Shown here in pieces: positions 1-37,164 of a stretch of 37,164 nucleotides of DNA. The position numbers were made by a program, and so were the translations under genes. The number at the start of each line of letters is the position of its first letter. The first letter of the stretch is position 1. The notes below the pieces were generated by a model, which saw only the letters and a list, made by a program, of their open reading frames with translations, was not told the origin of the DNA and searched no databases. The stretch comes from Flavobacteriales bacterium (GTDB lineage Bacteria; Bacteroidota; Bacteroidia; Flavobacteriales_D; CANHHI01). The DNA is taken from contig CANHHI010000001.1 in the NCBI GenBank assembly GCA_947460225.1, forward strand, positions 1 to 37,164. Direction: 5' to 3'.

Positions 1-3000
1 AGGTGCGGGAGAAGGTACATTCCAAATCTTAGCAGATATGACTGCACCAGTTATAGCATGGTTACCCGGCGTTTTTTGTTGGATTCTCCATGAAACAATG
101 TTAGACTCCGAGCCCAAAAAACTCAGGTTTAATTCGTATTCCCTTCTTGTTAAACCACTTGCGGATTTTACAACAATCTTTTTGTAACTAATGTGTTCTG
201 CATCTTCGGGGTGGATTGCAAGTTCTGTTACATTTTCTGCAACATTTGTGCCATCTACCTGAGGCGTTTTCCCTTCAACATCAAAGTCTGCTATGATAAT
301 CTTCCCTCGTCTTTTAACTACACCTTTAACCTCGATTTTACCAGCCGATATGGTAATGGTACCATCATCAGTAGAAAAATTTTTATTCCCCAAAGACATC
401 TCGTTATTTGGAGGAGTTCCAGCTTTCTGTATCAGTTTAATGCTTTTAAGATAGGCTTCTTCACCTAAATAACCAAAATTCAGCGTATAAAGTTCTATTT
501 CTGTTTCGTCTGCCGAGACCACATGAAAAGCATTTGCATTGAAAACATTCGTTACAGGCATATTAGGAAATGTAGGAGTACCTGGCAACTGCTGAATTGC
601 TGCATCTTCTGAACCAACTGCAAAAGTTGGAACAGCAAGAGGATTAGCACTTATATTGAGTATGCCACTGCCTTGTGCTAGACTGCCCACAAACAAGCTA
701 TTAGATGTAGGATTGTTTATTGTTTGTGATGTTGTAGTGCCTCCGTTTGTGTAATCAAAAGTAATGGAGGCGAGTTTTGTGCCGTTATTTTTATAGTTTA
801 AACCCTGAATGTTGTACTTAGCCTCTGATACACCATCTTGAGAAACCACAAGCAACTTATCTGAATAATTAAGCTGGGTTGGATTGTCTATACTCGCCGA
901 AGCGTATGGAATCTTGATGCCATTGATGTCCAAATAAAGGCTAGCACCTGCACAAAGGCTTGGATTTTCTATAACCAACCTGCCTTTACCTTGCACAAAT
1001 TGCTTACCACTTACCACAAAATTAGTATTGGCAGTTGCTTTTACTATATCTACATCAATATCATCTTGCGTGGAACCTGAGGTATGCCCAGCATAATAAG
1101 GAATACCTTTTTGAATAAGTTTAATACTTGTAATCCCTGTGCAGTCTGATAGATAATTTGGTGCTACTTTATAAACCGTTGTAACCAATGCGTCTTGGCT
1201 TTTTACCGTTATAATATCGTGTTCTGCACTTGGATTATTGATTGCGGGGTTTACAGTAGCAGTAGCTGTAGTTTGCGAAAGCGTGTAGTAGTTATTGTTT
1301 GTGGCTATTGCACCCCGATTTTTTATAGCACCTATAACCAACAATTTGTTATTAGCGTCGGGAAACACATCTGCCCAAAATTTGTTAAGGATTGGCGAGT
1401 TGTCTAACGCATTATTCAGCCCAACAAAAGTCTGTTCAAGCGATATTTTGACCAATTTAGCTTCATTGCCTAGCAGGTCTTCAAAGACAAGCTGATAGGT
1501 TTTCCTTGTTACTTTGTCCTCAGACTCCACAACAATAGCACCTGCTACTGCGGAAGGATTATTGCCAGTGATGATTTTCACATTCGGCACATAAGGCACA
1601 TTGGTCGGCGTATAAACAGCACTTTTTAACGAAGACGTTGTTAAACTGGTTATAGAAATATCCCCCGAACGATTATAAGCCCCTTTGATGATGATTTTAT
1701 TGTTGAAATCGTCTATTTCTACTTTCTGCTGAAAAGCTACGCCAGGCGTTTCGCTGAAAGTTAGCGAACTTGTTGCGAAAGGCGCACCAAGTTGTTGCTT
1801 AAAAGCAATGCTGGTTAAACGAGCTTCTGTATTCAGATAGTTAGGAATCAATTGGTACTTACGACTTGTGATTTTATCTTCTGAAATAACTTCTAGCGCA
1901 TCAAAAGGAACATTATCTTCAAGATTATCTATTGCGCCAGACGTGGCTGGGGAGGTATTCATGAATTTTAATTCCGCACCCGCGCAAACAGTAAAATTCG
2001 CATTGCTTGCTATGCGTATTGTTCCGTTCCCTTTAATCAAACTGTTCGTCAAATCATTGTTAACAGTAACGGTATTCGCAAGCAAAGTGGTTTGTACGGT
2101 TGTGCCTATTGTTCTGTTGGGTAATAGCACATTGAATTGGTTTTTGATTTGACTCTGTGTAAAAGTAACACTGTTTAAGACATCACAACTTTCAAGATAT
2201 TTAGGCGTGAACACATAATCAACAGGATTCATTTCATCCTCAGGAATAATCCGAATAAGCGTATGTGTAGCTTGATTGGGCTCAAAAACTAAAAATGCCG
2301 CACGAGCAAAATCAGAACGTGTTGTGCTGATTGTGTCTATTATACCACGGCTTTTGTAAACACCGTTCACAGTTCCCAAATTAGCCGTTGTTGGCGCAAG
2401 CGTCCATGGTTTATCTGGAATATTTTTACCCTCATAGTCCGTACCTAAACCTGTTTGTTTGAATAATATGCTAGATAATTTAGCCTCTGTGCCCATAAAA
2501 TCCTCAATCTGCAATTTGTAGCTAGGGGTAGAAAGACCGTCCTGTGAAGCAAAGCTAAGCATGTTATTTACCTGTTTAACAGTCAAATTGGTTGTATTTG
2601 GCAACATGCCATTCACGTTTATGCTCAATGTACTTTCATCTCCCTCTATTTTTATTTCTTGGATGTAGAAAGAACCCCTAGCTAGATATGGCTTGCCACT
2701 CTTACCTATATTTTTTATAGTAATGATATGACTCGCATTATCAATGACAATTCTTGGGCTAGATTCCCCATCAAGCATCTCAGTAGAAAACACTTTGCCA
2801 GTACCTGGAATACCTCCATCTTTTTGAACCAGCACCAGTTTTTCAATATACGCCTGATTGTCTTGATACGCAAAGCTAATACCATAAGTCTTCTCCGTAC
2901 CATCTTCAGCAGTAATTTTGATAGTAGCTGTGGCAGGATTGTCAGGAAAGTTATCTCCAGCATTTAAACTAGAAGAAACGCCTTTATGACGAACACTTGT

Positions 3001-5025
3001 CACATTGACGCCTTTGTCTTTATACAGATCTGTAAAAATCAAGTTCCCAAGAGCATTTGGCGTAGCTTTGAAAGTTTTTGTCTCAGTGCCAACTACTTGC
3101 GAAATAATCAATTCCTCTAAACTCGTGTCTTGAGACAAATATTCAAAGTGTAATTTATACGGAATACCTCCCAAAATCTTACTTTCGTGTAAAATATCAA
3201 TATCGCCTTTCTCAATAGATTGTTGATCTGCAAAAGGAATAGCTTTTTGATGTTTCACAACTAACCCTGGCGGCTCCAGAATATACGAATCAAATGCGTA
3301 ATTCACAGATGATATTCGATACAACACGTTCGCATCTGGCGAGACATAAATATTGCCATTTACTCCATTTGGGTTTGTTTCCCACGTTCTACGGTTGATA
3401 TTTTTTACGATAATCTCATTGGCACCTCTATTGATTTCCGTTTTTACCGAAAGATTACCCTGCTGGTCAAACCTAGCTTCAAACACATCTGTAATTGTCG
3501 CAATAAATTTGATACTTACATCATACGTTTTTGTGTACCTCTTATCCTCAGCAGTCACTTTAATAGCAGAAGCGTTGGTGATGTTTTTAAGTTGGTCTTT
3601 TATCTCAAAATACTCCCTATCTTTACAGTCCAATACATTATCCCCAATAGAATAGACAGAGCTACCGCTAAGCACAACTTTGTTCACACAGGAAGCTGTC
3701 AACACATATTTTAAATATACTTTTGTGTTTTCCGGAACTTCAATTTGAATACGTCCCTGCGTATCCGAAAAATCTTCAATATAAACTTTACTCGCAGGGC
3801 TAAATGTAGCACCTGATAAATCTGGGCTAGCCGTATAATCTACTTTTACATCGTAAATTTTAGCGTCTTGGAAAAGACTGCCATTACCGTTCGAACCCTG
3901 ATAAGGTCTTATGACTATTCCTGTGCTGGTGGTATTGCTGGTGATATTAACCAAATTGATAGCACGCTTATCATCACAGGAAATGGCTTTTACAATCTTA
4001 TCCCCTGGCTGAATATTTTTAGTTTGGGCAATGTCTGCGGGTATAATTAACGGAAAACTACCATCTGCGGACACTTGCACATCTGTCGCAATCAATCCAT
4101 CTTGCGTATGGATATACAGCTTTATCGCATCACAATCTGCGCCTTTAAAACCCAGTAAATCAGCCCAAGGTGTGCTTTCAATTTGACTAATGCGTAAAGA
4201 AACGCCACCCGATTTATTAAACACCGCATCACCTGGCAAACTATATTCCTTTTCAACAACAGGCAAATCTGGTAAAATATAACTTATTTGAATACTACCA
4301 AACCTACCGTGAACAAATAAAACCTTCGACTCTTCATTCATAGGCTCAAAGGTATTCAATCCCGTGGCATCCTCGAGAATCTTAGCAGGCATAAAATAGG
4401 TCTTGCCATAGAGTCTATACTCCAATAAGACGTTGTAATCTAATAGCGCTAAATTACTTGTGAAAATACCAGCAAAACGAAAAGCATCTGCAATTTGTTT
4501 ACCATCTGTTTTGTCCAACAACAACAACTTAGAAGAATTTGCATCTTTATCTACCACCAACTTGGCAAATAAATCACCTACATAATAACCTTTCTCATCT
4601 GTCAAATCTCTAATTTGACTACTCAATAAGTCCAGAGACGAAATATAATGCTTTACATGAGGGGGTATATTTTCAGATTTTATAACCACCGAACTGATAA
4701 ATTTGTATATCGCCGTGGTCTTAAAGGTCAAAACTTTGTGATCACTTATTGACGCATCAAAAGTCTCTAATTGATCACTGTGAGCCTTAGAAACCTTGAC
4801 AGAAAACTTTGCGTGGTAGTTTCTTTCTGTTCCAGGCAAAATCATATAATTGACACCCTCTTTATACCAACCAAACCAATCATAGCTGGACTTAACCCAG
4901 CCTTGGGAAGGACTATAATCATCTCTAACAAAAGAAATACGCTCTTTTCTTGCGCAAAATAGAAGTGCGAGTGAAAACCCTAACACCAAAAGCGTTCCAA
5001 AAGCAAAGTTTAATTTTCTAATCAT
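1..5025 (-). CDS. Giant modular cell-surface protein, N-terminal 1675 codons; the 3' end lies beyond the window start. Not in the supplied ORF track.
   Basis: Manual reverse-strand translation from ATG 5025..5023 (MIRKLNFAFGTLLVLGFSLALLFCARKE...) stays open to position 1, and 5025 nt = 3 x 1675. The track lists no minus-strand ORF in this frame, as expected if no stop occurs in the window. The N-terminus is a hydrophobic signal or anchor with Cys24. About 10-11 tandem modules of 105-120 aa follow. A consensus promoter lies directly upstream. Confidence 0.85.
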   Translation of the reverse strand, partial: MIRKLNFAFGTLLVLGFSLALLFCARKERISFVRDDYSPSQGWVKSSYDWFGWYKEGVNYMILPGTERNYHAKFSVKVSKAHSDQLETFDASISDHKVLTFKTTAIYKFISSVVIKSENIPPHVKHYISSLDLLSSQIRDLTDEKGYYVGDLFAKLVVDKDANSSKLLLLDKTDGKQIADAFRFAGIFTSNLALLDYNVLLEYRLYGKTYFMPAKILEDATGLNTFEPMNEESKVLFVHGRFGSIQISYILPDLPVVEKEYSLPGDAVFNKSGGVSLRISQIESTPWADLLGFKGADCDAIKLYIHTQDGLIATDVQVSADGSFPLIIPADIAQTKNIQPGDKIVKAISCDDKRAINLVNITSNTTSTGIVIRPYQGSNGNGSLFQDAKIYDVKVDYTASPDLSGATFSPASKVYIEDFSDTQGRIQIEVPENTKVYLKYVLTASCVNKVVLSGSSVYSIGDNVLDCKDREYFEIKDQLKNITNASAIKVTAEDKRYTKTYDVSIKFIATITDVFEARFDQQGNLSVKTEINRGANEIIVKNINRRTWETNPNGVNGNIYVSPDANVLYRISSVNYAFDSYILEPPGLVVKHQKAIPFADQQSIEKGDIDILHESKILGGIPYKLHFEYLSQDTSLEELIISQVVGTETKTFKATPNALGNLIFTDLYKDKGVNVTSVRHKGVSSSLNAGDNFPDNPATATIKITAEDGTEKTYGISFAYQDNQAYIEKLVLVQKDGGIPGTGKVFSTEMLDGESSPRIVIDNASHIITIKNIGKSGKPYLARGSFYIQEIKIEGDESTLSINVNGMLPNTTNLTVKQVNNMLSFASQDGLSTPSYKLQIEDFMGTEAKLSSILFKQTGLGTDYEGKNIPDKPWTLAPTTANLGTVNGVYKSRGIIDTISTTRSDFARAAFLVFEPNQATHTLIRIIPEDEMNPVDYVFTPKYLESCDVLNSVTFTQSQIKNQFNVLLPNRTIGTTVQTTLLANTVTVNNDLTNSLIKGNGTIRIASNANFTVCAGAELKFMNTSPATSGAIDNLEDNVPFDALEVISEDKITSRKYQLIPNYLNTEARLTSIAFKQQLGAPFATSSLTFSETPGVAFQQKVEIDDFNNKIIIKGAYNRSGDISITSLTTSSLKSAVYTPTNVPYVPNVKIITGNNPSAVAGAIVVESEDKVTRKTYQLVFEDLLGNEAKLVKISLEQTFVGLNNALDNSPILNKFWADVFPDANNKLLVIGAIKNRGAIATNNNYYTLSQTTATATVNPAINNPSAEHDIITVKSQDALVTTVYKVAPNYLSDCTGITSIKLIQKGIPYYAGHTSGSTQDDIDVDIVKATANTNFVVSGKQFVQGKGRLVIENPSLCAGASLYLDINGIKIPYASASIDNPTQLNYSDKLLVVSQDGVSEAKYNIQGLNYKNNGTKLASITFDYTNGGTTTSQTINNPTSNSLFVGSLAQGSGILNISANPLAVPTFAVGSEDAAIQQLPGTPTFPNMPVTNVFNANAFHVVSADETEIELYTLNFGYLGEEAYLKSIKLIQKAGTPPNNEMSLGNKNFSTDDGTITISAGKIEVKGVVKRRGKIIIADFDVEGKTPQVDGTNVAENVTELAIHPEDAEHISYKKIVVKSASGLTRREYELNLSFLGSESNIVSWRIQQKTPGNHAITGAVISAKIWNVPSPAP

Positions 5026-5046
5026 AGTAATGAGGTTATTTTTTGG

Positions 5047-5077
5047 CAAAGGTAATATAAAATTTTATTTTTACAAA
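5047..5077 (-). promoter_or_regulatory. Bacteroidetes sigma-A type promoter for the giant surface-protein gene
   Basis: The reverse strand reads TTTG-taaaaataaaattttatat(N19)-TACCTTTG. The -7 box ends 21 nt before ATG 5025. Confidence 0.65.
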
Positions 5078-5144
5078 AAATTATACACAAATTTATGTTT
5101 ATAATACAGGTTGCCTTATGAGCACACGCAAAATAGTCAAGGCA

Positions 5145-5783
5145 TCATTTCTTTCTAATACACGAGAGCCCATCTCTGAATGGCAACATCACAAGCTCTA
5201 CCCGTTTGTCCTGGCTCACAAAATCGTTAAATAATCTTAATGCTTTTGTTTTTTTGTCTTGCGCCTCTTGGTCTATGATTTTACCGCTCCAAAGCACATT
5301 GTCCGCCAGCAAAATACCGCCTGCTCTTAGCTTGCCAAGGAGTATCTCGTAATAATTTAGATAATTTTGCTTGTCTGCATCTAAAAAAATTAAATCAAAA
5401 GTGTCGTTTAAATGAGGCAAAGTCTGCAAAGCATCGCCTATAATCAGTTCCATTTGTTTAAAATATGGACTTTTCGCCCAATTTTGCAAAATGCGTGTTT
5501 GCATTTCTGCATTGTTTTCTAGGGAAATGAGTTTTCCTGTGGGCGCAAGCCCTTCTGCCAAACACAAAGCGGAGTATCCTGTAAATGTTCCGAGTTCTAA
5601 AATCCGAGTAGGCGCAAGCATTTTACTCAACATACTCAGCAATCTGCCCTGCAAACGCCCAGAAATCATGCGGGGTTGCAAAGTATGCAAGTGCGTGTCT
5701 CTTTCTATTTGGTCTAAATATTCGCTGGGCGCAGTGCTTAGATTTTCGCAATAAGTCCAAATTTCAGGAACAACGGAAGACAT
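5145..5783 (-). CDS. Class I SAM-dependent O-methyltransferase (caffeoyl-CoA O-methyltransferase-like family)
   Basis: 212 aa with LELGTFTGYSALCLAEGL (SAM-binding motif I) and DLIFLDADKQNYLNYYE, typical of the PF01596-type O-methyltransferases. Confidence 0.85.
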   Translation of the reverse strand: MSSVVPEIWTYCENLSTAPSEYLDQIERDTHLHTLQPRMISGRLQGRLLSMLSKMLAPTRILELGTFTGYSALCLAEGLAPTGKLISLENNAEMQTRILQNWAKSPYFKQMELIIGDALQTLPHLNDTFDLIFLDADKQNYLNYYEILLGKLRAGGILLADNVLWSGKIIDQEAQDKKTKALRLFNDFVSQDKRVELVMLPFRDGLSCIRKK

Positions 5784-5790
5784 TATTTAT

Positions 5791-5798
5791 TAACTTTG
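5791..5798 (+). promoter_or_regulatory. -7 box (TAACTTTG) for prc, with no clear -33 element
   Basis: Exact TAnnTTTG match 18 nt upstream of ATG 5817. It overlaps the TTG at 5796 used as the start in the ORF track, which argues for the ATG at 5817. Confidence 0.45.
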
Positions 5799-5801
5799 TT
5801 A

Positions 5802-5833
5802 CAAATTTACAGAAATATGAAAAGAAATCCAAA
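5802..5833 (-). promoter_or_regulatory. Consensus promoter for the O-methyltransferase gene; its -33 element lies inside the first codons of prc
   Basis: The reverse strand reads TTTG-gatttcttttcatatttctg(N20)-TAAATTTG. The -7 box ends 18 nt upstream of ATG 5783. Confidence 0.6.
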
Positions 5834-7925
5834 AGCATGGCGAGCTTGGGCGATATTGATGTTGGGATTTTTACACCTCAATGTTTATCCAAAAGACACC
5901 CAAGAAACCCAAAGAGATTTTTCCTTTGAGGAAGAAAAGCGTGCACGTTTGGTGTATATGGTCAAAGAAATTTTGTCGTATTATCATTTTTCTGTAAAAA
6001 CTTTGGATAAAAAATATGCCAATCAAGCCTACGATTTATACCTAACCCGCATAGACCCAAACAAAAGAATTTTGTTGAAATCTGATAGCATTGCACTGTC
6101 GGCATTTAGGGACAAAGTGCATGTGCAAATGCAAACGGGGGATTTTGCGCTTTTTCAGACCGCATACCAAATCACCACCGATAGATTACAAGATATTCAG
6201 CGTTATATTAAGGAAACTTTGGATAATCCCATTGATTTTGAAACCAAAGAAAGCATTTATTTAGACGATAAAAAACGCCCATACCCCGCCGATACAACGG
6301 CACAACGAGAGCTTTGGCGCAAGTACGTGAAGTATTTGGTTTTAGAAAACTTATACGACCGTTTAAACGACAAAAAAGCCGACACCGTGCTGACTTTTGA
6401 ACAAGCCGAAAGCAAAGCTAAAAAATCCGTGCAAGATATGCTCGGCAACTGGCAAAAACGCATTCAAAAAATCAAAGAAGACGATGCTTTTGATATTTTT
6501 ATCAACAGTTTGGTCGGCGTGTTTGACCCACATAGTGGTTATTTTTCGCCAAAAAATAAAGATGATTTTGATGCTTCCATGTCTGGGCAATTTGAAGGCA
6601 TTGGTGCAAGACTCTCCACCAAAGATGATTTTGTAACCATCAACGAAGTGATTGCTGGCGGTCCTGCGTACAGACAAGGAGAATTGCAAGTGGGCGATAA
6701 AATCATCAAAGTGGCGCAAGACGGCAAAGAGCCCGTTTCTTTGCAAGGCGTGGCATTGGAGGACGCTACGGCACTGATAAAGGGAAAAAAAGGCACTTTA
6801 GTGCGTTTGACGGTAAAAAAATCGGACGGCACGCAAAAAGAAATTACCATCAAGCGAGATATTGTGATTATTGAAGAAACTTTTGCCAAAAGTTTACTCC
6901 TGAAAAAAGACGATAAAAAAATTGGCTATATCTATTTGCCGAGTTTTTACATCAACTTAAACGACAGCAAAGGCAGACGATGTGCAGACGATGTGCGCAA
7001 TGAGATAGACAAATTGCGCCGTTATGATTTGCAAGGTTTGATTATAGATTTGCGCAATAACCCAGGCGGTTCATTGTCTGATGTGGTGAAAATGGGCAGT
7101 TATTTTGTGGGCAACAATCCCATTGTGCAAGTGATGGAAAGAGAAGGCAAAAAACAAGTACTCAAAGATTTTGGTGCGCCTTCTGTGCCTTACTATGACG
7201 GGGCTTTGGTGATTATGGTGAATAATTATTCGGCATCTGCCTCAGAAATTTTAGCGGGCGTAATCCAAGACTACAACAGAGGCATTATTTTGGGTAGCGA
7301 CCACACTTTTGGCAAAGGCACCGTACAGCGGTTTTTTGAATTAGACCAAATTGCCCCCGAACCTTTTCAGATGTACAAACCTTTTGGTTCTTTGAAAATG
7401 AGCACGCAAAAATTCTACCGAGTAGATGGCACTTCTACCCAGCTCAAAGGCGTGCGCTCAGATATTATTCTGCCGAGTTTATATGATTTAAACGAGGAAC
7501 GAGAAAAAGACTTGGATTATGCCATGCCTTGGGACGTAACTTCGGCGGCGAAATACAAGGCTTTGGATCTAAAAGAAAAAACCAAATACATTGCCAATAG
7601 CCAAAAAAGAATAAAAAATAATTTTTATTTCAATTTGACTAAGGAAAAAGTAGCACTCATCAAGCAAAAAACCGACAAAAAAGATTTGCCTTTGGCTTTT
7701 GCAGATTACAAGGATTACGTGGATAAAACCGAGCAGTCCATTAAAAAATACGATACCCTAAATAACATGAAAACCAAGCTAAAAGCGGATTTTGTAAACG
7801 GGAATGCCAGCAAAGAAAAAGATTCTATGCGTATAGAATTGGGTAAAAAATTTGTAACCAACGTGGAAAAAGATTTTTATATTGAAGAAGCTGTACAAGT
7901 GATTTTAGACATGAAAAAATCTTAG
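5817..7925 (+). CDS. prc: Tail-specific (C-terminal processing) protease, peptidase family S41
   Basis: PDZ-like segment GIGARLSTKDDFVTINEVIAGGPAYRQGELQVGDKIIKV. Catalytic region NNYSASASEILAGVIQDYNRGIILGSDHTFGKGTVQ closely resembles the E. coli Prc Ser/Lys dyad region. About 700 aa with an N-terminal signal-like segment. Start moved to ATG 5817 (MKRNPKAWRAWAILMLGF). Confidence 0.88.
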   Translation: MKRNPKAWRAWAILMLGFLHLNVYPKDTQETQRDFSFEEEKRARLVYMVKEILSYYHFSVKTLDKKYANQAYDLYLTRIDPNKRILLKSDSIALSAFRDKVHVQMQTGDFALFQTAYQITTDRLQDIQRYIKETLDNPIDFETKESIYLDDKKRPYPADTTAQRELWRKYVKYLVLENLYDRLNDKKADTVLTFEQAESKAKKSVQDMLGNWQKRIQKIKEDDAFDIFINSLVGVFDPHSGYFSPKNKDDFDASMSGQFEGIGARLSTKDDFVTINEVIAGGPAYRQGELQVGDKIIKVAQDGKEPVSLQGVALEDATALIKGKKGTLVRLTVKKSDGTQKEITIKRDIVIIEETFAKSLLLKKDDKKIGYIYLPSFYINLNDSKGRRCADDVRNEIDKLRRYDLQGLIIDLRNNPGGSLSDVVKMGSYFVGNNPIVQVMEREGKKQVLKDFGAPSVPYYDGALVIMVNNYSASASEILAGVIQDYNRGIILGSDHTFGKGTVQRFFELDQIAPEPFQMYKPFGSLKMSTQKFYRVDGTSTQLKGVRSDIILPSLYDLNEEREKDLDYAMPWDVTSAAKYKALDLKEKTKYIANSQKRIKNNFYFNLTKEKVALIKQKTDKKDLPLAFADYKDYVDKTEQSIKKYDTLNNMKTKLKADFVNGNASKEKDSMRIELGKKFVTNVEKDFYIEEAVQVILDMKKS

Positions 7926-7928
7926 TTT

Positions 7929-8597
7929 ATGGCTACGCTATTTTCCGATACGTTTCGCACGCAGGGCTTGCGCAAAAAAATGATTACTGAACTGCGTAGC
8001 AAAGGCATTGTAGATGAAAAAGTATTGCAAGCTATGGAAGAAGTGCCTCGGCACTTTTTTTCTTGGGACGAAATTTTTGTGGAAAAAGCCTATCAAAATA
8101 TTGCCTTTCAAATTGGCGCAGGGCAGACGATTTCACAACCCTACACTGTTGCTTTTCAAACTGAGCTTTTAGAGGTTTCTCGCAATAGCAAGGTGCTGGA
8201 AATCGGCACTGGTTCTGGGTATCAAGCTGCAATTTTAACAAAGATGGGTGCAAAAGTGTATTCCATAGAACGCCAAAAGTATTTGCACGAAAAAACCAAA
8301 AAATTATTTCAGATGCTTAAAATTCCCTGCACGCTTGTGTATGGCGATGGTTATAAAGGTTTTCCCCAAGCTGCGCCTTATGACAGGATTGTGGTTACTT
8401 GTGGTGCGCCCTACGTTCCAGATACTTTACTAGAACAGCTTGCCATTGGTGGACGCATGGTTATTCCCGTGGGTGAAGGCGAAACCCAGACTATGGTGCT
8501 TTTGGTACGCAAAGACGAAAAAACCTTTCAACGCAGTGAAATGGGCGTGTTTAGATTTGTGCCCATGCTGGAAGATAAAAATGGGGGTGGGTTTTAA
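7929..8597 (+). CDS. pcm: Protein-L-isoaspartate O-methyltransferase
   Basis: 222 aa with QTISQPYTVA, VLEIGTGSGYQAA and RIVVTCGAPYVP motifs characteristic of Pcm. Confidence 0.92.
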   Translation: MATLFSDTFRTQGLRKKMITELRSKGIVDEKVLQAMEEVPRHFFSWDEIFVEKAYQNIAFQIGAGQTISQPYTVAFQTELLEVSRNSKVLEIGTGSGYQAAILTKMGAKVYSIERQKYLHEKTKKLFQMLKIPCTLVYGDGYKGFPQAAPYDRIVVTCGAPYVPDTLLEQLAIGGRMVIPVGEGETQTMVLLVRKDEKTFQRSEMGVFRFVPMLEDKNGGGF

Positions 8598-10597
8598 CCC
8601 AGCCTCTTTTCCAACCTCGCAATTTCATCTCGCAAAGTGGCTGCACGCATAAATTCGTGTTCTTCGGCGGCTTTTTTCATGGCTTTTTTCAGTTCCGCAA
8701 TGGCTTTTTCCAAATCCTTGCCTTGGAGCGCATCAAGCACTGGATCTATGTACAAGTCTTGTTTTTGGCTTGTGGCACGCCTTGCATCTGCTTTGTTTTG
8801 CTGGTTTTGCGTAATCAAAAGCTGTGCAGGTTTTATAATCGGTTGAGGCACAAGTCCTCTTTCTGCATTGTAAGCGGCTTGTTTTTTGCGCCTGCGATCG
8901 GTTTCATCAATAGCCCTTTGCATGGAATCGGTTGTTCTATCGGCGTACAAAATAGCCATGCCGTGGACATGCCTCGCCGCCCTGCCAATGGTTTGTATGA
9001 GCGAACGGGTGTTGCGCAAAAAGCCCTCCTTATCCGCATCTAAAATCACCACAAGGCTAACCTCTGGCAAATCCAAGCCTTCCCTAAGCAAATTCACCCC
9101 AATCAGCACGTCCAAAATGCCGTCTCGTAGGCGTTGCAGAATTTCCACACGCTCCAAGGTATCTACTTCGGAGTGTATGTACTGGCATTTAATACCTGCT
9201 TGGTCTAAGTATTTGGCAAGTTCTTCTGCCATGCGTTTGGTCAGCGTAGTTACGAGCGTGCGCTCCTGCAAAGCAATGCGCTTGTGGATTTCCTGCAAGA
9301 GGTCATCAATTTGGTTTAAAGTTGGGCGAACCTCTAAAATAGGGTCTAAAAGTCCCGTTGGGCGAATCACTTGGTCCACAAAAGCCCCCTCCGATTGTTG
9401 CATTTCATAATCGGCAGGCGTTGCGCTCACAAAAATGCTCTGCGGGCAAATTTCTTCAAATTCCTCAAAACGCAAAGGGCGATTGTCCAATGCAGCAGGC
9501 AAACGGAAACCATATTCCACCAAATTTTGTTTGCGGGAGCGGTCTCCGCCATACATGGCACGAATTTGTGGCACGGTTACATGGCTTTCGTCTATCACCA
9601 TTAAAAAATCTTTGGGGAAATAATCCAAGAGGCAATACGGACGAACGCCCGGTGCACGCCTATCAAAATAGCGAGAATAATTTTCTATGCCGCTGCAATA
9701 ACCAAGTTCTTTAATCATTTCCAAATCGTAATTGACCCTTTCGGCAAGGCGTTTGGCTTCTTCCTTTTTTTTATTTTGATTAAAAAATTCAACCTGCGCA
9801 AACATATCCTGCTGGATTTCCAAAATAATTTGCCCCAAAGTGTCTCTATTGGTGACAAATAAATTGGCGGGATAAATGGTGCAATGGCTCAAATCTTCCA
9901 TACTATGCCCCGTTTTGGGGTCTATGGTGGTGATGCTTTCTACCTCATCGCCCCAAAAAGCAATGCGCAAAGCAAAATCAGCATAAGCCAAAAACACATC
10001 AACCGTATCGCCTTTCACCCGAAAATTGCCCCGCACAAAATCGCCTTCCGTACGGCTATACAAACCCGTTACCAAATCCAAAAGCAATTTTTGACGGCTT
10101 ATTTTTTGATTTCTTTGCAAATGCACCGCCCCTTGCCCATAAGATTCGGGATTGCCCATACCATAAATGCAAGACACCGAAGACACCACCAGCACATCTT
10201 TTCTGCCACACAGCAAAGCAGACGTTGTGGAAAGGCGCAGTTTTTCTATTTCCGCATTGATGGCTAAATCTTTTTCTATGTAGGTATTGGTGGTGGGAAT
10301 ATAGGCTTCGGGCTGGTAATAATCATAATAAGACACAAAGTATTCCACCAAATTATTGGGGAAAAAACTTTTAAACTCATTGTACAATTGCGCCGCCAAG
10401 GTTTTATTGTGCGCCAGCACCAATGCAGGACGATTGCATTGGGCAATCACGTTGGCAATGGTAAAAGTCTTGCCCGTACCCGTAGCACCCAAAAGCACTT
10501 GGTGTTTATCGCCTCGTTGCAGACCCTCCACCAATTCTTTGATGGCTTGGGGCTGATCGCCAGTAGGCGTAAAAGGATGTTCTAAACAAAAAGACAT
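8594..10597 (-). CDS. uvrB: Excinuclease ABC subunit B
   Basis: MSFCLEHPFTPTGDQPQAIKELVEGL, Walker A GATGTGKTF, DESH box (VIDESHVT), helicase motifs and the C-terminal UVR motif (EFMRAATLRDEIARLE). True start taken at ATG 10597. The 68 upstream codons in the track ORF are a translated repeat element. Confidence 0.95.
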   Translation of the reverse strand: MSFCLEHPFTPTGDQPQAIKELVEGLQRGDKHQVLLGATGTGKTFTIANVIAQCNRPALVLAHNKTLAAQLYNEFKSFFPNNLVEYFVSYYDYYQPEAYIPTTNTYIEKDLAINAEIEKLRLSTTSALLCGRKDVLVVSSVSCIYGMGNPESYGQGAVHLQRNQKISRQKLLLDLVTGLYSRTEGDFVRGNFRVKGDTVDVFLAYADFALRIAFWGDEVESITTIDPKTGHSMEDLSHCTIYPANLFVTNRDTLGQIILEIQQDMFAQVEFFNQNKKKEEAKRLAERVNYDLEMIKELGYCSGIENYSRYFDRRAPGVRPYCLLDYFPKDFLMVIDESHVTVPQIRAMYGGDRSRKQNLVEYGFRLPAALDNRPLRFEEFEEICPQSIFVSATPADYEMQQSEGAFVDQVIRPTGLLDPILEVRPTLNQIDDLLQEIHKRIALQERTLVTTLTKRMAEELAKYLDQAGIKCQYIHSEVDTLERVEILQRLRDGILDVLIGVNLLREGLDLPEVSLVVILDADKEGFLRNTRSLIQTIGRAARHVHGMAILYADRTTDSMQRAIDETDRRRKKQAAYNAERGLVPQPIIKPAQLLITQNQQNKADARRATSQKQDLYIDPVLDALQGKDLEKAIAELKKAMKKAAEEHEFMRAATLRDEIARLEKRLG

Positions 10598-10606
10598 AAG
10601 AATATG

Positions 10607-10614
10607 CAAATATA
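10607..10614 (-). promoter_or_regulatory. -7 box (TATATTTG) for uvrB; implies a very short 5' leader
   Basis: Exact TAnnTTTG on the reverse strand, 9 nt upstream of ATG 10597. No TTTG at the expected -33 position, which abuts the repeat element starting at 10638. Confidence 0.45.
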
Positions 10615-10693
10615 ATAAAAAGCACGGCATCAGAGATGCGGACACAGTCCGTTTTAATCTGCACCTGCGGTGCAGGCGATGCACAGGCAAAAT

Positions 10694-10715
10694 GTAGGGG
10701 CGTATGGCATACGCC
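10694..10715 (+). repeat. REP-like unit: GTAG head plus 8-bp palindrome (gtaggggcgtatggcatacgcc)
   Basis: ggcgtatg / catacgcc are perfect complements and are preceded by GTAG. Confidence 0.6.
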
Positions 10716-10745
10716 AAGAATGCACATGGATTACAATATCTGGTT

Positions 10746-10768
10746 GGGAACGGTTTATAACCGTTCCC
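10746..10768 (+). repeat. 10-bp perfect hairpin gggaacggtt-tat-aaccgttccc (paralog at 33824..33846)
   Basis: Perfect inverted repeat seen directly. Its reverse translation gives the GNGYKPFPT string in the spurious uvrB extension. Confidence 0.65.
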
Positions 10769-10989
10769 AAAAAACGCATACCCGTACTCCATAAAACCCA
10801 TAAAACAATTTAGGAGCTATTGTTTGTTTATAACCATTCAAAAAACGCCTGCGCCGTAGGTGCAGATTAAAATGGACTAGGTCTGCAAAAATATTTTCAT
10901 TTTGGGTATGGTTAATTGGGAAAATTTGTTTATTTTAGACCCATAACCGCAAAATAATAACTAAATAACCTTTTAAAATTCTCAATTTC

Positions 10990-12093
10990 ATGAAAAAAAC
11001 ACTATTTACCTTACTCTCTTTGGGTGCTTTGCAGGCGCAACCCCCCACCTTAAAAACCAGTGCTGATTTTTTTCTTGTTAGAGAGCAACAACGAGAAAAA
11101 CTAGACACCACTTATTTGTATCCTTCTTCTTATTGGACTTCAATAGATTCTACAGTTTTTGTGGTTTCAAATCTAGCGAAAACGGATAAAGGCAAGTTTT
11201 GGTTTATCAATGCCGAGCGCACAGATTCGCTGGTATGGCAATACAAGCCCCAAACCATTCATTTTGCCATAGAAACCGCAGAGGGAAAACTCAATATGTT
11301 GATGCAATTTCAAGCGGACGATGCCATAAAAGTGCATTATGGCAAGACGAAAGAAAACATACCTTTTGCATGGGCGAAAGAAAACGACCCTTATTTGCTG
11401 GATTTGCGGGCGCAGTATCCCTTAGATTCTTTGGTGTCGGGCAGTACCGATGATTTTCAAAAAGCCTTGAAACTGCTTACTTGGGTGACGAGTCTTTGGA
11501 AACACGATGGCATGAATGAACCCAAAGAAGCACACGCCAAGTATATTTTAGCGCAAGTGGCACAAGGGGAGCGTTTTCGCTGTGTGGAATATGGCACGGT
11601 TTTGCATGCGGTTTTGACCGCAGTAGGTTTGCCCGCAAGGCAAATTGGCTTAAAAAGGAAAGATACCGATAAAATCAGCATGGGTGCGGGGCACGTAGCC
11701 ACGGAAGTATATTTGCCCAGTTTGAAAAAATGGGTATTTTTAGACCCGCAATTTGGCACGTATTTGAGTTATCAAGGAAAACTTTTGAGTGCGGCAGAGG
11801 CGGCGGAGCAATTTACCAAAAATGCCAAAGATATTGCAGTAGGCGGAAATTTGAGTTCGGAAGACCAGCAAAATTACAAAACATGGATTAGACCTTATTT
11901 GTATTATTTGGATTTTTCGGTGGATTTTAGCCCTAGAAATGGAAAAGACCAAAACAGACAGAAATTTGGAGAATTTTCCCAAGTGATGCTGATGCCTTTG
12001 GGCGCAAAGCCTTTAAGGGTATTTCAAAGAAAATATCCCATTAAAAACATGTATTATACCCACAATTTATCTGCGGTGTACCCACAGCTTTAA
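10990..12093 (+). CDS. Secreted transglutaminase-like (papain-fold) domain protein
   Basis: Signal peptide MKKTLFTLLSLGALQAQ. Candidate Cys-His-Asp triad in ERFRCVEYGTVL ... GAGHVATEVYL ... WVFLDPQFG, as in the transglutaminase-like superfamily. Confidence 0.7.
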   Translation: MKKTLFTLLSLGALQAQPPTLKTSADFFLVREQQREKLDTTYLYPSSYWTSIDSTVFVVSNLAKTDKGKFWFINAERTDSLVWQYKPQTIHFAIETAEGKLNMLMQFQADDAIKVHYGKTKENIPFAWAKENDPYLLDLRAQYPLDSLVSGSTDDFQKALKLLTWVTSLWKHDGMNEPKEAHAKYILAQVAQGERFRCVEYGTVLHAVLTAVGLPARQIGLKRKDTDKISMGAGHVATEVYLPSLKKWVFLDPQFGTYLSYQGKLLSAAEAAEQFTKNAKDIAVGGNLSSEDQQNYKTWIRPYLYYLDFSVDFSPRNGKDQNRQKFGEFSQVMLMPLGAKPLRVFQRKYPIKNMYYTHNLSAVYPQL

Positions 12094-12224
12094 CACTTAA
12101 TTTTATGCAACACACTTTGTCAAAATATTTGCTTTTTCAAGCAGTAGAGGAGCATACTTTGCTTTTTTCTAGCCGAGTAGGCAAGATAATTCAACAATTA
12201 CATCGCCAAAACGTGCAGGATTTG

Positions 12225-12275
12225 CCTGCCCTGCGAAGCAGATTAAACAGGCTATGCCTGCGGACAATGTCCGTA
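12225..12275. repeat. Degenerate or solo copy of the TIR/hairpin repeat family
   Basis: gcctgccctgcgaagcagattaaacaggctatgcctgcggacaatgtccgt shares gcctgc..gcagattaaa with the 10846..10886 end. It shares caggctatgcctg with 34473..34485 and gcggacaNNgtccgt with 10638..10652. Confidence 0.45.
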
Positions 12276-12284
12276 GTTTTTGCG

Positions 12285-12292
12285 TAACTTTG
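12285..12292 (+). promoter_or_regulatory. -7 box (TAACTTTG) only 4 nt upstream of the nadE ATG
   Basis: Exact TAnnTTTG match. Implies a leaderless or near-leaderless nadE mRNA. Confidence 0.4.
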
Positions 12293-12296
12293 TGGC

Positions 12297-13076
12297 ATGA
12301 AATATCAAGCAATAGCTGATTATATTCAAAATTGGCTCCATGATTATAAACAAAATGCCCATTGCAAGGGCTTTGTGGTTGGCGTGTCTGGTGGCGTGGA
12401 CTCTGCTTTGGTTTCTACGCTTTGCGCAAGAACGGAATTGCCAACCCTTTTGGTGAGCCTGCCCATACACCAAAATAGCCAAGAGCATAACAGGGCGATA
12501 AGCCATGTGAATTGGCTAAAAGAGAAACACCCTTGCGTGGAAAGTTTGAATATTGACTTAACAGAAAGTTTTGAAAGTTTGAAAAATAGTTTGCCTCAAA
12601 CTGCGCAAGACCATGCTTTAAGCATGGCAAACACACGAGCACGCCTGCGCATGACTACGCTTTACGCTTTGGCAGGTAGCCGAAATCTTTTGGTGGTGGG
12701 CACGGGCAATAAAGTAGAAGATTTTGGCATCGGCTTTTTTACCAAATATGGCGATGGCGGGGTGGATATAAGTCCTATTGCAGATTTGTATAAAAGCGAG
12801 GTGCGCAAACTAGCGCATTACTTGGGCGTGCACCAAGACCTTGCCAATGCGGTGTCCATAGACGGATTATTTGCCAACTCCCCCAGCGATGAAATGCAAA
12901 TTGGCGCAAGTTATGACGAACTAGAATGGGCTATGGCTTATGAAAAAACACAAAGCCAACAAGTTTTGTCCGAAAGAGAAAAAATAGTATTGAATATTTA
13001 CAATACCCGAAACAAAGCAAACAAACACAAAATAGAGCCCATTCCTGTCTGTATAATTCCCAGAGAATTATTATAA
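12297..13076 (+). CDS. nadE: NH3-dependent NAD+ synthetase
   Basis: PP-loop GFVVGVSGGVDSALV, GTGNKVEDFGIGFFTKYGDGGVDISPIADLYKSEV, about 260 aa. Confidence 0.9.
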   Translation: MKYQAIADYIQNWLHDYKQNAHCKGFVVGVSGGVDSALVSTLCARTELPTLLVSLPIHQNSQEHNRAISHVNWLKEKHPCVESLNIDLTESFESLKNSLPQTAQDHALSMANTRARLRMTTLYALAGSRNLLVVGTGNKVEDFGIGFFTKYGDGGVDISPIADLYKSEVRKLAHYLGVHQDLANAVSIDGLFANSPSDEMQIGASYDELEWAMAYEKTQSQQVLSEREKIVLNIYNTRNKANKHKIEPIPVCIIPRELL

Positions 13077-13292
13077 AAATTCCACCTCTGGCTTATCCAC
13101 AACGTGTATAAATGCAAAATAATAGGCGTAGGTTTTTTTATCTGCATACAAAGCCTGCAATGCTTCGGTATCAGCAAGTTCTTGCGAACTGAACAAAACT
13201 TCTCGGTACATTTCCTTAATGACCTGATTTTCCTGTTCATTTTTACCCAAAGAAATCAAATAATCTTTGGTGGGCAACGCTTTTTCTATCAT
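13071..13292 (-). CDS. Small hypothetical protein (73 aa), start overlapping the hlyIII stop (ATGA)
   Basis: MIEKALPTKDYLISLGKNEQENQVIKEMYREV... The ATG 13292..13290 overlaps the TGA 13291..13289 of the upstream gene. No recognisable family. The track ORF extension (13293..13355) lies inside hlyIII. Confidence 0.45.
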   Translation of the reverse strand: MIEKALPTKDYLISLGKNEQENQVIKEMYREVLFSSQELADTEALQALYADKKTYAYYFAFIHVVDKPEVEFL

Positions 13293-13945
13293 AACAAATA
13301 AAAAGCAATGGATAAATAGTGAAACAAAGCCCCCCCTATCACAAAAAGATGCCAAACCGTATGAGCATATTTAAACTTAGCAAAAGCATAAATCAGCGCA
13401 CCAACCGTATAAGAAGCACCACCCAGCATCAAATAAAGCCAGCCATTGCGTGGCAATTCTTCTATTAAATCCGGCATGATGTACAAAGATGCCCAGCCCA
13501 TGGCAATAAACAAAAAAGTCATCAAAATTTTATACTTACCCGACCAAACCGTTTTGATGATAATCCCCGTTACTGAAACCGCTGCAAGAATAGCAAAAGT
13601 AGCGTATGCTTGGTTGGTTTTGAGGGCAGAAAAAATATACGGTACATACGTGCCAAGTATAAAAATAAATATCGCTGAATGGTCTAAACGCTTGAAAACA
13701 TCTCTGGTTGTAATGTGAATAATGGCATGGTACAAAGTACTCATCAAAAACATAAAAATCATGCTACTGCCAAACACAGCAAAAGCAATCACATCTCCCG
13801 TTGTGCCCTTTAAGGTTGCCACATGAATCAAATAGATAAGTCCTGCATAAGCAAGCAAAGTAGAAATGCCATGCGTAATGGCGTTAGCGATGTCTTCCGC
13901 TGTGGAATACGGAAATAGCTTTGCGAATTCGTCTTTATTTTTCAT
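13289..13945 (-). CDS. Hemolysin III / PAQR family membrane protein
   Basis: Seven hydrophobic segments. Motifs EDIANAITHG, LMSTLYH and HTVWHLFVIGGALFHY are typical of the HlyIII/YplQ family. First ATG at 13945 (the track start at 13960 is a TTG). A TATATTTG -7 box lies at 13965..13958. Confidence 0.85.
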   Translation of the reverse strand: MKNKDEFAKLFPYSTAEDIANAITHGISTLLAYAGLIYLIHVATLKGTTGDVIAFAVFGSSMIFMFLMSTLYHAIIHITTRDVFKRLDHSAIFIFILGTYVPYIFSALKTNQAYATFAILAAVSVTGIIIKTVWSGKYKILMTFLFIAMGWASLYIMPDLIEELPRNGWLYLMLGGASYTVGALIYAFAKFKYAHTVWHLFVIGGALFHYLSIAFYLL

Positions 13946-13988
13946 GCCTTTTTTAGGCAAATATAATTAAATTCAACTTGAAAAAGCA

Positions 13989-14426
13989 TCAAAATAAATT
14001 TATTTTTTTCACACGTGCTTCGTGCCTGCCCCCCTCAAAATCGGTGTGCAAAAAAGCCTGCAAAATTTCTTTGGCTTTTTCTAAACTGACAAAACGAGCG
14101 GGCAAAACCAAGACATTGGCGTTGTTATGCAAGCGTGCCAAACGTGCGATTTCAACCTCCCAACAAAGCGCAGCACGGATATGCGCATGTTTATTGGCTG
14201 TCATGGCAATGCCATTGCCACTCCCACAAATCAGCACACCCAAATAATATGGGTTTTTCAAAAGCATTGCCGATAAAGCATGGGCATAATTTGGATAATC
14301 TGTGCTATCCAAAGAGTAAGTACCTACGTCTAAACAGGTGTAGCCCTGCACGAGAAAGTCTTTTTGAAGGTCATTTTTAAGTTCATACCCAGCGTGGTCG
14401 CTTCCGAAAACGATGTTTTTTTGCAT
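13989..14426 (-). CDS. rpiB: Ribose-5-phosphate isomerase B
   Basis: 145 aa with FGSDHAGYELK, GVLICGSGNGIAMTANK and NANVLVLPARF, the RpiB/LacAB signature. Confidence 0.92.
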   Translation of the reverse strand: MQKNIVFGSDHAGYELKNDLQKDFLVQGYTCLDVGTYSLDSTDYPNYAHALSAMLLKNPYYLGVLICGSGNGIAMTANKHAHIRAALCWEVEIARLARLHNNANVLVLPARFVSLEKAKEILQAFLHTDFEGGRHEARVKKINLF

Positions 14427-14450
14427 ATTGACTGTTTTTTTTTATCTTTG
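14420..14450 (+). promoter_or_regulatory. Consensus promoter for the GNAT and two-component gene block
   Basis: TTTG(14420..14423)-N19-TATCTTTG(14443..14450), 40 nt upstream of ATG 14490. The spacer contains a T9 run (14435..14443). It lies inside the 5' extension of track ORF 14364..15095, arguing for the 14490 start. Confidence 0.6.
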
Positions 14451-14489
14451 CCTAGTCTCAAACAAACGTTTGAGTTTTGCTATATTATC

Positions 14490-15095
14490 ATGCGCATTGC
14501 CAAAGTTACGGATAAAAATCTTGTTGTAGATCTTTTGGTGGAATCTTTTTTAAATAATCCCAATGTACAAACTTTGGTAAAAAACGATAAACACAAAGAA
14601 AGACGCATAAAACACCTCTCGTGTTATATTTTTGATTTGCATGTGCATCAAAATTGCATTTATTTAAGTTCAGATGAAAAAGGATTTGCCATTCTCACAC
14701 ACTCCAATGCACCAAAATTGCCCTTATGGAAAATAATTTGGCTACAATTTAGACTTGTATTTAGTGTAATTGGCTGGACTCGAGTTTGGTCTGTTTTTAG
14801 AAGAGACACCCGAACAAAAAAGCGCAGAGAAAAAGAAGCAGGCGGGAAACCGTATATTCACTTTTATGCCTTGGGCATTTCAAAAGCATCAAGAGGTTTG
14901 CAAGAGGAAAAAGAATCGGCTATTTTAGAGTTTAAACATTTGGCTTGGGAATTGTCAGAAGGAAAGAACATACCTTTGTTTGCAGAAACAACGGTTAGAA
15001 AAAATAAAATTGCTTATGAATGGCTGGGCTTTAAAGTATATCAACAATGGGAATTTCCTTCGGAAGGCTTTACCATGTGGCTACTCATGCGATAA
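14490..15095 (+). CDS. GNAT-family acetyltransferase-like protein
   Basis: 201 aa from MRIAKVTDKNLVVDLL. The C-terminal PLFAETTVRKNKIAYEWLGFKVY resembles the GNAT 'ETS..N...Y...GF' end motif. Assigned by pattern only. Confidence 0.55.
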   Translation: MRIAKVTDKNLVVDLLVESFLNNPNVQTLVKNDKHKERRIKHLSCYIFDLHVHQNCIYLSSDEKGFAILTHSNAPKLPLWKIIWLQFRLVFSVIGWTRVWSVFRRDTRTKKRREKEAGGKPYIHFYALGISKASRGLQEEKESAILEFKHLAWELSEGKNIPLFAETTVRKNKIAYEWLGFKVYQQWEFPSEGFTMWLLMR

Positions 15096-15109
15096 ATAGA
15101 TTTATCCAT

Positions 15110-16648
15110 GTGGTGCTCAAAAAAATAATCAATAGATCTGTTTTTTGGGCAATGTCTATTGCCGCTTTGCTTTTACTTTGCGTTCAATTTTACTGGCTCC
15201 ATGACGCTTATGAGAGCAAAAAACATTTTCACAGAATGCAGTTGCGTGAGCATCTTTTATGGGCAGCCGCAAAACATGAAAAAAGCCAAATCTACGCACA
15301 CATCAATTTAGATTCACTCCTAGAAGAATTTGGTGTTGAAAAGCCAGAAAAAGAGCATACACTGTACAATGTAAAAGCATTGGTGCCAAAAAGGAGTAAA
15401 GACGTTAATGCTTGGCAATATAAAATTAGAGAATTGCCAAACCGCACAGACAGTTTGTACAGTTTGTCTTTGGGCATGCACCAAGATATTTTCAATAAAC
15501 AACGCATGGCATATAGGTTGCAACCTATACAACAACCCAACGAACAAGACCAAGCAAATTTATACCACGCTATCGCTGGATACCTTTTGGAATCCCATAT
15601 TTCATTTATCAGCAAAGCAGCTAGCTTTAAAATAGATATATTTAGCTTGCAAGAATACGTACAAAAAGATTTTCCCTACAATTTCCACTGGGATATTTAC
15701 GACCCTTTGGCAGATAAATTTTGGTTTGACTTTAAAGAGACCGCACTAGACAAGGAATTTTTATCTAAAATGGTTTCCGTGCCTTTGTTTAATAGCGTGT
15801 ATGATGTTGCGCCTTATCATTTGGTGGCTTGGTTTTCAAGCGAAGAAGAGCAAGCCTTAGGTCAAATAAAATCTATGTTTTTATCTTCGGTTTTATTGAT
15901 TTTTTTTATTGGACTTTGTGCATATTATAGCCTGTCCCATTTGGTGGACTTAAAACTGCAAGGGCGCATGCGCAACGATTTTATCAACAACATGACCCAT
16001 GAACTCAAAACCCCTATTGCTACTGTTTCATTGGCTTGCCAAGGCTTGCTTTCCAAAGATATTGTGTTAAATGAAGCGCAAAGGAATAGATATGTGGGTA
16101 TTATAGAACAAGAAAATCAACGCTTATTAAATTTGGTGGAAAGTGTATTGCAAGCCAATTCACTAAGCAAAGGCAAGCTCATCTTGGACAAAACGCTGAT
16201 AAACCTTGTTGAAGTGATACAAAACGTTGTAGAGAGTAGCGTTTTAAGGGTAGAAGCAAAAAAAGGCACCATAGAATTCTTGTATAATCCAAAAGAATTT
16301 TATACCTTTGTAGCCGATAAAATTCATTTAACAAATGCTATTTATAATTTACTAGACAACGCCATTAAGTATTCGCAAGGCAATTTGCAAATCAAAATCA
16401 TTTTAAGCAAGCTGAAAAATGGCTATGTGTTACACATTCAAGACAATGGAATAGGTATAGATAGGGTTTATCACAAAAAGATTTTTGAAAAATTGTACCG
16501 AGTACCGACGGGAAATATTCATGAAACCACAGGATATGGACTAGGGCTTAGTTATGTGAAATATATTGTAGATATGCACCAGGGTAGAATTTGGTTAGAT
16601 AGTGAATTAAATAAAGGGACAACATTTTTTGTTAGATTATACAATTAA
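15110..16648 (+). CDS. Sensor histidine kinase (HisKA + HATPase_c) with a two-TM N-terminal sensor region
   Basis: H-box NMTHELKTPIATV, N-box NLLDNAIKYS, G1 IQDNGIGI, G2 GYGLGLSYV. TM segments FWAMSIAALLLLCVQFYW and MFLSSVLLIFFIGLCAYYSL. Start uncertain: GTG 15110 or 15113 after the upstream stop at 15095, or ATG 15152. Confidence 0.85.
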   Translation: MVLKKIINRSVFWAMSIAALLLLCVQFYWLHDAYESKKHFHRMQLREHLLWAAAKHEKSQIYAHINLDSLLEEFGVEKPEKEHTLYNVKALVPKRSKDVNAWQYKIRELPNRTDSLYSLSLGMHQDIFNKQRMAYRLQPIQQPNEQDQANLYHAIAGYLLESHISFISKAASFKIDIFSLQEYVQKDFPYNFHWDIYDPLADKFWFDFKETALDKEFLSKMVSVPLFNSVYDVAPYHLVAWFSSEEEQALGQIKSMFLSSVLLIFFIGLCAYYSLSHLVDLKLQGRMRNDFINNMTHELKTPIATVSLACQGLLSKDIVLNEAQRNRYVGIIEQENQRLLNLVESVLQANSLSKGKLILDKTLINLVEVIQNVVESSVLRVEAKKGTIEFLYNPKEFYTFVADKIHLTNAIYNLLDNAIKYSQGNLQIKIILSKLKNGYVLHIQDNGIGIDRVYHKKIFEKLYRVPTGNIHETTGYGLGLSYVKYIVDMHQGRIWLDSELNKGTTFFVRLYN

Positions 16649-16670
16649 ATTAAAATAATAAATCATAGTT

Positions 16671-17420
16671 ATGGCTGATAAAAGAGCTAGAATAATTCTT
16701 ACAGAAGACGATGTAAACCTTGGGCAATTATTACAAGAGTATATGAGTGCCAAAGGATTTGATTGCATTCTTGCCAGAGATGGGGAGGAAGCGTGGAGCA
16801 TTTTCACGGAACAAGATGTGGACTTGGTGGTATTAGACGTAATGCTCCCCAAAATAGATGGATTTACCCTAGCAGAGCGCATTCGTGCACGGGATTTTTA
16901 TACCCCGATTGTGTTTCTTTCTGCCAGATGTGCCAAAGAAGACGTGTTGCGTGGTTTTGCAGTGGGGGCAGATGATTTCATCAAAAAGCCTTTTTCTATG
17001 GAAGAACTCGTGGCAAGGTGCGAAGCCATTTTGCGCCGTGTAAACGAAGAAGTTAAAATTTCTGAAAGGCATCAAATCAAAAAATTTGATATTGCTGGCT
17101 ATATGTACGATTATAGCACACGCATGATAGACAAAGGCAATGGGCAGCGCATTAAATTATCTTCCAAAGAGAATGAATTACTACATTTGATGGTCAAAGA
17201 CGGCATAGGAACTATTGTGGACAGACGCTTGATTTTAGATAAAATTTGGGACGAGGATAGTTACTACAAAAGCCGCAGCATGGACGTGTATATGTCAAAA
17301 TTGCGCAGAGCATTTAAAGACAATCCCCGTGTGGAAATTGTAACTTTGCACGGCAATGGCTACCGCCTAGTGGTATATGAAACAATGGCAAGACCAGTAG
17401 AGCAAGAGCTCAGTAGATAA
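16671..17420 (+). CDS. OmpR/PhoB-family response regulator (RprY-like)
   Basis: Receiver domain ILTEDDVNLGQLL ... DLVVLDVMLPKIDGF ... KPF, followed by a winged-helix output domain (LSSKENELLHLM ... VYMSKLRRAF ... LHGNGYRL). Confidence 0.9.
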   Translation: MADKRARIILTEDDVNLGQLLQEYMSAKGFDCILARDGEEAWSIFTEQDVDLVVLDVMLPKIDGFTLAERIRARDFYTPIVFLSARCAKEDVLRGFAVGADDFIKKPFSMEELVARCEAILRRVNEEVKISERHQIKKFDIAGYMYDYSTRMIDKGNGQRIKLSSKENELLHLMVKDGIGTIVDRRLILDKIWDEDSYYKSRSMDVYMSKLRRAFKDNPRVEIVTLHGNGYRLVVYETMARPVEQELSR

Positions 17421-17446
17421 AAAAATCCGCCTTTCGGCGGATTTTT
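17421..17446. terminator. Bidirectional intrinsic terminator between the response regulator and rlmD
   Basis: aaaaatccgcc-tttc-ggcggattttt forms a GC-rich core stem (tccgcc/ggcgga) with a 4-nt loop, flanked by an A-run and a T-run. It starts 1 nt after the RR stop and overlaps the rlmD stop by 2 nt. Confidence 0.8.
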
Positions 17447-18857
17447 ATTTTAAGCGCAATAAAGCAACACTCTCCACATGGTGCGTATGTGGAAACAAGT
17501 CCACGGGTTGCACCTGTTCAATGGTGTAAAATTCTTGCATCAAGGCTAAATCACGGGCTTGTGTGCTTGCATTGCAACTCACGTAAATCAATTTGGGCGC
17601 ACGCATGTTTAAAATCTGCGCCACAACATCGCCGTGCATACCCGAACGTGGCGGATCCACAATCAGCACATCTGGTTTGCCATGTGTTAAAACAAATTCA
17701 TCGTTGAGCACATCTTTCATGTCGCCAGCAAAAAACTGTGCATGATCAATGCCATTGATTTGGGCGTTGATTTTTGCATCGGTAATGGCATCTTCCACGT
17801 ATTCCACACCAATGACTTTTTTGCAATTTTTACCCACAAACTGCGCAATAGTACCCGTTCCCGTGTATAAATCATACAGCACATCTGTGGCTTGAATATC
17901 CGCAAAATCACGAATAATTTTATACAAAACCAAGGCTTGCCGAGAATTTGTTTGGTAAAAACTTTTGGCACTCACCTTAAAACGCAAATCTTCCATTTCT
18001 TCCCAAATAAAGTCTCTGCCTTTAAAGGTGTATAATTCTTGGTCTATCCAAGTGTCGTTGGCTTTTAAATTATACGCATAAAGCCAAGATTGCACCTCTG
18101 GAAATGCCAAAGATAATTTTTCCAACAATTGAAATTCCTTGTCTTTTTCTTCTTCCGACATGGCTTGATGCAAAATCAAAAGCACCATGTTTTCGCCCGT
18201 CAAAGCAGTTCTTATCATCAAGGTGCGCAGAAAACCTTTTTGCAAACGCAAATCATAAAAAGACATGCCGAGCTCCACCGCATATTCCCTCACGGTATTG
18301 CGCAAACGATTGGAAAACTCCGTTTGCAAATAACATGTTTCAACATCGACAATTTTGTCAAAACGCCCCGACACGTGAAATCCCAAAGCAGATTCTTGGA
18401 TAACCGCATCGCTTTTTACTTCTTCTTCGGTGAGCCAACGCTTGTTGGAAAAAGTAAATTCTAGTTTATTTCTATAAAAAGTTGTGTCTTGACAGCCAAT
18501 AATCGGCTGAAAATGTTCAACGTCCAACTTGCCCAAACGAATAAAAGCATCTTGCACTTGTTTTTGTTTGTACAAGAGTTGCGTTTCATAGTTCATGTTT
18601 TGCCATTTGCAACCCCCACAAACGCCAAAATGCTTGCAAAAAGGCGTTTCTCTATTTACAGACGGCTCAACAATACTTAGCAAGCGTGCTTCTAAATAAT
18701 TTTTCTTTTTGCGGAAAACCTCCACTTCTACCACATCTCCTGGCACACCACCCGCCACAAAAACCACTTGATTTTCGTGCCTGCCCAAGGCGATGCCTTC
18801 ATTGGTTGCTTCATGCAAAGCAAGTGTCATGCGGTAATTGTCTATTTTTTTTGCCAT
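17445..18857 (-). CDS. rlmD: 23S rRNA (uracil-C5)-methyltransferase, RlmD/RumA family
   Basis: N-terminal TRAM-like segment (GIALGRHENQVVFVAGGVPGDVVEVEV), Cys cluster CKHFGVCGGCKWQ, SAM-binding DLYTGTGTI and catalytic YVSCN. Confidence 0.85.
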   Translation of the reverse strand: MAKKIDNYRMTLALHEATNEGIALGRHENQVVFVAGGVPGDVVEVEVFRKKKNYLEARLLSIVEPSVNRETPFCKHFGVCGGCKWQNMNYETQLLYKQKQVQDAFIRLGKLDVEHFQPIIGCQDTTFYRNKLEFTFSNKRWLTEEEVKSDAVIQESALGFHVSGRFDKIVDVETCYLQTEFSNRLRNTVREYAVELGMSFYDLRLQKGFLRTLMIRTALTGENMVLLILHQAMSEEEKDKEFQLLEKLSLAFPEVQSWLYAYNLKANDTWIDQELYTFKGRDFIWEEMEDLRFKVSAKSFYQTNSRQALVLYKIIRDFADIQATDVLYDLYTGTGTIAQFVGKNCKKVIGVEYVEDAITDAKINAQINGIDHAQFFAGDMKDVLNDEFVLTHGKPDVLIVDPPRSGMHGDVVAQILNMRAPKLIYVSCNASTQARDLALMQEFYTIEQVQPVDLFPHTHHVESVALLRLK

Positions 18858-19408
18858 AAACCTTCTGGGAAAACACAGTAATCCATTTGTAAATCTTTGT
18901 CGTGTAGTTCTGTTATAGGTTCTGTCAAAGGAGGAAAGAGAGAAAGTCCAATTTTTAACACATGACTATCCAAATTAGCCACAAAATAATCGTAATACCC
19001 TTTTCCGTAACCTATCCTGTATCCCTTTTCGTCAAAAGCCAGCAAAGGCAATAAAATCACATCTATTTGTTTGCCGTCTATTTTTTCACCCAGCATCGGT
19101 TCTGGAATGCCCAAAGCATTTTCTTTGCAAGGCGTTTCTTTTTCCAATAAAAAAGTTTCCAGTCCTTGTTCTATCATTTTAGGCACGCAAACCGCTATGT
19201 TTTTTTGCCACAAAGCATGTACAATGGGCAGGGTGTCTATTTCGTGCTGAGCAGCGATAGGCAAAAACACGTGCACCAATTTGGTGTTGTCCCATATCGG
19301 CAAATCAAAAAGCCTTTGCACAAGGGCGTGTTCTTTTTCCTGTTTTTGCGTAGCTTCTAAGGCTAAACGCATGCTTTTATATTGTTGTCTGATTTCCTGT
19401 TTGTTCAT
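18842..19408 (-). CDS. 5-formyltetrahydrofolate cyclo-ligase
   Basis: 188 aa with [17 protein letters not shown] and [22 protein letters not shown], the MTHFS signature. Overlaps obg by 32 nt and rlmD by 16 nt. Confidence 0.8.
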
Positions 19409-20396
19409 GGTTCATCATTTTCCAGAGTGCATCTTTCAATTCTTGTAGCCCAATCTGCGCCACCGAAGAAATAAACAAGCAAGCCACATCTTTGGGCAAG
19501 GTTTTTGCCATTTCCCCTTTGAGCTCTTCATCTAAAAGGTCGCTTTTGGTAATGGCTAGCAAACGCTGTTTGTGCATCAATTCGGGGTTATACGCCTCCA
19601 ATTCTTTGCATAAAATGTTGTACGCCTCTTGAATATCTTTGGCATCAGCGGGCACCATAAACAAAAGCACGGAATTGCGCTCAATGTGCCTCAAAAAGCG
19701 ATACCCCAAGCCTTTGCCCTGACTTGCTCCTTCAATAATACCTGGAATGTCCGCCATCACAAAAGACAATTCATCACGGTAATTGACAATACCCAAATTA
19801 GGCACCAAAGTGGTAAAAGGATAATCTGCAATTTCAGGTTTGGCAGCACTCAACACCGAAAGCAAGGTGGACTTGCCTGCATTGGGAAACCCAACCAGCC
19901 CAACATCTGCCAAAACTTTAAGCTCTAAAATTTTCCATTTTTCTTCGCCAGGCAAACCAGGCTGGGAATACATAGGGGTTTGGTTGGTTGGGCTTTTAAA
20001 ATGTTCATTGCCCAAACCCCCTCTTCCACCGGGCGCAATAACATATTCTTGCCCATCTTCCACAATTTCCACCAAAAACTCATCGGTTTCAGCATCTTTG
20101 GCTATCGTACCCAAAGGCACGTCTAAAATCACGTCTTCGCCGTCTTTGCCGTGTTTTCTGCCACTTTTACCACTCTCTCCCACCCCAGCAATCACGTGCT
20201 TGCGGTATTTGAGGTGTAGCAAAGTCCACATTTGTTTATTGCCACGCAAAATAATGTGTCCACCACGTCCGCCGTCTCCGCCGTCTGGTCCACCTTTGGC
20301 GGTATTTTTGTCTCTGTGAAAGTGCATAGAACCAGCACCTCCGTGCCCAGAACGGCAACAGATTTTTACGTAATCTATAAAGCTATCTCCGCTCAT
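19377..20396 (-). CDS. obgE: GTPase Obg/CgtA
   Basis: Starts [25 protein letters not shown]. Glycine-rich Obg fold, then G1 [10 protein letters not shown]3 DIPG, G4 TKSD. Start taken at ATG 20396, 4 nt after the adk stop; the track extension overlaps adk. Confidence 0.92.
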
Positions 20397-20400
20397 AATA

Positions 20401-20964
20401 TCAAAGGTATGCGCAGATTTCAGAAAATATCTGTTCCACAGATTGTGTGCCATCAATGGCTTTATACTTGTTTTGCTTTTGATAAAAAGCAATTAAACTC
20501 GCTGTTTTTTTGTTGTATTCTGCAATTCTGCCTTGTATAATGGCTCCATTTTGGTCGTCCGCACGTCCAGAAGTAGCCCCACGCAGCAAAATTCTTTTCA
20601 CCAATTCCTCTTCGGGCACTTCCAAGCCAAGCACGCAGTCAATTTGCTCGCCATGTTTGCTTAGAAAACTGTCCAAAGCCTCCGCCTGGGAAATTGTTCT
20701 GGGAAACCCATCAAAAATAAATCCTTTGCAAGGTTTTTTTTGCAAAACTTCATGCTCCAAAAGTTGAATAGTTACCGCATCGGGCACCAGTTCGCCTTTG
20801 TCCATGTAAGACTTTGCCAATTTGCCGAGTTCCGTGTTTTGCGATAGATGTTTTCTAAAAATATCGCCCGTAGAAAGATGTGTATAAGCATATTTTTCTA
20901 CCATTTTTTCGGACTGCGTACCTTTTCCTGCGCCCGGCGCACCAAAAATAACAATATTGCTCAC
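20401..20964 (-). CDS. adk: Adenylate kinase
   Basis: [39 protein letters not shown]. Confidence 0.95.
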
Positions 20965-20974
20965 AATAAAATGT

Positions 20975-21508
20975 TTAAGGTTTATATACGTAAATAGCGT
21001 TTAGGTTTCTGCCCACGCCGTTGTAATCCAATCCGTAACCCACAATAAAATCATTGGCTATATTCAAGCCCGTGTATTGTATAGGGTGCTGATATTTGTA
21101 AGCACCTGGCTTAAAAAACATAGATGCCACATACACTTTTGCTGCATTTTTTTCTTTGAGCATCTCAAAAATTCGGTGCACTGTGTTGCCACTATCCACA
21201 ATGTCTTCCACAATAATGACTTCTCTGCCCGTCAAATCTTCGTTTAAACCAATGAGTTCTTGCAAATCTTTTTGCTCTGCCCCGTGGTAAGAGGCAATTT
21301 TCACAAAACTAAGTTCGCAGGTAATGGTGAGTTGCTTCATCATGTCGGCGGCAAACATAAACGCTCCGTTGAGCACAATCAAAAACAAAGGAGATTTGCC
21401 CGCAAAATCAACATTGATTTGGTTTGCCACACGACTAACCGCTGCTTGAATTTCGCTTTCAGCAATAAAGGGTTCAAATTCTTTATCCAGGAGTTGTATT
21501 TTTTGCAT
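20975..21508 (-). CDS. hpt: Hypoxanthine phosphoribosyltransferase
   Basis: PRPP motif VIIVEDIVDSGNT and FIVGYGLDYNG. Start at ATG 21508 (MQKIQLLDKEF). A TAGCTTTG -7 box at 21545..21538 lies inside the longer track ORF. Confidence 0.9.
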   Translation of the reverse strand: MQKIQLLDKEFEPFIAESEIQAAVSRVANQINVDFAGKSPLFLIVLNGAFMFAADMMKQLTITCELSFVKIASYHGAEQKDLQELIGLNEDLTGREVIIVEDIVDSGNTVHRIFEMLKEKNAAKVYVASMFFKPGAYKYQHPIQYTGLNIANDFIVGYGLDYNGVGRNLNAIYVYKP

Positions 21509-21647
21509 ATTTTTTTGTGGAAATAACAAAGAAAATGCAAAGCTATCCATTTTTTTTCAAAAAACCTAGTCAAAAATGTAACAAATTACGATTAGTTTTA
21601 GTATTTTTGTCAAAAAAATCCACAGGCATTCAGTTGCCCTATTTTTT

Positions 21648-23102
21648 ATGAACATGACCCAGCAGGAAAAAGAAGTCTCCATGCAGACTCACAAGGACGT
21701 TTTGGCTCAATTGGAGCAACTTGTAGAAAAAGAACAACCTTTGTCCAAAGCGTTTAAGGATTTAGATGAGTTAAAAAAACAATGGAATGAACTAGAAAAG
21801 TTACTTGGTTTGCCCAGCAAAGAAGAAGGCGAGCAATACCAAAGACTTTTGCAGGCTTTCCAGTACCATGCTAGGGTGTACAAGGAACTCAAAGAAAACG
21901 ATTTAAAAAGAAATTTAGAACAAAAAACGGACATTTTACAAAAGTTACAATCTTTGTCAAGTGTGCAAGATATTACAGAATTAGACGAAAAATTTAGAGT
22001 ACTCCGAAATGCTTGGAGCGATGTTGGACCAACCTACCGAGAATCTTGGGAAGGTTTGAGAACGCAATTCAATCAATTGGCACAAGTTTTCTATGATAAA
22101 TTGGCACCTTTGTATGAAGTGCAAAACAAAGAACGAGACGAAAAAAGCCAAAAGAAAAAAGATCTTTTTGCCAAAGTTCAAGAAATTACAAGCAGTAGTT
22201 TAAAAACCCAAAAAGATTGGGACAATGCAACAAAACAATTGCAAAACATAGAAAATGAATGGAATGCAATGGGGTTTGTAGCGGGGAAAATAGCATTAAA
22301 CCTAGACAGACAAATCCGCAGGGTTTACACAAAATTTTACAAGAAAAAAAGAGTAGAGTACAAAGTGTTTTTGAATGCCTTTGACGAAAGCAGACAGCGC
22401 AAAGAAGAGTTGATTGCCCAGGCTACCGAACACAAAGACAGCGAAAAATGGCAAGAAGCTATTCCTCTTTTTGACAATTTACAGAAAGAATGGTCAAAAG
22501 CAGGATTTGCGGGGGCAAAGCATCAAGATAAACTTTGGCATAGCTTCAAGGAAATTTGCGACCATTTTTACAGCCGTAGAAAAACTTACCTAGAAGAGCA
22601 AAAATCTTTGGAACAAAGTTTTGAATCGCTCAAACAAGGTTTGATTGTAGAATTGCAAGCCTGGCAACCCAGCGAAGATGCGGAATTGGCAACCACTAAA
22701 TTGCTAGAATTTACAGAGCGTGCCACCGAATGGACCACACAAGCCAAAACGCTTACGCTCAAAATCCGCATGATTTTGGAAGAAAAAATTGGGCAAACAA
22801 TTTTAAATGCAGAAGAAAAAATCAACTTAGCCAAACAAATTACCAAAAAATTGTTTGAAAAAGACGATAGACCTCTTGATGTTATTATTGCCAGAGAAAA
22901 ATCATTCTTGACTCAACAAGCCGATAAAATACGCAAAGAGGTGCAAAGCAGTGAAAACAATTTGGCTTTTTTTGGCAACAATGCTTCGGCAAAATTATTG
23001 CTCAAAGATGTCAATCAAAAACTGGACAAAGACAAAGCCGTTTTGGCAAGTTTAGAAGCACAAATTCAGCAGCTCAGCAAAATGCAAAGGCAGTTTAAAT
23101 AA
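21648..23102 (+). CDS. DUF349 repeat protein
   Basis: Highly charged helical protein with a recurring W-x-x-h-G ... F motif (NAWSDVGPTYRESWEGLRTQF; NEWNAMGFVAG; KEWSKAGFAGAKHQDKLWHSF) typical of DUF349. A TATTTTTG -7 box lies at 21602..21609. Confidence 0.75.
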   Translation: MNMTQQEKEVSMQTHKDVLAQLEQLVEKEQPLSKAFKDLDELKKQWNELEKLLGLPSKEEGEQYQRLLQAFQYHARVYKELKENDLKRNLEQKTDILQKLQSLSSVQDITELDEKFRVLRNAWSDVGPTYRESWEGLRTQFNQLAQVFYDKLAPLYEVQNKERDEKSQKKKDLFAKVQEITSSSLKTQKDWDNATKQLQNIENEWNAMGFVAGKIALNLDRQIRRVYTKFYKKKRVEYKVFLNAFDESRQRKEELIAQATEHKDSEKWQEAIPLFDNLQKEWSKAGFAGAKHQDKLWHSFKEICDHFYSRRKTYLEEQKSLEQSFESLKQGLIVELQAWQPSEDAELATTKLLEFTERATEWTTQAKTLTLKIRMILEEKIGQTILNAEEKINLAKQITKKLFEKDDRPLDVIIAREKSFLTQQADKIRKEVQSSENNLAFFGNNASAKLLLKDVNQKLDKDKAVLASLEAQIQQLSKMQRQFK

Positions 23103-23110
23103 CAAAAAAA

Positions 23111-25594
23111 ATGAAAAAGCGAGAAGTTCAACAATTGTCCAAAATTTTGGAAGGTTCTGCTTTGCAGATGCCTCTAAAAAATAAAACGGTGTCCATTGCC
23201 TGCACAGACAGCAGGCATGTACCCGCTGGCTTTGAAGAACATTGCGTTTTTTTTGCTTTTAACGGTGTAAGCACCGAAGGTTGGCGTTTTGTGCCCGAAT
23301 TGTACCAAAAAGGCGTGCGGGTTTTTGTATTGCCAAAAACCCATGCCTTACATGTGGCGGATTTTCCAGAAGCCTGCTTTTTGGAAGTTGTTTCTATGTT
23401 CCGTGCTTTGCAGGCACTGGCAAAAGATTTGCGCAAAAACGAATTGCAAAAAATACCTTTTTGCGCCATTACAGGCAGCAACGGCAAAACCATTGTCAAA
23501 GATTGGCTCGCTTTTGTTTTAGAACCTGTGCTAGAAACTTACAAAAGCCCAAAAAGTTATAATTCGCAATTGGGCGTGCCTTTGTCTATTTTGCAATGTC
23601 CCGAAGAGGTATCGCTTGGCATTTTTGAGGCAGGGCTTTCCCAAAAAGGAGAAATGGCGATTTTGCATGATTTATTGCAGGCGGAAATTGGGGTATTTAA
23701 TTATCTATCGGCTGCGCATGGGGAAAATTTTCAAAATCAGGAGGAAAAAATAGACGAAAAACTCAAACTTTTTGAAAATGCCAAAATAATCGTATATCCC
23801 AAGCATTTACAAGCAGTGCATGAACGCATCAATTATTTTTACCCCCATACCAAAAAAATAATTTGGGGCTATACAAGCGATTGCGATATTTTTGTGCAGA
23901 ACACACAAACCGCACAAACCAAAACCAATATTACTTTTCAAACAGCAAAAAATACCGCAAGCATTGACATTCCCTTTACGGATAAAGCCTCTCTGCACAA
24001 TGCCTGTACGGTTTTGGCTTGTTGTTATGCTTTGAACCACTTGGAAGATGCCGTTTTGGAAAAGTTTTCGGACTTGCCTGTATTGCCCATGCGCTTGGAA
24101 CTGTTGGAAGGCAAAGAACACGCCAGAATCATCAGCGATGTGTATAATTCAGATATAGATGCGCTGGAAATGGCTTTGTCTTATTTGGACGGCTTGCCTT
24201 ATGCGCCCAAAACGCTTATTTTATCGGATTTCGTAGCAAATAACAATGTTGCACTGTATCAAAACACGGCTTTATTGGTACAAAAATACGGAATCACAAA
24301 TTTATACGCCATAGGAACAGCATTGCATGCGCACAAAGATTTATTTTGTAAAGTGGTGAAAAACTGCTATTTTTTTACAGACACCGCAGATTTTTTAAGG
24401 AAATACGCTTTGTTTGATTTTGGCAGGCAAAACATATTGGTCAAGGGCGCACGCATGTACCAGCTGGAGCAAGTTACCGAAAAACTCAAACAAAAGCACC
24501 ACCAAACTTGGCTAGAAATCAACCTCAACGCCTTGGAACAAAATTTAAATTATTTTAAAAAACGCTTGCCCAATAGCACCAAACTGATGGCAATGGTCAA
24601 AGCCAGGGCTTATGGCAGCAGTGAAGCACAAACTGCTTTGTTTTTAGCCCAAAAAGGCGTGGATTATTTTGGCGTGGCTTTTTCTGATGAAGGCGTGGCT
24701 TTGCGCAAAGAAGGGGTCAAAGAGCCGATTATGGTGATGCAAACTGTTGATTGGGGAATTTGCCATGAATATCAATTGGAGCCAGCTGTGGGTAATTTTG
24801 CGCAACTGCAAAGCCTTATTACTTACCTGCACGAAAATCGCATGGAAAATTTTTCCATTCATTTGGAAATAGACACGGGCATGCACCGCTTGGGTTTTGC
24901 CCCGCAAGAACTACCAGCCGTGCTAGGTTTTTTAGCAGAAAACAAAAAGTACATTAAGGTAGCTTTTATGTTTAGCCATTTATCTTCTGCTGATGATAAA
25001 AACCTAGACACATATACCCAAGAACAAATTGCCCTATTTGAAAATTGCGCCCAACAAGCCAGCGAAACCTTAAATTACCCTATACAAAAACATCTGTTAA
25101 ATTCTGCGGGCATACAGCGTTTCCCCAGTGCCACATACAACATGGTGCGCTTGGGCATTGGTTTATATGGCATTGCCAGCGAAACTTTGCAAAAACAAGA
25201 ACTCAAAGAAGTAATTTCCTTTAAAACACGCATTGTACATATTCAGAAACTGAAAAAAGGAGAACCTATTGGCTACAACAGAAAAACCATACTGCAAAAA
25301 GACAGCAAAGTAGCCACCATACCTGTGGGTTATGCCGATGGGTTTAGCCGAAGTTTGGGCAACGGCAATGGTTCGGTATGGATACACGACAAAGCCTGTG
25401 CAGTACTTGGCAATGTGTGCATGGATTTTACCATGATAGATATTAGCGAGGTGGACGCGCACCTAGACGATGTGGTGCTCTTATTTGGTCAAGGATTTAG
25501 CGCAGAAAAAATGGCGGACAAACGGTCCACCATTCCTTATGAAATTTTTACAAGTATTGCCGGGAGAGTAGCCAGGATATTTACTAGAGAGTAG
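23111..25594 (+). CDS. Bifunctional MurF-like ligase / alanine racemase fusion protein
   Basis: N-terminal Mur ligase part (ITGSNGKTIVKDWL P-loop). C-terminal alanine racemase part (AMVKARAYGSS with the PLP lysine, HLEIDTGMHRLGF, NMVRLGIGLYG, PVGYADGF, GNVCMDF). 827 aa in one frame. Confidence 0.88.
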   Translation: MKKREVQQLSKILEGSALQMPLKNKTVSIACTDSRHVPAGFEEHCVFFAFNGVSTEGWRFVPELYQKGVRVFVLPKTHALHVADFPEACFLEVVSMFRALQALAKDLRKNELQKIPFCAITGSNGKTIVKDWLAFVLEPVLETYKSPKSYNSQLGVPLSILQCPEEVSLGIFEAGLSQKGEMAILHDLLQAEIGVFNYLSAAHGENFQNQEEKIDEKLKLFENAKIIVYPKHLQAVHERINYFYPHTKKIIWGYTSDCDIFVQNTQTAQTKTNITFQTAKNTASIDIPFTDKASLHNACTVLACCYALNHLEDAVLEKFSDLPVLPMRLELLEGKEHARIISDVYNSDIDALEMALSYLDGLPYAPKTLILSDFVANNNVALYQNTALLVQKYGITNLYAIGTALHAHKDLFCKVVKNCYFFTDTADFLRKYALFDFGRQNILVKGARMYQLEQVTEKLKQKHHQTWLEINLNALEQNLNYFKKRLPNSTKLMAMVKARAYGSSEAQTALFLAQKGVDYFGVAFSDEGVALRKEGVKEPIMVMQTVDWGICHEYQLEPAVGNFAQLQSLITYLHENRMENFSIHLEIDTGMHRLGFAPQELPAVLGFLAENKKYIKVAFMFSHLSSADDKNLDTYTQEQIALFENCAQQASETLNYPIQKHLLNSAGIQRFPSATYNMVRLGIGLYGIASETLQKQELKEVISFKTRIVHIQKLKKGEPIGYNRKTILQKDSKVATIPVGYADGFSRSLGNGNGSVWIHDKACAVLGNVCMDFTMIDISEVDAHLDDVVLLFGQGFSAEKMADKRSTIPYEIFTSIAGRVARIFTRE

Positions 25595-26336
25595 TTACCT
25601 GCTCTTTTTGGCGCATGTAATTTTCTATTGCCATCACCATAGAGGGAATACCTGGAAGTGGTGCGGCAATGTCCACATCTATGCCTCTGTTTTTGCATTC
25701 TTGCAAAGTTTGTGTGCCAAAAGCAGCAACAATTTGGTCTTCTTTTTTATAATCGGGAAAATTGCTTAAAAATCCCGTAACGCTAGATGGCGCAAAAAAC
25801 GTAATGATATTGTAATCTTTTATGTTTTTGTCTTCTAGTTTTGCAGGAACTGTTCGGTATTGTTGCACCTTGGAATAGGTAATATTCAATTTTTCCAATA
25901 AATTGCAAATATCCTCTGGGTGAACCTCCGAGCAAGGAATTAAAAATTTTCTGCTTTTGTTCTTTTTAATCATTTCAGAAAGCTCCAAAACAGAATTTTG
26001 ACCAAATAGAATTTTTCTGCGGCGCATTTCTCTGTATTTTTGCATATACATCGCCACGGTATCAGAGGCACAGAAAAATTTGGTGTCTTCGGACGTATTC
26101 ATGCGTGTTTCTTCGCCCAAACGGAAATAATGATCCACAGCATATTTACTGGTGAAAATAACTGCCTTATAGTGCGTGTAATCCACGTCAAATTGCCTAA
26201 ACTCGTGGTCTGTCAAGCCCTCTATTTCTACAAAAGGTATAAAGTCAACAGCCACTTCGTATCTAGCTTCCAAATCAGCGTAAGGCGATCTGCCCAGCGG
26301 TTTGGGTTGAGAAATGAGAATTTTCTTTATATCCAT
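25584..26336 (-). CDS. Uroporphyrinogen-III synthase (HemD/HEM4) family protein
   Basis: 250 aa from MDIKKILISQPKP. The two-lobe HEM4-like pattern (AVIFTSKYAVDHYF ... ITFFAPSSV) is commonly annotated hemD in Bacteroidota and sits next to DUF4271. Confidence 0.7.
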   Translation of the reverse strand: MDIKKILISQPKPLGRSPYADLEARYEVAVDFIPFVEIEGLTDHEFRQFDVDYTHYKAVIFTSKYAVDHYFRLGEETRMNTSEDTKFFCASDTVAMYMQKYREMRRRKILFGQNSVLELSEMIKKNKSRKFLIPCSEVHPEDICNLLEKLNITYSKVQQYRTVPAKLEDKNIKDYNIITFFAPSSVTGFLSNFPDYKKEDQIVAAFGTQTLQECKNRGIDVDIAAPLPGIPSMVMAIENYMRQKEQVTTL

Positions 26337-26356
26337 AGTCCAAATACAATAAATTT

Positions 26357-27040
26357 TTAAAATCCCTTGATCCAATGGGCGATTGTCCAAAAAGGCAAGA
26401 TTTCAAAAGTGCAAATATAAAAAATAATATACAAATACGGAACCTTATACGCTCTGGATATGCTTAAATAATTTAACCATTTTAACACAAAAGCTGTTAA
26501 AATTAGCACAGTCAGTGTGATTGCAACCCAAGTGCTCTTCCATTCAAAACGGGTATAATACGTCATAATATTCAAAGCCAAGAGCAAAATACCCAGCCCA
26601 GAACGGCTTACAAAAGTCCAACGGTAATATACCTGATTGGATTTTTCAATGTCTAAGAGATAGCCAAGTACCCTCAAAAGAAGACTTTCCGCTAAAAAAT
26701 AAAGCAAAAAGCCCAAACAAAAACCCAAGCCATAAAATGCCAGCGTACGCATACTGCCTTGAAAAATAGACGGTTGTATCACATAAAAAAACAAAACAAG
26801 GCTCATGGACAGCATGCACAAAAACAATCCATGCAAAAACAAAACATCTGCACGCAAAATTGTGGGCACTTCTTTTTGCAATCTTTTTGGAGAAAACCAA
26901 TACGAAAAGCTACGCTGCAAAAAATCTTGATAATTTTCTCTCGCCCATGCGTAAGCCAAAATAAACAAAAGAAACGCAATGCCCATAGACACAAAGCCAA
27001 AAGGCGCATCAAAAAAGAAATCCTGTTGTTGCAAAGCCAT
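26357..27040 (-). CDS. DUF4271-like polytopic membrane protein
   Basis: 227 aa with about six hydrophobic helices. Position upstream of the hemD-like gene matches the usual Bacteroidota arrangement. Family call is from memory of that synteny. Confidence 0.6.
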   Translation of the reverse strand: MALQQQDFFFDAPFGFVSMGIAFLLFILAYAWARENYQDFLQRSFSYWFSPKRLQKEVPTILRADVLFLHGLFLCMLSMSLVLFFYVIQPSIFQGSMRTLAFYGLGFCLGFLLYFLAESLLLRVLGYLLDIEKSNQVYYRWTFVSRSGLGILLLALNIMTYYTRFEWKSTWVAITLTVLILTAFVLKWLNYLSISRAYKVPYLYIIFYICTFEILPFWTIAHWIKGF

Positions 27041-27041
27041 T

Positions 27042-27830
27042 TTATTTGCCTAATTGTTGTTGTTCCATTTTTTCTTGCAAGGCTTGGATTTTTGGATTGC
27101 GCTTGAACTCAAAGTGCGGACCCAAATACACACTGCGCACATCGGCATCGGAGGCTAATTCCTCAGCGGTACCCTCTTTAAAAATATGTCCGTCCACAAT
27201 CAAGTACGCTCTATCGGTAATAGACAAGGTTTCGTGTACGTTGTGGTCGGTAATAAGAATGCCAATGTTTTTGTATTTCAAAGTTGCCACAACGTCTTGA
27301 ATATCGGAAACAGCAATGGGATCAACCCCAGCAAAAGGTTCATCTAGCAAAATGAATTTGGGGTCAGTAGCAAGCGCACGAGCAATTTCTGTGCGTCTTT
27401 TTTCGCCACCAGAAAGCCTTTCGCCTAAGTTTTTGCGCACATGGTTTAAATTAAATTCATCAATCAATTCGTCAAGCCTTTTGTTGCGCTCGGCAGTTGT
27501 TTTGTTTGTGATTTCAAGCACTGCCATAATGTTTTCCTCCACAGAAAGTTTTCTAAAAACCGAAACTTCTTGGGGCAAATAACCTATGCCAAGTTTTGCC
27601 CTTTGATACAAGGGTTTTTTAGTGATTTCTACATCGTTTAAAAACACTTTGCCTCCATTGGGCGTAACCAAGCCAACCATCATGTAAAAAGACGTGGATT
27701 TACCCGCTCCGTTTGGACCCAAAAGCCCCACGATTTCTCCTTGTTTGACATGCACAGAGACATCTTTTACAACAGTTCTACTGCCGTATTTTTTGACCAA
27801 ATGCTCCGCTTTTAAAATTTGTTTTTCCAT
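27042..27830 (-). CDS. lptB: LPS export ABC transporter ATP-binding protein
   Basis: Walker [10 protein letters not shown], signature LSGGEKRR, Walker [13 protein letters not shown]-loop TDHN. The sequence is of LptB type throughout. Confidence 0.9.
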
Positions 27831-27832
27831 GT

Positions 27833-30337
27833 TTAAAAAGTATAACTAAAACTGGCACGAACTCCTATTTTTTGAATATTGGGGTGATCTAAATAAGTCA
27901 GTCTAAAGACGGCATCTATTCTAAAAAACAGCAAAATATTGTCCAGACCAACGTTCATTTCCACAAACGGTTTTTGCTCCAAAGTAAAAGAATTTTTTTC
28001 TAAGTTCAATACTTTTTTGTTTTCTTGGGCTAAAAGACCATACACAGCACGCACCCCGATAATTTCTCTAAATTTGAGATAGCGTATGCCTGGAATTTTA
28101 TTGAGGAAAAACCCTTGAAAATTGTGTTCATACACCAAACTGATGTAAGAACTGGAAATAAATTCCGCAAAATTCATGGTATTAAACGACAAATACCGAA
28201 AATCATAGCCCTCCGAACCCGCATGAATAAACAAAAGCGGATAAGGCAAGGCTTCAAAAACATGCCCGCTTTCTACTCTCAAATAAGATTTGCCCACAGC
28301 ACCCGTAAAAAACAACTGTTCGTAAGCCAATTGTATTTTATTGAACTGGTAATCCCCAAAAAGATAGGGAATGCCAGCCTCATAGCGAAAAGAAAACGTG
28401 GGATAAGGCAACTCTTGCCGCACACGGTTGTAAGCCCCCGCAATATATCTTGCTTTATGGGAATACACCGCTTCTAGTGATACGGAAAACAACCGAATAT
28501 TTTTGAGGAAAATTTTGTTATAAAAAGGGTCTATGTTGCCATTTTCATCGAACACAGGCACATTGAGTTTAAAATCTAAGGGCTTGCTCATTTTGCGCAA
28601 TAAGCCAATGCTGGTAGAAAACCCCTGAAACCAATCTCTGGCGTATGAAATCTTAAACGTATTGCTTATAAAAAAGTGCCTCGGATTTACCCGAGCCAGC
28701 AATAAAGAAAAAATATCACTGCCATAATTCAAACGGGGCGAACCAAAAAGTTCTGTTTCTACATCGCCAAGCCTGTCCAAATCATACTGGTAAATGGCAT
28801 AAACATATTCCCATTTTTTTTTATCAAAAAACATTTTGTTTTCCACAGCATATTTAAAGGTTTTATCACCCGTGCCATACGCCAAATAACCACCAATTCT
28901 AAAATCTGGGTGCAATTTCTTGGTAGTCCTGAGGGCTAGCTTAAACCTATGTTTTTCAATGTCGTTATAGCCATACATAGACCACAAATGCCCAAACGAC
29001 AAATAACCTATATCCCAATAACCCGTTGCCATGGTTTTGACAAAACTTTCCAAAGCACGAAACTGTGGCACTTTGCGCAAGGTGTCCTTCAAGTGATATA
29101 CGGTATTTTCTTGCACATTGAGTTTTTGCGGGCGTTTTTCAGCCAAAAAAGTATCAGCATCTTCTTTTTCATCAAAATCTACCACATTGCCCTTAAAAAC
29201 ATCTTTGGACAAATTTGGGTTGAGTATATAATCGCTATACGTGGTGTTTTTTTGCCCCAAAAGCCCTATCATCTTTCGCTCGGCGATATTAAAATGCACC
29301 TGCAAATCCTCGCTTTGTATCACATACAACGTGTCTGCTAGTTTTTTGTATTTTTGCTCAGCGTGCAAACTGTAAATTAGATTCACATTGGCATTAGGCG
29401 ACATGTTGGCTTTAATTTTAGGCACAAAATACGTGCTGTCTTCCACCCAAAAACGCCCTTGAAAAGTAAGTTCTTGGGGCAATTTAGGAAAATACGCCAC
29501 TTGATATTGTTTTTTACCTTTTTCCAAAGTGCTGTCCACCAAATAATAACGATAATAACCCAAGCCATATTCAGACAAAGGCGAGACAAATTGACTGCCC
29601 AAAACCCGCACAAAATTTTGATGAAAATTTAATTCCAAATATAAATTGCCAAAATACTGTTGCACACTTTCGTTGTCCAGACCTGAGTTTTTGGCTGCCC
29701 ATACTTTTTCCTTTTTCTTGGCAGGATTATTTTGCACGTAAGTGGTAGAATAGCTTTCAGACAAAAATGCAGGTATGTAACGCTTGCCGTCTGCAGTGGT
29801 GTCTAATTGGCTAAAAAATGGCGCAAAAGGCTTCATTGCCTTGCTTTTGGCAAATTTCTCCGATACATTGCTCACCGAGAGCAAAACTTTATTATAAACA
29901 TCATACTGCCATTGTGGCATATTTTCTAAATTGTATTTACGGCGACTTGCGATAATTTTTCTCAGTAAAATATGAGCGGGGTTTTCTTTGTTGTCAGGCA
30001 ATATTTCCACAGCGGAAAGCATTTTTTCATCGGTATCCAAAAAAAACTTAAGCACTTTATTGGCATTGAGTTTTTTAATGGGGTAATTTAAAGTTGTATA
30101 GCCTGTATAAGCGATTTGCAAGGTTGTTTCACTGTGCGTGGTATCCACAACAATTTCAAAATACCCCTCGGCATTGGTTTTGACAATTTTCTGTTGTTTT
30201 TTAAGCATTAACGTGGCTTGTATCAAAGGCTCGGCATTTTCTTTGTCATACACATAACCCCGCAATTTTGTCTGCGCCCAACACAAGGAATGGAAACAGA
30301 AACAAATAAAAAAGAAACGGCTCAGCAAATTCAACAT
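27833..30337 (-). CDS. Outer-membrane protein with an N-terminal carboxypeptidase-regulatory-like domain (DUF5686-type)
   Basis: Signal peptide, then [23 protein letters not shown]...TNAEGYFEI (CarboxypepD_reg pattern). Long beta-rich, aromatic-rich C-terminal part ends in ...SFSYTF, with the terminal Phe typical of OM beta-barrels. Confidence 0.7.
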
Positions 30338-30343
30338 ATATTT

Positions 30344-31264
30344 TTAAAAAAATACCGAAGGCTCCTCTAATGCACCTTTTTCCGTCAAATCATCTTGGGC
30401 TTTTTCATAAGCCAAAAAAGTATTGTGTAGCAAACTATAAATCGTCATCGGTCCAACGCCAAAAGGCACAGGGGTAATGGCACTGCATATTTTTTTTGCC
30501 CCCTCAAAATCCACATCGCCCACAAGGCTATAACCCGATTTTTTGCGTTCATCAGCTATGCGTGTCAAGCCCACATCTATCACAACTGCACCCGGTTTTA
30601 TCATATCTGCCGTAATAAAATTGGGTTTGCCAATGGCAACAATCAGCAAATCCGCCATGCGTGTGTGTGTTTCCAAGTTTTGCGTGTGGGAATGGGTAAG
30701 CGTTACCGTGCAATTGCCTATTTTGTCGTTGCGTGTGAGCAAAATGCTAATGGGCGTGCCGACAATGTGGCTACGTCCAACCACCACACAATGTTTGCCT
30801 TGCACGTCTATTTGGTAAAAACTCAACAATTCCAAAATGCCCTTTGGCGTGGCGGGCAAAAAAGTAGGCAAATGAATCACCGCTCTGCCTAGATTTTCGG
30901 GGTGAAAACCATCAACATCTTTTTTTGGGTCTATGGCTAAAATCACCTGCTTTTCCACAATATGCTTGGGCAAGGGCAATTGCACCAAAATGCCATCTGT
31001 TTGCGCATCTGCGTTAAGGGCGTGAATATGCGCCAAAAGCTCCGCTTGACTGGTATTTTCTGGCAGGTGTAAAACCGTGGACTTAAAGCCAATTTCTTGG
31101 CAGGCTTTCATTTTAGCCTGCACATAAGTAGCACTAGCACCGTCATTGCCCAGCAAAATAGCTACCAAATGGGGCGCACGCAATCCCTTTTCTAATCTAA
31201 GGTCTAGGGTTGCTTTTAGTTTTTTTTGCAGGCTTTGTGCTGCAATTTTGCCATTGAGTAGCAA
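30344..31264 (-). CDS. folD: Bifunctional methylenetetrahydrofolate dehydrogenase/cyclohydrolase
   Basis: LVAILLGNDGASATYVQAKMKAC, GILVQLPLP, VVGRSHIVGTP and ITPVPFGVGPMT motifs. Confidence 0.93.
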   Translation of the reverse strand: MLLNGKIAAQSLQKKLKATLDLRLEKGLRAPHLVAILLGNDGASATYVQAKMKACQEIGFKSTVLHLPENTSQAELLAHIHALNADAQTDGILVQLPLPKHIVEKQVILAIDPKKDVDGFHPENLGRAVIHLPTFLPATPKGILELLSFYQIDVQGKHCVVVGRSHIVGTPISILLTRNDKIGNCTVTLTHSHTQNLETHTRMADLLIVAIGKPNFITADMIKPGAVVIDVGLTRIADERKKSGYSLVGDVDFEGAKKICSAITPVPFGVGPMTIYSLLHNTFLAYEKAQDDLTEKGALEEPSVFF

Positions 31265-31303
31265 AAGATTTTGTGTCGTAGTTGTCGTGAAAATATAGTT
31301 GTT

Positions 31304-32644
31304 TTAAAATTTACTGCGTCCTTTCATGGCATCAAAAATTCTAGCCATTGCGCCTGGTTTGCCCTGCGTCATTTTGAGCATGCTGGCAAGCTGTTCCCTT
31401 TGCTTGAGAATTCTATTCACCTCTTCAATAGAACTCGCACTGCCTTTTGCCACTCGCTGTTTTCGGCTGGGTTGTGCCATCAACGCAGGATTTTTGCGCT
31501 CTTTGGGCGTCATGGATTGTATAATGGCACGCACCTTGCCAAATGGATTGTGGTCTTGGGGCAAATTTTGCGCAATGTTAGACATACCCGGCACCATACC
31601 CAACACGTCTTTCACGCTACCCATTTGTTCTATTTGTTCTATTTGCGCTAAAAAGTCTTCAAAATCCAGTTGGTTTTTGGCTACTTTTTGATTGAGTTGT
31701 TTGAATTTATCCGCATCAAAGGCTTCTTGGGCACGCTCCACAAAAGAGACAATATCGCCCATGCCCAGCATTCTATCGGCAATCCTATCGGGGTGAAAAA
31801 CCTCCAAAGCCTCTATTTTTTCCCCCGTACCAATAAATTTAATAGGCTTTTCCACAACGGTTTTAATAGACAAAGCAGCACCTGCACGGGTATCTCCGTC
31901 CATTTTGCTCAAAATTACACCCGAAATTGCTAGCCTGTCATTAAAGGCTTTGGCAAGATTAACGGCATCTTGCCCAATCATCGCATCGGCAACAAAAAGA
32001 ATTTCTTGCGGATTTAGCAAATTTTTCAGGTTTTCCACCTCTTGCATCATGGCTTCGTCTATTGCCATGCGCCCAGCCGTATCAAAAATAAGCACGTTGT
32101 GGTGGTTTACTTTGGCGTGTTGCAGTGCCGCTTTGGCAATGCTGAGCACATTTTGTTCGCCATCTTGGCTAAAAAAGTCCAAATTATTTTTTTCCGCCAA
32201 AGTTCTGAGCTGGTCTATCGCAGCGGCGCGATACACATCGCAAGCCACCAAAAGCACGCTTCTGCCTTTTTTCTTGATATAATTTGCCAATTTGGCAGCA
32301 TGCGTAGTTTTACCAGCACCCTGCATACCCACCAGCAAAATCACATTGGGATTTTGGTCTAGCTTGAGGTCTGCACTAGTATGTCCCATCAAATCCACCA
32401 ATTCATCGTGGGCAATTTTAATGAGCATTTGCCTTGGAGAAACATGCTTTAAAATACCTTGCCCTATGGCTTTGTCTTTTACACGGCTTACAAAATCTTT
32501 GGCAATTTTATACTGCACATCGGCTTCTAGCAGGGCTTTTCTCACTTCTTTCAAAGCCTCTGATATATTAACCTCCGTAATTTTCCCTTGCCCTTTCAGC
32601 AAATGAAAAGCCTTGTCTATTTTTTTGGATATTTGCTCAAACAT
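31304..32644 (-). CDS. ffh: Signal recognition particle protein
   Basis: N and G domains (GMQGAGKTT, DTAGR, SKMDGD) and a Met-rich M domain (MGMGD, QMGSVKDVLGMVPGM). Confidence 0.96.
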   Translation of the reverse strand: MFEQISKKIDKAFHLLKGQGKITEVNISEALKEVRKALLEADVQYKIAKDFVSRVKDKAIGQGILKHVSPRQMLIKIAHDELVDLMGHTSADLKLDQNPNVILLVGMQGAGKTTHAAKLANYIKKKGRSVLLVACDVYRAAAIDQLRTLAEKNNLDFFSQDGEQNVLSIAKAALQHAKVNHHNVLIFDTAGRMAIDEAMMQEVENLKNLLNPQEILFVADAMIGQDAVNLAKAFNDRLAISGVILSKMDGDTRAGAALSIKTVVEKPIKFIGTGEKIEALEVFHPDRIADRMLGMGDIVSFVERAQEAFDADKFKQLNQKVAKNQLDFEDFLAQIEQIEQMGSVKDVLGMVPGMSNIAQNLPQDHNPFGKVRAIIQSMTPKERKNPALMAQPSRKQRVAKGSASSIEEVNRILKQREQLASMLKMTQGKPGAMARIFDAMKGRSKF

Positions 32645-32646
32645 AT

Positions 32647-33171
32647 CTATTCGTTTATTATACTGGTGTCTTGTGTAGTTTTCAAAAATTCATCAAAAAG
32701 ACTTACGTATTCTTGGCTCACGCCCCAAAGTTCTTTTTTAAGCCCCGCAATTTCTTCTTGTTGCATCATCATGCGGTTTTGCAAACCTTGAATGGTCTTT
32801 TCTATTTGCGACATCTGCCCCGTCCTATTTTGCAATTTACTTTTAAGCAGGCTAATTTTTTCTTGGCTTTCTTTTTGCAAAGTGGCAATTTGCGTCAAAT
32901 CTTCCCTAAGCCTATCCGATAAGTCTTGTTTTTTGCCTTTTTCCCGCAAATGAGTATAACCAAAAATTTCCTGTTTTTTTTGCGTAAGATGCGCCAAATT
33001 CTGTTCCATCTCGGCATAAAAACCAATTAAATTATCAATAAGCGTGTCTCTTTGCGCAATTTCTTGCCTCAAATTCGCCGTTTGTTCTCCGCAGTCTTGT
33101 GTAATTTGCTCTTTTGTGCTGGGCTTACAAGACAAAGCCAAACAGAGCAAAGCCATATATCTATTTTTCAT
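32647..33171 (-). CDS. Coiled-coil lipoprotein, function unknown
   Basis: Lipobox-like MALLCLALSC at the N-terminus. The remainder is heptad-rich and Q/E/K-rich. Stop lies 2 nt from the ffh start. Confidence 0.6.
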   Translation of the reverse strand: MKNRYMALLCLALSCKPSTKEQITQDCGEQTANLRQEIAQRDTLIDNLIGFYAEMEQNLAHLTQKKQEIFGYTHLREKGKKQDLSDRLREDLTQIATLQKESQEKISLLKSKLQNRTGQMSQIEKTIQGLQNRMMMQQEEIAGLKKELWGVSQEYVSLFDEFLKTTQDTSIINE

Positions 33172-33706
33172 GGATTAAACTCAAATAATGATGCAAAGGC
33201 TCCACCAAACTTTCTTTGGGTGATTTTGCAGGCAATTCTATAAAAAAATCGTACAATGTTTTCCATGCCAATTGCTGTTTTGCCACTTTAAAATGCGCTG
33301 GCACTTTGGCTAAAACACCCTTGATAAAATGCGCTCTGTCATCGGTAAAATCAATAGCTATATCCACTTTAAGGTTAGCGACCAAACGCATCACCTCTTT
33401 TTTGGGCAAACCCGAAAAAAACCGAGCATCTTTGGCAGTAAACACAAAATCAAAAGGCAAATCTTCTTTGAGCATTTTCTTTTGGCGCACGTAGGCAATT
33501 TTAACCACCTGCGCAATATTGTATTTTTGTTTCAAAGTGCCAGCAAAACTATTGACAAGTTCTATATCTTTGGGTTTTTCTACCTCAATAAGCAACAAAA
33601 CGCTTTTGGCATCTGCATAGCCAAGCACCCTGCGCAACCTTGGCGTAGTTCTTCGGTTGAGCAAAAAATGGGCTAATTTATATCTTAACTGGGCAAACAT
33701 GGGCAT
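33161..33706 (-). CDS. Hypothetical protein (181 aa), first gene of the ffh-containing co-directional cluster
   Basis: Intact ORF with a consensus promoter 22 nt upstream. Overlaps the next gene by 11 nt. No family recognised. Confidence 0.6.
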   Translation of the reverse strand: MPMFAQLRYKLAHFLLNRRTTPRLRRVLGYADAKSVLLLIEVEKPKDIELVNSFAGTLKQKYNIAQVVKIAYVRQKKMLKEDLPFDFVFTAKDARFFSGLPKKEVMRLVANLKVDIAIDFTDDRAHFIKGVLAKVPAHFKVAKQQLAWKTLYDFFIELPAKSPKESLVEPLHHYLSLIHEK

Positions 33707-33727
33707 TATTTAGATAAAACCAAATAG

Positions 33728-33758
33728 CAAAAGTAAAGATTTTTAGTCAAATTACAAA
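33728..33758 (-). promoter_or_regulatory. Consensus promoter for the 33706 -> 25584 gene cluster
   Basis: The reverse strand reads TTTG-taatttgactaaaaatctt(N19)-TACTTTTG. The -7 box ends 21 nt before ATG 33706. Confidence 0.6.
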
Positions 33759-33821
33759 ATATTCACGAACACAGTCCGTTTTATTCTGCACCTGCGGTGC
33801 AGGCAAGATACACGCAAAAAT

Positions 33822-33846
33822 GTAGGGAACGGTTTGTAACCGTTCC
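33822..33846 (+). repeat. REP-like unit: GTAG head plus 9-bp hairpin (gtagggaacggtt-tgt-aaccgttcc)
   Basis: Perfect palindrome; paralog of 10746..10768. Confidence 0.6.
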
Positions 33847-33853
33847 AAAAATA

Positions 33854-33879
33854 GAAACCCCACCTTTCGGTAGGGTTTC
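33854..33879 (+). repeat. Hairpin gaaaccccacc-tttc-ggtagggtttc, followed by two further GTAG heads (33883..33898)
   Basis: 10 of 11 positions pair, with a tttc loop. GTAG motifs recur at ggtaggg, tgtagaa and agtaggg. Confidence 0.5.
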
Positions 33880-34167
33880 CTTGTAGAAGTAGGGTTTCAC
33901 GTACACACCCCAAACGACAAATAAAATTAAAATACCTACGCATCGCCAGCTGGTGCGCATCTGCCGTATGCAAACAGATAAAACACCGCAATTCATCTAT
34001 GTTGCAAGCAACCTAGGTAAACAGATTAGATTTTGCTGGTTTTAGCCTGTGTTTGTTTGAGCACGTGGAAGTGACTAAAACCAAAATACAACCAAGCATA
34101 GCTATAACTCTCCGAGCCTTTTTAGATTAACGCCGTTACGCCAAAAACCCCTACACTGCTGTACAAC

Positions 34168-34350
34168 AAAAAACCCAACCTGACGATTTGTAAAGTTGCT
34201 ATTCCAAATGTCGTTCAGCGTGTAAAACACGCCGCGGACAACAAACGCCTTGCAGCGGGGTTATCCGTCAGGTTGGGTTATATTTAAAAGACTATAACCC
34301 CAGCCGATTTTTTCGGCGTGTTTTTGTCCAAAACGGACATTTAGAATAGC
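34168..34350 (-). ncRNA. Candidate structured small RNA or leader (~185 nt), class unknown
   Basis: A consensus promoter ends 4 nt upstream. An 18-bp helix joins 34350..34332 to 34215..34198. Hairpins at 34317..34303, 34300..34275 and 34234..34216. An alternative 15-bp helix joins 34279..34265 to 34186..34172 and is followed by a U-run. Three imperfect pairs are G-U on the minus strand but A-C on the plus strand. No ORF. Confidence 0.4.
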
Positions 34351-34354
34351 ACCA

Positions 34355-34387
34355 CAAAGGTACAAACTTTTTAATTAAAGTTCCAAA
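34355..34387 (-). promoter_or_regulatory. Orphan consensus promoter inside the ORF-free gap
   Basis: The reverse strand reads TTTG-gaactttaattaaaaagtttg(N21)-TACCTTTG. No protein gene follows. Confidence 0.55.
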
Positions 34388-34437
34388 TTTTTGGGCAAAA
34401 TTTTTAAAATAAATTTCATTTTTCTAGGAATTAAATA

Positions 34438-34468
34438 GCCTGCCGTAGGCAGAATAAATCGATCTGTG
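34438..34468. repeat. Solo inverted end of the TIR/hairpin family, directly after the GT4 gene stop
   Basis: The reverse complement cacagatcgatttattctgcctacggcaggc aligns with 33770..33804 (cacagtccgttttattctgcacctgcggtgcaggc). The hairpin is shortened symmetrically from a 7-bp to a 5-bp stem. Confidence 0.55.
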
Positions 34469-34476
34469 ACCGCAGG

Positions 34477-35667
34477 CTATGCCTGTTTGGAGGCAAGGAG
34501 GGTTTTGCAGTAAAACAATAAACCCAGCCCACAAGCTACATAAAGCAGAAAACCTATAAATTGCCCATTGGCTTGAAAAAACCGAGAAAGCAAAATCACG
34601 GTAAATACGGCGCATATAGAAAAAATGCCAGCACAAGTTGTGGCACGTGCATGGCTAAGCCCTAGGGAAAGCAAATGGTGGTGCAAATGGTTTTTATCAC
34701 CCACAAAGGGAGATTTTCCACTGGCTGTGCGCAATACAAACACCCGCAAAGTATCCAAAAGCGGATATACCGACAGACTCATGGCAAAAACGGGCTTATT
34801 TACTTTGGCTAAAACATTGTGCCAGCTGGGCAGGGTTTTATAAAAATCATCGTGTGATAAATACTCCAAGGTTAAAAATGCCACAACGCCACCCAAGAGT
34901 AAACTGCCCATATTACCTAGAAAAATCCGCTGTTTCTTGCTGATGTTATAGTATAAAAACGCCCAACAAGCCCCAGAAGTCCCCCAAGACACGAGGGCAA
35001 AAATTTGGTCTTGATTGCCCAAATGCACAAAGCCAAAAAATGCTGTGCTAATGCCAACAACCGTAGCAAGCAAACCATCTATACCATCGGCAAGGTTGTG
35101 GGCATTCACAAAAACAATCCATACAAAAAAAGAAAACAAAATGGAAAACCAAGTGGGCAATTCCTCCACACCCAAAACGCCATAAAAACTTTGTATGCGC
35201 AAATCGGGATTAAAAAAAATAAAAAAACCCGCTATGGCTTGCCCTATAAATCTTTGGTTGGCGGATTCTTTGAGCATATCGTCTTTTGCACCCAAAAGGA
35301 AAAGCAAAAAAGTAGCCAAAAAGAAACTTTTAAATTTGCGCAACGCCCAAGGGCTAATCTCGGCAGGGAAAAACAAAATATAGGTAAGCACCAGCGATAA
35401 AAAAATCAAAACCCCTCCTGCCGTTGGTACTACGCCATGATGCGTTTTGTGCTGTTCGGTGGGCTTGTCTAAGAGTTCTGTTTTTCTGAGCATAATTCTA
35501 TACACAGGAACACTCAAAAAAACGAATAAAAATCCAGCAAACAATGCCCAAATACTTTTTTTCCAAATAAGATAAGAAACAGGTATTTGCAACTCTTGCC
35601 ACAGCAAAATATTCATCATTTTTTCATACATTTTACTCAAAGTTAATTTTTTTCTGCCAGCTTTCAT
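34477..35667 (-). CDS. Glycosyltransferase family 4 (MraY/WecA-like) polyprenyl-phosphate sugar-1-phosphate transferase
   Basis: About 10 TM segments. Motifs NAHNLADGIDGL and GDKNHLHHHLL match the conserved DG.DGL and HxHH motifs of the MraY/WecA superfamily. The exact start is uncertain. Confidence 0.85.
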   Translation of the reverse strand: MKAGRKKLTLSKMYEKMMNILLWQELQIPVSYLIWKKSIWALFAGFLFVFLSVPVYRIMLRKTELLDKPTEQHKTHHGVVPTAGGVLIFLSLVLTYILFFPAEISPWALRKFKSFFLATFLLFLLGAKDDMLKESANQRFIGQAIAGFFIFFNPDLRIQSFYGVLGVEELPTWFSILFSFFVWIVFVNAHNLADGIDGLLATVVGISTAFFGFVHLGNQDQIFALVSWGTSGACWAFLYYNISKKQRIFLGNMGSLLLGGVVAFLTLEYLSHDDFYKTLPSWHNVLAKVNKPVFAMSLSVYPLLDTLRVFVLRTASGKSPFVGDKNHLHHHLLSLGLSHARATTCAGIFSICAVFTVILLSRFFQANGQFIGFLLYVACGLGLLFYCKTLLASKQA

Positions 35668-35707
35668 TTGTTTTACCTATTTTTTGTTAATTTTATAAAA
35701 AATTTAC

Positions 35708-36967
35708 ATGATGAAGTTAGAAATTCCGAATAGTGTTTTGCCCCGTGTTGTGATTATTGGTGGCGGTTTTGCAGGATTAACTTTGGCGCAAAAAATCAAC
35801 AAACAACATTTTCAAATTATACTTTTAGACCAAGAAAATTTTCACACCTTTCAACCGCTTTTGTATCAAGTTGCGTCTGCACAAATAGAACCACAAAGTT
35901 TGGCTTTCCCCCTGCGCAAAGCCTTTCAAGGCGAACCCAATACATATATCCGCAAAACACAAGTTTTAGCCATAGATGCCGAAAAGAAATCTGTGCAAAC
36001 CCAAGACGGAGAATTGCATTATGATTACCTGGTGCTAGCGATGGGTGCAAAAAGCCATTATTTTGGCTTAAAGGATATGGAAGAACACGCTTTAACGCTC
36101 AAAACTTTATCCGATGCTGTGGACATCAGAAATACGCTGTTAAGCGATTTGGAAGATTGGGAAAACAAAGGTGTGCAAAGCAAAAACTGGGTGGTAGTAG
36201 GTGCTGGCGCAACGGGCGTAGAAATGGCTGGTGCGCTAGCGGATTTGCGCAATAAAATTCTCAAATTGGATTTTCCAGAGCTAGACCCCAAAGCACTGAA
36301 AATAACACTCATTGAAGCATCAGGCAAAGCACTGGGTGCTTTTGCGGAAGGCATGGGTGATGTGGCTGTCAAACATTTAAAAACTTTGGGCGTAGAAGTA
36401 CTCTTAAACACAGAGGTGTTGAGTTATGATGGCACGCATTTGCAAATAAAAGATGCGCAAACCATTCAAAGCCAAACAGTGATTTGGACGGCAGGCGTTC
36501 GGGCGCAAACGGTATCTGGTTTGGAAAAATTTCAATTGCCCAATGGCAGAATTGGCGTAGATGAATACAATCAAGTCCTTCAAGGGAAAGATATTTTCTG
36601 CATAGGCGACCAAGCCAGCATGCAAACGCAAGGCTACGAAAAAGGACACCCACAACTTGCGCCTGTTGCCATTGCACAAGCTGAAAATTTGGCAAAAAAC
36701 TTGGTGCGTGCCGTGTTCCAAAAACCGATGTTAGCTTTTGCTTACCACGACAAAGGCAGCATGGTTGCTGTTGGCTTGGGTGTTGGCGTCGTTAGGGTTT
36801 TTGGAAAAGTTTGGCACGGTTTTTGGGCGTTTATTGTGTGGTTTTTTGTGCACTTATTTCAAATTTTAGGCACCAAAAATAAAATATTTATTTTATTGCA
36901 ATGGCTCAGCCAATACCGTTCCTACAATTCGGCACTGCGCATCATATTAAAATCTAAAAAAGAATAA
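35708..36967 (+). CDS. ndh: Type II NADH:quinone oxidoreductase (NDH-2)
   Basis: VVIIGGGFAGL and VVVGAGATGVEMAGAL dinucleotide-binding motifs, IFCIGDQA, and a C-terminal membrane-anchoring helix. Confidence 0.9.
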   Translation: MMKLEIPNSVLPRVVIIGGGFAGLTLAQKINKQHFQIILLDQENFHTFQPLLYQVASAQIEPQSLAFPLRKAFQGEPNTYIRKTQVLAIDAEKKSVQTQDGELHYDYLVLAMGAKSHYFGLKDMEEHALTLKTLSDAVDIRNTLLSDLEDWENKGVQSKNWVVVGAGATGVEMAGALADLRNKILKLDFPELDPKALKITLIEASGKALGAFAEGMGDVAVKHLKTLGVEVLLNTEVLSYDGTHLQIKDAQTIQSQTVIWTAGVRAQTVSGLEKFQLPNGRIGVDEYNQVLQGKDIFCIGDQASMQTQGYEKGHPQLAPVAIAQAENLAKNLVRAVFQKPMLAFAYHDKGSMVAVGLGVGVVRVFGKVWHGFWAFIVWFFVHLFQILGTKNKIFILLQWLSQYRSYNSALRIILKSKKE

Positions 36968-37164
36968 TTAAAACCCTTTGGGGCTTAAATTCTTAAACTG
37001 CGCCAAACGCCAAGCCAACTGAAAAATATGCTGTGTTCTTTTTTGCAAAAGTTCGTATTGAATTTTTTCGGCAGTATCGGTGCTTTTGTGGTAATCCGCA
37101 TGAAAACCGCCAAAATAAAATATAGCTGGCACATTTTGCTTAACAAAAGAATAATGGTCGGAGC
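36968..37164 (-). CDS. C-terminal 64 codons of an M28-family peptidase; the 5' part lies beyond the window end. Not in the ORF track.
   Basis: The reverse strand translates as SDHYSFVKQNVPAIFYFGGFHADYHKSTDTAEKIQYELLQKRTQHIFQLAWRLAQFKNLSPKGF*. SDH..F and H..YH...D are the C-terminal metal-ligand region pattern of M28 aminopeptidases. Confidence 0.65.
   Translation of the reverse strand, partial: SDHYSFVKQNVPAIFYFGGFHADYHKSTDTAEKIQYELLQKRTQHIFQLAWRLAQFKNLSPKGF

Follow-up and report, generated by a model that had tools for sequence, protein, structure and literature searches.

A candidate structured small RNA of no known class on a strain-variable intergenic islet of a narrow Flavobacteriales lineage

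In Bacteroides, the canonical intergenic sRNA has its own start site and a 3' terminator, and in B. thetaiotaomicron 27 of the 49 intergenic sRNAs called with high confidence are strain-specific (PMC7366714). The independent transcripts of F. psychrophilum are 176 nt long at the median, with strong structure in 40% of them (PMC9723704). The locus described here, found in a stretch of DNA of 37,164 nucleotides (the window), resembles these Bacteroidota sRNAs in having an orphan sigma-A promoter, a length of about 180 nt, a strong predicted structure and a 3' U-run, and, like the 27 of B. thetaiotaomicron, it is strain-restricted; it has no sequence or Rfam kinship with them. Whereas those sRNAs end in a compact hairpin, the terminator stem of the candidate is a long-range helix of 14-15 bp reaching over 80 nt, and unlike GibS, which exposes a single-stranded 5' seed, the common allele of the candidate holds its 5' end in an 18-bp closing stem. 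Own sigma-A promoter and intergenic position, the marks of a canonical sRNA, are both present at the level of the sequence. As this anatomy and the precedent of strain restriction point the same way, we favour a stand-alone, independently transcribed structured sRNA of ~183 nt, lineage-restricted, carried on a variable islet of ~610 nt and acting in trans, a reading to which we give an even chance of being correct.

The candidate lies in a 770-nt gap between a gene for a GT4 (WecA/MraY-like) transferase (34477-35667) and one for a DUF6913 protein (33161-33700/33706), the latter side continuing, in a DUF6913-ffh-folD operon, with a 174-aa ORF, ffh and folD. All neighbouring genes are housekeeping genes and all are on the minus strand. 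The GT4 gene has its own terminator-like hairpin (34453-34439) and a copy of the promoter motif stands at 33758-33728, 22 nt before the next gene, and the islet unit is therefore considered transcriptionally separate from both neighbours. A reading of this DNA made from the sequence alone, hereafter the sequence-only reading, had called the gap free of ORFs. This agrees with our searches, as all open frames of at least 24 residues in the six frames of the islet, joined, matched none of 5.8 billion predicted proteins, and a protein-coding reading of the islet was dropped. The features of the islet are collected in Table 1.

Table 1. Positions of the islet, the candidate RNA and its structural and variable elements in the window.
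Feature	Position	Strand	Basis or remark
Islet, ~610 nt, ends approximate	34437..33828	minus	promoter, RNA, non-coding tail, two terminators
Inverted repeat, left arm	34449..34468		inverted-repeat search: 20 nt, 85% complementary
Inverted repeat, right arm	33770..33789		partner of the 34449..34468 arm
Promoter, Bacteroidota sigma-A type (predicted)	34387..34355	minus	-33 TTTG 34387-34384, N21 spacer, -7 box TACCTTTG 34362-34355
Structured RNA, ~183 nt (predicted)	34350..34168	minus	fold z = -5.84; no Rfam family
P1 5' strand, RNA 1-19	34350..34332	minus	sequence; P1 pair probability 0.998 in allele A
P1b, 11-bp perfect long-range helix	34324-34314 with 34234-34224	minus	RNA 27-37 with 117-127
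Hairpin 1	34317..34303	minus	GCCGA-AAAAA-UCGGC
Hairpin 2	34300..34275	minus	GGGUUAUA-N10-UAUAACCC; 5 nt in common with P2 5' arm
P2 5' arm	34279..34265	minus	inverted-repeat search: 14 nt, 100% complementary
Hairpin X	34267..34235	minus	CGGAUAAC...GUUGUCCG, inner stem with GCAA tetraloop cap
Hairpin 3	34234..34216	minus	CGGCGUG-UUUUA-CACGCUG; competes with P1b
P1 3' strand, RNA 136-153	34215..34198	minus	sequence; swapped out in allele B
P2 3' arm and U-run	34186-34172 and 34173-34168	minus	presumed intrinsic terminator (predicted)
Hypervariable patch, 109 nt	34210..34102	minus	allele A (window, L087, L091, L092) vs allele B (L083)
Variable blocks	V1 34210-34193, V2 34167-34154, one SNP 34145, V4 34114-34102	minus	within the patch
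Tandem intrinsic terminators (predicted)	33880-33853 and 33846-33826	minus	terminator scan; close the islet

The exact consensus promoter that had been claimed for the minus strand was confirmed in the sequence, and its two boxes correspond to the sigma-A consensus of Bacteroidota, TTTG / TAnnTTTG (PMC7366714). The motif TTTG-N19-21-TAnnTTTG is overrepresented in the window, with 8 matches against 2.16 expected and no shuffle out of 100 reaching 8, and several of its further copies are found just upstream of genes, so the motif appears to be used by the host organism. As the -7 box of Flavobacterium spans -12 to -5 (PMC9723704), the predicted +1 is 34350, the very first base of P1. In a motif scan of the islet this was the sole promoter motif, and its sequence is the same in all five loci that carry the islet.

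The observation on which the sequence-only reading was built is real: P1, the three hairpins, P2 and the U-run were verified in the sequence with all their coordinates and pairings. Its list of elements was correct as far as it went, and it overlooked hairpin X, which has a pair probability of 0.95-0.99 in both alleles described below, and the long-range helix P1b, which competes with hairpins 1 and 3. P1 comprises 18 bp, one of them G-U, plus one bulged C, and at the DNA level its arms can be extended to ~28 nt with an internal loop. P2 is a perfect 14-nt inverted repeat with a terminal G-U pair followed by U6, and its duplex energy is -26.3 kcal/mol. Folding a 196-nt stretch gave an MFE of -71.2 kcal/mol for the minus strand (z = -5.84, equalled by none of 200 shuffles) and of -62.0 kcal/mol for the plus strand (z = -4.94), a preference for the minus strand of about 9-10 kcal/mol, and the G-U pairs of the minus-strand fold, five of five, turn into A-C on the plus strand. 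The claim of a strand-specific structure is thus upheld. The 283 nt located 3' of the U-run are not structured above random (z = -0.15), which delimits the structured unit as a discrete one of ~183 nt.

Five assemblies from four or five samples carry the islet, i.e., the window and contigs L083, L087, L091 and L092 (the last in part). Promoter, scaffold and P2 are identical in these five copies, and the identity of the scaffold across loci is not above that of the flanks (99.7%). Over 12.7 kb, contig L083 shares 99.74% identity with the window, and of the 37 differences 29 fall within a single patch that defines allele B, the other four loci having allele A. Block V1 covers the core of the P1 3' strand; its sequence is CAUUUGGAAUAGCAACUU in allele A but GACGUAUCUUAUUCAACC in allele B, by which 13 of the 18 bases of this strand are swapped. 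As the P1 5' strand is unchanged, with no compensating change, P1 cannot form in allele B. V2 carries a 2-nt indel between the alleles. The blocks between the V blocks are constant in a patch that is otherwise 27% diverged, and they include UACAAAUCGUCAGGUUGGGUUUUUU, which is the P2 3' arm with the U-run; the U-run itself has 6 U in allele A and 7 U in allele B. The sequence-only reading had named uncompensated breakage of P1 and P2 in homologous loci as evidence against its proposal. Such breakage is seen for P1, in L083 only, and P2 is intact in all five loci. Judged from these sequences P1, the most striking helix of the fold, is dispensable in the L083 allele and would not be an essential part of the element, since it is lost there uncompensated.

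Apart from the patch, two point differences were noted among the islet copies, a G to A change in the loop of hairpin 2 (L087, L091 and L092) and a G to T change at 34351 that would lengthen P1, though at predicted position -1. The copies, near-identical outside the patch, provide no covariation for any helix. P1 being an artefact of assembly is ruled out by its G-U pair and bulge and by its recurrence in four independent assemblies.

Allele B is best read, from the pattern of its differences, as an imported patch whose donor would be a further, as yet unseen copy of the element (a paralogue, or the version of another lineage) that has diverged more and in which the constant blocks would be conserved and the V blocks not. 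A second small cluster of SNPs at 37124-37142, in L083 and L085, carries the alleles of the sister lineage at four of five positions, indicating that these populations are recombination mosaics. No source of the allele B blocks was found elsewhere in the window and the related contigs compared, and a search for a partner of allele B V1 in the element or the window returned duplexes no better than those of shuffled queries. An inversion of the block is excluded, as the V1 sequences of the two alleles are not reverse complements of each other, and a diversity-generating retroelement (DGR) was rejected, as the substitutions hit all bases rather than adenine specifically and no reverse transcriptase is present. 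A 42-codon ORF runs across the variable patch, and in allele B its reading frame is shifted, as determined by hand from the alignment.

The exchange has a marked effect on the predicted fold. In the nested ensemble of allele A the pair probability of P1 is 0.998, that of P1b 0.75, that of P2 0 and those of hairpins 1 and 3 0.21-0.25, whereas in allele B the corresponding values are 0, 0.08, 0.86 and 0.92. Under pseudoknot-free folding the common allele is thus modelled as locked in P1 and the rare allele as locked in P2. The sequence-only reading had considered the two folds either mutually exclusive or a pseudoknot. Exclusivity holds only if pseudoknots are forbidden, as P1 and P2 have no nucleotide in common and merely cross each other; the true overlaps are between hairpin 2 and P2 (5 nt) and between hairpins 1 and 3 and P1b. 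With the P2 arms held free, the remaining fold has -61.8 kcal/mol, and adding the P2 duplex brings the sum to about -88 kcal/mol before any pseudoknot penalty, compared with -70.7 kcal/mol for the best nested fold. The estimate is a rough one that leaves penalty and steric fit aside. Since the sum beats either nested fold and no base is shared, bistability of P1 and P2 is not required, and it is energetically plausible that the two coexist as a pseudoknot.

The 3' end is the element for which a cis-acting role comes into question. The consensus terminator scan does not call P2 with the U-run, whose "loop" is 80 nt, and U6 follows either P2, with 80 nt between its arms, or a local hairpin, which is 6 bp in allele A and 9 bp, directly 5' of the U-run, in allele B. 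The tandem terminators are positioned 290-340 nt beyond the U-run with no promoter between, a hint that part of the transcripts may extend past the U-run. It is therefore conceivable, although we think it rather unlikely, that the RNA is a leader or conditional terminator in which P1, resembling an anti-terminator, and P2 with the U-run gate a tail of ~320 nt, the switch being driven by a ligand or by temperature or being fixed by the allele. The opposite P1 and P2 probabilities of the two nested ensembles would fit such a gate, and so would the short local hairpin of allele A and the layout of the islet, whose sole promoter precedes the RNA and yet strong terminators stand far past the U-run. 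The tail holds a 28-codon ORF (34099..34013, MLGCILVLVTSTCSNKHRLKPAKSNLFT) ahead of the tandem terminators, and block V4 adjoins its ATG. Like riboswitch and attenuator leaders, the candidate has alternative long-range helices and a U-run after a partly sequestered helix, 5 nt of the P2 5' arm being taken up by hairpin 2. Against this role, P1 and P2 cross rather than overlap, the pseudoknot sum is more stable than the nested fold, and the "switch" lies between alleles and not within one sequence. None of the frames in the tail found a homologue among the 5.8 billion proteins, the tail is not structured, and 11 ORFs of the 28-codon size occur by chance in the 640 nt; the ORF itself has a hydrophobic stretch of 12 residues and its AUG is within a predicted hairpin. 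No riboswitch of Rfam matches and no aptamer is recognisable, nor is there a recognisable downstream gene to regulate in cis, the next gene having its own promoter. The riboswitch-like ON/OFF leader put forward by the sequence-only reading does not agree with two closing terminators, a missing downstream gene and non-overlapping helices, and the RNA is probably not a riboswitch leader, although the distal terminators and the allele-dependent P1 and P2 leave room for regulated read-through into the tail.

Turning from the RNA to the islet, the contigs compared come from the only close cluster of the flanking GT4 protein (96%), the next GT4 relatives being at 40% identity, and the uncultured host lineage is isolated, as its Ffh is at most 59% identical to that of any GTDB species representative among the matches listed. 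The loci recovered comprise four with allele A, one with allele B and two kinds without the element. In contigs L081 and L082 of the sister lineage (~95% nucleotide identity) the islet is missing, 23 nt replacing its ~610 nt, and 177 nt separate GT4 from DUF6913. In a third lineage (L097 and L098-L101) the RNA is absent at the locus and an ORF of ~530 aa is found there instead. The arms of the bounding inverted repeat vary in concert between lineages, and the empty 56-bp core has opposite orientations in L100 and L081, with 50 of 56 positions identical in the reverse complement and no forward alignment. Based on the indel and the inverted core we read the islet, from these sequences, as cargo mid-way in a recombinogenic core bounded by inverted repeats. 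The "repeat-bounded segment" of the sequence-only reading is in this way borne out in a more specific form, namely a strain-variable islet within a core that another lineage carries inverted.

Such a setting raises the thought that the element is a mobile or recombinogenic relic, with P1 supplying the terminal inverted repeat for a MITE-like unit (34359..34187) or with the islet as cargo placed in an invertible site prone to insertions, and with fold and promoter as mere by-products without any RNA function. We consider this unlikely. Presence and absence at a hot spot of three states, the bounding repeats with their inverted core and the extension of the P1 arms at the DNA level would all be accounted for, and breaks of three independent assemblies at 34361-34369, just ahead of the RNA, would fit a repeat. 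The unit resembles MITEs such as the Correia elements of Neisseria in its ~170 bp, its imperfect terminal inverted repeats of ~18-28 bp, its intergenic position, the long stem it would form when transcribed and its presence or absence among strains. Unlike MITEs, it is single-copy and without target-site duplication in the sequence examined, and what is polymorphic is the 610-nt islet and not the 173-bp inverted-repeat unit. A second copy was found neither in the window nor in relatives of 44 kb and 47 kb, nor in 83 loci searched with a covariance model, nor in the collection scans; no target-site duplication is seen at the P1 arms or the islet ends, and the islet has no terminal repeats of its own. 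Reverse transcriptase, Cas, transposase and recombinase domains are absent from the 37-kb window. A relic would also leave unexplained that five of five helix mismatches are G-U on the promoter strand and that +1 falls on the first base of P1.

The islet can likewise be compared with the invertons of Bacteroidales, with which it shares a promoter-bearing segment within inverted repeats and an empty core occurring in both orientations. It differs from them in that its arms are just 85% complementary, all five RNA-bearing copies share one orientation, no recombinase gene is nearby and the promoter drives an RNA predicted to end inside the segment.

As for known RNA classes, Rfam 15 gave zero matches at the gathering score in the whole window. 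At E<=10 (33650-34550) the RNA and its promoter collected only noise (TeloSII_ncR43 with 13 bits, AaHKsRNA82 with 20 bits), and the best match in the gap, BSnc120 with 25 bits where its gathering score is 114, corresponds to the terminator hairpins on the other strand. ARAGORN found neither tRNA nor tmRNA. That the element belongs to no known RNA class, as the sequence-only reading held, is thus supported by these searches. Its suggestion that homologues be sought in related Bacteroidota by nhmmer or blastn returned none: neither these two programs nor R1, a covariance model derived from the four complete copies, detected the element in 80 ffh loci taken from GTDB genomes of other Bacteroidota, whose Ffh is at most 59% identical among the matches listed, or in the element-free relatives. 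Phage and plasmid collections had no BLAST match to the islet. Exact 20-mers of the P2 arms had zero matches in two scans each of metagenome_contigs and viral_contigs, the metagenome collection scanned being not exhaustive, as JGI contig L091 carries the 20-mer of the 5' arm and yet went unmatched. No target of the RNA was found within the 37 kb.

That the element is a housekeeping RNA, for instance 6S RNA, too divergent for the Rfam models to recognise is in our view highly improbable. The similar length, the strong dedicated promoter and the paired 5' and 3' ends recall 6S and 6S-Flavo, in 75% of the ensemble of allele A a rod-like closing stem arises by stacking of P1 on P1b, and in so isolated a lineage a failure of the models is conceivable. 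Yet neither 6S, 6S-Flavo nor any other model matches at E<=10, and the interior is a multi-branch of hairpins (2 and X) rather than a large two-sided central bubble. Moreover, the element is not conserved at its locus in the 95%-identical L081 and L082, nor in L097-L101, and its closing stem is destroyed, and apparently dispensable, in allele B.

Several classes that depend on a partner gene were set aside, as no such gene (reverse transcriptase, Cas, IscB/TnpB or IS110 recombinase) is found and the neighbours are housekeeping genes; these are retron msr-msd, DGR template, CRISPR/tracrRNA, omega-RNA and IS110 bridge RNA. HEARO has no Rfam match at the locus, and the adenine-only changes of the retroelement type are also absent. 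A type I toxin-antitoxin pair was dismissed, as the islet has one promoter motif only, on the minus strand, and the 28-codon ORF contains a hydrophobic stretch of ~12 residues.

We return to the stand-alone sRNA, for which promoter, strand-specific fold, U-run and ORF-free gap all speak, in agreement with one of the two options of the sequence-only reading, an unclassified stand-alone sRNA. Starting from the observed sequence features, strand bias, indel and allelic patch, and from a promoter and a terminator that are predictions, we infer its transcription, 3' end and mode of action as follows. Sigma-A RNA polymerase would initiate at 34350 and the nascent RNA would fold into four local hairpins, upon which the 3'-proximal segment would pair with the 5' end to form P1. 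The 3' tail would then pair back into the core as P2 right before the U-run and the transcript would end near 34168. The product would be a compact RNA, possibly pseudoknotted, that may act in trans either as a base-pairing regulator through its exposed loops and linkers or as a protein-binding RNA. The segment forming the P1 3' strand would be evolutionarily exchangeable, and in one strain the recombination patch would free the 5' end, leaving P2 or the 9-bp local hairpin to dominate the 3' structure. As the exchangeable strand and the freed 5' end imply, the two alleles should, according to the models, differ in accessibility of the 5' end and probably in the efficiency of termination.

A bolder version of this proposal, which we regard as quite a long shot, is that the RNA is the first example of an undescribed class of compact pseudoknotted RNA, in which a terminator-adjacent cassette of ~18 nt could be exchanged by recombination, toggling the RNA between P1-closed and P2-open forms. 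If true, the invertible, insertion-prone intergenic site would hold a segment of genetically programmable specificity or accessibility, with cassettes exchanged between strains or paralogues.

What sets the element apart is its long-range terminator helix, a possible pseudoknot and an allele that swaps one strand of the closing stem. We therefore regard it as a new unclassified sRNA candidate, at present a candidate rather than a discovery, from a single narrow lineage. The two alleles amount to a natural experiment, in which two near-identical strains differ by a 109-nt patch that removes the closing helix, such that a comparison of environmental or cloned alleles could directly show what this helix does for stability, termination and target access. 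The gap between GT4 and DUF6913, with its three cargo states and inverted core, is a recombination hot spot and as such informative on the gain and loss of small non-coding genes. If transcribed, the element would be an unclassified, strongly structured sRNA in a phylum for which knowledge of RNA biology comes almost entirely from Bacteroides and Flavobacterium.

The gap between the GT4 and DUF6913 genes, 770 nt long in the window, is found in three states within one species complex, namely an empty gap of 177 nt, the 610-nt islet that carries the predicted small RNA, and an ORF of ~530 aa, which makes it a cargo hot spot. The ~530-aa ORF begins with METNTLTRKSLVKKMSLHAVGVCASLPLIGLGAC, a lipoprotein-like N-terminus, and no Pfam domain was found in it. 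The inverted repeat that bounds the gap is conserved across lineages, its two arms varying together from lineage to lineage, and reads TTTATTCTG/CAGAATAAA in the window and TTTAATCTG/CAGATTAAA in the sister-lineage contig L081. Between the arms lies a 56-bp core whose orientation in the third-lineage contigs L098-L101 is opposite to that in L081, with 50 of the 56 positions identical as reverse complement, which marks the core as a short invertible stretch; neither a promoter nor a recombinase is evident for it.

Of the two tandem terminators closing the islet, the hairpin GGAACGGTTACAAACCGTTCC and its 3' flank (33826-33846) have further copies in the genome at ~90% identity and so belong to a dispersed terminator-type repeat. 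The top Rfam near-match in the gap, BSnc120 (33816-33896, plus strand), scored 25.4 bits vs a gathering score of 114; a BSnc120 homologue was rejected, the match being an opposite-strand reading of both tandem terminator hairpins. One further contig, L088, begins at 33846, that is, at the second of these hairpins. Three independent short-read assemblies (L084, L085 and L093) end at 34361-34369, no more than 9 nt apart and just 5' of the RNA start, and these breaks could be due to a repeat, to population variation or to poor coverage of an AT-rich stretch.

Window coordinates of the features discussed, unless another contig is named
Feature	Position	Strand	Remark
GT4-DUF6913 gap	between GT4 34477-35667 and DUF6913 33161-33700		compared with L081, L097 and L100
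Inverted repeat bounding the gap	33770-33789 and 34449-34468; L081 11205-11300; L100 1740-1815
Recurrences of hairpin GGAACGGTTACAAACCGTTCC	10743-10772; L081 69-114		window copy upstream of uvrB
28-codon ORF MLGCILVLVTSTCSNKHRLKPAKSNLFT	34013-34099	-	start directly after variable block V4
5-formyltetrahydrofolate cyclo-ligase gene	18842-19408	-
Uninterrupted open frame, >1675 codons	1-5026	-	extends beyond window start
Consensus promoter near the >1675-codon frame	5077-5047
Positions given together with the 37124-37142 SNP cluster	35872, 35881

The 28-codon ORF, whose AUG lies inside a predicted hairpin, is likely explained by chance; it is identical in all copies and therefore permits no judgement of selection. 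In many Proteobacteria 6S RNA is located upstream of the 5-formyltetrahydrofolate cyclo-ligase gene. As obg, the immediate upstream neighbour of this gene in the window, overlaps it, there is no space for an RNA gene ahead of it. The metagenome_contigs scan returned no match for the 20-mer AACCCAACCTGACGGATAAC, which is contained in JGI contig L091 (JGI 3300043316), and thus empty scans there cannot prove absence.

Judging by its sequence, the >1675-codon frame encodes a giant repetitive surface protein, having a signal/anchor at the N-terminus (MIRKLNFAFGTLLVLGFSLALLFC) and many repeats of ~90 residues, each ending '...KTY.L...YL..EA.L'.

Compared with the window, L083 (a 99.74%-identical contig) and L085 carry five SNPs clustered within 19 nt. 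Since four of the five are the alleles of L081, we infer that lineages ~95% identical exchange short recombination imports.
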